A DNA stretch of 64,000 bases, from contig OZ316775.1 of the NCBI GenBank assembly GCA_973851085.1, positions 5,952,001 through 6,016,000 of the forward strand. The letters run 5' to 3'. The stretch is from Ptychomitrium polyphyllum. Its lineage: Eukaryota. How positions within the stretch are numbered: position 1 is the stretch's first letter; the number at the start of each line of letters is the position of its first letter. This document shows, piece after piece, positions 1 to 64,000 of this stretch. Below the pieces are notes generated by a model, which did no database searches, was not told where the DNA came from, and saw only the letters and a program-made list of their open reading frames with translations. The position numbers were made by a program, and so were the translations under genes.

Positions 1-15
1 TGTGAATTTGCGGCC

Positions 16-3000
16 ATGGCATCGGAGGGGAGCTCTCTCGCATTTCGGCTGAATCTGCTGGTTGTGGTAAGCTCGATCCACCCGCCTTCTTCATTTTACC
101 ATACTTGGTGGGGACATGACCTTGTTCAGGCCAGTTCAAGGTTATGGTTAAGCTCGCTTTTGAAGATGTGTGATCTGGTTTCTGTTTTCTGGGAAATTGG
201 GTCAAGAATCGTATGTTTGAAGAAACATCATTTAATGATGATGTCTAGGTGAGGTTCTCTTAGAAAGAGGATATGACCATATTCGGGCCAGTGCAAGGTT
301 TAAGGTTAGCCTCGGTTTGAGATCACTGTTGCCTGGTTTTTATGGTTTGAGAGATTGTGTTTAGGATTGCATGCCATGAGAGAGATCATTCAATGATGAT
401 ATATATGTGGTTTTCTCTTGGTGGAACTGATAATTTAGCGGATCGCATGTGTGGGGTTAGTGATGGTAATCGAAGCAATTGGGGAAATTGATGAATAAGG
501 GAGCTGTTGGTGGTTTTGGGACTGGGTGTGATTTTGCAATCGATGTTTGGGAACTGGGTTGTGTTGTGTTATAGGATGTTGAATTTGGAATGAAGGTGAG
601 CAGGAGATCAAGTAAGAGGGTTGTGGCGTTCGTGTTGCATGCGCAGGTGTTGTCAGTTGCGGTGTGGGGTTCCTTGTACTTCAACAAGTATTTACGTGAG
701 CTTGAATTGACTGCCAGGTGTGTGCTCAGAGTAGAGGTTGAACGTATTCTGTTAGCGCCTTCTGCATTGTGAATCTTGTGTCCTTAGAAATAGTTCCGCA
801 AAGTCATTTTTTGATCGAGGGTTTTGTTAAGAAATTAGTAGTAGAGAAATTGAAGGTAACTTGATAACACCCGAACTTTATTTTCTGGTCTAACCTTAAA
901 GAGAAGGAACCGGTGAGCTTTGGCATATGCATGATCTCCACCAAGAATGTTGATTTCATCAATTCAGAGGTTAGCATTGGGTTTTTGTCTATATTATTAA
1001 AACAGGGGAATAGAATTAAGCTTCTCAAGTTGCGAAGACGTGCAAGGTGCAACTAAGGAAAATTTCTTCTGGAAACCTAACTTCTTTAAACCCTAGCAAC
1101 AGTTGGAGCGGGCATAACTTTGGCCTTCTATGTTCTAAAGTTGGTATTGTCTTGCTGTTGCTCTGGAATGGCTTCTTCCAGCAATGCAGGGACATGCCCA
1201 CTTTTGGATTATGGTACGTATGCACATATTTCTCGACCATCTGAGAAGTACATCTCTTTGATACTGCCAGCATATAATGAGGAGGCTCGACTCCGCATTA
1301 CTCTTGATGAAATGTTGAGGTACCTCCTCTACTACTAATCCTGTTTATATTGAGGATTGTTGTTTCGAACAGAAACATCTATATTTGACAGAATCATGTC
1401 ATGCATTGTATGATAGGACCCAGCCAGATACATTAGTATGGTCACGATTTTATCTGGCTATGTCCGTGACGATAATCCTTCCCGTTTTACGTTCTGCAGT
1501 TATCTTCAAAAGCGAGCAGAGAGCGACAAGTTATTCACTTATGAGGTGTCTCCCTTGCGATATGAGTACCTTTTTAGTGGTTTTACCTATTATGTATCTC
1601 AGCTACTGCGCTATTGACTTCATTACCAGTCCTCTCATAGATTATGTAGGTGGAATACACATTGATAAAGCAGCAGGTTTTAATAGCGTTTTGGATTCGC
1701 CTTGTTGGTGGGGCCAGGTAATTATTGTGGACGATGGCAGCACTGACAAGACTCTGGAAATTGCAAAGGAGTATGTAAAAACTTATGGCATCGATACAAT
1801 ACGGGTTCTTAAACAAGTCGTGAACCACGGCAAAGGAGCAGCTGTCAGAAAGGTATTCATGTCCTACCGTGACGATTTCTATTTTTGCTATCAAATTAAC
1901 AGTTGGATACTTCTTTGGATGTTTGTGATACCGTCGCTTTGTGAAGTAGTGTATGCTATGAATAGCTAAGCATTTTAGAAATTTTGTCAAGTCTTGAAGA
2001 TCGTCAGTGCTGAGAGTTGGAGCAAAATGCAGGGAATGCTATGTTCTCGTGGGGAGCTACTCTTGATGCTCGACTCTGATGGTGCCACCAGATTCGCAGA
2101 CTTGAGAAAGTTGGAACTACAAGTAAGTCTTTGAATCTTCTTCATTCTGCTGAACGCATGTGTTTGTAGAGAATCAGAGAGCGTGGAACGTCTTAATAGT
2201 CAGTTACAATGTTACAGTACCGAGATGTTTGTGATGTTTGTTCAGATGTTGCTAAGTATGGCAGATCAGAATAGATTTGCGGAGGCAGGCTCTGTCTATG
2301 ATGGGGACAGTATCCCCGTCGCTGTGTGGGGATCTCGAGCACACCTAGAAAAGCAAGCATTAGCCACAGTAAGTGGGTTTCCCTTTTAGACCCCTTCTAT
2401 TACGAAATCATAAACAGTTACAGTTGTCGCTCATGTGCTCTTTTTCAATATTCAGTAAGCTGGCTTCCATATAAGCGCAGTCAGTATGGAATTTCTAACA
2501 CGAACCCCAAGTGCAGGGCTTTTGAAGAGCAGTCTAGACTGTTAGTTCTGTCTTCGTATGAAGGTATCTGCAAGTGATGGTCTGGGAATATATCTTGAGG
2601 TTTTTCCTATATTTGTTATGCAGCGCAAGTGGTATCGTAATATTCTCATGAAGGGCTTTCATCTTTGTGTTCGCTTTGTTGCTGGTGGAGGCATCCGTGA
2701 TACTCAGGTTCGTCGTCTCTACAGTACTCTTTTATTCTGCATATCATGTTGTTGTAGCTCAGAGACATCTTTTTGGTAAGTATTTTAGGTATGACTGTAA
2801 ACATTACAAGTGAAATCACAAAAATCACAGCCGTGTACAACATTGGTGCTAGTCTCTTGGTGCTCAAATTTGCAAAATCTAAATTAGCGTTCATGAAAAT
2901 GTTGGAACTGTCAATACATGTGGTATCTGGTGAAGTTTTTTAAGGAAAACATAGGAATGTCGAGGATGGATTCTGTATGTTACAATTTACACTCAGGAAC

Positions 3001-3486
3001 TGATGATTATTGGATCGTTGGCAGTGTGGTTTCAAGCTGTTCACACGAGCTGCAGCTCGTAAATTATTTTCCAACATGCGGTTGCAAAGGTGTTGCTTTC
3101 TTCTCTACAACTGGTTTATTTACTATATGAATGTATTACGAGGGTCCGTGATTAATATACCAACATTCTGAATGTCCATGCTCACTCATTCAACAAATGA
3201 CGGTCATCTTCGAGAAGAAAAGAAGCAACGCTCTATGATTTTGTACTGTTTAACCCTCTGGGCAATTTCATGAGGACTTGGTTGCTTGTGTAGGTGGACA
3301 TTTGATGTGGAGTTGCTTTACCTCTGCAAGAGGCTGCGCATCCCTGTTCATGAAGTGGCTGTTACTTGGTCAGAAATCGCAGGATCAAAAGTGAAGCTAC
3401 TTGGCATTGCCCATATGCTTGTAGAGCTCCTCCTTATTCAAGTAGGTTATGGACTTCGTGTATGGAAAATTGTGACTCGTTCATAA
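16..3486 (+). CDS. ALG5: Dolichyl-phosphate beta-glucosyltransferase (GT2 family), multi-exon
   Basis: Approximate GT-AG exons: 16-66 (MASEGSSLAFRLNLLVV), 647-717 (TM VLSVAVWGSLYF), 1182-1319 (EKYISLILPAYNEEARL), ~1499-1545, 1718-1851 (VIIVDDGSTDKT...NHGKGAAVRK), ~2033-2122 (GELLLMLDSDGAT), ~2246-2368 (AVWGSRAHL), 2624-2707 (GIRDTQ), ~3025-3089 (CGFKLF), ~3294-3486 (WTFDVELL...WSEIAGSK). These are typical ALG5 motifs. Confidence 0.9.
114..420 (+). repeat. Degenerate ~155-bp tandem duplication in ALG5 intron 1
   Basis: ACATGACCTTGTTCAGGCCAGTTCAAGGTT... (114) vs ATATGACCATATTCGGGCCAGTGCAAGGTT... (271). Both units end in ATCATT(T/C)AATGATGAT...TTCTCTT. Confidence 0.7.
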
Positions 3487-4951
3487 CAATTTGATACAAA
3501 AAACTTCGCTCATTCATGTTGTATTTGAGGTTGTTAATTGAGTTCTTTGCTCACCTATTTGCTCTCCGGTTATCATTTATTGAACTGTGCCATGATATGG
3601 TACTGAAGTGTCATTTGATATGAAATAGACTTGAATCAGTTAAGTGGTCATGAACCTGCTTGATTACTGATATTAAGAATCCGCTCGAACACCCAGAGCA
3701 AACATGTTAATTAAAGGTTGCTACAATGATTGGTCTTAACCAATCTTGGTAAATTTCTACTTTACGATCATTCTAACAGCTAGGAAAGCCAAGAGAGTTG
3801 TATTAAAAAAAAAGGCTCTGGAGGTCGATACTTAAATTCAGTCACCTATTATACTGAAGTGCTTCAAGAATCATCAAGTGTGAGATATGAAGTTGCTGTG
3901 AAGTTAGAAAATGGATATGCAGAGGATGCATGTAGAAATGGAGGTTGTTTTCATTAGATGAAGGATGTGTATACTGTATGTCATGCAATTACGATATATC
4001 TTGGTGAAATTTAAAATCCTTGTACTTTTTTGAAGTGGTTTGTAAAAAATGATTCATATTAAACTTCCCTTGTAACTGCTGACATTTTTACTTTCTCCAT
4101 CTCACAGAGAGATTTTGATTTGCAACCACACACTCATTTCCTTAGCAAGTCTTTCAAGGAATGGCTTTGCTAGATGTGCATTAAGGAAGAATTTTGTAAC
4201 AAGCTAATGCATACCTCTTAACTTTAAGAATTTAGTTTATAATAAGAACCAAAGTTTCAGGTCGTTTTTTGAAGTAAATATAACATACACTTTATTATCT
4301 TCAGTTTGTCTTCTAAGATTTCTTATTTATTTTTTGCTCAAATTTTGCACGTGATATTTTGTTGAAAAGCTATGGCAACATAGCTTCTAACATGTCATTA
4401 TTTGTCTTTTGATAACCTAGGGCTTAGCTTTGGAAAATGATGACATTACTAAAAGAAGGTTTGATCTTTTAGATTAGGAATTTCAATTCAATCATAAAAT
4501 ATATGCAAATTCAAAAATAGCCTAGATGATTGAAATCAAACTTGAAGAAGTGGCAAGAGCACCAAATTATTATAAACCAGGCGTGATAATTATATACATT
4601 GTCCATCTTTTACAAAGTTGCTTCATACAGATGCTCGTTTTAGGAGGAGATTTGCAAAACACATGTTTTTTTAAAATTATTAAAAGCCCTAAATTTAGTA
4701 CATGTTTACATTATTGTGTTACAGGTCACTTGCTAAGGATACAATTCTACACTGTGCAAGACTTCACTAGAAGATTGCATTGAAAATATGTTTTTTGGAC
4801 AAACAACTGCACATGAAGATAAAGAAACTATCTTCACAAACCCAACACTCCCAAAGAGTCCTGAATCCTGATCTCACATCTTGAAGAGTAGAAATCACAT
4901 CCTGCTTTGATATGCATGAAAAAAAGTGTAAAAAGTGAAACTGTCCAATTC

Positions 4952-5080
4952 GTATCAACAGTAAGAGAAGCTTCATTGATTTTCACATAACTTCCTATTT
5001 ACTTTAATGTGACACATTCATATCAACAGCAAGAAGAGAAGCCTCATTAATCTTCACATGAGAACTTTCTATTTACTTTC
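4952..5080. repeat. Imperfect ~68-bp tandem duplication in RPN11 3' UTR
   Basis: TATCAACAGTAAGAGAAAGCTTCATTGATTTTCACAT...CTATTTACTTT is followed by TATCAACAGCAAGAAGAGAAGCCTCATTAATCTTCACAT...CTATTTACTTT. Confidence 0.75.
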
Positions 5081-5092
5081 TAAAGAAACTGC

Positions 5093-7962
<2,870 letters not shown>

Positions 7963-10900
7963 ATCCTTCAATGCTCTCCCTCTCTCTCGCTCTCCCTCTC
8001 GACAACACCCAACCTCCATCGTCACACTGCGCTCCCCCAGCATATCCTTCCCAAAAGTAAACGAAAAAGCGAAAAGGCTCGTTCCCACGCCCCCACGTTC
8101 CCGCAGAAAAGATTGTCGAGGAGGCCATGTGTCTGTTTGCGATGAGTTAGAAAGTGGAGTTTTAGACTGTGCTTTGTATTGCGCTTTGTATTGTCTCGTG
8201 AAAGGGTATGTAAGAATATTGTTTTAGAATGTGATGATTGCAAACGGGTTGGTTCTTTATATAAGTGATGGGTGTATTTTTAAGATTTTTGATGTTGAAG
8301 TCGCATGGTAAGTATGCCACTATTTAATTTAAAATAAGTGTTACATGTTGAAAGTATAAATTCTTTTTTGTGAATTATCTTATTTATAACGAAAAAATGG
8401 ATTTTTGGAAAAAAAATTAATCAATAATGGCTCTTTTTAGAAGTTATTGAGATGTTTATCAGAAAATGACAAATTTGATATGTGACTAAAATAATCATAA
8501 AACATTGAGCATAATAGCTAACACCAAGTCTTTAGAAGAATTAAATGATGAATAAATGAACCATCTAGATTTAAGATATTTTTTGTTGAAATTGAATGAA
8601 ATTATTAATTTCTATATGAACAAGGAATGTATGAATGAAAAAGAATTCTACTAAAAACTTGGATGAATATGAGAAAATTTGGCAATACCATATTGTGTAA
8701 TATTTCTACTTTCTAGCTAATTATTTTTTAAATAATGTAGAATAAAATTGAGTAATCCTAAAATTTTGGCAATGTTGTAAATGGAAATGGATTGGTGTAG
8801 AAGAACTTTCATTATTTATTAGTAAGATAATGGCAAATATATTCTTAATTTTTTTACATATATAGCATAGTGGAAAAATGTCTTTATGTCTAATTAATTG
8901 GAATTTAAAATATTTTATTTACTATTATCTACAAAAATGTTTTTTTAAAAAATAAATGTTTAGTTCTTTATATTTCTTTTAAAATTATGAATTTTGATTT
9001 TAAAAGATTTTATAAAATGTGTTTGTTGTTGATTTTAAATCTTAAAAGATAAAATATATTTTTTAAAGTATCATAAATGTAAACAAATTAAGATACAAAA
9101 ATTTGAACATCGGAATCTTATAGTAGACTTGTTGCTAATGGTGCAAATTAAAATTAGAGTTGTGAAGCTTCATAGGTTGAAAGATCATAATATTTCAATA
9201 TTTAAAATATATATAACATATGCTTGTTGCACTTTGGATTTAGAATTTTATTATTAAATTTAAAATTTATAAGAAATATCTTTGGTTTTGAATTTGTTAA
9301 AAAAATCATAAGAATATATTGGTATAAGAAAAAACATTAGAAATTATTGTTGTGTTCAAATTAGCTTTGTAATGCCGATGTATAGCTCAAGATTTATAAA
9401 CCTAAGCATATATAGAATTAAAGCCAATTGTACTAAAACAATTATTGAATCTTCATAATGACTTAAATGGATGCAATATACTTTTCATATCAAATTCAAC
9501 TTGACTCAAAAATCCAATTCAATGATTTTTAATGGAATATATAGTAAATGAAGGAAAAATGGTTCTTTATAAATTTAACAATTAAAGGTTCAAAATCATT
9601 TAATTAGCACCCTTAGGAACTAAAGTGCATGCATTCAATATTCTATAGATACATGAATTATATTTATTAATAAAAAACCAACTATATATTAAATTAGGAT
9701 TTTTTGAAATATTATTAAAAAATCCATTGATTTTGTGAATTTTTTATACAAAATTATTAAAAAATACATATATTTTTAATATTTAAAATATAAAATTTAA
9801 AAAAAAAAATACATTAATAATATATCAACCTTCTTAAATTTTAGCTCTATTCAATTCTTATACATTATAAGGCGCTTTATGATTTAAAGATTTGAAAAGA
9901 AATCATTATAAAATAATAATTGAAATAATATTTTGAAATTGGTGTACAAATAAGAGTATATATTTAATCAAACTCATCAATGCTATTACCAATTATTTTA
10001 TAAGTTCAAAGTTTATTCAAAATTTGATTATTAAGATAAATTGATATTTTTTTCTTAAATTCCAAAAATGCATTGAAACGAGTTTGAAATGACATAATCT
10101 TTATGTAGAATTTTATTCTGAAATTTTTCTAATGCTAAAATCATCAGAATTTTATACTTGTAAGGCCAATTTCGAATTAAAGCTAAGGTAAATTTAATTT
10201 AATGTAAATTTTATTTGGTCAAATTTTTATTTTTTTTCACATTTTGTATATTGATAAATTATTTATTTTAGTAACACCAAATGCAATCATTGGGTAGAAT
10301 AATAACTTAATGAAGTTTCTTTTGAAGAATTTCATGTTAAAAAAATATTATAATAATAAAAAAGATATCAAAAAATTTGACCATTAATTCAATTTAAATC
10401 AATTCATCTCTTAAGGATAAATTTCAAATGGATTACCATAGTATTAAATTGTCACAAATTATTAAAAAAAGTATTTAATTATTAATCTTCAAAAAAAATC
10501 CATTAATACATTCAATTAATATAAAAAATAAAAATTACATAACAAATAACGATTATGATTATATTGATGAAATACACAAAATATTCAAATAATTATTTGA
10601 TAAGTTTACATGAATGAAAAAATCTTTAAGGATTTTATTTATTTAAATGAAACTTTTTTACAATATTAAAATTATTATTGGACCAACGTTTATTAAATAC
10701 AATTTATAACTTAACTGTAAAAATATGTTTAGATTATACTTGGAAATAAAGATGGACATAGATATGGATTGGATTGAACAATAAAGTTCAAAATAGTCTT
10801 TATAGAAAGGTATACACCTCTTCAATAAATTAAAAAAAATCTAATTCTTTTGGTCTTTTTTAAAAATCTATTATTCTCTTTGGTACTAATCCAGCTCAAT

Positions 10901-12396
10901 GGTTTCAATCATCTTCTTAATACAAAATATAAACATGTTTCCAAACTTTTTAATTTTTTGCTTCTTGTTCAAAACATTTATTATTATATAAATTATTATA
11001 CTTAAATTAATGTTTGAACTCACTTTAAACAAGCTTTTGTACTTACTAATGAATTAAGAGATGGTTCTTTGTATTTGTAACATGTGCGTTTAAAAGGCTT
11101 TAAATCTTACTCAACATCAGATATATTATTTTATCTAAAATTGTATTAGTACATATGACATGAAGTTATATATGCATTGTAAATATTATTTTTGGATACC
11201 AATGAATTTATGAATATGTTTCTGGAATAGAATCTATTGATGCAGCTCAAATGATGCTTTATCTTATGGGCATCATAGTTCAAAGCTTTACAGATTTTGG
11301 TTGAATGACTTCATTCTTTTATACAAAGCTTGAAGCTTAAAAAGGTTTTATTTAGGATTCTTTCATAATCAATATATTTACTTTTCAAAAAAAATTATTA
11401 CAATCTTTTTAAAATTTATAAATCTATCTAATAATATATTTTTTTGTTTAAATAAATAGGAATTGATTACATGCTATATCATTGATTTAGCTTTTATAGT
11501 TTTTATGCAATAATTATAATGTTTAGATAGCACTAATCCAAACATGTATTAATATAAGGGAAAAAATAATTATAAACAATTGTTCCATACATTGGATTTT
11601 ATTAATACCAATTATTTGACTTATTTCCAACAACCAAGAATAGAATAGAAGTTAGTGAGTCATCTTCATTAGCTATTGCATAATTATTAAAATTTAAATT
11701 GATCTATGATGTATTAAAAATCTTAATTAAATACATGAAATTTATTTGGAACTTGCAGAAAATTAAATATAGGTTGAAATCTTGGTTCATTCACTAAAAA
11801 TGGCCCAAAGTTTGAAGACCTCAAAAAGACATAAAGGTTTAGACTATATTTTTTTTTAATACAATTCCATTATAAAATCAAATTTTGTAATATTTAGTTA
11901 AAATTTTCAAACCAAAAGATATTGATAATGTATTTTGTTGGATGTTGATAGAATATAAGGAAGCTTAGCAATTGCCAACCTTATTTTGTTTGCTCCTATG
12001 AAGTACCGTTTAAAAGAGGTTATTGTTTACCAAGCTATTTATCTATTCAATGACATCATGAATCTTTTTTGTGAGTATTATTGGTTTTAAACAACTATTC
12101 TTATAAACATATTATCATCAACATCATGGAAATTTAATCAATTATGTGAAATATTTTTGTTCTTATTATTAAAGTAAAGAATTGAACTCAAATTGGTTTT
12201 TAAACCTAATTATTGTTTCTACATGATGCATTGTCTTTTAGCTCCTTACATTCAATTCTTATAGAAAATTTTATGAGATTATGCAAGTTTTGCTTTAAAA
12301 TAGAAAGATTAAATTTTTTAAATAAATATATCAAAAAATGTAAATGTTTTCAAACAACTAGATTGAATATTGTGTGAATAGGAGGTGCTTCAAGAG

Positions 12397-14550
12397 ATGG
12401 AAGATTGTATAGGCATTGATGATCTTGGATGTCGAGACAAAACACTTGCCTTACACCTCAAAGGTGGTGCTATTGCACTCATTATGGGATGTAGTGCCCT
12501 TGGTGTGGCTTTGCCATTAGTTGGGCGCCGCATGCAATGGCTCAAAATGGATGGCAATCTCTTTTCTACAACAAAAGCCTTTGCAGCCGGGGTCATTCTT
12601 GCCACCGGCTTTGTACATATGTTGCCAAGTGCTATGGAATCTTTAACAAGCAGATGCTTACCACGCTTTCCATGGCATGAATTTCCTTTCACAGGATTCA
12701 TTGCTATGTTGGCATCGCTAGTGACATTGGTAATAGATTTTGTAGCTACTGAGTTTTATGAAACACAACACAAACATGATACTTCAGAAGTTTCAAAAGG
12801 AGGATTGGACCCTGAACCTACTACTGATGTGCCTGCCCATGCTCGTAAGTTTCTAAGTTGATTCAATTCTCAAATAAACAATATTATAGTGCCTTATGTA
12901 TATTATACATTTTATTTGTAACAATAATTTAAATATAATCTAATATTGTACTTATTAGATTTAGCAAGTAGTATATAAATTACAATATTTAATGTTTTAC
13001 TTTACTTTCAAGGTTTTATATGCAGTATTTTACCCTTATAAAATTCTTTCAAATTTTCCATTTCAGAGATGTTGTATAAATCTTTCACAGCATGTGGCTG
13101 CGGGATTTATTCAGCAAAACGTTCACCATGTAGACTTTTTAACAGAGGCTGCTTTAGTTCTGTTGCTGGTGAGTTGGTATATACTTCTATGGAACAGCTT
13201 AGAGGTTGTTAAGAGTTAAATCTTTGATCTTTTGTCGACTTTTGTATATATTTTTATAAGAATGATTCTCTTATGGAAATATAATTAATAATATGTGCCA
13301 ATCTTTATACAGATTTGTTGTAGCTTGCATAAGATTGTAATGGCTGTTATTAATAAGTTCAATTTACGTTCCTCTCAACAAGAGATGTTCCAATGATGTC
13401 AAAGCCTAGGCTAAATTCATCATGTGTTGTGCATATGGATTCCAAATGTAAATATATATTATTCTAATGGTTGCAGAAAAAGATGCATACAATGAGATTG
13501 TTATTGCAGAACAAGTTTTGGTTCCTACAATAGAAAAGGAGAAAGAATCACTTCCAGAAGGGGATAAAAAGGTACACATAATAGGTATGCGTGCACATGC
13601 TGAGTCACACCACCATAGCCATGCCGAGGCCACCTGCAATGAATCAATCCATGATCAGGTTCTTGAAAATGTAGGTCATTCCCACAGTGAGATAGGCGCT
13701 ACCACCAATGAAGTTTTGGAGCATGTTAGACATGTGGTTGTTGCTCAAGTAAGCACCATAATCTTTTATTTTGTTTCAGTGTCAAATAACTACATACAAT
13801 ATCAATGCAGTTTTCATCTCTATTCAACATTGTTTCCTTCTTCAAGTTAAGTGTTTGTAAGTTAATTTTATATGAAGAGTTTTAGGCAAATTTGATGTTG
13901 ACTTGATTGGTATCAGTGACCTGATTTTTTATTTGGTGTGATATGTTTAGGTGCTTGAATTGGGCATAGTTGCACATTCAGTGATTATTGGAGTTACACT
14001 TGGTGTATCAGAGAGTCCTTGCACTATTAGACCTCTCCTTGCAGCTTTGAGCTTTCATCAATTTTTTGAAGGTTTTGCACTTGGTGGATGCATTGCTCAG
14101 GTTTGAATTTATTTCCTATACATGTAATTTTTCATTTGCTTTTTAAAATTGAATAACTATTAAATGTATCATATGCTGAGTAGAAAGTTCAAGAGCTTGA
14201 GATCAATGAAGGATGGAATTAATGTTGCTAAGCTGATTGTACAGGCAGGGTTTAGCTATAGCTCTGCAATGATTATGGCTTGTTCTTTTGCAATCACCAC
14301 ACCCACTGGTATTGGAATTGGGATTGGCGTATCATCAAGTTATGACATAAAGAGCATAAAGTCACTTATTGTAGAAGGCGTATTTGATTCTATCTCAGCA
14401 GGGATTTTGGTGTATATGTCTTTGGTGGACCTCATTGCCGCTGATTTTCTTAGCAAACGCATGCGTTGCAATCGAAGGCTTCAATTATATTCATATGCAT
14501 CTTTGATATTGGGATGCTTTGCAATGTCTGCTCTTGCAATTTGGACTTGA
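12397..14550 (+). CDS. ZIP family zinc/iron transporter (ZIP4/IRT3-like)
   Basis: [17 protein letters not shown] (TM2), His-rich loop [28 protein letters not shown] and [14 protein letters not shown] (TM4/5), [22 protein letters not shown]-terminal MSALAIWT. Exons 12397(or upstream acceptor at 12381)-12844, 13067-13168 (putative), 13477-13748, 13951-14100, 14245-14550. The true start is uncertain. Confidence 0.92.
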
Positions 14551-16860
14551 CTTGCTAGGCCCAAAGATCACAATTTTGTAGAATTATTATGTGAGAGGTT
14601 GTTGAAATTAAGGTAAAGTAATGTTTCAAGGTTTGTAGATTTGTTTCTTCATGAGCATTTGTAAGTAAGATAGGAGTTCTTTGATATACATTCTTATTTC
14701 CACATAGATTTTTAGCATCATTTTTATGAGAATTAGTTCATCAAATAGGATTTTTTCTCATACAAATGTACAAATATTCATATTGTACTTTGTATAAAAA
14801 TGTTCTTGTTGAAACTTTTAGCAACTCACATGTCCCTTAGATTTTGAGGCCGTTCCTTTTGCATAAACAATTAAATGAACAAATCATTGTATTATTCGAA
14901 GTACGTTTATTTTATTTTTGAATTTCAAAATGCATTGATTTAAAGACTTAAAATGGCATACAAAAATAACCTTGATTGTAATGTTTTGTGTTTTAGTTCA
15001 ACAATTGTTACATATGTTTTTCCAATTTTAATTATTTATTTAGCAATACTCATTAAAGATCCACTATAAAGTTTATTTAAAGCATAAATTTTTAATAAGT
15101 TTGAAGTTACCTTATGAGTGACATTTGACTAGCTTCCATATATTGACATTTGACTAACTTCCATTTATCAATATTTTATATGCTTTAATTGATTTTTTAA
15201 AATTCTTTTTTAAAATAAAAATCAATGTAATAAAACTTGTAAATATTAAGAAATTTCCATTCCAAAAGTATAACATTTTCTACAAGTGGAGCAATTCACC
15301 TTCACTGTGAAAAGTGGGAAATTATACATAAATAAAAGTAAAGGCATGTGGTGGTGAATGCATAAATTCATAATTTTGATTTAATAACTTGGCCTACAAA
15401 TCTCCTCAATTATGACAAGAACATGATTTTGACAATAAAATTTTACATTTAGATTATGGAATTATACATTCAAAAAAGATGTTTAAAAGATCATTGAAGA
15501 ACATTATGGAAACAATGTAGGATTACCCAAAACCAAGAGTCTGAGCAAAACCAACATTATCTACACATGACTTAACTTTTGGATATCCAAATATATGCCA
15601 CTAATTAATAATGTTCAATTCCTTGCACAATCAATTTTGAGTATTCATAATCGAATATTCTCAACCTTACGAGTTGACTTACTCACCCTATGCGCTAAGA
15701 ATGTTACCAAACATGGAACCGAATTTGCATCCAAAATTGAGAAAGTTGGGAAATGAATGGAGTGGGTCACGAAGAGGACTTCCTCCTCAGCATGTGGTGG
15801 AGTACGAAGCCACATCTGCTGAAGAGCAGCAATCCAAGGTGGGCTTCAGCTAGTGCAGGATCCCTGAGGCCGTCCCTCAGACATGAACAATGGTATGGCC
15901 CACAAGCTCCCATAGCTTATAGGAGCACCTACAACCACCAATTCAACTTCCTACTATAAATCCCTATTCGTAAAGAATCCCTAACCTGGAAAAATCATAA
16001 CTTAACGTAAGTGTACCATGAATTGCTGGAAGTTTGCAAGAAGTTACGACCGCATCTATAAAATTTGAAGATTAATACGAGTAAGATATACTCATCACTA
16101 TAGATCTGGGAGGTGTCGAACACGGGTACATGTGGATCAGATGCAACTCTTCTAGCGTAGAACCCAGGACTCCCGCATGACGATAGTTCGTCGATACGCA
16201 GCTCAGCAGGGAGGTATCACAGCAGTAGAAACATGATTATCGTGCAGGTATCAGCCGAAAAGTGGAGGTGGGCACCCGGGACTGGTGGTGAGCACCCGGG
16301 AGTGCGGGTGCCGCATGATATGGTGCGCGTTACGGGCCCTGCACTGGATTCATGGCCCGATTGCACCGAATGAACTGTTCCGGAAGGTGGTGGCGCATGG
16401 CGGGTGGTTCCTCTTGTCTCGGCTCCATTCGCATAAGCGGAGTTTAGCTCCAAGGTCGCATACTTCCTCACGTAAAGTGGGAGATATGGGATTAGATGAC
16501 GGCCGCACAGGCCTTATCTCACGAGGGTCATGGAGTTCACGCAACATAACAGCAAACAAGCACCTCTTTTTCTCCAGCTCAGTTATGAATCTGAATCCGA
16601 CGGAGCGTTTTCATGGTTGAGTTTTGGGCGACCAACCGCTCGTTCTATCCATTCCTGGTAGGCCAGGCAGTTCTCCAAAAGTGCGGCCTCTGGAGAGAGG
16701 TGAACACGTCAGTGGGTGTACAGTTGGGTGCTTGGTTGTTGCTCCTGGTTTTTTCAATCGAAGGTGTGAGTTTGGGGGTGGTCTTTGGGACGAAAACTGG
16801 ATTCTTTGGGTAGTGAGTTTTGGTGAGTGCGTGTTGGTGAGTGAGTTTGGTGGGAATTGG

Positions 16861-19800
16861 ATGGCGGCTGCATTGGATGGGAGCCGTGTGGTGGCGATGG
16901 GGAGCTCTGCGACTGCAATGGCCTCGGTGGGGACGCCAGGGTGGAAGTTGGGCGGAGCGCGTGGGCTGAGGAGCGGCCGTGGTGGGATATGTGTGGGTGC
17001 TGGGAGGGATGTGACGGGGTTGATGAGCAAGGGGCGCATGTTACGGCTTCAGAAACGGAGGGCGGGAAGGATTGTTGCGAAAGTGGCGAGTGGGACGCGG
17101 GGGGAGAGCTCGGGGAGTGTGGATGTGTTTCCGAGTCCACAGCAGATAGTGTTGGACCGGTTGATGCCATCGCCGACTTCGGGAGCTATGGAGGAGCTCG
17201 AGCTTGAGCGCGGTGTGTGCAATCCGTTCCGGAAGTATACCCCAGATAGGGTGAGTGGTTTGCTGCTCTGCCTGTCTTTTACTTTTCTTTTTTCTATTTA
17301 TTTTCCTTCTTCTCTCTTTTTCACTTTACAAGTATGAAGCCCAATGCTAGATACTACACATGATTGAAATTCTGTCACCTCTGCCGAGTCTGGACATGAA
17401 TTTTAGTAGACCCTCGAGCGGAGCGGTAGGTTTTTGGTTAACCGGTTCACAGCTCCTAGGGTTTTCCAGTTGGTGCTAAATCGACTCTTCCTAAATCACT
17501 CCGAGAATTTTCTCTCCTAGCTGTTTTCGACTTTATAAATTATGGGGATCCGCACCCACTCAAACTTATTTGATATCCTTTCTGTGTCGGATTACTTGCT
17601 GAAAAATGAAAAGAACAGCAGATGGTTGTGAACAGCCATTTGTCTACCATGTTTACTTATTCCACCGAATGGAGTCAATACAGTGTGTTTAGGGGCATGA
17701 TTTAAGTTACTGTGTCGATCAGAATCGTAAGATCTTAGAATGTGGAGGGGTAATCAGGATCATGAAAGCTTGCGAGGCAGAGGATAAAATTGAGTGTAGC
17801 ATACCAACACCAGGCGTGGGAATGATGAATTATGGACTGAGTCTTACTGAAGAGTGGACAATATCTGCTTGAGCTAGGAGTTGAGATCAGAAAGCGGTTC
17901 TAGTGAGTAGGTCACGACGTCGTAATCAACTGAGTTCTCATTTTAAATATAAGAATTATCGTAATGCCAAGTGATCCATTTATTATTGTTCATCACCCCG
18001 GAATGTTGGTGTGAATGGCGTATTTCGAAATTTTTATTCTTTTTTTTTGAATGATCGCGCAGAAATTGAACTTTGTTCGATTGCAAGGAGAGGCACAGCT
18101 GCTGCTGTAACAGATGGCTTTCTGACATTCCTGCTCGACTTTGAACTGATGTGTATTTGTATTTCTTGATCAGGTTCGACAAAAAGTGTTAGAGTCACCC
18201 GGAGCTTTGTTCTCAGTAGTCAGTCGAGGACTTGAGATTATTACGAGCCTAGGGTTTTATTGGGCCAATCTGTCTTATGATTGTCTTGTTGGACGCGGCG
18301 AGGAGATGGTTCCACTGCGTGCTGCCCAGCTTCGAAATCTTTTATGTGATCTGGGTCCCTCATTTGTCAAAGCTGGTCAGGTAAGATCATCGTTCCAAGG
18401 ATCATGCCTTTGTCTGCATTTCAAGGCCAAGGTTGGTTAATTGAAGCTTTCTTCACGGCTAGAATGAGTATGTTGCCTCACGTAATCTTTCTTAGTGGAA
18501 TTCATTGCCTTAAACCAGTTTGGGGGTCTTGAGGGTTTTATCTTACCACAATAGGTCTTGAGGTTACACTATTGAAATCCATTCGTATCGGTCTAATTGT
18601 CGCTTGATGAAGTGTACTTTTTAGGTGATAGATTACATAATGAGTATTCTGTGCTTATATGCAGGTATTGGCCAATAGACCAGATATTGTTCGCGAGGAC
18701 TACATGAATGAACTATGCGCTTTGCAAGACGATGTGCCCTCTTTTCCTAATGAGGTAAAGCATTCGGCATTTTGTTGCAAAATTCTGTGCGGGATTTAAT
18801 AGTGTTGCTGTAGAGTCATATATAAAATTAAGCAGGCGCTATTCAGTACCTCTTTGCAGCTGGCTCTCTCTTCGGTGTAGATGTTTATGAAGCACTGGAA
18901 TGGTACTTGACAGATCGCATTCAAGATTATTGAAGAGGAAATGGGAGTGTCACTCGAGCAGGTTTTTAGCAAAATTTCAGCTTCACCAGTTGCTGCTGCT
19001 AGTCTTGGTCAAGTCTATCGTGGGACTCTTCGTAGTACTGGCGAAGAGGTGGCAATTAAAGTAAGTGGTTATATTGTATCGAGCAGCTCCATTGAAAAAT
19101 ATTATGTATTCTATTTTTGACTTTTCTGTTTTTATCTCATTCTTCGAGAGATTGGGAAGGCTGGCTCATAAGGGGACTTCGATGGTTAACAGGTGCAGAG
19201 ACCGAATATTGAACCAATTATCTACAGAGATCTATTTTTGTTCCGGAATCTTGCATCTCTTTTGAATGGCTTCAGTGTCCAGAAATTGGGATGCAATGCA
19301 GAGCTTATTGTTGATGAATTTGGCGAAAAACTTCTCGAAGAGCTTGACTACACTCTTGTAAGCCTTTCTACAACTCTAAGTGGCCTTGATGAAACAATCG
19401 TTCAAATTGTGTCATTTCTTATACAATTTTTTGTATTAATAGTGCTGCACTTTGTGTTTTGCAGGAAGCCCGGAATATTGAAGACTTTTATAATAATTTT
19501 AAGGTTGATAAGACTGTAAAAATCCCACTCGTATACAAGCAGTTGAGTGGCCCGCAGGTTCTTGTAATGGAGTGGATTGATGGCATCCGATGCACTGATC
19601 CGCAGGTAGTGAAGATCTTGGGGTTTAGTATACTGCACTAAGGCTCGATGGATTTATTAGGGCAGTAATACTTTTTGCTGTGTTCGTTCTTGGGCCTAAA
19701 GTACGTCATCATTATTTTTGTGTGGTAGTGTGGATTTGTAAAGCGTAGTCACTTGAAAGTGCTTGGCTTATATTCCTACCCTATTGATATTTTTTTGATT

Positions 19801-21987
19801 ATTACTAGTGTGTATCCTTGCAATCGTAGCTACCGCTTGATCTTTGGTCAGGATTTGATAGTATGTCAATTTTGTTGATTGCAGGGTATTAAGAATGCAG
19901 GCATTGACGTGGAGGCTTTCATAACTGTAGGAGTAAGCGCTGCTTTACGGCAATTGTTAGAATTTGGTCTTTTTCATGGTGATCCACACCCTGGCAACAT
20001 CTTTGCTATGCAAGATGGTCGAATTGCATATGTCGACTTCGGGAATGTTGCCGAACTTAGTCAGGTAAATTTTGAAACAGTGCTACATGTCTGTTTGTTT
20101 GTTCTGAGCTCTACTTCGCATTAGACATAAATGATGTGAAAGCTAGGCGTACTCTGAGTCTGATGATCTGATCGTCGTCCTGGTGGTGTGATTGGCAGAG
20201 AAACAAGCAAATTTTGATAGATGCCGTTGTGCACGCTGTAAACGAAGATTATTTCGAGATGGCAGGAGATTTTACAAGGCTGGGTTTTCTTGCTCCGGGT
20301 ACTGACGTAACACCCATTGTACCAGCTTTAGAGTCTATCTGGCAAAACTCAACCGGCAAGGGTTTGGCAGACTTCAACTTTCGTTCTGTTACTGGTAAGT
20401 GCTTGTTTACTGTTACGCTCTTTGCATCAACTCACTATAGATTTTTCAATTCACTTGGTGAATTCTGAGAATAGTCGTTAGATCTTATCTTTTTAACATC
20501 AGGACTCAAGTTTAGCTCTCTTTAAAGTATTAGCCCTTTGTAATAATTTTCCTACGTGTCATCTCTTGTCTTTGTAGGGAAATTTAACCAGCTTGTGTAT
20601 CAATATCCGATTCGAATTCCGGAGAGGTTTTCTTTAGTGATTCGATCATTGCTGACACAGGAAGGCATCTGTTTGTCGCTTTTACCTGACTTCAAGTTTC
20701 TTGAGGTGCACATTTCATTTGCACAACCTGATTTGATTTCATTCGTACAACCTGATCTCTGGAGGTGCACATTTCAACAGCAATTTACGTTTATAAATTG
20801 CTGTTGAGTTGTTAATTTAGTCCTGGAAACCCTGATCTAAGATGACAATAGGTCCTTACAATATATGCGTTATTGTTGCTGTGCTTCCAGGTGGCGTATC
20901 CGTATGTAGCCAAGCGATTGTTGACTGACCCAGATCCAGCTCTGCGAGAACGACTTCTACAGGTGTTGTTCAAGGACGGTCTGTTCCAGTGGAAAAGATT
21001 GGAGAACCTTATTGTTCTAGCGAGGGAGCAAGTGACTTTGATGAATCGCAATCTTCCAATCAATAGCCCCCTACCTGCATCTAGAAATGGCAACAGGTGC
21101 CTGCCATATCAATCTCTTGCTTGGGCACAAACCTTGTTCTGTATAGACACAAGTGCTTTTCAAAAGTCTTTTTTGAAACATTCTAATGGTTGTAGCCTGT
21201 TTAGGCTTTCTAAAATGAGCTGGATAATTGAGAAGACCTCTTGTAATATTGATGACTCATACTATTGTTTGCACGTTCTCAATCAGTAACGGAAGATCTA
21301 AAAGATCAGCTGGTGGGAAATTGGACCTGACGGACACAATCAAAGACGGCGCTCGAGTCGTTGTCACAGACGCAGAGCTGCGGCGTCAACTTCTGATGGC
21401 TTTTACTGAAGACTCTCGATTACATGTTCGCGAGGTACGTTGACATGGCCGTTGTAAAATACTTTTGGTCAGTTTGACTTATGGAGTTGAATGATATGGA
21501 TGGCAGGATGGGTTGTTTTTGTTTTCATTGCTACAAGAGTTAATCTGTTTAAAAGCATTTGAAATGCCTGTTATATTCTAAGTTACAGTCTAAAAGTAGT
21601 GAATATAATTGAAGCACATACATGGGAGCTTCCGTGCTTTTGTACATCTTCTTTGCTGACAGTGTTCCATCATATTGGGGTAATGACAGCTATTTGATAT
21701 ATACCGGCTGGTAGAAGGAGAATTCAATCCCAGTACGGTATTGACGGACTTGGTTCAAGGTGTGTCTTAGTTTTCATATTCGGTTGTTAAGAAAAACATG
21801 AATTTTCTTAAAAGACTCTGGTATTCCTGTTTGTTCTTCTGGATGATATACATTTGTCATCTTTTAATACAACTTAAATTACGAGATTTATCCGACTCTT
21901 CTCTTGTCATGTGCAGGTCTACCGAATGCCACTCGTGAGTTGATGTTATCTTGGAGTGACGCAGTACTTTCTGATCGCCGACGATAG
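16861..21987 (+). CDS. ABC1K1: Plastid/plastoglobule ABC1 atypical kinase, ABC1K1 (PGR6) orthologue, ~13 exons
   Basis: Transit-peptide-like N-terminus, then ELERGVCNPFRKY, LGPSFVKAGQVLANRPD, AAASLGQVYRG, VAIKVQRP, LLEELDYTLEARN, FHGDPHPGN, YVDFG, VAYPYVAKRLLTD. Last exon ends LSWSDAVLSDRRR* at 21987. Confidence 0.93.
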
Positions 21988-23037
21988 GAGCTTCTTCCAA
22001 CGAGATTCCTAGCGAACATGTACTATGAGTGTATTGGTAATCACGCAACTTTGGGCGTACAATTCATGAAAGAGAGAGGTCGAGTTGTCATTGACACTCA
22101 TAACCCATTCGGCAGGATAGTGGGGTGTGAGGAAGCATTGCCTCATCTGTATTTAATAGGGGTGAAATTCATTAGTGTGGAAAGCAGCTTAATAGCTTTT
22201 AAGGAATACAGGACCCCAACGAAAGTTTTTCTATCTGGAATCAGGGGACTTGCATTGTAATGGCAAGTATAGGTATTTTACGAAATACAGTTCAATATAT
22301 GGATCATGCAGATGAGCAAAACAATTAATCTGCATAGGATCTACTTGAGACAGTTTTCTTAGCTTGTACTGGCGCAGTTTTGCGGTATGGTATACAGGTT
22401 TGTTTATATTGTATTGTCAAAAAATTACATCAAGGCGAATCAGACGATTTTTGAAACGCTACTTTATCACATGCTGTGTTGTGGAATTTTATGGCTGTCC
22501 TTTTGTGGTGCTGTGAGTTGTCGATTCTCCACTAGTGTACACATAGGTGCCGTTAACATGTTAACATGGACCTAGACAGCACTTGTCGAACTTACAATGG
22601 ATGGATCTTGGTGGAATGAAGAATTTTTTACAAAATATGTGCAAGTGTTTTAACCCCAAAAGGTCCATTTATGCAAGATTTGCATGACTTCTTGTTCCTT
22701 TGAACACTTTCATCAATCTTATTGGACTAAAAACTCACAAACCATATTACAAATTCAGTTATAATTTGTAACCTTACTCTAAAACTTCAACAAATCTTGA
22801 ACTAATAATTTACAAGTAGAACTAAACCTGAACAGAAGTCCTACAACATGGACTGTTCTATCACAAAACCACTAAGTTAAAGATGACTTGGTGCATAGCA
22901 GAAACTCAAGGAAGTACAGCCTATAGGTGAGCATTACTTAGTGCAAATACATAGCAGTCCTATTTCAATCATTACGATTCCTCATTGGTGCCCTGTATTG
23001 AGAACAAAAACTACTGCCATTTTGAACGAAAACTACT

Positions 23038-23650
23038 CTGCGTTGGGGGAAAAAAAACAGGTCCCGTTTACACTGTTTCACTGACGACTGCTGGTTGGGA
23101 ATAGTCATAGCAAGGAAGAACAGGTCGAATTACCTTCGGTCGTTTGCATTTTTCTTCTCTATTGCTTGTGAGACTTTGACAAGCGGTTTGGGGTTGTGTT
23201 GGGAGAATCACGATGGGCTACAGGGGGCTCAAGCTGGGGACCGAAAGTTCCAGTGTAAACGACAGAAGTGTGCAGGGAAGGACCAGGGTTGAGTCGTTGC
23301 AAAGGGAGCGGGCAGGGGGCACGTTGAGAAAGACGAAAGCATGGGAGGAGGAGCATCTCCGTACGCTCCGCGGTGTTCGGGATCTGCTTGCGAGAGGGCC
23401 TCCCGCAGTAGTGGCAGCGTGTGAAGAACGGGACGATGAGGACATCGAGGAGAAGTGGCGCGAACGGGAGGGCAGGCTGAGGCAGAGAGAAACGCTGCGA
23501 AAATTCTCCAACTGGATCTGCGAGAGAGCTTCAAAGACACCGGGCGGGAAGGCGAACTGCAACGATTTCGGATCCTTCGCTGCCTCGTCGTCCCCAGGAA
23601 GCGGATCCGCCATGTGCCAAAAGATTTACGAAAGGGAAAGAGAGCGGTGC
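23038..23650 (-). other. GC-rich island, probably a spliced minus-strand transcript (lncRNA or orphan small ORF 23613-23218)
   Basis: CT-rich leader before ATG 23613. Donor AG|GTAATT at 23133 and acceptor TTTTTTTTCCCCCAACGCAG at 23038 define a 96-nt intron. No recognisable domain in any frame. Confidence 0.35.
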
Positions 23651-26600
23651 AAGGTTACTAACGGGACGCTGGTCCACCACACCCCCCTGCCACCACAACG
23701 ACACGACAAACGTGGACCTCCTACAGCATGCAGAGACCGACGAATACTTTAGGTTTTCCACCAGATTATGACCTTAAGCACCAATTTTTCTCATGATCTG
23801 TGCGTCGTTGACAGACAGTGCAGGGTAATGGAGTTGAACATCATCATGAACACATTGGCGCAATGGCAAGATTGATAATCCTTGGTCATGCTTCTATCGA
23901 CGAAACACTTGGAACTTCCCTTAGGAAAGTGCCCAGCAAAACTTTTCCTCATAAACAAGTAACCATTCATACTGATTTGCTATCAGGTTTCTGAACTCTA
24001 CTATTATCAATATACCGATTTTTCCTTATTCTTATGCTGTTTGCACGGATGATATGAATCATACTCAAAATATAACTTTTTTGTTTGGCTGAATGCTTGA
24101 TGAAAGTTTAGTTGTTGATTCATTTCTGTACCCAATGTGTATTGATAAGGATGTCTCTATGTGTTCGGTGTTGTTTCTATGTGATTTCGGAAAGAATACT
24201 GATATAATAACAACTTGATATTTACTTGATGCCAAATTAAACCTTTTATCTGCCTTGCTTTGTGTACAAATCCAAGAAGTCTCTATGTGAAATTTGTGTT
24301 TTTAATTTGATTTGTTGTGATTTTAGTATTTTCATTATTTTTAATTTGTGATTTTCTATAGCAATTTTATAACAATCACTAATAAGTTTTTTACAACTAA
24401 ATAATTCCGGTTCTTTATGAACCGCCTTTAACTTCTTTTCCTTGCTAAAGTTCCTTTCATAGCCTGATTGCTTTACATCTAGAAAATAATATTAAACAAA
24501 AACTTTTAAAAAATAATCATTGTACGTTTTTCAAAATTTGAATCATTGGCATGAAAGAATATACTAATGATTGCATTGATATTTTTATAGGAATTTGGTT
24601 TATCAATAGGAATGGTTAGACTTCTAGATATTAAATTTATATCAAAGGACCTAGTTATTGATAATAATCAAATACTTTTGAAATTGCAACTCCAATAATT
24701 GATATTCTAAGGTGATTCCTCTGCTTTTATAAATTGACAAAATATGTTAAAAACAACATTATACCAATAAATCAAGAAAAAACTTGAATAGTAAAATACG
24801 AATTTTGATTATTTAATAATTACTATTATTGAATAATAAAATATTGTATGAGAATTTTTAGAATTAATTAATGTAGAAGATTGTAAGAATGTATGAGAAT
24901 TATTCTTTTATGAATTCACCTTATGTTTTATTTTGCTCCTAAAATAGATTCAATTAGAAATTTAATGAAGTATAAATCACTTCTTTAAGCTCAATGCACC
25001 CATGTAAAATTAAGCTTTTAGTTAAATCAAGCATTGAAGTATCAAAACAAAATCTATAAAAGTAATCAGATGAAATAATTCACCTTGTGTTTTACCTTTG
25101 TGTTTTTGCATAATTTTTTGGAAATGAATGCATTTGACATCTTTATGACGTTAATTTTATTATTTTGAATTAATTCAACTCTTATAAATTCAAATTGCAA
25201 TTAAATCAACATTCAAAGTTGTACAATACAAAGTACAATGCTCAAGAAATTAAAAATGAGAAGAAATACAAATTTATACTATTTGAGCTTATAAATAAAT
25301 TTATGTTTATTTTTTTCTTTTAACCACTAATCTTATTTACATGCATAATATGATTTTAAAATCAATACTTATATATTTGATTCATTTCATTTGAATGTCT
25401 TCTTTACATAAAAAATGAAATGAAATTCTATAATATGAAGGTTTTAATACAAGTAGAGTTTAAACTGGTAATTCAAAACATCTATAGATATATAAAAATA
25501 CAAATAAAATAAGTAAACATAGACTAATTCATGATATTGTTTAAAGTCAAATATATAATCATGGATTTGGAAGTCTTTGAAGAAGATATTATGAAACTGA
25601 TGAATGTTAACAATTTTTCATGTGATGTTTGGCTTAAATAATTTGAAATGATAAGATATATTGTTCTTTATAGTTATAAGCTGGTTCAAAGAGAGATGAG
25701 TCAAATGAAGGTGGATTGCTTTTTGTGGATGCAAAGAAAAAGGAAATACCATAATTTTGAATGTTATAAGATCACTATATTTAAATTGTAGATTAATTGG
25801 ATTTGAAACAAGTTCCATCCTATAGTGATTGCCAACGTTAAAAATCCTTGAATGCAAAGATCATGCAAGGATATGAGATGTTGAGCAGTTAGTACAGTTC
25901 AAATTTGTCTTAAAAGGTAGTATGATAAGAGCGGTGAGCAAGAATGAACATAACATAGCTTGTCACAGAACAGGTCCTAGTTCAAAAGAGTCAACCTCTG
26001 AAATAGATATTGACTTTGTTTCATTTAGTCAAGCATCCAAAATGCTTCTGTTATTAAATTAAGAAGCGAAGGTCTCAAGTCTCCATCCGCATGTTCAATG
26101 AATCCTTACCAAAATGACAACAAAAAGCACTTCCTCAAATATGTCCATAAACAAGGTCTTCTCTACTCCAACACATCCAAACAGCTGAAGCCATGGTGAT
26201 GGCTTTCTCATCTGCAGCATGAAGTGTCTATACAGCAAAGCTTCTAGGCTGCAACTCCAGTCCTCCCCACCTTGTGAACTTGTCACAGGACAACCAATGA
26301 GAAAGCAATCAAGAGTTACAAATTTTGTCCGGATTCATTTCACTATCTAATGGCCACTTTGCCAATTGTAAGACAACAGCTTGGGGATGCACAGATTGGA
26401 AAACGACGTGGATGGAACTTCAAGAATTACACAAAAATCTGGTGAGAGATGCAGGTGATAACATTACATGAGCTAAATCAAAAGGCTTCAAAAAGTTCAT
26501 GGCATTTGTCACAGGCTATGAGCTTTCACCAGCCAATATGGCGTTCAGATTCTACCAACAGACCCTATCCTGTGAAACCCAGAAGCTCAAAGACAACACC

Positions 26601-27319
26601 CTCCCCGGGTGATATGTTTCCTTTCTTTTTATCCAAATAACTCCATTGCACAACGTTAAGTAGCCCACTAGTCCCTCAACCTTTTTTAAGCAACCCTACT
26701 TAACTACCTGATGATCAGAATCTGCCCTTGAAAAGTTAGGTATATTACAGTTTACAAGGATATTGTAGTGAAGTTTGCACATTTTACTAAATTAAGTACC
26801 ATAATATTATACTTAATGTTATAACTTAAATTCAATGATACTAGCATTGATGTAGATCAAGGTTGATCTATCATATTTGAATTTTTATCACTTGCAAAAA
26901 ATTATTCCAATCAAATTTATTATGTGTACAGTTTAAAAACTATATATTACACCTTGCATATAATGTTAATTTTAATAATTAAGCTTTGTATCCTTGTAAA
27001 GTTAGGTATATTACATCAATTACTTATTTCAGTAACATATTTTTGAAAATTCATTAATTTGTTGATGTTTTTATGAATTAAACAATGAATGTTTAATTCC
27101 GAAATGATTAAAAATAATTTCAGTATAAAAAATTCATTGTTTTTTATGTTTGGGAAGAAAATACAAGACAAGGGTTTAAGGCAAAGAAATGGAATAATTG
27201 GGCTTTATATTAAGAACCAAGAATTGCAACAAGATACAAGGTTAGAAAATTTGAATTGTATTATAAGAGATGTGTTATTGAAACTAAATTTTTTTCAATT
27301 TTAACTCGTATATATCATA

Positions 27320-27960
27320 TGTTAGAATATAAGAAATAAGAAGCAGAGACAAAGTGTTTTCCAAGAATCTAATGATTAACAAGAATTAATACAAAGACTA
27401 AAGCAAGGTAGGATACAATATAATCCACAACTCGTGTTGACAAGACTAAGATATATCTTGTCTTGCCTGCTATTTATACTATGATACTTGTATTTCCTAG
27501 GATACTTCTAAAGAAGCTTCCTACAAGGCTTAAAAATGTTATAGAATTCTATGGAATCTTCCTAAGAAGCTTCCAAAGAGTTGGAACCTTCATAGGAAGT
27601 TTCTTAAGGAGGTAGAAACGGCTATAGAGATATTAAAAGTATTCTAAGAAACTATTATAACATACCAGAAGGTTCTAAAAGGTTTTAAAGAATATGTTGC
27701 ATAATCTATGTCCGTAACACTATAGATCTAAAATTCCTTGGAAGATCTAAAATTCCTTAGAAGCTTCTCAATAGGCTTCCAAATACAACACTTTGCATTG
27801 AAGCATTATCATGTTGCTTCTTTGAAAACTTTCTTAATTCGTTAGAATATTCTAAAATTGAGGTAGTTTCTTCAACAACATCTTAAAGATGCCTAGACCT
27901 TCTAAGAATGTTTTTGGATCTTTAAAGAACTACTTTAGACCTCATTGGACCTACTAAGTC
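27320..27960. mobile_element. Degraded LTR retrotransposon LTR fragment(s)
   Basis: Repeated AGAAGCTTC/TTCTAGAA-type motifs and LTR-like end TGTCCGTAACA (27709-27719). That end is near-complementary to TGTTATGGACA, which opens the similar element at 63592. Confidence 0.6.
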
Positions 27961-28242
27961 TTCTTATAAATTTATAATATATATCTGTGACATTTGAAGT
28001 GTTATATGTGTAAATGGAAATGAGACATGAAAAGTTCAACCATATAATCTTGTAATAGAAATAATAGAAATAATTTGAATCAAATTTGCATACATAAGGC
28101 CTCATAAATTGAAAGATTATAATTTTTTTATTATTAAAAAATGATTAATTTCTTTGGCTAGTAGTACATTGGATTTGAAATTCTATTATTAAATTTATTC
28201 AAATATATAAATTTTAATTTAAAATGTGTTTAATATCTTACT

Positions 28243-29387
28243 TGTCGCGCACTTCTCCTTGAGGAGTGCCCGCAACACTAAAGGCACAAAGAGGACCCCG
28301 GAGTGACGTCTGGGACTTGTGGCGCCGATAGTGAGGGAAACCGAGTGGGCCTAGCGTGGGAAGGACCCCTAGGGGGAGAAACATCCTTGCCCATGTAGAC
28401 CGAGGGCCACGAGGGATAGATTGTGGGCATTGGAGGAATCACGAAGAGCTAATTCTAGAATGCTAAAAATTGTCCAAATCGGACAAGGGAACTAAAAGTT
28501 ATGGCATTCCAAAGTTGGGGTTGCCAAGGGGCTGTTCTGGAGTGTGGCAGCCCTACACAGTGATTGTAGTGGAGTGGGACAGTTCAGGGAGGGACTCCCC
28601 AGGAGTCCCAAACCTTGGGAGAGGCGTATCTCCTACAATACTAACTCAAATATGACGTTTGAGGAGTTTATCGGCATCTACGCAAAGAGTAGATGACGAT
28701 AGAGTGGTCGCTCAATACATTCGGGCACCGGATGAGGAAGATATGGCTCCCTGAAGGTCCGCTAGGAGTCTCGGAGGCTTCCAGCGGCTAAGTTCCAAGG
28801 GAGATCGGGTGGTCTTCCAAAACTCTAGGTGTGTCGGGGTTCAGCCAGCTACAGAGGACCAGGGGGCCTGCCAAATCCCACAGAGAGTACTATAAGGGAG
28901 GGCTGGTCCCCCTCCCCACTCCCCTAGTGTCCCGGTAGAGACCAAGGGTGAGTCCTGGTTGGTGGAGCTAGCGTTGGGGCTTCACCATGGGGACTCCCAC
29001 ACCATTGTGAGCCGGTAGATGGCCGGTTTCACGGAGGGAACTAGCACGTTCAAAAGAGTACGCTTGTTACCACTAAGTTGGGGTGGTGTCTTCACGCCGG
29101 CACCATGATGGCCTAGGGTGATTTTAGGATCGCATGGGGATTATGAGTGGTGGTGAGGAGACACCACTAAGTGCGGTTAAGCCGTGTGGATTGGGAGTAA
29201 CACCAAGTGAGGCCTTGGACATAAATGGAAGTCCGCACTTAACCATTGGCTATTAATAAATTGGGTGTCCTAAGAGAAATGGTAGAAAGACTTGGATAGT
29301 GAGAATCGAGGTTAACCATGTGCATGTGGGAGTGTACAGAATTGACGCGCGTGACGCTTGCTAAGGTGCATTACAAGGGTTGCGACA
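28243..29387. mobile_element. Solo LTR (1145 bp) with intact target-site duplication
   Basis: Starts TGTCGC and ends GCGACA (6-bp terminal inverted repeat, TG...CA). Flanked by TTACT at both 28238-28242 and 29388-29392. Sharp GC-rich block in AT-rich DNA with no gag/pol ORF. Confidence 0.9.
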
Positions 29388-29429
29388 TTACTAGTATTAA
29401 AAAGTATTATTAATAAATTTATCAATTAG

Positions 29430-29466
29430 GCTAAAATTACTAAAATTACTAAAATTACTAAAATTA
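29430..29466. repeat. 9-bp minisatellite (CTAAAATTA)x4
   Basis: CTAAAATTACTAAAATTACTAAAATTACTAAAATTA read directly. Confidence 0.85.
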
Positions 29467-30786
29467 GGCTACAATGGCAAGAAATGGTCCAAATTTTACA
29501 AAGCTTAAGGTATCCAAAATCTAACCAAGTTGTAGTAAATTACTTTCCAAATCTTTACAAATTGATGTAAAATGTTTATTGCAAAATTTAAATTTAATTT
29601 GAAATTGAATCCAAAAATGATATATTTTTTTAATGGAATTAACGCTTAATTATTCAAAGATACAAGATTTTGTAAATTAGCACCATAAGGACAAAAGGTG
29701 TCAAACTTGTTGTAATTACTGTTAATAGCCATCGATTTTCATAAACATCATTCAAATGACAATAAAAGAAAATGCAAAAAAGATTGTTAAATTTTATTTT
29801 TTGCTTAAAATGAGAGCATAAAATGAGAATATCTCTTACAAATACTGTAATTTGTAGCATCATTACAATATAAAATGAAAAGCCATTTCCATTTCAGAAT
29901 CTCAAAATAAAACGTACAATTATGTAATTTTTAAAGCTAAATACAAAATCTGCAGTTTTTCTTAAGTTTCATTCTATTGACATATTTCGTTTCGGTATTT
30001 CTCATGATCAAAGTAACTCCTCTAACATTCTTCTATTCACAACAATTTTTTAGCAATGTAAGCATGTACCAAAATATACATATGAAAGTCGATAATACTC
30101 ACTGTTGAGAGATGACACCACATGGCTGTAAACTCCTTAAAGTAGTAAAAACTTTCCGGCCCAGATGTTGATTCTGTGTGAGTGAGAGAAGTAGCACATG
30201 GGGGCCAAAAGAATGTTGTGATTCTTCCACTTCTTTAGCGGCAAAAACATTAACTCTGAGAACGATTGAACATCAAACTTCAGTTAAAGGCAACACTTCA
30301 AGTGCACGGCTTGACAAAGTGTGTACAGGTAAGAGACAATCATGTTGCTAAATAAAAATACATAAGGTCGAGTGCAAAAGAAATGAAATGAAATGAAAGG
30401 AAGCTCCTGTCGAAGTCCAATCCTGCAGAGACACCGTTGCTGTGGAGGCATACAGCATGCAGAATGAGCATTGAAATGCTTCTTTCTCAACAGGGAAGCC
30501 GAGTTCTGCCCCTGCAAAGGAGTTGTTGCAGATTAGCATCATGTTGACAAAATGACAGCCACGCCGAAGAAACGCTCACACTTGCTTGCCAAGGTTTTTG
30601 AGGAAGAACTGCGCACACCACTAGGATTGTGAGGAGGCCTGTGTTGCAACCAACAGAACCATGCATGCACCAACAGTTCGTTGCAACCTCAAGTCGTTGC
30701 TGAAAGTTGATGATATTGATGCGCCTGCAAGGCGTTCTGGTTCAGATTTCTGAAGCCTTTTGGGAAAGGTAGGACAGCTTAGCGCT

Positions 30787-31751
30787 CTAAAGCGATTGGT
30801 GAAGCGATTCACCATCGGTAGACAAAACCGTTACAGACTCTCGAGTGACGGCGGTTTCCGAGAGGAGGGCAGAGTTCGGCTTCTTCCTGGATTTCTTCAC
30901 TACCGTTGTTTCTTCGGTCTTCAACATTGGCACCGGCCACACGTACGGGAGATCCGGCGGCTCCGTCCACCCGAATTGCGTGTAGTGCTCAGGTTCCTTT
31001 CGCAGCAAATTGGAGCGGTGGGAGGCGTGAACTGAGTCATCTCCTGCGACCGAGAATCAGAATTTGCGAAGTCAGGCCTATGATCTGAATGCCCTGAATT
31101 CAGCAAAGCGAAAGAACTACAAGAAATCCTCAGTAAATTTCATTCCAAGAGACATTCCCATTTCGAAATTCAGCAAGAGAAATGGATACCTTGACACTAA
31201 ACCCTAAACCCTGATGAACCAAAACCACGTCGACACACAAGGGACATTCCTCGACCTTGATGGGAGATTCTGAGGTTTCATTGCAACCTATGAAGGGAGG
31301 TGAAGAGAAGAAAGTGCTCACCAAGCCATGGCGGCATGACGACGGGCAGCAATTGAGGCTCCAGAGGCTGCAGAATTACGTTCTTGAACCCCCGCCTTCC
31401 CCATTCCCCCAAGCAGGCATTGTAGTACACAAGGAGCGCGTCCGGAAAGCCACGCCACATTCGCACCGCAGGCGAATTCGCCCATGCCGTCCCCTTCACC
31501 GGCACGGGGCTTGCCTGCACAATGCGCAGGATTTGCCACGCCTCCACCCTCTGCTTCCCCAGGCGCCGGTTGTCCAGGCATTCCACGGTGCGGTCGAACT
31601 CCGGGTAGGGCAAAAACGTATTGAGGCACCGGACTTGGAGCCTCCTGCTCCCCGATGATAACCCCGTATGCTTTCCTACGCCGATGAAGCGGTGCGATTT
31701 CGAAGGACTGACTCGCGTGAAGAAATGTTGCGAACTTAGTCGAGACGTCAT
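30787..31751 (-). CDS. Pyrimidine-dimer DNA glycosylase / T4 endonuclease V-like protein (MSMEG_6728-type) with N-terminal organellar transit peptide; 2 exons, 228 aa
   Basis: Exon 1 31751-31322 and exon 2 31043-30787 join in frame across a GTGAG...GCAG intron (PPWL-G-DDSVHASHRSNLLRKEPEHY). Motifs LNTFLPYPEF, LDNRRLGKQRVE, PAVRMWRG, EWGRRGF, PPWLG, SHRSNLLRK, DLPYVWP match the pattern I recall for the bacterial family. Confidence 0.85.
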
Positions 31752-33831
31752 GGTTGTCGCTATTCGGGAACCAATCTAGGGCTTCGAGCAGGGGAATCTA
31801 TTCATTGCGGTCTCATGTGCTCTGAACGTCCTACTGATCAAAAATCCTTGAGATAATCTCACGAAGCTCTAGTGAAGCTAGTTCTAATCCTGCAATTCCA
31901 CCTAAGCCCATTGTTTCCGAAATCCTCCACAAAAGCCAGGAAACGCCTTCACTTAACTCTGTTCTGCTTGAATTGAACAAAAGGTGGTTGAACCCTTAAG
32001 TCTGGAATCAAAGCAGGTTCAAATGCAAGCGATCTCCAAAGGACTGAAAATTTCTATTCTAGCACTAGACGAATTATCAACCGCCCCACCGCTGCCTGCA
32101 CATTTGCACCCACTGGCCGGCTGGCTCGCAATCACAGGATATAATCTAGATATAGGTACTCTGCCACTGCGTTGCGGATTTGCCCACATTACGCTGGCAC
32201 CACGTGGACGATAGCGATGGACTTTACATGTTCCAAGCGTCCATGCCCAGCGCTCCCACATTCCAAATCGCTGCGCCGCTTGATGAATCAAGCTTGAATT
32301 CCAAATCGTCAAACAAAGCCGGATGAACACTGCAGATATGTGTGTACTTCCACCCTGTGTCAACTTTATCGAGTGTGCACGCATTGTTTGTAAAGTAAGC
32401 TTCGCAATCGAGAAGGATTCAGCGTTATCTTCGCAATCACCTTACACTTGATCCAGTTCTCCCAGTTAGATCTTATGCCCGCTTGCAAGTACTAGGTGTT
32501 GATATGCAACACCAATGTTATCTCTTCGCATTTCTGCCTCCAGCATGGGCCTTAGCTCATTCGTGAGCCGGAATTTCTCCCCCTTCAGCTCTGCCAACAC
32601 TCCACGACTATGTCTCAGAAATTGAGCGAGAAGCCCAGCAGGATTCTGAAACGGGCAACTACGAATTGCTAGCTGCGATCTACACAAAACGGATATTGGA
32701 AACCGAACTACAACTGCTTTATTAACTGCTCTTAAAGCTTCCTAAGTACTGAAATCTCTCTTATCAACTTGCTGCTGCACAAGAAGTTCAACTTAATTAA
32801 GAAACAGTTAAATCAGTCCGGAAATCACTCGCGCTATGACCAAAACGAAGACCCTCAATGCTGCACAGCAGAGCAGTGTGGTGCAATGACACATAGCCTA
32901 CAGAAACACTGCATTCCACAGTTCATCATACCCATATGAAACAAGCACGCTAGAGCTATAGAACGATCAGGCACAGGTACAAATGGTGGAGCGAGATTAA
33001 CATGCCTACAGTTTCGTCCTAAACTACCTGTCCACATCCTCGGCTTAGATGTCACGCATCTAACAACATCTAGAATCAGTGAGACAGAGCCAGTTGCTTA
33101 CGTACGTCTGACTACTGTTACGAAGAAACATCCGCTTGTCAATGTATCACAAAGTAAAACGTTGATGCAAATGAGAGTCCTCCTAACTGGCCGGTGAAAT
33201 AAATAAATTTGAGGTAGAAGGTAAAGATTCGGAACCATCTGAACTCAGAGAATCGGTATACCATCGATGAGTGTACCATTGATAAGAAAGAAGCCCGATG
33301 TAGCTGTACACGCCGGTTGACCTACATGTTATAGTAGAATAGTAGTTGACACAGACAGTACGAGAGTGCATTCTAGGACTTCGGTTTGAGAGTGCAACTT
33401 GGTCAAATTCTGTTGTGAGATGTCGGTTTGTGAAAGTCTACTGCCTACTCCTGAATTGAGGGTAGAGAAGTGGATTCTAATCAACTTTCACTTGCCTACT
33501 GTTTGAGGCCCGTTTGAGGGTAGTACTGTAGAATGCAGACCAGCGGAGGGAGTCAGAATCACAGGTCCAGCACGGTGCTGCACGACGTGTGGAATTAAGG
33601 GCCAGCAGCCAACGGGGATGTTCCAAGCAAATGTAGAACCCTTCGACTTCTATCTCTCCATTTACTCTTGTTGTGGATACAAATTCACTTTGATGAAATG
33701 TGAGCAATTATAATTTATTGTACCATCCAATTCTACGTTTGGCAATTTTGATAATTGATTAATGAATCACGTAGTCTCTCAAGAAGTCAGGGGTTACGGT
33801 AATCAATTTTGCAAGCTTGAAGCTAGAGTTC

Positions 33832-33985
33832 CGTAACATTCTTTAGCTGGATGACCCTGCACCATGATCAAAGAGTTTTACAAAAGTATTCTATTTCTCC
33901 AAATGCTAGACTTAACTAACATTGTCTATAATTAAGTGATCTACTGTATAAGTGGTGCAGGGTTATCTGGTTAAAGCATGTTATG
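33832..33985 (+). ncRNA. Candidate MIRNA-like fold-back (alternatively a MITE)
   Basis: 33-nt arms 33832-33864 and 33953-33985 pair on the + strand with 27 Watson-Crick pairs, 5 G:U and 1 mismatch, around an 88-nt loop. Confidence 0.4.
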
Positions 33986-35611
33986 TTCACATAACTTTTT
34001 GACTTACCATAAGAGTGTCATATAGAGTATTCGGACTCAGAGCCATGTTGAACTGGAGGATTTTCTAATCCTGACGAACGTTATTAGTGAAACGTCAGTC
34101 ATAGGTTCAAGATTGCATTGCAAAAAGCTCAATTTTTAATTAGCGTTAAACCTAGTTCTGAAGAGATCTGTCTACTAGTAAAGAATTTGCATTAGACAAC
34201 AATAGAAGGGGTGTTTTAATAGTGAAATCTGTAACAGCTCAATGCAGGGCTGCTATATATGGTGTATGTCTTGGCATCTAGAAATGGCACGATGTAAGAG
34301 TATGCAGACAGTAAAGCTACTCTCAAGATTCATGATACATGTTGATGTAGCCTGGCATCATATTATACCATGTTTTTCAATTCAAGCAGCTCGTTACTGC
34401 TCAAAGTCCCTTTCCTAACAACCAACAAGGTAACCAAGTACAGAGAGAGTTTTCACTTATCGCACTCTGAAAACACAAGATAACAGACATCATCAAACTG
34501 AATGAAAATCTGTCGCTTAGAAGTGACCACTAATACCGCATGAATCAAGCTGAGAGCGGGTTTATGGGGTTTTCTCTCAAGGATCTGGAGGCACAGAAGT
34601 CACCAAAAAGGGTTCTTGAAAACAAAAACGATATAGTAGTGTAAAATTGATGTCAAGATGATACGAATGAATAAGAGGATGGTGAAACAAGAGAATTCTT
34701 AGGGTTTCTAAGGGTATCTAGAATCTTTGCTTTTATTTCTTTGCTCATTTAGAATAATGCAGAGAGAATGTTTACTAAGATTCTAAGATGCTGCACTTCA
34801 GAACCAATGCAAGACTAACTCACAAGGGAAACTGGGAGGGCTGTTTGTAACGACGAAAGTGTTGTTACAGCTTTTGTTGTCTTGGTCACGGCTAAAGCAA
34901 GAATGATCAGAAAAGGGTTCATCACTTAGATACACACCAGTATAACACATTGAAATGGTACTTGCAATCAATTCCGCGTTGATTCAGAGAATTCACACAC
35001 ACTGACATTGATATTTATACCTAACAGCTTCTTCATTATCTCGCCTGCATCTTCTCACTTCATTGGCTCTCTTTTCTCACATATTACTACATAAGTTCGC
35101 CGGATTTGCGTATTGTCTCGACTTCACCTTGACTTTTTCTTCTAAATGTAAGAAGAGGAAAAGAAGATAGGAACCAACACGCAATACACCAAAGAAGATC
35201 TCCGGTTGACTGGATTTGAAGGGGAGAATCGTTTTGTGGACATGAGCCACTACGGAATGGTTGTGACGTTGAAGGTGAGTAGGACATATATACAGGTGTT
35301 CTAGCTGTTAGCTCTTCCGGATAGCTCAAATAGACTGTACTCGAGGATTGATTTAATGAATTCATGTGTCATACGCTCTGCATGGTGCCAACAAATGCTA
35401 TATATAGCATTTATCCCGCTAATTTCCCCAATTGCAGATGCTAACCCATCTCAATTTGCATCTTGCACATAAGCCTCTGTAAGTCTATCAAATAAACTAT
35501 CCTACCTGACCCCAATAAAGGAGAAATCGCAGTGGACGCTGAAGATGCTAAATGCATAATTCAATCATCACTTTGTCTTTTTGAGCGGCACCGTCATCGC
35601 CAAGCTGGTCT

Positions 35612-37684
35612 TCACCAAGAACTAAATTCACCAAGTGGTCGACTTTGCAAAAAGTAACTCTGCAGGTCAGGTCGTGCCGTCGGCAGAGGCGGTGCAATTG
35701 CTTCACCGATGATGCACTGGTGAACGAATCGCATCGTTGGCCTCGAATTAGGTTCAGGATGACAGCATAACAGCCCCAAAGTCAGCACAAGCTTCATATC
35801 AAACGTGTCAAAGAAATTAAGGAGTCTTAGATCAGCTACACTGAGAATATTTTCGCTTTCGTGAGCCTCCCAGACGGTGTCTTGTAAAACCATTTCCATA
35901 GCAGAAGCACAGTTGACATGTACGGGCCGTCCACATGCAATTTCGAGTGCAAGAACACCATAGCTGTAAACGTCAGACTGCTTTGTAGCTTTCCTAGTGT
36001 GTGGCAGCTCCGGTGCCATGTACCCAATTGTGCCCGCCACAGTGGTGCTTTTGGGCATGGAATCATGGTCAATCAACCGTGCTAACCCAAAATCTCCAAG
36101 GTGCGCGTTGAATTCGTTATCTAACATCACATTACTGGCCTTGATGTCTCGATGCACAATGCACTGTTCCCATTCTTCGTGCAGGTAAGCTAAAGCAGCT
36201 GCTAAACCCCTCAAGATGTTATAACGCAGGTTCCATGTTAGTTTAGCCCCCTTCATAGAATCGAAGAGCCATACATCGAGACTGCTATTCGGCATGAACT
36301 CGTAAACAAGCATTAGCTGATTATTGTCTCGACACCAGCCCAAGATCTGGACCAAGTTTCGGTGGCGAATTTGACTGATGACAGAAATCTCTGCTGAAAA
36401 TTCACGCTCTCCTTGTTTAGAGTCGTGCTTCATCCTCTTTACAGCTACAATGTGAGAGTCGTCGTATAGTGTCCCTTTGTACACCTCACCAAATCCACCG
36501 CTGCCCAACAGCTGCTCCACGCTGAAATTGTTCGTGGCTGTGGCAAGTTCCTTATACGTGAATTTACGCGGCCAGAACAAGGTTTGCTCAAATGCTGCTC
36601 TTCGATTTCTTAGCTTCGCACACAGACAGCACCACCCAAAAGCTACAAATAGAAATGAAGCTAAGAACGAACCAGACGCAGCAGTTACTCCCGCGATCAC
36701 AGCAACTTGGCGATTGCTTCTACAGATATTCATCATACTTGCGGTACTTGGAGCAGGTGATAGCTCTGGCATTCCACGAGTTGAGAACGTCCATGACTTC
36801 AATTTAATTGTCGTTCTGCAAAAGTAACCAGAACCAACAAGCCCTACGTACATATGTTCTAAGAAAAGGGTATTTAAGTCCGTAAGGGGCACAACCATAA
36901 GCGGATTCAACGGTCTCGTCACGTTGTCCTCCGTAATTGATCCATTCGCAAGGCGAACTTCCAGGGTATGGGTGTCGGCATAGAAATCGATCCAGGCAGA
37001 AAAATCTTTATTAGTCACAAGATAGGTGCACTGAACGTCAGTAGATGCGTTTCCGCATAAATTGTAGATTTGCACAGATTGCATCCTGTTGATATTCACA
37101 CCAATGTGATTATTACTAGGATCCTCAATTGGGGGAAGTTGATTCCTAAAGGTGTCAAACTCCACTGAAAACATGTGATTTGTGCTTTTCCCAGAGTCTG
37201 CAGTGCGGATAGAACACAATTCACCACCAGCATCTCCTTGTGTCGTGTTGTCGATACTGAACAAGAACGCTAGTCCATCTCCACCGGGACCTCTGCAGCC
37301 TTCCCACCTCGGATTCACTACCACCGGCGACATCGAAAAAGTGAAAGCAGTGCTGAACGATGCCACTGTAGTTATATTAGATGGATTAGTGTATAATAAA
37401 CGCACACGCTCGTCGAACATCAGCTGCCCACATGTGCCCAATTGGGTGGATGTACCTACAGCATTTAGAAATATATCGCTGGAGTATGGCTCAGCGTCAT
37501 CAAGAAGAGTGAGACTATCAAGACTCTCGAAGGTCGGGAACGTGAAATAGGTGTTCTGAGTCACAGCAGCCTGAAAGTTGGCCAAGGACATAGCGAGCAC
37601 GAGAAGGGAGGGTACCGCCCAACTCAGCCTTCGCCTCGACGCAAGTGACATGCTCACAATTGAAACCATGCTGTCAGTATGCAT
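35612..37684 (-). CDS. L-type (legume) lectin receptor-like kinase
   Basis: Long uninterrupted ORF: signal peptide, legume lectin domain (ASFSTAFTF, GDGLAF, VEFDTFRN, NNHIGVNIN, AWIDF, MYVG), TM segment, RD kinase (PRKFTYKEL, GSGGFGEVYKG, VAVK, HRDIKASN, LGDFGLARL, GTIGYMAPE). Start Met 37684 (or 37669/37651). A possible extra 3' exon lies at 35377-35301. Confidence 0.96.
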   Translation of the reverse strand: MHTDSMVSIVSMSLASRRRLSWAVPSLLVLAMSLANFQAAVTQNTYFTFPTFESLDSLTLLDDAEPYSSDIFLNAVGTSTQLGTCGQLMFDERVRLLYTNPSNITTVASFSTAFTFSMSPVVVNPRWEGCRGPGGDGLAFLFSIDNTTQGDAGGELCSIRTADSGKSTNHMFSVEFDTFRNQLPPIEDPSNNHIGVNINRMQSVQIYNLCGNASTDVQCTYLVTNKDFSAWIDFYADTHTLEVRLANGSITEDNVTRPLNPLMVVPLTDLNTLFLEHMYVGLVGSGYFCRTTIKLKSWTFSTRGMPELSPAPSTASMMNICRSNRQVAVIAGVTAASGSFLASFLFVAFGWCCLCAKLRNRRAAFEQTLFWPRKFTYKELATATNNFSVEQLLGSGGFGEVYKGTLYDDSHIVAVKRMKHDSKQGEREFSAEISVISQIRHRNLVQILGWCRDNNQLMLVYEFMPNSSLDVWLFDSMKGAKLTWNLRYNILRGLAAALAYLHEEWEQCIVHRDIKASNVMLDNEFNAHLGDFGLARLIDHDSMPKSTTVAGTIGYMAPELPHTRKATKQSDVYSYGVLALEIACGRPVHVNCASAMEMVLQDTVWEAHESENILSVADLRLLNFFDTFDMKLVLTLGLLCCHPEPNSRPTMRFVHQCIIGEAIAPPLPTARPDLQSYFLQSRPLGEFSSW

Positions 37685-38439
37685 GTCTAATTGAGCAACT
37701 TGGAAGAGCCTGGCAATCAGAACCAAGAGTCAAACGTTATATTGGTATGGCTGAAATTCAGAAACTAGTGGACATATGTTTTTGGTGCATTACTCGACTG
37801 GCACGAAAGAGTTATGGTGACCCAAGTGGGCTGCATGATGTGTAAGATTCCAGTACAAAAGGCAGCTCATTCCATTCATACCGCAAAGCTGCTCATATTT
37901 TAAAACCCAGAGAGCGTAGTAGCCAACGATACTTTGACTATGCTACCTAGATGCGCTCGTCACTTGCAACAACGGTTGCTGACTTCGTTGTTCTCATGGA
38001 TTCAGTCCTAATTCTGGTATTCCATTTTGCGTGCTTCCATGAATTTCAGATTGTTTCCGTCGGCGGTCGCGAACAAAAGGCGTGCCTTCGTGCTAGATGC
38101 CACGATCTTATTTTTAAATGTATATAAGATCCCTGATGTATTAGATTTGATATTTGTGAGCTGCTTGTAAACGCTCGAATTCAAAAATAATTACTTTCTA
38201 TGTGGTTCTGCTCCTGTTTCCAAGATTCCATCTCTGTTTGTTCCGTAAACAGAGAGCTCGTACAAACAGATATGTTTACCCACTGACTTCTATTCGTCAT
38301 CTAAAAGTATCGTCTGTAATAGAGGAAATGCAAATCATCAAAAAATCTTCACGCTGAAGTATTCTACAGTTCACTTATTTTACAAATTATGATCTATCCA
38401 ATCAATGGTGAAACGAATAATGAAGTATTGACAAACGTA

Positions 38440-39887
38440 CTACCCAGGCAGCCTTCTCTTCTCAATATATGAACCCGCCAGCCCAGATGTTCCAAGCACA
38501 CTAATCTGCAATCAAATAAAAAGTAGTGGTATTAGCATCAAACGAAAGTTTTTGCAACCACCTGTACTCAAAGTTAACAGTAAATTTTCTATCCCATAAA
38601 GTCTCTCAAAGTGCTACTGTGATTTGAACTCACCTCCGACCATTTTGGATCCATGCCAGTGAGACGCTGCTTGATTTGGAGGAGGACCCCCCCTAGCTCA
38701 AGTTCTACCTTCTTCCTCAAGTAGACTTCATCTCCACCAAACGCACTTAGGTACGCCATATACTTTCTGTGCGCCGCTTCTACTGCCGCGTATGTGGAGT
38801 CTGGTATTGTTCCGACATTCTGTTGGCAAACCGTGCAATCAGAGCTCAAAAACTATTAAGCAGCCCGTAGAAATTGAGGTGATGCATGAAATGCTTACTT
38901 AGGAGAAAGCATACTTGACAATGTGTGCAAAGAGAGCGACTGTAGCTAAATTAAGAATGAATCTACGACGAATTCCACCTCTCCAGTGTCCCCGCACAAA
39001 TCATTGATCTCCAAAAGCATATCCAAAAGTAGCCCCCCGAAGCTCTCTACTGCTTGTGCCGCCGCCCACACATCAATCAACGTTTCTTTCCCTGCTGAAT
39101 CGTCACTGCCACCTGAAATCGTACTCTCCACAGCCGACCTGACTTGTGGTTCAATCTTCAACCATCCATGTCCCAATAGCCCACTCAATGCCTTGGCAAT
39201 CTTCGCATCGTGGACGGGAGGCAAATTGGAAACAAAACTACCGGTCATACACCTAACTTGAGGGCTCAAACCTGTACGGCTCAACATTCCTCGAGTAGTT
39301 GATTGATGTGCTGCAATAGCAAACATAGCTCCTATCAAATTTGTGAATGACGCGACAACTAAGAACCCCCCGACCCCCCTCCCCCCCACAAATCTGCATG
39401 ACATCGGAGTGAACTAACTGCAGCAAACATCAAGAAGGGAGCTAATATGAAGCTTGCACATCAAGAACATTCCAACATGGGCATTGTTCAATTCAACCGA
39501 TAGGCAATTCAAAACTCTATAGTAGTGAAACATCAACTCGTGACCTAATTAACTCTCTGCTTCCACAATCACAATGTCAAATTCGAACTCACCAAAAGCA
39601 TCTAGACAATCCTAATGACGGATCCCAAGCATGACAATACGAACGCCATTCTCCATGACCAGACGATCAGACCCTGCTTTTGCAACTGCAAGAAAATGCA
39701 AAGGGTTAAATGCAGGTATAAGGCAGCACACAATGAGATGAGGATGTGGATAACAACAAAGTGGTGCAGGAGGGTTACCAGGTGAGGCCCGGTTCGCGAT
39801 GGTGTGCAGAGGAGCCGCTGCAGAGGATCCTCGCAGCCAGAGCCGGTGAGCAAGAAAGGTGGTGGCAATCCTGGCCATGGCAGCCAT
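38440..39887 (-). CDS. SDH5: Succinate dehydrogenase subunit 5, mitochondrial (plant-specific)
   Basis: Exons 39887-39779 (mito presequence MAAMARIATTFLAHRLWLR), 39310-38979 (DDSAGKETL..AAQAVESFGGLL), 38819-38634 (EVYLRKKVELELG), 38505-38440 (VLGTSGLAGSYIE). These match the plant SDH5 pattern. Confidence 0.88.
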
Positions 39888-41534
39888 CGCTGCATGGACG
39901 TTGATCGTTGAAATGAACAACTTAATTGCATGCATGCACGCTGCTCATCCCTCGAGCCATGCCCTAACATGTCCAAGCGACGTCCCTCAAACCAACTGCA
40001 TCTCTCGCGTGCGGTACAGTGGGTGTACATGTTCGACCGGTGGAGATGCTCCGGTGCACTGTATAGGTGCCTTCGCCTACGATATATGCCACTAGGTTTG
40101 CGCGAGAGGGAACCTCCAACGGAAGCCGGAAGCCTTATCATGATTCTTTTTCAGTGCAAGACCTAGAATTATTGCGAGCTTTTATGCCAACCCCTCACAG
40201 AGGGTCTCCGTAGAGCAATAATATAGTAATAAATTGTATTTTTCCCTGTTAAAATAATGGTAGTTATACTTTGGCTTCATAAAAAAGAAAATTTCTTAAA
40301 ATGTTTTACTACTATATTATTCACATCTTTTTAGAGGATGAAGTAATAGTTGAGGTGTCATTATACATGCGCTACCACAATTAATTGTGAATTGTAAGAA
40401 ACAATGTAATTTTTATCATCATTTCAAAACTATTGCAAGTTTTGTTTTTTTGTTAGTCATACTCAAGAAGATAATGGATATAATAGGTGAATAGTCAAGG
40501 GTTGCTTGCACTAAAAGTTAAGGCTAAAGAAAGTCAAAGTAAATGAATTTCATGAAATTTTGTGATAATGTTTGAACTAAAACAGAAATATTTACAGTTG
40601 TTGCTTTTAGCAATTAAATATGTCTTTAGTTATTGACTTTATTTTCAAATAAGTTTATTTAGAGCCTAAATTCCAAAATAAGTCCAAATTTGCAAACTTA
40701 ATATTTTTTGAAGTTTTCATGAATTTATTATAAACTGTTTAAACTAAGGATTTTAGATTTTAAACCTAAGTGGAGCCTCTCTAGCCTTGGCTACAAAGAA
40801 GAAGCCTTATTCTAAAATATAATACTCGTACTTCAAAGTTTCAGTTTCATTTACTAAAAAATTTAGATTAAATTGTTTTCAAAAAATTAATACAAAAGAT
40901 AATAGGTACTAGGAGCAAAAATGGATGTGATATGGTAGAGTAACATAATCTCATATTATTTGTACTTAAAATTAGAATATTAGAGAGTGTATCATGTAGA
41001 AGAATGGCCAATAAAGAATGTGTTATCAAGTAGGATAAAACATTCTCATAAGTTGATTCATATAAATAAGCATCTTTTAGACATGTTTATAAGAATTAGT
41101 GAGTGTGATTATTTTATTCAACAAAAACCACAATGAATGAGTAATAAGTGACATAATTTATACCATTCTTCATCATATTTTAATAAATCATAGTTCTCAT
41201 AATGATTTATATACATATAATGCATATCATGGAGATGTATGTGATGTGTGGAACTAACAATATGTACCTCTGCAATTAGATTTACTAATTAGTTACTTAA
41301 ATTAGTAATTGGCTTCCGAAATTGTAGGTGATTAAGTGAACAACCTAGGCAATTATAGTTTGGTTTCATAACGTCCTCACTACCTTGCAACTAACTACCT
41401 AACTACAGCATCATTGGTATAAAAGACCTGTCGTGACACCAACATGCAGTGGTGTGACATATGGACCATATACAGTAAATTTCAACAGCTCTTTTATAAA
41501 TTGCAATTTAATAAAGTGGTCACTTTTATATGGA

Positions 41535-41601
41535 AGTGCTCTAAATTGCAAATTGCTAACCCTAAGGTGGAGAGGGTTAGCAATTTGCAGTTCAGAGCAC
41601 T
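41535..41601. repeat. Near-perfect 29-bp inverted repeat with 9-nt spacer
   Basis: AGTGCTCTAAATTGCAAATTGCTAACCCT / AGGGTTAGCAATTTGCAGTTCAGAGCACT, with two non-WC positions. Confidence 0.85.
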
Positions 41602-41699
41602 ACCCTTCACTTACAGTGTAGAAGTTATTCAGAGGTGGAAACAGCTATCTGAGATGTGGGGGGCTGGTTTGCCACTTAAGTATGGACAGTTGGACTAGG

Positions 41700-42135
41700 T
41701 TTTTCTTATAGAGAAGCTCCCTTCACTGCACTTACTGGTCTTACCACTAGCTGTATGCTTGAGCAAGATTGGTCTTCCCTGTAGTGCACAATAAGCATTG
41801 TTTTTGAGATCCTTGTACCAAAAGCTTCAAGATGATGATGAAATGATACTGATTTGTGCAGTTGGGTATTGGGTAGCGTGTTATGACACACAGCATTCTT
41901 TAACTGGGTGATCATCCACCATGATCTAAAGCACTATGACAGTACTCCACTTCTTCCTCCAATACTAATATTGTTAAACAATCTCTATGATGGAGTACCT
42001 ACCACAAATGCTCTTCTATATAAGTTGTGCAGGGTCATCTGGCTGGGAAATGTAAAAAACCTGCTTCAAACCATTGAACGTAACATTATTTTGCTAGATG
42101 ATCATGCACCACTTCTATTCAAAGCATCTGGGGCT
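41700..42135 (-). pseudogene. Decayed coding relic (probably TE-derived)
   Basis: One minus frame reads as protein-like sequence (FE*KWCMII*QNNVTFNGLKQVFY...) broken mostly by TAG/TAA stops, compatible with C-to-T decay of Gln codons. The region is CpG-poor. Identity is not recognisable. Confidence 0.3.
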
Positions 42136-45100
42136 TAATACTTTCCCATAATTAATATATTTTAAAGTTTAGCACTGAAAGAAGAAGTGGAATAATATTC
42201 TAATATGATACGACAAGTTAGATCAATTGTGACATGAATTCTTGAATTTAATCTTTTCTAATTCATAATTTTTACACGAGAAAGGCAACCTTTGCTGCAG
42301 GAAAAATAGACTGTGACACAAAGTTGAACATATAGGCTCAAGGTATACCTCATAGGGACCCAAGCTAGAGAAGTGAGTCAATCCAGCTAATACATGAGTT
42401 CCTGTTGAGCAAAGTATTGAAAGAACAAGCAGCCTGGTTGACCCTGAGTCACCCTTGACTCAGCTGCCGATGTGTATTGCCCCGTTTCTAGGTACTTGAT
42501 CAACAATTTGCTTTCACAACAAATAAGGGCCGTGCCTTTGATGGGACCAGTGTTTGACAGACATCTAGTGGGGCTTAATCTTTAATTGTATCACTGGTTT
42601 GTGGACAAAGTAATTGAATTGCTCGTTTCTAAGGCAAGCCTATATTTCTTCTCACAGTCTAGCACAAGAGAACAGAGTAATATACTTGAAGTGTCAACTT
42701 CCACAACTGAAGCATAAGGTATCATATCCAAAGGCAGGGTCAGCACCTTGAGTGTTAAAATCTAATCCAAAAGCACAATAATGGTATCAACCAATGAGGT
42801 GTTGACATGCATCACTTTTCTGTCTATACTAACTATACTTTATGCACCTTATGAATATCTTTCTTCAAAAGAGAATTCCATCTCCGAAAGGTACAATTTC
42901 ATTGTTAAACTTTTATTTCACTTAAGATTGAAGGATTTGTATGTCAAACTATCATGTTAAACACATGCTTTTATGTGCTTGTAATTATTTATTATTAAAT
43001 GCAAGAAGTAGGCAATAGCAAACCTAATATGTCATACATTTGAAGATTACTTTTAAAAAAATGTTACATTCATCTAATCATTGCTAAAGTTAAACCATGG
43101 TCCATTTATGGTTTTTACAAGCTTTCTTCATTGTTCCAATTGCATGGCCCATAGTCTAACTTATTACTATTGGACATAAATGATGACAAAGTTAGGTATA
43201 ATATACAAATTCCGAAAAATATGGGCCAAATATGGGCAAAAATGTATACTTTTTGAATTACCACAATGCATTTATAAAAACATTTAAATATTTTATTTGA
43301 TTGTATCTCATAAAATTATGAAATCTTCATTCATAATCAATCCTAAAAATCAATAAAGAACAAATAAATCTAAATAACACATTTAGTATGTTATGCTTAA
43401 ATTTAAATTTAAACTATTTATGTCAAATGAATGGTGTTTTGGAAGAAAAGTTGGCAAATCAAATATTTTCTAAAATCCGTGTTGTTTTTGCAAATTGTCT
43501 TTTGAAATTTAGTTTTCTAAACTTATTGGTATCCATTTTAAAAATACGTTCTATTGAACATGATCCTTGCATAAACTAGATACATTTTCTCTTACAATCT
43601 ATTGTAATTTGAAATGCATTTTTAAAAATCTAAAAGAAATGAATTTCAATATATTTTTAATAAATATGAAGGATCTATTTTATTTTATTTTATTTATTCA
43701 GTTTTAGGAGTTTTTTTTTCAAATTAAAGAAAATTTAATTAAATTCCTTTTTGTATAATTTTTTTAATGAAAACTAGACTTTGTTTAAAAATTGTGTTTC
43801 ATGGATGAAATCTTTAACTTTATTATGTTGATTGGGCTAACATCTTTTTAGCACTTTTTTATCCTACTATTCATATAATTTGATTGGGCTTTAAAGTTTA
43901 TTAAGCTAATTAAATAATACATTTTAAATATCATTATTTTATTATTTCTTTTTATAAAATTAACTTAAACATTATTTTAGTTTGACCTTATCTATTTGTT
44001 CATTTTTTATCTATATTCATTTTAATAGATGGATGCTGAGCAATCAAAAGCTAAATTTAATTTTTAATATGCTAAACAATTAAAATGTAAATAGTTTAGT
44101 TGCTAGTTAATAATGTCCTTATTACAATGTGTACTCTAAAGTCCAAGCTTTTATCTATGTGAAATTTCAAAGAAAAAAATAAATTTTGATGGAATTTTTA
44201 CATTTGAAAACCTTTTTATTAAGGTATTATTTACAATTATTTTTCCATTTGAATTCTTAAAAAAACAATCAAAAAGTTAATAAGAATTACATAATAAAAT
44301 GTTGTAGAAAAACATGCTTCATTTTGTTTGCAAGATTGAAATACATCTAACCTTGCATCTATTTATATTTATATTATGAAAATTATACCATATGGAATCT
44401 TTTACAGGAGGCTATTAAAAGGTTCTAAAAGTTATGTAAAAATTTAATTAGAGGATCTTAGAAATCAATGAAAGATTCTTAAAGCATACAAATGTTTTTG
44501 GAAGAGGACCATTGAAGATTCTAGAAGATTATAAATGATATATATTTCTGACAAGCTAATTAATACAAGAATTGAAATAATCTTAAATGGATGAAAAAAC
44601 ATATGAGAGATGTTTTTGGATATGTTGATGACTTAAATTTTGAATGATGTAATTTTTATATACCAACATTAATTAATTATTAATACTTTTCCACATTTTT
44701 TTCAAAGAACTTATTATCTTACATAAAAAATCCCATAATCCAAAACGCATTACATTTCACAACCTATGCCAAGGTGGTCTTCCATTAAAATTTGTATTAT
44801 TCACCTAAATTAATATTCCTAAACCACTTGTCATATATGGTCAAGAGGTACTAAATTTGATTTCTAAGATAATTCTTGAAGGAAAGACCATTCTAGAAGC
44901 ACTAGTTCAAAGATATTATCTAATTTCCAACCTCATTATTCTAAACACAATATTCAAAGTTGCTTATAAATTCAGGTTTTCATCTTCCAAACATCCACAA
45001 ATATTCATGATTATTTGTCGAGTGCAAACTCTCAGGTTTTAAAATCTACAAACATTTATACAATGGAGGCTGCCAAGAAAGCCAAGAAATCAACAGGGAC

Positions 45101-47601
45101 AATTTAAAAAGTACATCCTATTAGCGTAGCCCTTGAAATTTGTGTTGTTAATTAATGCATCCATCAACACCTCTCAGGATGCCACAATGCTGAAGAAGGT
45201 ACAAAAGTACAGAAAGTTATTTAGTAATTTTGGTGAAGATCCTTTATTAAGCATAATGGCTGGGTTGCCCATTGACATGGTGGCTTGGTTGTTCGGTGTC
45301 GCTCTTACTTCAAATAGAAACTTTTTGAATCATATCTTTAACCTGTTTCCCTTAATTCCTTCTTCGCTCAACGATTTGCCATTTCAGCTAACATGTACCT
45401 AGCTCAGGGTTCTATCTGTCAATTGAATATTTAATACCGATCCATAAAACGAGAAGTGCATGTCAGAAGGATGATCCTGATTGGACTGGTGCGTCCTGAA
45501 CAGAACTCCTGTCGCAAAAAGCTATCATGCCGCATGCTGTTAGTTTCTGCTGAACGGTTGCCAGAGCTTGCAGTGCCTCAAGGCTGGCCCAGGGAACCTC
45601 AAAACCAGCACCCTGCATCTATACCGTCTCTAGAGTTGTATCGTGAATGTACCTGCGATCAACATTTAGATGCAGAGTTGGCTCTGGGTTTTCGGAAAAG
45701 CTGAGCTTTTATAACACCTTGGGATCCCATCCCCCGCCGCCATTCAGTTCATCCTGCCTTCTAGATTCGCCACACATTCTCTTCCTTCCTTTTCCTGGAC
45801 TCCTTTTACAAGGATCAGCATTCTGCCTCCTCATGCTGAACTCATGTCGGCGGTCCACCTTTGCACACAGAAGAACGTACGTCCACAGATTGTCTTCAAG
45901 TGCATGTCACTGTGAGTTCGATCTCTCAGTGAGGCCGAACCGAACTGATTTGACATGATCTGAAGTTGTGCTCACTGTTCTGCTTGTCTGGAATTTATGA
46001 ACTGGTGCAGGGAGGGAGGGATACAGGCCAAGTTTGCTTCTGGACGATGTTGGACGTCGCTGGGTGTGGTGTTGTGCAGGTGCTGCGTTAAGATGTGTAA
46101 GATATGTTAAGATGTGCGCCGCAGGTTGGTGCAGTTTCGCAAGATGAGTGTTTTCACTCCGTTTCTGTGAGTCTGCATGAAGGTTGTTGGTAGTTGTGGG
46201 GGAAAGTGTTGCCTTGTTTTTCTGTTGTTCTGGTCATTTTCTGTGTGATTAGGCTTCTCCACGTAGTTTTCTTGAATTCCAGGGGGTTGTTAAGAACTGT
46301 ATGGTTCTACGTGTGTTTGCGAAAGTCCATTCGTGCGGTGTGTCTTCAGCTCGCACGGGTGGGAAGATTGGGAAGCTTGGCCGTGTTGTTTAGTTAGCAT
46401 GCAGATAACTTTCGCCGTCAAATATAGTACGTGTAAGTTGAGGGTGTGATATGCGAATTTGGAGGCGGTGCATTCGTGAACTAGCTTCTTGTTGAGAGCT
46501 CTAAACATCACTTACTACGGATAGTTCTAGAGCTTCTACCAGGATTACAGTCAGGTAGTGTATGTTTTTAAGGAAGGATACTACTACTCTGGAGCATTCG
46601 GTGAAAGATCTCTAAAACCTCCCCACTATCTTCAATTTCTACACTGAACAATGCAGATAAGGTGGTCTAGAGAAACAGAGTAGCTAGGTGGGTTAGAGGG
46701 TGAGATAGAGAAAATTGGCAGTTTGCTGCTTAACCTTCCTTTCAAGGCAGGAGAAAGGCACAGCAGCGGAGATAGCGAGTGCAACGTTGACGCAGAAGAG
46801 GGTGGTTTCGTGTGGCTATGGCTTTGACACCAGGTAGTGGCCGTGACTTGTTAATAGCATTTAACCTAGAGGCGTTGTATATAATGACTCGAGAATTGCA
46901 CTGCAATCCGGATTCTACGCTTAAGGAGTAGAAAGTCTTCAAGGCATGCTTAGTTTAGGAGTAGCAGCCCCTACTCATATCTGAAATCAAGATGTGTTGT
47001 GTTCTCTTCCTGAATCGTTAAGACTTCCTGCAGGATGCTGGAGCTAAGAGGCTGTCCACCAGCTTCAATACTTTGAGTCGTCGGTTGCTCATGTCGGCGG
47101 CTTGTGTCAGATGCAGAAATTCAAAGAGAACACGATAACTTCCGGTGTAAAAGTTTGGGAAGAAGAGGAAATTGGAGCAAAGTACTGTAAAAGCAGGGTT
47201 TAGCTCTTCACCAACGTGCCTGCTTCTTGCTTAACCAGCCGAAATCACCCAGAAACGGGAACCTGTGTTCACGGGATTTGGGGTTTTAGTCCAATTGAAG
47301 ACCTTGCTTTACTTCAAGATTAAAGATATGGGACTTTTTCAGTACCGAGTCCTGCATATCGTCGAAATTGTTTTACACATTTTCAATTATATTTATAGGG
47401 TGCTCGATTTCAGTGGCATATTAAACTTGTATTGCTGCCAGTAACCTTTTTGTTGCTGCGTGAAGCCTCGCTGAGCGTAGTGGTTCTCGCTTGCTCGACC
47501 AAACGAGATCAACCTCGGGGCCTGTTCAAGAATATCTTCAGTCCAGAGGGTGCTTGATTGAAGTACCATAGAAAGCAGAGATTAATCTCTACACGGTAGA
47601 C

Positions 47602-50330
47602 ATGGGCCTCCAACTTCACGACCCGGATTTAGAGACGATGAGTGGTGGCTTAGATGAATGCACTTCGTCGAGCATCATTGGTTCACCTCTCTGGCCACAA
47701 AGTTTTGGTCGAACCATGGATATTTACTCCAGATCAACGTCCCAAAGAAGCGAGGTTGATTCAGGACTGGAGGATGATGCATTTGAATCTACTCAAAGCC
47801 CCACGGCCGCAATAATGGAAAAGGAGATCAGAGAGACGCTGCTGGGGAAATCGAGATGCAATCAATCCGAATACACCAAGAGCGGTGTACAAGGCACAGA
47901 AGATACTGTACATTTGGCAAGTGAGAACAGTGAACAGGGAAGCTCCTTCTTTCAGGCTCTGTTCAATGGCATGAACGTTCTAGCAGGTGCAGGAACCTCT
48001 GCAACCCTGTTACCGTTTCAGTTTCTTGCAGTGTTGACATTCCACTTCTTTTCTGGAGGATGCATTTTAAGCCTGGTTTAAATCTATTGGGAGTCGTAAC
48101 ATTCTTTAGCTGTTGAAGCAACTCACTCTCACCTTGAAGAGTAGGAAATTAACAATAAAATAATAGTGAGCACATGTGACAATGAATGTATGAAGGTATA
48201 AGTCTAATTTGGTGACTGTTTTCATAAACTCCCCTCGATTTTCAGTGGAATATGGTTTTGACAAAGGAATAATATTCTTGAGAGTGATGGAATTATCCTT
48301 TTGCAAGAGGGTATTTATAGGGGTCATTCACGGATGTTAGAATGCATTCTTTGCAGTCTATCAGTTTTTACTCCAAGGTTAGAAAGTGTATGGTGCCATA
48401 TGGTATCAAAATGGGGAACTATAGCCCAAAAAGGTCATGGACAAACTAAACATTTGATATGCAGAAGTTGTGCAATTCTGTGATTGTTATTAGTGCGTCT
48501 CTCTGTCATCCAGCTAGCTCCTTTTAGCACTATTGTATGGAACAAATTATTAGCTAATATTTTTTATAACGCAAGAATATTATACATGAAGGCTTTTAAG
48601 TTACATCATGTAATTAAGACTCGGGAGCATCTTCGAGTAAGCATTGTCCGGTCCATTTCCGTCATTCGTGCCAAATGTGAAGATTGAGAAGGCGTTGCAG
48701 TTGTGCCATAGTTGTTGCTCTAGAATTTAGTTTGGCGCGCCATTGCTTATTGTTTGCTATTGACCTAAAAGATTGGTTTCATGGTGTTTATACACTTACA
48801 GCTGACCTTGTGGATTTGATGGAAATTGCTTGGACTATGTTTGCTTCACAGGCGTTGGAATTTTATCAACTCCTTACGCCGCAGCGAAGGGGGGATGGCT
48901 GGGCCTCACGCTCCTTCTTGCCTTCGCTTTGATATGTTGCTATACAGCCCTCCTCCTCCGTCGCTGTTTGGATTCTGACCCATACATCTGCAGTTATCCG
49001 GACGTTGGTGAAGCATCGTTTGGAAAATGGGGCCGGTGGACCATATCCATAATGCTTTATCTAGAACTATATGCAGTGGCTATAGAGTTTCTGATCCTGG
49101 AGGGTGACAATCTGGCTCAGCTCTTCCCATCCGCAGGCATGACGATTGGAAGCTTCGTCCTTGATCCCCACGAAGTCTTTGTGATCTTATCAGCCGTTTG
49201 TATGTTACCAACCGTATGGCTTCGGGAGCTCAGTGTCCTGTCTTATGTTTCCGCTACTGGGGTCGTCGCCTCATTTTTAATAGTGATAACAGTTGGCTGG
49301 ATTGGGCTGTTTGAAGGGGTTGGGTTCCATCACCAAGGATCCCTTATACACTTGGATGGACTGCCGGTGGCAGTGGGCCTCTATTCCTTCTGCTACTGTG
49401 GGCATGCTGTCTTCCCAAGCATATATGGCTCCATGCGCAACCGCACGCAGTTTCCACATGTAAGGCTCCAAAACTATTCAGATTTCTAAGCCCCCTCCCC
49501 ATTTGTATTTCCAACTTTGCGAAAACATTTATCTTGAACTTGAGTTCAATTTGTATTCATCAAAACTGCTCCATGATTACGCATATCATTATTAAGCCTT
49601 GTGAGTAGTGACCCCTAGCCAAAGTGTACAGCCTATGTGCCCCATGTACAATTGTGATCCTCTAGGCAGATTTTGAAGGCATGTGGCTATTTTCTAGGAA
49701 ACACTAATCATATTTTCTTGGCCATCATGTAAGTTTTGTTTAATAATTTTTTTTTGTTGAATACAGGTCCTGGTAATTTGCTTTATCTTGTGTACAATCA
49801 TGTATGGAGGCATTGCCGTGACGGGCTATTCGATGTTTGGAGACGATTTACAGTCACAGATCACACTGAACCTACCCCAGGGAGTCCCGGCTTCCCATTT
49901 TGCAATCTGGGTGACGCTCGTTAACCCGTTTGCCAAATATGCCATCACACTTACCCCAGTGGCAGTGGCACTGGAGGAGTTTCTGCCCCATTCCATGGCC
50001 GGTTCCAGCAAAGACATGAGGTTTTGGGGCACCATACTGAGGACTCTCATCGTCACCAGCACAGTTATAGTTGCACTCGCAGTGCCTTTCTTTGGTCTTC
50101 TAATGGCCTTTATTGGATCATTTCTTAGCGCAACAGTGTCTATTATCCTGCCTTGCCTGTGTTACATGAAGCTTTATCAACAACAGCTGACATACGGAGA
50201 GGCTTCTTTCGTTGGAACCTTGTTGTGTCTTGGTATTTTTGTTGGAATAGGGGGAACTTACTACTCCGTGAAGGCCATTATCGATAGTTTTATAGGCCTT
50301 GAGAGAGTAGGTTTTTTCCGGGGATATTGA
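47602..50330 (+). CDS. Amino-acid transporter, AVT1-like (Aa_trans/AAAP family), 3 coding exons
   Basis: Exons 47602-47986 (WPQSF...SSFFQALFNGMNVLA), 48852-49459 (GVGILSTPYA, SYPDVGEASFG, YSFCYCGHAVFPSIY), 49767-50330 (SQITLNLP, NPFAKYA, VPFFGLLMAFIGS). Probable non-coding first exon ~45720-45911. Confidence 0.93.
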
Positions 50331-51449
50331 TTAGCTGTAACTTTGTATCAAAATCACGCTGCTAGGATATTACAACTCTTCCTGCATTTCGTGTTGCAAG
50401 TGACAAGGAAGCTGCCATGATTTGGTTCCCTTTTATCCCTGGCTGTTATACAAGCTTTCGAAAAGCTTGATACCATATTCCGTAGATAGACATCATCATT
50501 TGAATGAAGAATGGTGTGACTATGGTAGTTTGTGTAACTGAAGTTCTAGTTCTTGAAGGTAATTTCTTCCTTTTGAAACTCACGAACAGGCAAGAACAGG
50601 TAATTTTGTCAAATTTTTATTTTATTTTATTTTATTTTTGAAAAAATAAATAAATTCATTGCTTACAGAGAAACCCAGTAATTCATCCACTTAATTTTGT
50701 CATAACCAATAAAAGCCTACCAAATCAACTCAATGACATGTTGACATCTTGATTATTCAAAGTTTTGGTAATCCTTTTTAATCAACCTATTACATGGTAA
50801 TGCTCTAAGAAGCAACCAAATCATGCCAATCATCTTAATTTATATCAAAATATTGTGAACAAAGGTTGATGGCTTCAAGGTCAACTTGTAAATAATGGTA
50901 GTGACCTACTTTCAAATGTGTCTAAAGTTGGGAATAACTCCAAAATTTATATAATAGTATTCTAGAATGCAAAAATTGTAATTACCATCAATAGTACTCT
51001 AACCTAAGTCTTCCACCAAAGGAGCACCACCAAAGGGATACAAAAGGAGCATTTACTTTGCTAGCTAACATACATCCAACCAAATGAAGGAGAAAGTGTC
51101 TTGTAAGAACCCCACCATTTGGTATGAGCCAAGTTGTTGCCAAGATATCTCCTTCTAATCAATGTCCTTTATTTTCTATATAAGCTATGAATTCAATCTT
51201 GTTAGCCCACACATAAACCAATGAATTAAAACTTAACTTCAAAATTGGACCATAGAAGAACTAACATGTTTTTATTCCATCTTTCTTGCAATTGTTAACC
51301 TTAGTATGCATAGCTACACTAACCTTCTTGATCCACTTCTTAAATGGATTGCAACATTCCTTAACATTGACTCAACCACCCTCAAGTTTGGATTTAAAAA
51401 CATGATTAATCAATAATTGAGGTTGAGGGTGTGGGTTCATAAGCCAACA

Positions 51450-53800
51450 GTAAACATTGGTAGGGGGAATGGCTGCAATGGAACAGCCAATAGCTGACCT
51501 TTTGATTGCATAACTGCATTGTCTGGGTTCAAACTTTTCACACTAAAATTGCAATGCAAATCAAGGTTTCACATGGAATATTGACATGGACTAAAACTCA
51601 GGACACTTCCAATTTCTGTGCAAGTACTGGGGCATAACTGTCATGGAATGGAAACACAAGAAATTTCAGTGTATAGTGGCCAGCTAAGACTTTTGCTGAT
51701 AATCCAAATGAGACAGCCAGACTGTCTTACTATGTACTGAAAATGGAGATTTCTCTGTGTATTGGAGGTGAGCTCTTATTCAGAATTCACATGGGTAGAA
51801 AAGGTTTTGGTCACTGTAACCATGGCTTTAGGCTTTTCTATGGCCATAGAAACTGACAAGTACCTTGTATTTCTTGGAGTTCAGTACCAGGTTTTATCAC
51901 CTCCTGTTTTTGCTTTGCCCCTGACTTTGATTGCATTCAATTTTCTCTGTTTTCCCTTCCATAGATGAAATTCCTACTTTCTCAACAATCACCTTCTGGC
52001 AAATGCCAGCCAGGGTTGCAGTGTTCATATTTCAAATACTTCCACTATAATAATCACAGCTTTCAAGAAAACTGCACTTTGTTGCAATGCCATATGCAGA
52101 AATTGTTTTAAGCATGTCACAACATCACAAACCCATGAATGCAACTTGCACAATGTGACCAGTACATCCCCTTTGTGGTAGGCTATTGTACTCAGCACTG
52201 ACATGCACAATACTCAGCATCACAATGTAAAAGTGTTCCAGGCTGCAGCAGAACTAGAAATTGAAGGAAATGGAGAGCAGAAATTTGAAGACCTTTGAGT
52301 TGTAGTGATGATTTTGTTGACTGTGTTGTATGGAAGCACAATAACTTCAAATTTCAGCAGGCTTTTTGTTCAGATAAAAATGCCTTTGTCATTCATTTGC
52401 AGGAAAGGACATCATCAGTGATGTACTATGAGGCTTTGTGTTTTTACCTTCAATTAGCTTTGGTTACTGAGAGTGGGTTGTATGGATTATATGAGACTCC
52501 AAGTGTTTCTTCATTAATTAGTTTCAGACAACTTTTTGTTTGACCAACAGCCTTAGCTACATGGATTGGTGTAACATTCTTTTGCATGGAAGTAAAGCTT
52601 CAATTGGTCAAAATAATACTGTCATACCCTCTTCTACTATTATTTGCAGGAAGCTTTGAAAAACATTAAAGTAATTGCCCACAGGTAATATTGGAAAGCA
52701 TATTAAGGATTGTTAAACATAATTTAGAATAAATATGGTGGTGAAATAAACATTATGATCCTGTAACCTCGTTGGAGGGCTAGAGAGAACAGTAATCATC
52801 AATTTTTGAGTCCACCAATTAGAAGCCAGACCCCTTCATTATTGGGATGTCAAGTTTGACAACCACCATTGTACTGTGTTCTTCACACAACAAAGTATAC
52901 AATAATACTCATTTATATCTTTAGAAAAAATCCTTAAAATTAAAAACATCATATACAAAGGTTCTCATCATGCTTGGTTAGAACATTAGAACTCAGAGGT
53001 TAGAAACTCCTACATAGTGCCAAGGCAAAACATGCCAGATTTACTTGAGTTGTGATGAATGTTTTTGGACCTCAATGGCCTGGGTCACAAGAGGTCTGTG
53101 AAGTGAGTGATTGACATTTTGAGGAGCAAGTCTCCAGTACATGCCAGTGAGCACAATGTGTGTGACTCCTACAGCAAGAATCATGTTGAGCAATTTCAGT
53201 CATAGCTGGCAAATCATAGAGTCCAATCCTCATGTCATCCAATACAATAAATGAAACATTTCAGTGCCTTGTTGAACAATTCGGTATTCAACTATTGTAA
53301 GTGAATATTCGCATAGGTGTTTGACTGAAAATCTGTTATTGTTAAAAGAGCAGAAAGGTTGCCACAGTCTTGGAGCTTGGTCTCATAATCTGGACTTTGC
53401 CTTTGTGATCAGTTGGAAGCTTGAGTCCTGGGCACAAATTCTAATGACAATGCTGTTTGGTGGGATCCTATGGTTGTATTCATCAAAGACTTGCTAGGAA
53501 AGGACATTTGAGTTTTTCAATGGGCCCTCAGCTCAAGCCTCCATAATAGCTAGGACGAAAGATGCAACAGGCCCTCTATTGTGGCAGCCCTGTTTGTTGT
53601 ACCTGTGGACTCTAGGAGCCTCGTCAATTCCTTTGGGTTGCTTCCCCAAACCACTGTATACTTTTGCCCAATGTAAAATTGCCTGGCAATGCATGTGCCG
53701 TGTGGATTTGACAAATAATAACACTCAAATGTATAACTCTGTTCATCTGATGTGTGTGGAACATTTGTTACAAACATATATGTCATCAATTAAGAGGTAT
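51450..53800. other. CpG-depleted, TG/CA-rich decayed sequence (likely methylated TE or pseudogene relic)
   Basis: Moderate GC content but almost no CpG, and only short stop-ridden ORFs. No family could be assigned. Confidence 0.3.
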
Positions 53801-55548
53801 TGTCATTGATAAGGTAGATGCATGCATACAAGCTCATTTAAGAAAAGAATTCCTTTTAAAACTACAACCCTGTGGATGGAGATGAAGAAAAAGCTCACAA
53901 TTTATCCAAAGTTTAAAAAAACTATAATTTTTATTTCTTAAAATCACTTTAAAATGTGAAAAGAATCTTAATGCTCTAAATTCAATTACAATTTGTTAGT
54001 TGAATTTTTTTATTAAAACAAGATAGTTTATGACATGTAAAGGTTTTAATACAAAGTATACATTATATTTGTAGAGGGTTTAAAAAGATTTCAAAAATTT
54101 CCAACAATAACAACTAATAAAATTATTTTTTCACAACACCTTGAACATATTCAAAGAAATCAACATAAAAAGGATTAGCACGTCAACCATGCATTGTTAT
54201 GAATAGGAATTGGTTTGTTTTCAATAATTTTACGTCAATTCTATTACTAATTAGGTTTTTTTAATTTAATGTATATTTATTATACATCAGTTTAAAGAAT
54301 ACATTTAGGGTTTATTTTTGGACTTTCTTAGTGTCTATGACAAATCAAATATAGGCAAAATATCCACTTACTTATTCAAAATACTTGTAACAATTTGTAT
54401 TGCTTGTCATAAAAATAGGTTGTATGTTGTAATCTAAAGATAAGATAGAGGCTTTTACATATATGAAAGATCAATAATACAAAAATTATGTTGATCATGT
54501 ACATTTCTTTAATAAGAATGTAATATGGTAGTACATGCTTGGACTATATTATTCCAAAAGTTAATTTGTATATTTCTATGTTATATTTGTCTTCTAAAAT
54601 GTGCACAAGCATTACATTTTTTATATTATTGGTTCTTCATGGTTTCACAAGCATAAATTCATATAAATAGATCTTGCTTCACTAATAAATGATCATTTGC
54701 AAATAACCAATGAAGATTTTCCAATTTCTAGCTCATGTTTATTATTGAAAAGAATACATTTTGCTCAATTCTTGTATCATTGCCTTGCAAGCCATATTTT
54801 TTAGTTGTGTTTATTATTAGAAGTAATAATTATTATAAAGCTTTGTAAGTTTTGAACATATTAGTGGTTTGAATGCAAAGACAATTATGAAATTCATGTG
54901 TATAAATTATATATATATATAACACTTTGCAATACTTAACTAAAATATTTTAATTTATACAAGGTTTTAACTCTTTTTATTATTCTTTTGTCAATCTATC
55001 ATTTATAAAAAATCTAATAAAAGATTGATTAAATGTGCAATAGCATGTCAAATTTACCATTTAATATTTTGGCTATTCATAAGACTTGATGTGGATTTAA
55101 TCATAAGATAATATCAAAAACATAAACAAGTTTTAAGTTCCAAACATTAAGAATGATGTTTTAGTATTTGTAATATACTAAGTGAGTTATTATTATATAT
55201 ATATATATATGGATTTTTTCATTAATTTATGATTCAATTGATAAAAAAATAAAATATTATACATTGGATGTTTTTTTAAGATATTAAAGAATGTCCTTTT
55301 TAAAAACTATATTAAGTTGAAACAATTCATACAATTTACTCTTGCTTCTATACTATGTTGTAACATAATCTCATACTTCATCTAAACATCTCCTACTATC
55401 TTCTTCATGTTTTTTTCTTTGTATTTAATAGAAAAATTTATAAATTAATTGATTATCTTTTAATTTCAATATTTCATACTTCATATCTCTAATACTTGAT
55501 TTAATTGGAAATTCAAGAAAATTTTGTACTCCAATCTCTTTTTCAAAT

Positions 55549-55593
55549 AACTCAAGTCTTAGGCCAAATTACTCAAGTCTTAGGCCAAATTAC
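55549..55593. repeat. 21-bp direct tandem duplication
   Basis: ACTCAAGTCTTAGGCCAAATT occurs twice head-to-tail. Confidence 0.85.
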
Positions 55594-57671
55594 CCATAAC
55601 TTATTAGAAAGCTTATAATTTAAAGATATGGTATCAAATGCAAATCATTGATGTTGCTTTTGATAAGTGAGTCTGTACATTGAAGGATGTTAAATATAAA
55701 TTGCTTTGCTGCAAAGATTTATTATATTATATTTAGGTCTCCGTAAAATATGGATAATACACCACCTGAATGTGCATATTATATAATCAAACCAAAGTCA
55801 ATTCATAGCTTTTCTAAAAATACTAAACAATTTAGGAATATATCATACAAACTTAACGTACGATTCAAAGATATAACATATACTTCTCACTTCTAAAGTT
55901 AAAGATAGACTAATGATGAAAGTACACCTTGAAGTTTAAAACTTTCAGTACGGAATTCTATGATTTTCAATAGAACATTATTGAAGAATAATATTTAAGA
56001 TTAAAAACCCTTTCAATAACTCAATCAAAAGTCTATATTCTGCATTAAAGGAAACTATTGGTCTTTCATCTTCAAAGCTCTGATTCCTAGAATTGAGGCT
56101 AAACTAGCAAATCATAATGATCTATAATTAAACTACGATATTCAGAAAAAACCTTCACTTCTTACTATGAAGGCCTTCCGGACCGTTTCCAACTTATCCA
56201 CCAACGAAACTTAATTCTTGAAAGGCAGCAGTCAAACTGGCCTCGACTACTTCTGACTAGCAAACCTCACAACAAAGTGTAAAATTGGTCAACAACAAAG
56301 TGGAATACCTTATCCACTGCTGAGCAAAAGCACATCCAGCAGATACAGCAAATCGTCCAATAAAGTCTAGTAATTTCCAAACGACAAGTACATCATAACA
56401 CAACACTAATATAACATAAGATACACATACTACACACAGAATAAAATAAGCTCTCATCCAATCTCGAAATTCTTGACCAACCACGTACCCAATCCAACTC
56501 AAAACACGAGAAAAAAAATCTGCGAAAACGACTGCCATTGAGTGAAGCGCCAAAAGAACGTGACTAGGCAATTAACTACAACCTCCCAAACAGGTTTTGA
56601 TTCTAAACACGACTGCATCTCCGGCAAGCACGACAACTGGGCGAACGCTCCATCCAACATCCACGACCGACATGCTGCAGCCCTCACGAGACGGCGCTCC
56701 CGTTTCAAGCCACTGCACCGCTGCCACGCCTTCCCAGACGGACTGCCTTGCACACGCACGCACGCACCCACATTCAAAGACCCACTCCCTGCCAGATTCT
56801 ACTCCGGCGCACGGCCACCGATACATTCACCATGCGGCAACACCATCGACACACGGCTCCCCATGGCAGGTGAAAAAAAAATTTAATTGGCCCCCCCGGG
56901 GAGCAGCCTCAACTACTACAACACTACCAGAGCCCTATTACGGCCCTCTTTATCACGTGACCCTGCTCCTGCATTCTAACTATGTCCGCATTAGCCGTCC
57001 GACAATCAATCCCTTCATCGGCATTGTACACCGCCCCCTCTCCCACCTTCTCGCCGGCCCCCCGCCCCCCACTTCCTCCACAGGATCCCGGCCCGAATGC
57101 TACACAGGGCTCAACCACCGTTTCGCGTCCTCGCCGCAGCTCCAATTTCCACGCTGCCGCCGGCTTCTCCACGCACCGGGTGGACGTCCAGGCGCTTCCG
57201 CATCCCTCGACATCACCCCGAGAGCTTCCCTGCAGCTTCCCTCGCTCCCGTCCGCCACGCGCCCTGCCCGCCATCGGAGCGGACAGCCCTACCTTCACGT
57301 TCCCTATACCTTTCTTGTGCTTTCCTGAATGAAGAATATCTCCAGCGCTTATCCTCCTCGCCGCCTTTCGCGACTATGGACTCTCGTCCCTATGGACTGT
57401 TGTACAGGCCTCTGCGGCGTCCCTCCCCTCGCCCCCGTCGGCCGGGCTCCGCCGTCGCCCAACGAACCGTCTACGGACGCGACGGCTCGCCCGGTGGACG
57501 CCCTCCGCTCACCGCCACCAGGCTGGAGGCACCCCGGAGGACGATCGTCGCCCCTCCGCTCCGCCTCTTCGGATTGCGCCGACTCCCACCCGGATCTCAC
57601 AGCCGCAGACTTTTACACTCCTTATCATAGCATACTTATACAGGCAGACCAGCTACGGCGCTCCTCGTCTC

Positions 57672-60600
57672 CTAGGCTGTCCACGACGCAGACCTCGTCA
57701 GGGACGGCTTCATCTTCCGGTCCTCCTCCAACCCTATCATTCCCAGGTGCGACGGATCCTCCAGCATCATCTTCGCCACCAGATAGCCCGCAATGGACCA
57801 CGTCTGGAACTTCCGAGCCTGCTTCCCCACGTACCGCCCCAGCTTGCCGTCGTAGTACTCCGGCCACCCGTCCTTCGCTAGCCTCGTCTCCACCTGCTCG
57901 ATGGCCCGCCTCGCAATTTGCGGCCTCCCGGCCTTGATGCACGCAGCCGTCAGCATCCACAGGATAACTGCACACACAACCCACCGACCAAACCACATGC
58001 TCAGCGCACCATCATGCGGCCCGTCGTTCCGCCCGCTGCACACGGCACTCCGCGTCAACGCATTCGGCACCGCCGCGCACGACACTAGCCGCCCCGGAAC
58101 TGTCAACGGCTCCCACGGCCCGCACCCAAACCCGACCCGGCGTCTCCACTCCGGACCCTAGTTCCGTCTTGCAACATTAGCGCCGGCCGCACCGGTGCCG
58201 CGAACATCCTCTCCTCGGACCCTCACTCTCCTCTCAACTAGCGACCGAAGGTGGACTCTGAGTCGCGACTTCCGACTCGATTGCTCTCGTCCACGCCCAC
58301 GCAACGACCCGGGACCGCCTCAACCTCCCCCGACACCGGCGCCTGCTACCCAAGAACGACGCAACCCTCGCTCCGTTCACCGACGGCAGGGCGGGTGACG
58401 CCCGGGCCCCCGACACGACCTCTGTGCCTCGGACACCCGAGCGCGCACCCGCCCAACAGCGAACCCTAATCCAAGCACAAACGGAAGCGACTGGCGCTCT
58501 ACCTGGCCACGACCCGGCATTGTGGTAGCTCCACCTCGTGTTCTTCGGGTCGCATCCCGTCACGATGCGCCACTCGTGCCCCTCCATCGCCGGGTACGAC
58601 ACCTTCAGAGGCATGTCGCCCACCAGCTCCGGCCACCGCGCTTCCAGCAGGTCCATGATGGCCGACGCCTGATCCGACGTCGCCAGCGACGACAGGATGG
58701 CCATGAAGTTGCCGATGGCGAACCACCGGAAGTCCATCCGAGCAGGGCTCACGTTCCCGATGAAGAAGCCGCCCTTCAGCGGCAGGAAGTCGAATATCCA
58801 GTCCGGGATGGAGTCCGGTATCACGTTGAACTTGTTCACGGCCGTGTGCGAGTACTCCTCCGTCTTGAACCGGTAGATGTTGTTCAGCTGCTGGTGGTCC
58901 AGCCAGAAGTACTCCCGCATGTGGAAGCTCAGCGCGTGCAGCCGCTTGTCGATCCTCTCCAGAAACTCCTTGCCGTCCCCTTCCGCCTTGATCAGGCTCT
59001 TGGCAGACCGCAGAGCCATGAAAAACAGGCTCTGGATCTCGATCGGATAACCGTAGATGCCCTGCCACCACGACACACGCGGGTCAGCTCCCCGCCATCT
59101 CCCGCGCACGTTCTCCGGAGGGCCACCACGGCGTCCTCCGGCCAACGCACGCCTGCCAAACCCCGTGCCTCACCACCACGCCGGACGGCCCCGACTCCCG
59201 CACCACGCACTGCACACGCAGACCTAATCCTCACACCGGCTCACGAACCTCACTGCTATCGGTCGTCTACCGGCGCACCGCGCGGCCCTCGCCCCACCCT
59301 CCCCTAAGAGTTCCGGATGCACGTACCATCCGCCGATCCACCATGCAGCACCCGTCCGCGCACAGCAGCGTCGGAAACGTATCGAAACCGTCCGCCAGGC
59401 ACAGCGTCAAAATCAGCCTCATCCCCCTCTGGCAGTCCGCCATGTCCGCCAGGGTGTGGTCCCCGGTCGACTTCGTGTACGCCCGAAGGAGTATGATCCA
59501 CCAGAACCCCGAATCCACCGGGGCCACCCTCCCGATCGCACTCTCGCCGAAGTCCGCGATCATCGTGTCCGTCTTCCGCACCGGGTCGTGCAGGACCTGC
59601 GAGTCCACACGCCGCTCACCCCGTCAGCACGCCACCGACACCCCCCCCGCTACACAAAACACACCGGCCTCGCCCGAGCGATTCCCACGGCACGGGGTCC
59701 CGCCCCGTCCAGCCTCGGACGACTTCCACATCTACGTGCTTCCGGACACACCACCACACGCCATTCACGAAACAAGCCCACGCTCACCTTGAAGCTGGCC
59801 GGCATCACGCCTTCCCCCAACGTGAAGCAATCGATGCGCTTCTCGATGCTCTGCAGCCGCAGCGTCTTCAACAGGAAGTTCTTCACTATCTCCGGCTCCC
59901 CGTTCATCAGAAACGCCAGCGCGCTCGGGACGAAGTCCCGCACGAACACCTGCGCCCAAGTCATACGTCAGACTCCCACGCGGCATACATACAGTGCCTG
60001 CCATCCAGGCGCACCACTCCGCTCTCACCCCCACGCCGCACGACCTGCACTACTCCGGCGTGCCCGCGACGATGGCCGGATGCGGTCCCCAACCAGCGAC
60101 CGCCACACCTGCTGCCGTTCGCGACGCGGCCCACATTGCACGCGCGCGACCCCCGAGCCCCACGCCCTCCACGAAGACCTAACAACACGACGCTCTACCC
60201 TACCCTGCCACCACCGCCACGCCACCCGACACTGAGCGTCCGCTCGGGACGCGGAGCGGGCTGCAATCCGCAGGACCCGTCCGATTCGCTCTCGTCCGTT
60301 CCGCGCATCCCGCCCTACCGCTCCACGAATCAACCGCTTGCCGACGACCCCATTCCCGGCTACTCTACGCGTGCTGCCCCCTTGCTCGCAGCGCTCGCCG
60401 ACCGACACACGCCTCCCCGTACTTTCGCCCAATTCACCGCGCCCCCGACGCATGGACGGACGACACACACTGCACATGCTCACGGATAGCGTACCTGATT
60501 GTAATTCAGCGAGTCCTCCGTAGGATCCAGCGCCGCGATGGTTCCCACCGGCCTCGACCGGAAGTACACCATCGACCTCCTCAGCGCTTCCCATGCGTCC

Positions 60601-60941
60601 GCAATCATTGGATGAGGCTCAAACGCATGGTGCTCCCGAGGAGTACCGGCCGACGACCGGATGCTCGGAGACAGCAGCGCCTCCAGGCACTCCGAACTCT
60701 TCACGGTCTCTAACTGCCGGGGAGGCCGCGGCGACGACAGGCCCGAAGAGATGATGTCATTCAGCGACCTCTCGTCCAGAGAGTGCTGGGTCTCAATCTG
60801 GCGCGGCCTGAGGTCCATCAGCTTCCCGAAATCCACACTGCCGTTGTCCCCAGACGCGTGCGACTCGTTGGCCTTCCTAAGTGCCTCCGAGGTAGTCTCC
60901 AGGGTCAGGGGTCTTGGAAAGCTATACATGTCGAAAGGCAT
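57672..60941 (-). CDS. Cytosolic alkaline/neutral invertase (GH100), 5 coding exons
   Basis: Exons 60941-60495 ([14 protein letters not shown]), 59949-59788 ([14 protein letters not shown]), 59596-59327 ([30 protein letters not shown]), 59061-58503 ([10 protein letters not shown]...[10 protein letters not shown]), 57967-57672 ([24 protein letters not shown]). No transit peptide is evident, and the RSASW tail is typical of the cytosolic clade. Confidence 0.97.
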
Positions 60942-61752
60942 TAGGTTTCCACCGGCCCTCTGTCACGACAAATCGGACGCGTATCTCCCAATTCTCGGCC
61001 ACGTACGGCGGGCGTACGTACACACAGTAATGCGGCAGATCGAGCAACGCACTTAGGACAGATTACCGTTCAGTGCTTCTTAGTGTGAACTGCCTCAGGG
61101 TTCTGCGAAGGGTGCGGCTTACCACGGCCGAGCGAATGTCTCCTCCGGGCCCTAATCCACACTCGGATCGCTCTTCTTGAGGCCGCTACCCCGACCCAGC
61201 TCCTTCACCACTCCTGCCTCGCATTTCCCTCCAACTCCCGACTCATCAAGCCCTCGCAATGCATGCAACCTGCGCGCACCTCAACGCCTGCTCAGAGCGC
61301 CTCTCCTGCTGCTTATCGCGTCAGGCATCAGCCGCGGGCGCCAATTCTCTGCTTCCCGCCGTGATGAGACTGGAAGTGTCAAACTCTGCTTCCGGGCTGC
61401 ACATTCGAGGAGGACGGGATGCCGCGCTCGGAAACCTCAGCCCCCGCCGCGACCCCGATCCGGAGGGAGAACGCGCACCCGCGCGGAGCTGCCCTAGCCA
61501 ACGGCCAAACACCCGGGCGCCCAGGCCACAGACTGGACAAATTGGGCGAGCGGGAAGAAATGCGAGGCGGGGAAGGCGAGCGGGGCTACGGCAATGAGAT
61601 CTCGCGCCCACGGAAGGTCGATCGGCCCCGGCCGAAGACGGAGCCCGGCGCCTCCCTCAGATCTGCTCAAGACCTCGGACCGCCGCGCGCACGAGCCCAC
61701 CGCCCTCTCCCCAGGCCAGCAATTGCCGCCGCAACCACCACACTCGCCACCT

Positions 61753-61788
61753 CCACGCCCACGCCCACGCCCACGCCCGCGCCCACGC
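61753..61788. repeat. (CCCACG)n hexamer microsatellite
   Basis: CCACGCCCACGCCCACGCCCACGCCCGCGCCCACGC read directly. Confidence 0.85.
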
Positions 61789-62240
61789 ACACGCTCCGCT
61801 CCGCCCAATTCCACTCCAACCGCGCAGATCGCTCTCGGAATCCCGGCGGCCGACCAGCGCACAGGAGGGCTGCGCCCTTACGGAAACAGAAGCAAACGCC
61901 ACACGGCCGCGCTCCCCCTCCGCCCGCGCGCCCCGCGCACCAAGCCGCAGCTCCCCGTCCTCCCTACGAACGTCAGGCCGGGCTCGCCGTCTTCCGCTCG
62001 CTCCACCCGCCTCGGGACGCAGGCGCCACTCGCACCTCGCTGCGAAGCACGCGAAAGGCCCGCAACGTCAGCTGCGCCCCCGCCCGGCCACTCCAGCACT
62101 GGCACAGCACAGCGACGAGGCGACCGCACCACACTCCGCGGGAGAGGAGGAGGAATGCAGCAGCGAAGGCCGAGAATGCTGTCCGAGACCAATCGGGTGC
62201 GGAGGCGAAAGAAGGAGAGGAACGTCAAGCATCCCGGGGC

Positions 62241-62246
62241 TTTATA
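62241..62246 (-). promoter_or_regulatory. TATA box of the invertase gene
   Basis: Minus strand reads GCCCTATAAAGCCCC, followed ~25 nt later by a CT-rich leader and a GAG|GTGCG donor at 62035. Confidence 0.6.
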
Positions 62247-62302
62247 GGGCCAAGCTCAGGGCCCTCATGGCGCCACCGGCAGCATCCCCGATGGCCAAAG
62301 CT

Positions 62303-62330
62303 GGCCCCTGCCCCTGCCCCTGCCCCTGCC
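62303..62330. repeat. (GCCCCT)x4 hexamer repeat
   Basis: GGCCCCTGCCCCTGCCCCTGCCCCTGCC read directly. Confidence 0.85.
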
Positions 62331-63591
62331 AGCGAAGGAGAGGCGACGCCCGACGGAGCAGCGACGGAGGCGACGGAGGGCCTCCGTAGGCCCCCCCTGG
62401 TCCTGGGCTGGTCCCGGGCCCGGGCCCGGTCTGGCCAGCCAACCGCGATCGCGTACCTGCGGTTAGCCGTGCCGCGCGACTACTCTGTCGCGAGGCCGCT
62501 GTTTCGTTCGCGCTCCTGCCCCGGCCCTCCATGGGGCCCCCACCCGCGGCTGCCTGCCTGCCTCCCTCCGTCCCCTGAATTACTGTTCTTTCCTCCTCGT
62601 TTTATATGCCTTTGCAGTCTGCGGATAAGAACCACTGCCAGGCCTTACCTCAGGGTTCTGCGCTCTGTTGTTACCTGCTTTGGTGCATTATTTTTCATAT
62701 TCTTATTAGGATACTGTGGTGCATATTTGGGTTTTGCTCTCTTTGCATTCAGGGTATCGTTGGAGTTTAGATGGTTTTTCTTGAGGTTTTTGTGTTAGTT
62801 GTTGACGAATACGCTGTGCCAGCTTTTTGTGAAGTTGAGAAGGCCTTAATCAGACACCTGATTATTTTCTCATGATATAGTAAATCATGTTGCTGTTTTT
62901 CATGTCATAATGTTGTGTTATTGCGGTGGTAGTTTGTTCCTTTTTAGCTGCATACGTTAGGCAAGTAGATTAGTGAATGGGATTATTAGGGAGTGCTTTG
63001 GAGGGAGTTTGGTTGTAACATGCGAGTGGTGTAAGGTGGGAGCTAGAAGTGGTGGATGGAGCCCTAAGGAATGGTTTAGTGTTTTTTATTGAAGCGGAAG
63101 ACTAAGATGATGTATTAAAGATAGATAAATGTGCAGAAGATGAGGCTTGTGGTGCATGTCATAAAATAAGAGGTGTTTAAATTTTTTTAATTCTTTTATT
63201 AGTTAAGTAGTGATTTTGATGTTATACACCAACACAGCATCACATGCAATTGCTAGGTTGTTAATTTTTCCCAAATTGATTGAAAAGTTAGATGCATGGA
63301 GAGTTTAAATGATGATAATTATTATTCATAGTGTGAGTTGTTTAAGCTAGTTTATATCATTATCATTATTAACATTTTAATAATGTGCATGGATAAATTT
63401 ATTTACTTGCTTAGTGATAGATATGTTTGAAAACTATACATAATAGTTGTTTAAATTTTATCCATTCAATAATCCAATACAATCCTAAATGTATTCCATA
63501 TATAAGCACAAAAAATAGCACCTATAGTGACAACATGTAGCAAAGCAATTTTTTAATACATCAAACATAATAGATATTTTACACTTCTAAT

Positions 63592-63900
63592 TGTTATGGA
63601 CAAAGTAACTTCAAGGCAAGGCTTCAAAACTCCAAGATATGGAATAAAGTATTTCCAAGGTATGTTAGAAGTAAGAGTTATAACAAAGTACAAAGATAAG
63701 ACTAGGAGGTTTAAACTAGACCACAAGAGATGCATTGTTGAGATTAAAGATATCTCTAGCCTCAACTCTTATATACACTAGGATTGCAATTACAATAGCA
63801 AGCCTTAAAAGCTTCTTAAGAAGCTTCCAATACAATTCTTTATAATCAAGCAACCATGTGTTACTTCTCTGGAAGCTTAATAAATAATAATATGTTCTTT
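63592..63900. mobile_element. Degraded LTR fragment, same type as 27320-27719
   Basis: Begins TGTTATGGACA and shares TATGTTAGAA..., T(T)ATA(C/T)AC(T) and AGAAGCTTCC motifs with the 27.3-kb element. Confidence 0.55.
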
Positions 63901-64000
63901 AACTTAACATTCTAAAAAACCTTTACAAAACACAATCTAAAAAAAATTATAGAAGGTGTTGTATGATTGAAAATTATAGATTTAAATTTAAAGCTTCATT

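What the first reader, a model, noticed from the sequence alone, without database searches (positions are those of the whole stretch)
30787..31751. Bacterial/phage-type pyrimidine-dimer DNA glycosylase (T4 endonuclease V-like) domesticated as an intron-containing plant nuclear gene
Seen: two ORF pieces joined in frame by a canonical phase-1 intron give an intact 228-aa protein, located among ordinary plant genes. Known: the motif string xxTFLPY...LDxRRLGKQRVE...PAVRMWRG...EWxRRGF...PPWLG...SHRSNLLRK...DLPYVWP fits the bacterial MSMEG_6728-type members of the Pyr_excise (DenV) family. Its RVE glutamate (E70 here) aligns with catalytic Glu23 of T4 endonuclease V. Plants classically repair cyclobutane pyrimidine dimers with photolyases and nuclear NER. 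Inference: a horizontally acquired, light-independent base-excision route for UV lesions in a bryophyte. The intron argues against contamination. The family's usual HPAVRMW His appears as Ser (NSPAVRMW), which may alter activity.
Basis: partly seen in the sequence, partly recalled or inferred. Interest (0 to 1): 0.9.

Follow-up and report, generated by a model that had tools for sequence, protein, structure and literature searches.

The report
Import-activated organelle DNA-repair enzyme in moss
This moss gene is a bacteria-derived relative of the phage T4 UV-repair enzyme, shared by a conjugating green alga, mosses, liverworts and ferns; its front end is a predicted organelle-targeting peptide whose removal would uncover the catalytic first residue, so it likely repairs chloroplast or mitochondrial DNA rather than nuclear DNA.

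Summary
The gene is real: two exons joined by a 278-nt phase-1 GT-AG intron give 228 aa, with Pfam Pyr_excise and MSMEG_6728-family matches. It is not a one-moss curiosity. Orthologs occur in Physcomitrium, Marchantia, Riccia, Adiantum and the alga Spirogloea, and they form one clade (98/90) among prokaryotic sequences, not cyanobacterial ones: one ancient transfer. No seed plant appeared in the top lists. Prokaryotic members begin exactly at the domain, and structure alignment puts that first residue on Thr2 of T4 endonuclease V, whose free amine is the nucleophile. All plant copies carry instead an R/S-rich, acid-poor extension ending in [IVT]R[CASG]|L (23 of 23 domain starts), which fits the plastid transit-peptide cut consensus at -3 to -1, and the Leu takes Thr2's place. 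So the protein is likely an inactive precursor switched on by organelle import: an organellar, not nuclear, glycosylase/AP lyase. Targeting, cleavage, activity and substrate are untested. T4's three arginines are replaced in this subfamily, and an otherwise invariant His is Ser/Ala in land plants, so a pyrimidine-dimer substrate is about even odds.

The parts
31322..31751 (-). Exon 1 (430 nt, codons 1-143 plus one base)
   Evidence: Pfam PF03013 at residues 44-124
31626..31751 (-). Codons 1-42: predicted organelle transit peptide (12 Ser/Thr, net charge +8, no Asp/Glu; only in-frame ATG in the first 50 codons)
   Evidence: disordered in the model of the close homolog P0141 (pLDDT about 47-50 over residues 1-40)
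31626..31637 (-). QVRC, predicted processing site (-4 to -1), conserved as [QEG][IVT]R[CASG] in plant orthologs
   Evidence: 23 of 23 plant domain starts; 0 of 130 prokaryote/virus loci, 2 of 1699 other positions in the extensions; plastid consensus in PMC2291561
31623..31625 (-). Leu43: predicted mature N-terminus and amine nucleophile, in the place of bacterial Met1 and T4 Thr2
   Evidence: structure alignment of P0141 model range 42..167 to 1enj 2..138; bacterial model 1..116 to 2..126
31542..31544 (-). Glu70 (KQRVE), counterpart of T4 Glu23
   Evidence: invariant in 136 of 136 rows of A2; register from a weak hhalign alignment
31473..31475 (-). Ser93, replacing a His present in 127 of 127 non-plant rows
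   Evidence: Ser/Ala in all land-plant rows, His kept in one Spirogloea paralog
31044..31321 (-). 278-nt phase-1 GT-AG intron inside PPWLG
   Evidence: genomic moss-type homologs diverge right after PPWLG while spliced ones continue as in bacteria
30931..31043 (-). Exon 2, conserved part: C-terminal helix (SHRSNLLRK) and PYVWP end of the domain
   Evidence: NF038085 positions 113-148, E 9.1e-11
30787..30930 (-). Exon 2, variable C-terminal tail with a basic patch (residues 193-198) and stop codon
   Evidence: 22 of 46 identical to P0141 against 127 of 139 in the core; patch absent from Physcomitrium, Marchantia and fern rows

Best explanation
This intron-containing moss gene encodes a T4 endonuclease V-fold protein of the MSMEG_6728 family, inferred to have come from bacteria once in an ancestor of conjugating algae and land plants, and it is likely made as an inactive precursor that is predicted to be imported into the chloroplast (or mitochondrion), cut after VRC, and so given a free amine on Leu43 that would act with Glu70 as a DNA glycosylase/AP lyase on organellar DNA. 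Steps shown: gene structure, family, fold, distribution, one plant clade, position of Leu43 on T4 Thr2, conservation of the cut-like motif. Steps inferred: targeting and cleavage at that bond (about 0.85), plastid alone or dual rather than mitochondrion only (about 0.65), retained glycosylase/lyase activity (about 0.75), cyclobutane pyrimidine dimers as the lesion (about 0.5). By T4 chemistry (recalled), the N-terminal amine would attack C1' of the damaged nucleotide, form a Schiff base and nick the strand by beta-elimination, handing over to organellar base excision repair.
For: Fold: top and only Z>=5 hit among 48,161 chains is T4 endonuclease V for both models (Z 9.2, rmsd 4.1, 110 aligned; Z 10.0, rmsd 3.5, 103 aligned), with the first aligned pairs Leu42(P0141)/Thr2 and Met1/Thr2. 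Need for a free N-terminus in the family: in GTDB loci the codon before [QN]TF is ATG/GTG in 70 of 76 motif matches and ATH/GTA in the other 6 (5 of 80 loci gave no match); in viral loci ATG/GTG in 76 of 79; among 464 non-plant proteins 334 start with Met there, 18 with Val, 31 with Met-Val (Met removal would expose Val at the same place); 68 of 77 long non-plant proteins have the domain at the very start, with RecQ-type or ssDNA-binding parts added behind it. Titles of Schrock and Lloyd 1991 and 1993, seen in a reference list, state that the amino terminus and its position are needed for T4 catalysis. Plant extension: 31-86 aa in single-domain proteins, basic, nearly free of Asp/Glu, divergent, yet ending in the same motif in 23 of 23 domain starts, 0 of 130 in prokaryote/virus controls; plastid consensus [V/I][R/A/V][A/M/C] (PMC2291561, passages). 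Core under strong constraint: 127 of 139 identical to P0141, 93 of 139 to Marchantia, 90 of 139 to Adiantum. Origin: 11 plant rows one clade 98/90, sister group with Blastocatellia and Pirellulales MAGs 95/90; 1 of 401 genomes in the cyanobacterial phylum sample passes the family cut-off, and it is the Gastranaerophilales centre.
Against: No localisation, N-terminomics or activity data; no targeting predictor was available. Leu at +1 does not fit the plastid +1 preference (A/S/M or A/V/S), and in mitochondria ICP55 prefers to trim F/Y/I/L (PMC6460961), which would shift the amine by one residue. Foldseek gave no match at E<=0.001 for either model, sequence search of the PDB found no T4 hit and profile-profile scores with T4 DenV are not significant, so the residue map beyond the first pair is weak. 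T4 Arg3, Arg22 and Arg26 (61, 61 and 36 of 61 DenV rows) correspond to N44, V69 and Q73. The His present in 127 of 127 non-plant rows is Ser/Ala in land plants. An earlier tree with a mis-modelled Spirogloea row did not recover all plants as one clade (54% of bootstrap trees; not rejected, p-AU 0.446). No spliced transcript of this organism was seen.
Confidence: 0.62

Rival explanations
1. Same organellar, cleavage-activated enzyme, but its substrate is not the UV dimer: it acts on abasic sites or another damaged base (oxidative or desiccation damage).
For: T4's arginines are replaced and the subfamily has its own invariant set (D60, R63, Q67, R68, W90, W99, Y109, W117, R120, K159 in window numbering). 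Holders include Syntrophaceae, methanogens and groundwater MAGs, by their record titles, which I would not expect to see UV (inference). MSMEG_6728 is listed as a conserved hypothetical gene down-regulated in a sigF mutant that is sensitive to oxidative stress (PMC4694148, table passage). No conserved UV-repair neighbourhood among 104 flanking ORFs scanned.
Against: This rival overlaps the best explanation except for substrate.
Confidence: 0.3
2. The land-plant protein has lost catalysis (His to Ser/Ala) and serves as an organellar DNA- or damage-binding nucleoid protein.
For: His is invariant in 147 of 147 non-plant rows and absent from every land-plant row; Spirogloea keeps both a His and a Ser paralog in tandem, which would allow one copy to change function.
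Against: Glu70 and the exact amine position are kept across algae to ferns. In the weak alignment to T4 this site falls on T4's own Ser47-Pro48, so Ser may be tolerated; the register there is unsure.
Confidence: 0.15
3. A nuclear, light-independent dimer-repair enzyme.
For: Basic patch at residues 193-198 could be a nuclear signal; similar patches in P0141/P0142, Riccia sorocarpa and Spirogloea.
Against: The patch is missing in Physcomitrium, Marchantia and ferns; the start Met of the domain is Leu in all plant rows and there is no second in-frame ATG before it, so a cytosolic or nuclear form would have a blocked amine.
Confidence: 0.07
4. Endosymbiotic gene transfer from the plastid or mitochondrial ancestor, or contamination.
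For: An organelle-type presequence is typical of endosymbiotic genes; one homolog is named Geminicoccaceae, an alphaproteobacterial family by my recall.
Against: 1 of 401 cyanobacterial-phylum genomes over the cut-off, and that row does not group with plants; no other eukaryotes were named in the top 120 of three searches; intron, orthologs on chromosome-scale records and even depth exclude contamination. Alphaproteobacteria were not surveyed as a class.
Confidence: 0.03

Closest known systems
T4 endonuclease V (DenV, T4-pdg; PDB 1enj/2end; Pfam PF03013)
   Same: Fold (Z 9.2 and 10.0), first residue on Thr2, Glu70 on Glu23 in a weak alignment, same Pfam family.
   Different: 13% identity in the structure alignment; Arg3/Arg22/Arg26 replaced by N/V/Q; T4 exposes its amine by Met removal (recalled), the plant protein would do so by presequence removal; T4 DenV does not match NF038085.
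MSMEG_6728 family (NCBIfam NF038085)
   Same: Spliced plant orthologs score 119-142 bits against a cut-off of 100 (6 of 6 plant proteins); 85 of 132 core positions identical to the nearest bacterial protein P0013.
   Different: Plant rows have a presequence, Leu for Met1, Ser/Ala for the conserved His in land plants, and an intron in mosses. I found no functional study of the family (2 papers name the gene; one read in passage as a transcriptome table entry; the other seen only as a listing).
Plant MAG (3-methyladenine glycosylase) acquired from bacteria by streptophytes (Fang et al. 2017, as summarised in PMC12448838)
   Same: A bacterial DNA glycosylase gained by transfer around the origin of land plants (passages).
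   Different: Unrelated enzyme family; the review has no occurrence of 'pyrimidine' and does not mention this gene in the passages found.
Poaceae CPD photolyase targeted to chloroplasts (Otake et al. 2024, PMC11060685)
   Same: Addresses UV dimers in chloroplast DNA.
   Different: Light-dependent direct reversal, grass-specific targeting; Arabidopsis chloroplast dimers were not removed in 24 h and Selaginella and Chlamydomonas N-terminal chimeras did not reach chloroplasts; no bryophyte or fern was tested (sections 10 and 11 read).

Membership tests
Pyr_excise / DenV superfamily (PF03013) | Pfam score above gathering cut-off | tested here: met
   63.9 bits vs 23 on exon 1
Pyr_excise / DenV superfamily (PF03013) | T4 endonuclease V fold | tested here: met
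   VIA-align top hit 1enj Z 9.2, next 4.9, on the model of close homolog P0141; Foldseek not significant
T4-type pyrimidine dimer glycosylase/AP lyase | Free alpha-amine at the Thr2 position | tested here: inconclusive
   Leu43 occupies the position but is blocked in the precursor; cleavage is predicted only
T4-type pyrimidine dimer glycosylase/AP lyase | Catalytic Glu23 | tested here: met
   Glu70 invariant in 136 of 136 rows; register from a low-probability alignment
T4-type pyrimidine dimer glycosylase/AP lyase | Arg3, Arg22, Arg26 basic cluster (role recalled) | tested here: not met
   N44, V69, Q73 at these places; other invariant basic residues R63, R68, R120, K159 may substitute
T4-type pyrimidine dimer glycosylase/AP lyase | Cleaves cis-syn dimers and abasic sites through a Schiff base | not testable with these tools
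   needs biochemistry
MSMEG_6728 family (NF038085) | NCBIfam score above 100 bits | tested here: met
   exons 81.7 + 41.9 bits scored apart; spliced orthologs 119-142 bits
MSMEG_6728 family (NF038085) | HP-x-x-x-MW His | tested here: not met
   Ser93 here; His in 127 of 127 non-plant rows
Plastid transit peptide | Ser/Thr-rich, basic, acid-poor, unstructured presequence | tested here: met
   12 S/T, net +8 in 42 aa; low pLDDT; the same make-up fits mitochondrial presequences (recalled)
Plastid transit peptide | [V/I]-x-[A/C/S] before the cut | tested here: met
   VRC here; consensus from PMC2291561; variants with T at -3 or G at -1 occur
Plastid transit peptide | A/S/V/M at +1 | tested here: not met
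   Leu in all plant rows
Plastid transit peptide | Import and processing in vivo | not testable with these tools
   needs imaging or N-terminomics

The most novel reading that the evidence does not exclude
Seed-free plants and their algal sisters carry a light-independent excision enzyme for UV dimers inside the chloroplast, captured from soil bacteria before plants came ashore, held inert outside the organelle because its catalytic amine is created by transit-peptide cleavage, and lost in seed plants, which would explain why their plastids seem to lack dimer repair.
Probability: 0.27. Interest if true: 0.92.

Novelty: new variant of a known kind. Interest (0 to 1): 0.78.

Why it matters
Plant organelles are described as lacking nucleotide excision repair and comparable enzymes for UV lesions (PMC13365964, passages), and CPD photolyase reached chloroplasts only in the grasses tested (PMC11060685). 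A candidate organellar excision enzyme in Marchantia (Mp2g12340) and Physcomitrium (PHYPA_016582), both easy knockout models by my knowledge, makes the question of how seed-free plants mend UV damage in organelle DNA directly testable. The design, in which the import cut itself would make the catalytic amine, is also a natural solution to targeting an enzyme class that does not tolerate N-terminal additions, and it gives a first handle on the unstudied MSMEG_6728 family.

Tried and rejected
No whole genome is held for this window, so copy number and synteny were not checked. RNA: the only RNA run offered held a 151-nt contig about 93% alike in exon 1, from a relative, with no joint. Sequence searches of the PDB, profile comparison with T4 DenV and Foldseek gave nothing significant; T4 entries had the best TM-scores among listed Foldseek rows (0.48-0.58). 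ESM Atlas returned only MSMEG_6728 clusters at 0.86-0.87. Gene neighbourhoods of GTDB members showed no conserved operon; a few repair genes occurred once or twice (RecX, DinB-type, RNase HII, ATP-dependent ligase) among 104 ORFs. Hydrophobic moments of the extensions (0.37-0.62) did not separate plastid from mitochondrial targeting. The first careful tree used the fused Spirogloea model P0144, whose first copy has an insertion; it left Spirogloea unresolved and was redone with P0424/P0425, ten added bacterial rows and six near-duplicate rows dropped. Absence of seed plants, lycophytes, hornworts and other algae rests on top-120 lists of a word-seeded search (7997 candidates scored in the last) and is not proof of loss. 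Paper searches; none showed this gene in plants. Yue et al. 2012 main text has no 'pyrimidine' or 'glycosylase' (supplements not read). The HGT list of Ma et al. 2022 was not seen and may include this family. Two papers on T4 mechanism could not be fetched. Earlier scan findings: none relevant. No complex prediction was run.

Full report
Observation. The minus-strand gene runs from ATG 31751 to a stop ending at 30787, with a GT donor at 31321 and an AG acceptor ending at 31044; the 278-nt phase-1 intron gives 228 aa. The intron is lower in GC than the exons and closed by stops. Exon 1 matches Pfam Pyr_excise and the two exons match successive parts of the MSMEG_6728 model. Flanking genes are ordinary plant genes, and contigs of one sample tile from the gene into them at similar depth. 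I found no spliced read for this organism. Indirect support for splicing: close homologs P0141/P0142 (127-128 of 139 core residues identical) are continuous across the junction on 1.1-kb Logan contigs, while members of the same cluster read into unrelated sequence after PPWLG; the Physcomitrium spliced protein is on 302 Logan contigs, and its genomic read-through P0005 breaks at the same place. That these short contigs are transcripts is my inference.

Distribution and origin. Named orthologs are in Physcomitrium patens, Marchantia polymorpha and M. paleacea, Riccia sorocarpa, R. fluitans and Adiantum nelumboides and Spirogloea muscicola, which has two tandem paralogs on each of three scaffolds. 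A plant-built profile ranked these first and then dropped to unnamed short proteins; no seed plant was named in the top 120. The family itself is large: 5543 representatives at E<=0.001, in many bacterial and archaeal phyla and viruses. In the final tree (63 rows, 134 columns) the 11 plant rows form one clade at 98/90, land plants 98/88, the window row sits with Physcomitrium at 100/98, and the sister group holds Blastocatellia and Pirellulales MAGs with unnamed proteins at 95/90. An earlier tree with a mis-modelled Spirogloea row left that alga unresolved (p-AU 0.446). Among 401 genomes of the cyanobacterial phylum, 6 had any match and 1 passed the cut-off, the Gastranaerophilales genome used as centre. 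I read this as one transfer from a non-cyanobacterial prokaryote before Zygnematophyceae and land plants split; the donor phylum is not fixed.

The feature that was missed. In prokaryotes and viruses the protein starts at the domain. The codon before [QN]TF is ATG or GTG in 70 of 76 GTDB motif matches, the rest ATH or GTA, and ATG or GTG in 76 of 79 viral loci. Of 464 non-plant proteins, 334 start with Met there, 18 with Val, 31 with Met-Val, 63 have upstream letters followed by M, V, L or I (mostly, I infer, over-called starts), 4 start otherwise and 14 lack the motif. Fusions are added behind the domain (68 of 77 long proteins). Models of a moss homolog and of a bacterial member both return T4 endonuclease V as the only hit with Z>=5 among 48,161 chains, and the alignments begin with Leu42 on Thr2 and Met1 on Thr2. 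Foldseek did not reach significance. T4 catalysis needs the N-terminal amine in the right place (titles of Schrock and Lloyd 1991, 1993 in a reference list, and a passage on imine chemistry; residue roles otherwise recalled).

In plants this residue is Leu, behind an extension of 31-86 residues that is basic, almost free of acids and poorly conserved, yet ends in [IVT]R[CASG] in 23 of 23 domain starts chosen by homology; four more Spirogloea proteins fit too. Many of these rows are close kin, but they span alga, mosses, two liverwort genera and ferns. The motif occurs in 0 of 130 prokaryote/virus upstream frames and 2 of 1699 other positions of the extensions. It matches the plastid cut consensus at -3 to -1 but not at +1 (PMC2291561); Arg at -2 also fits mitochondrial processing (recalled), where ICP55 might trim the Leu (PMC6460961). 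No second in-frame ATG precedes the domain. The simplest reading is a precursor whose import cut creates the catalytic amine.

What it acts on. Glu70 is invariant and falls on Glu23 in a weak profile alignment (probability 2.2%). By that alignment and the N-terminal register, T4 Arg3, Arg22 and Arg26 are N44, V69 and Q73, so I do not file the protein as a T4-type dimer glycosylase; it is a member of the MSMEG_6728 family that likely works like one. The His of the HP motif is present in 127 of 127 non-plant rows and is Ser or Ala in all land-plant rows, with His kept in one Spirogloea paralog; in the weak alignment T4 has Ser47 there. The only published passage I read on the bacterial gene lists it as a SigF-dependent hypothetical protein. 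Hence about even odds for dimers against abasic or oxidative lesions, and a smaller chance of lost catalysis.

Context in print. Chloroplast targeting of CPD photolyase was seen only for grasses, Arabidopsis chloroplast dimers were not removed in 24 h, and no bryophyte or fern was tested (PMC11060685). A 2026 paper states that plant organelles lack NER and comparable enzymes. Ten searches of the held library and the main text of Yue et al. 2012 did not show this gene in plants; subscription papers and large HGT supplements were not seen.

Verdict. Observation confirmed; interpretation partly supported and redirected to an organellar, import-activated enzyme. New variant of a known kind, interest 0.78.

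Noticed in passing
window 28243-29387: Solo LTR of about 1145 bp with TG...CA ends and a 5-bp target-site duplication (TTACT), very high copy by depth; other copies continue into a TGGTATCAGAGC primer-binding-like sequence. It lies 1.4 kb downstream of the gene.
   Followed up: partly
window about 27200-28200: A second, AT-rich repeat at roughly 100-fold the single-copy depth directly left of the solo LTR.
   Followed up: no
P0144, P0270, P0306, P0424, P0425 (Spirogloea): Tandem paralog pair, one keeping the His and one with Ser, with quite different presequences; they could serve different organelles. P0144 is a fused gene model and P0144/P0306 carry a likely retained intron piece.
   Followed up: partly
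P0199, P0213, P0217, P0187, P0398: Prokaryotic or viral fusions of the domain to C-terminal parts with RecQ zinc-binding or weak DEAD matches, or to a phage ssDNA-binding domain, which ties the family to DNA metabolism.
   Followed up: partly
P0239: A member interrupted by HNH-AP2 endonuclease sequence, possibly a mobile intron or insertion in the gene.
   Followed up: no
window 31041-31046: Tandem AG acceptors three bases apart; use of the second would drop the Gly of PPWLG.
   Followed up: no
L032, L045, L047, L051, L059: Five prokaryotic members appear to start at ATT, ATC or ATA codons at the exact domain start.
   Followed up: no
window 56000-62000: GC-rich island (0.55-0.66) holding the neutral invertase gene, against 0.2-0.5 elsewhere.
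   Followed up: no

What the first reader, a model, noticed from the sequence alone, without database searches (positions are those of the whole stretch)
31620..31751. Transit peptide whose predicted cleavage (VRC|L) would recreate the bacterial, potentially catalytic, N-terminus
Seen: residues 1-42 are Ser/Arg/Lys-rich, contain no Asp/Glu, and end in RRLQVRC directly before LNTFLPY, the position of the initiator M(Q)TFLPY in bacterial homologues. Known: V-R-C/A is a typical plastid stromal-processing context, and T4 endonuclease V uses the free N-terminal alpha-amino group as its Schiff-base nucleophile. Inference: the precursor may be inactive in the cytosol and be switched on by import and processing, giving an organelle-restricted UV-repair enzyme for plastid or mitochondrial nucleoids.
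Basis: inference. Interest (0 to 1): 0.8.

Follow-up and report, generated by a model that had tools for sequence, protein, structure and literature searches.

The report
Import-activated DNA repair enzyme in moss
A moss gene of likely bacterial origin encodes a relative of the phage T4 UV-repair enzyme behind a leader peptide whose end point is fixed from algae to ferns, so that cutting the leader off inside mitochondria or chloroplasts would likely free the catalytic first amino acid and switch the enzyme on only there.

Summary
Window 31751-30787 (minus strand, two exons, 228 aa) encodes a Pyr_excise / MSMEG_6728-family protein behind a 42-residue leader with no Asp/Glu.

In 22 of 22 streptophyte sequences (mosses, liverworts, fern, Spirogloea) the leader varies from 31 to 86 aa but ends in [IVT]-R-[CAGS] directly before L-[NQ]-TFLP. 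That Leu is the start codon in prokaryotic relatives (80 of 81 unbiased hits). In predicted structures this position pairs with Thr2 of T4 endonuclease V, whose alpha-amine is the Schiff-base nucleophile. Prokaryotic relatives keep this register and, in 107 of 120 long fusions, keep the domain first.

Pyrimidine-dimer specificity is untested. A His found in 417 of 419 non-plant homologues is Ser/Ala in land plants. Trimming or acetylation after import could spoil the terminus.

Cleavage, localisation and activity are inferred, not shown. My literature searches found no description of the plant gene.

The parts
31626..31751 (-). Predicted organellar leader peptide, residues 1-42
   Evidence: 0 D/E, 8 K/R; low pLDDT in the orthologue's model; absent from prokaryotic homologues
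31626..31637 (-). Conserved junction Q39-V40-R41-C42 (P4-P1 of the predicted cut)
   Evidence: R(-2) 22 of 22, I/V(-3) 21 of 22, small residue (-1) 22 of 22; 43 of 43 junctions incl. near-identical cluster members
31623..31625 (-). Leu43 (codon CTC): predicted mature N-terminus, equivalent of bacterial Met1 and T4 Thr2
31542..31544 (-). Glu70, likely catalytic acid (T4 Glu23 equivalent, by manual register)
   Evidence: invariant in alignments A3 and A4; same L..E spacing of 11 as T4 L12-E23
31473..31475 (-). Ser93, replacing the His of W-x-N-H-P-A-V
   Evidence: His in 417 of 419 scoreable non-plant homologues; Ser/Ala in all land-plant copies checked
31322..31751 (-). Coding exon 1 (leader plus Pyr_excise domain core)
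   Evidence: Pfam PF03013 63.9 bits, E 1.8e-17, residues 44-124
31044..31321 (-). Phase-1 GT..AG intron, 278 nt (inferred from sequence and spliced relatives; no RNA run available)
   Evidence: spliced relatives P0127, P0128, P0145, P0006
30787..31043 (-). Coding exon 2: rest of the domain (HASHRSNLLRK..YVWP) and C-terminal tail
30880..30897 (-). Basic patch KKSRKK in the C-terminal tail (possible DNA binding or nuclear signal; kept in a close moss, absent in Physcomitrium)

Best explanation
This is a nuclear moss gene for a T4-endonuclease-V-fold protein of the MSMEG_6728 subfamily, likely a DNA glycosylase/AP lyase, whose leader is predicted to be cut at C42|L43 after import into mitochondria and/or plastids, which would free the Leu43 alpha-amine that likely serves as the Schiff-base nucleophile. 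Shown: family, fold, junction conservation, register with T4 Thr2, no internal start at L43. Inferred: import, the exact cut, escape from further trimming, activity with Glu70, and inactivity of the uncut precursor (amine tied up in a peptide bond). My odds for compartment: mitochondria only 35%, both 35%, plastid only 22%, neither 8%. Substrate: UV dimers about 40%, otherwise abasic or oxidised lesions.
For: Junction [IVT]-R-[CAGS]|L-[NQ]-TFLP in 22 of 22 streptophyte sequences while positions -12 to -6 vary and leader length runs 31-86 aa; named members: Physcomitrium, Marchantia, Riccia, Adiantum, Spirogloea. Best structural match T4 endonuclease V: Z 9.5, rmsd 4.2, 111 aligned, model 59 (= window L43) to chain 2, next Z 5.0; bacterial model Z 9.7, rmsd 4.0, 107 aligned, residue 1 to chain 2. 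T4's nucleophile is the N-terminal Thr alpha-amine (PMC3285167 passages). Of 284 non-plant proteins with the motif near the start, 254 begin at the L43-equivalent with Q/N/I second, 27 begin M-V (Met removal would restore the register; MetAP rule recalled), 3 otherwise. Start codon at that position in 80 of 81 metagenome hits found with patterns that exclude the N-terminus and 76 of 81 genome hits. Domain is first in 107 of 120 proteins over 401 aa. Both processing consensuses fit the same bond: plastid (V/I)X(A/C/M/S), mitochondrial RX (PMC4986872). Spirogloea has paralogues with two different leaders, both ending [IV]RG|LQTFLP.
Against: No localisation, N-terminal or activity data exist here. 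Leu is an unusual final terminus: ICP55 removes F/Y/I/L after MPP (consensus RX(F/Y/I/L)|(S/A)(S/T)), and plastid termini favour A/V/T/S. In Physcomitrella only about 47% of plastid N-termini match the predicted site exactly and 42% are acetylated (PMC11450134). The near-invariant His is Ser/Ala in land plants. By manual register T4 R3, R22, R26 fall on N44, V69, Q73 (their role in T4 is recalled). The fold match is mostly helical with 12-16% identity and rmsd 4; Foldseek gave no E<=0.001 in PDB and hhalign found no significant match to T4. Pfam places T4 Met1, not Thr2, at model position 1. 13 of 120 long proteins have upstream residues; P0151 has the domain at 363. No subfamily member is characterised in the papers I found.
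Confidence: 0.65

Rival explanations
1. The leader is cut at or near the junction but Leu43 is then trimmed (ICP55 or a plastid aminopeptidase) or blocked, and the protein acts from N44 or as a non-catalytic DNA-binding factor; the junction is conserved only for efficient processing.
For: R-X-L-N-T resembles the -3R motif; ICP55 removes Leu; ragged, acetylated plastid termini in moss; His-to-Ser/Ala change in land plants.
Against: ICP55 consensus wants S/A after the removed residue, here N/Q; no one-residue-shorter form among 284 non-plant starts; Glu70 and RLGKQRVE are retained; mere processing efficiency does not obviously demand R(-2) and Leu in 22 of 22 (no control protein was tested).
Confidence: 0.2
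2. QIRC-like residues are part of the folded protein or a propeptide; the leader is cut further upstream or not at all, and the enzyme uses another nucleophile or has none.
For: Four residues upstream are unusually conserved; pLDDT of block 51-60 is intermediate, 65; a few non-plant proteins carry upstream sequence.
Against: Prokaryotic homologues fold without these residues (pLDDT 96.6); upstream extensions in non-plant proteins share no motif and end at M/V/L/I, as expected from miscalled starts; the conserved residues are those of processing-site consensuses.
Confidence: 0.1
3. The protein is not organellar: it works in the nucleus via the basic C-terminal patch and is processed by another protease.
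For: KKSRKK at residues 193-198, similar patch in close moss relatives.
Against: Patch absent in Physcomitrium and Marchantia; leaders are acid-poor and Arg-rich in all lineages.
Confidence: 0.05

Closest known systems
T4 endonuclease V / pyrimidine dimer glycosylase (DenV, PDB 1ENJ/2END; Pfam PF03013) and Chlorella virus cv-PDG
   Same: Same Pfam family; best fold match with Leu43 on Thr2; conserved Glu at the same helix spacing.
   Different: 12-16% identity; six extra residues between terminus and Glu (27 vs 21); T4's Arg3/22/26 positions not kept by manual register; terminus made by leader cleavage rather than Met removal; activity untested.
MSMEG_6728 family (NCBIfam NF038085), uncharacterised prokaryotic and phage proteins
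   Same: 61% identity to the closest prokaryotic hit over 139 aa; full-length plant relatives score 109-142 bits against a cutoff of 100.
   Different: Leader peptide, intron, Met1 changed to Leu, His of NHP changed to Ser/Ala, C-terminal tail.
Organellar enzymes whose catalytic N-terminus is freed by transit-peptide removal (Fd-GOGAT Cys1, plastid amidophosphoribosyltransferase; recalled, no call)
   Same: Processing after import creates the catalytic first residue.
   Different: Those are Ntn amidotransferases using a Cys side chain; this would be a DNA repair enzyme using the alpha-amine of Leu.
Plant MAG glycosylase acquired from bacteria (PMC5570899, passages)
   Same: Bacteria-to-streptophyte acquisition of a DNA glycosylase.
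   Different: Unrelated family; no dependence on a cleaved N-terminus reported in the passages seen.

Membership tests
T4 PDG / Pyr_excise (PF03013) | Pfam score above gathering cutoff | tested here: met
   63.9 bits vs 23
T4 PDG / Pyr_excise (PF03013) | T4 endonuclease V fold | tested here: met
   Top VIA-align hit for both models, Z 9.5 and 9.7 vs next 5.0 and 4.5, rmsd 4.2 and 4.0; helical fold, so moderate strength; Foldseek E above 1
T4 PDG / Pyr_excise (PF03013) | First residue in the Thr2 position | tested here: met
   First aligned pairs L59:T2 (Physcomitrium model) and M1:T2 (bacterial model); Pfam's own start differs by one
T4 PDG / Pyr_excise (PF03013) | Free alpha-amine at that residue in vivo | not testable with these tools
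   Needs N-terminomics; moss tables not held
T4 PDG / Pyr_excise (PF03013) | Catalytic Glu23 equivalent | tested here: met
   E70 invariant; equivalence by manual ungapped register L12-E23 / L59-E70, not by a printed structural alignment
T4 PDG / Pyr_excise (PF03013) | Arg3/Arg22/Arg26 basic cluster (role recalled) | tested here: inconclusive
   Manual register gives N44/V69/Q73; other conserved basics R63, K66, R68 lie nearby
T4 PDG / Pyr_excise (PF03013) | Glycosylase/AP lyase activity on cyclobutane dimers | not testable with these tools
   Needs assay
MSMEG_6728 family (NF038085) | Score above curated cutoff 100 | tested here: met
   P0128 (74% identical, full length) 137.8; P0006 133.1; window exon 1 alone 81.7 because partial
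   Ser93 in the window; His in 417 of 419 scoreable non-plant proteins, 21 of 440 unscored
Plastid transit peptide | Acid-poor, Ser-rich leader with (V/I)X(A/C/M/S) at P3-P1 | tested here: met
Plastid transit peptide | A/S/V at P1' and length near 56 aa | tested here: not met
   P1' is Leu; 42 aa, within the 15-152 range but below the mean
Mitochondrial presequence | Arg at -2 of the MPP cut, F/Y/L after it, length near 43 aa | tested here: met
   R41, L43, 42 aa; R(-2) and Leu in 22 of 22
Mitochondrial presequence | Amphipathic N-terminal helix | tested here: inconclusive
   Best 11-residue hydrophobic moment 0.44 in the window, 0.34-0.74 across orthologues, no reference set
Plastid or mitochondrial targeting | Import and processing in vivo | not testable with these tools
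   No targeting predictor on hand; no experimental data found

The most novel reading that the evidence does not exclude
Streptophyte algae took a prokaryotic T4-endonuclease-V-type gene and rebuilt its start codon as an exact organellar cleavage site, kept from Zygnematophyceae to ferns and not found in seed plants. Import itself arms a light-independent pyrimidine-dimer excision enzyme in chloroplasts and mitochondria, giving early land plants a dark-repair route for organelle UV damage, while the precursor cannot nick nuclear DNA.
Probability: 0.3. Interest if true: 0.85.

Novelty: new variant of a known kind. Interest (0 to 1): 0.66.

Why it matters
How plant organelles remove UV dimers is open: photolyase did not reach chloroplasts in the non-grass plants tested, and Arabidopsis chloroplast dimers were not removed in 24 h (PMC11060685 passages; no bryophyte in the passages seen). 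A T4-type glycosylase in organelles of bryophytes, ferns and their algal sisters would be a new route and a candidate adaptation to life on land. It is directly testable by knockout in Physcomitrium (PHYPA_016582) and Marchantia (MPTK1_2g12340). The protein would also be a natural reporter of single-residue processing accuracy by MPP, SPP and ICP55, and a first handle on the uncharacterised MSMEG_6728 family.

Tried and rejected
No whole genome is held, so copy number rests on flat contig depth only. No RNA holder listed; splicing is inferred from relatives.

Sequence searches of PDB found no relative and hhalign to T4 DenV was not significant; only VIA-align linked the folds clearly. The pdb_via look was not obtained.

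Alternative initiation at L43 is rejected: codon CTC, no Met before M98.

Moss N-terminome tables are not among the held supplements (1 small file, 0 hits). The Marchantia orthologue was not found in a chloroplast proteome's supplements (PMC13419835; the old gene id was interpolated from neighbours), but the 'glycosylase' rows shown were a transglycosylase only, so this says nothing on location.

Gene neighbours of prokaryotic relatives show no conserved operon: of 130 flanking ORFs, RecX, DinB, a RadA-like ATPase and photolyase occur once each, TspO three times. The metagenome scan returned no plant locus among the 80 kept, so Leu codon usage in orthologues is unchecked. The tree did not identify a donor. 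No control for junction conservation in other organellar proteins was run. Earlier-findings look-ups returned nothing. Three papers asked for by id were not held. No seed-plant hit appeared among the listed rows, but most rows are unnamed and lists are cut.

Full report
1. Observation. The finding covers residues 1-44 of a minus-strand ORF starting at 31751. Residues 1-42 have no Asp/Glu, eight Lys/Arg and 29% Ser/Thr, and end RRLQVRC before LNTFLPY. The window is intron-rich plant nuclear DNA (ZIP transporter, lectin receptor kinase, amino-acid transporter, neutral invertase), and the best named protein hit is from the moss Physcomitrium. Depth over the gene is flat while a high-copy repeat starts at about 29389. 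The gene has a 278-nt GT..AG intron (31321-31044) and a second exon to 30787, giving 228 aa. No RNA run was listed, but full-length relatives are colinear over the junction (P0128, 74% over 227 aa).

2. Family. Residues 44-124 hit Pfam Pyr_excise (63.9 bits, cutoff 23). Full-length plant relatives pass the NCBIfam MSMEG_6728 cutoff (109-142 bits vs 100). The closest prokaryotic hit is 61% identical over 139 aa and starts exactly at query residue 43. AlphaFold2 models of the Physcomitrium precursor (pLDDT 81.8, leader low) and of a prokaryotic homologue (96.6) both have T4 endonuclease V as best match among 48,161 chains: Z 9.5, rmsd 4.2, 111 aligned, range 59..179 on 2..126; Z 9.7, rmsd 4.0, 107 aligned, 1..120 on 2..138. 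Residue 59 is the window's L43, so both first pairs fall on Thr2. In T4 the N-terminal Thr alpha-amine forms the Schiff base with Glu23 as partner (PMC3285167, passages; it numbers them Thr1/Glu22). Limits: the fold is helical, identity 12-16%, Foldseek E-values exceed 1, hhalign is not significant, and Pfam starts T4 at Met1.

3. The family guards its first residue. Among 284 non-plant proteins with the TFLP-like motif near the start, 254 begin at the L43-equivalent with Q, N or I second, 27 begin M-V-x-T-F, and 3 differ. By the Met-aminopeptidase rule (recalled) Met stays before Q/N/I and is removed before Val, so both classes give the same register. In DNA, that codon is ATG/GTG/TTG in 80 of 81 hits from 80 metagenome loci found with patterns that exclude the N-terminus and in 76 of 81 hits from 80 genome loci, where one pattern did include it. 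Of 120 listed proteins over 401 aa, 107 carry the domain first, 8 within 60 residues and 5 only internally; every displaced copy begins with M, V or L. Their C-terminal partners include a RecQ-zinc-bearing region and Fpg/Nei, which fits DNA repair. One further internal case is P0151.

4. The plant junction. Homologues with a leader were found in mosses, Marchantia, Riccia, the fern Adiantum and the alga Spirogloea; Mesotaenium has a model that lacks the N-terminal part. In 22 chosen sequences including the window, leader length is 31-86 aa and positions -12 to -6 vary, yet -2 is Arg in 22, -1 is C/A/G/S in 22, -3 is I/V in 21, and +1 is Leu in 22. All 43 junctions in the 42 of 47 plant-type proteins that contain one fit the pattern; many are near-identical. 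The window's Leu codon is CTC and there is no Met before M98, so only proteolysis can free L43. A quick tree of 111 rows puts the 13 streptophyte rows on one branch (SH-aLRT 88, not starred) among prokaryotic rows, donor unresolved; no oxygenic cyanobacterium is among the 80 best genome loci. A single acquisition before the Zygnematophyceae-land plant split is likely but not proven. TTG starts occur in relatives, one simple way for Met to have become Leu (inference).

5. Which organelle. Arabidopsis consensuses are (V/I)X(A/C/M/S)|(A/S/V) for plastids and RX|X or RX(F/Y/L)|(A/S) for mitochondria, the latter being an R-2 cut followed by ICP55 removal of one residue; mean lengths are 56 and 43.3 aa (PMC4986872, passages and part 1 of 24 of one table). 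V-R-C|L meets the plastid P3-P1 pattern and the primary MPP pattern at the same bond. The invariant Arg, the Leu and the short leaders lean mitochondrial. Spirogloea has paralogues with an MAALAATASAG leader and an MFHASRFLMAR leader, which read as plastid-like and mitochondrial-like (my reading). Need points to plastids: photolyase reaches mitochondria but not chloroplasts in Arabidopsis (PMC11060685, passages). I therefore leave the compartment open, with dual targeting as likely as mitochondria alone.

6. Against. Leu is a destabilising terminus: ICP55 removes F/Y/I/L, though its consensus wants S/A next, not N/Q. Moss plastid termini match the predicted site in about 47% of cases and 42% are acetylated (PMC11450134, passages and first part of one section); acetylation would block the amine. 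The same paper notes mature RbcS starts with Met after cleavage, so bulky first residues do occur. The His of W-x-N-H-P is present in 417 of 419 scoreable non-plant proteins but is Ser/Ala in every land-plant copy checked, in Mesotaenium and in the MAALAA-type Spirogloea copies; only the MFHASR-type keeps it. By manual register T4 R3, R22, R26 fall on N44, V69, Q73. Many prokaryotic carriers are anaerobes, neighbours show no repair operon, and MSMEG_6728 appears in papers only as a SigF- and zinc-responsive gene of unknown function (PMC4694148, PMC7174638, passages). Dimer specificity is thus unproven; cv-PDG is reported to have a broader range than T4 (PMC7019647, passages).

7. Mechanism. 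Shown: family, fold, register, junction conservation, no internal start. Inferred: cytosolic precursor with the L43 amine in a peptide bond, hence inactive; import; cut after C42 by MPP and/or SPP; free Leu43 amine attacks C1' of a damaged nucleotide with Glu70, then beta-elimination; completion by organellar base excision repair. Whether precursor inactivity is a selected safety device or a by-product cannot be told.

8. Novelty. Searches for the family with plant, moss or HGT terms, for PF03013, MSMEG_6728 and the Physcomitrium/Marchantia gene ids returned no description of the plant gene (listings only, open-access library). Subscription surveys of horizontal transfer in land plants, and supplements I could not see, may list it. 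Activation by transit-peptide removal is known for N-terminal-Cys amidotransferases (recalled). I rate this a new variant of a known kind, interest 0.66.

Noticed in passing
window 31473-31475 (-): Near-invariant His of the family is Ser here and Ser/Ala in all land-plant copies checked; only one Spirogloea paralogue type keeps His. May mark a change of substrate.
   Followed up: partly
P0148, P0292, P0149, P0369 (Spirogloea): Tandem paralogues with two different leader types, both ending [IV]RG|LQTFLP; P0369 looks like a merged model of such a pair.
   Followed up: partly
window 31776-31805, 31816, 31911 (-): Three short upstream ORFs; the nearest (9 codons) is in frame and stops 24 nt before the main ATG. 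Transcript start unknown.
   Followed up: no
window 28500-29389: High-copy repeat (depth over 1000 times the flank) whose edge lies about 1.4 kb past the gene's stop; looks like an LTR end.
   Followed up: no
P0371, P0372, P0375 and about 100 similar long proteins: Prokaryotic fusions of the domain, at the N-terminus, to Fpg/Nei or to a ~400-aa region with a RecQ zinc-binding motif.
   Followed up: partly
L045:1369-4388: A Chloroflexota homologue lies between a DNA photolyase gene and a B12-binding HTH regulator; TspO is adjacent in L018, L030, L069. Weak hint of a light-stress role.
   Followed up: no
window 57600-61000 (-): Neutral invertase gene in a GC-rich block (about 65% GC against about 40% elsewhere).
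   Followed up: no
window 38949-39413 (-): Stop-to-stop frame matching plant SDH5 (PF14290).
   Followed up: no
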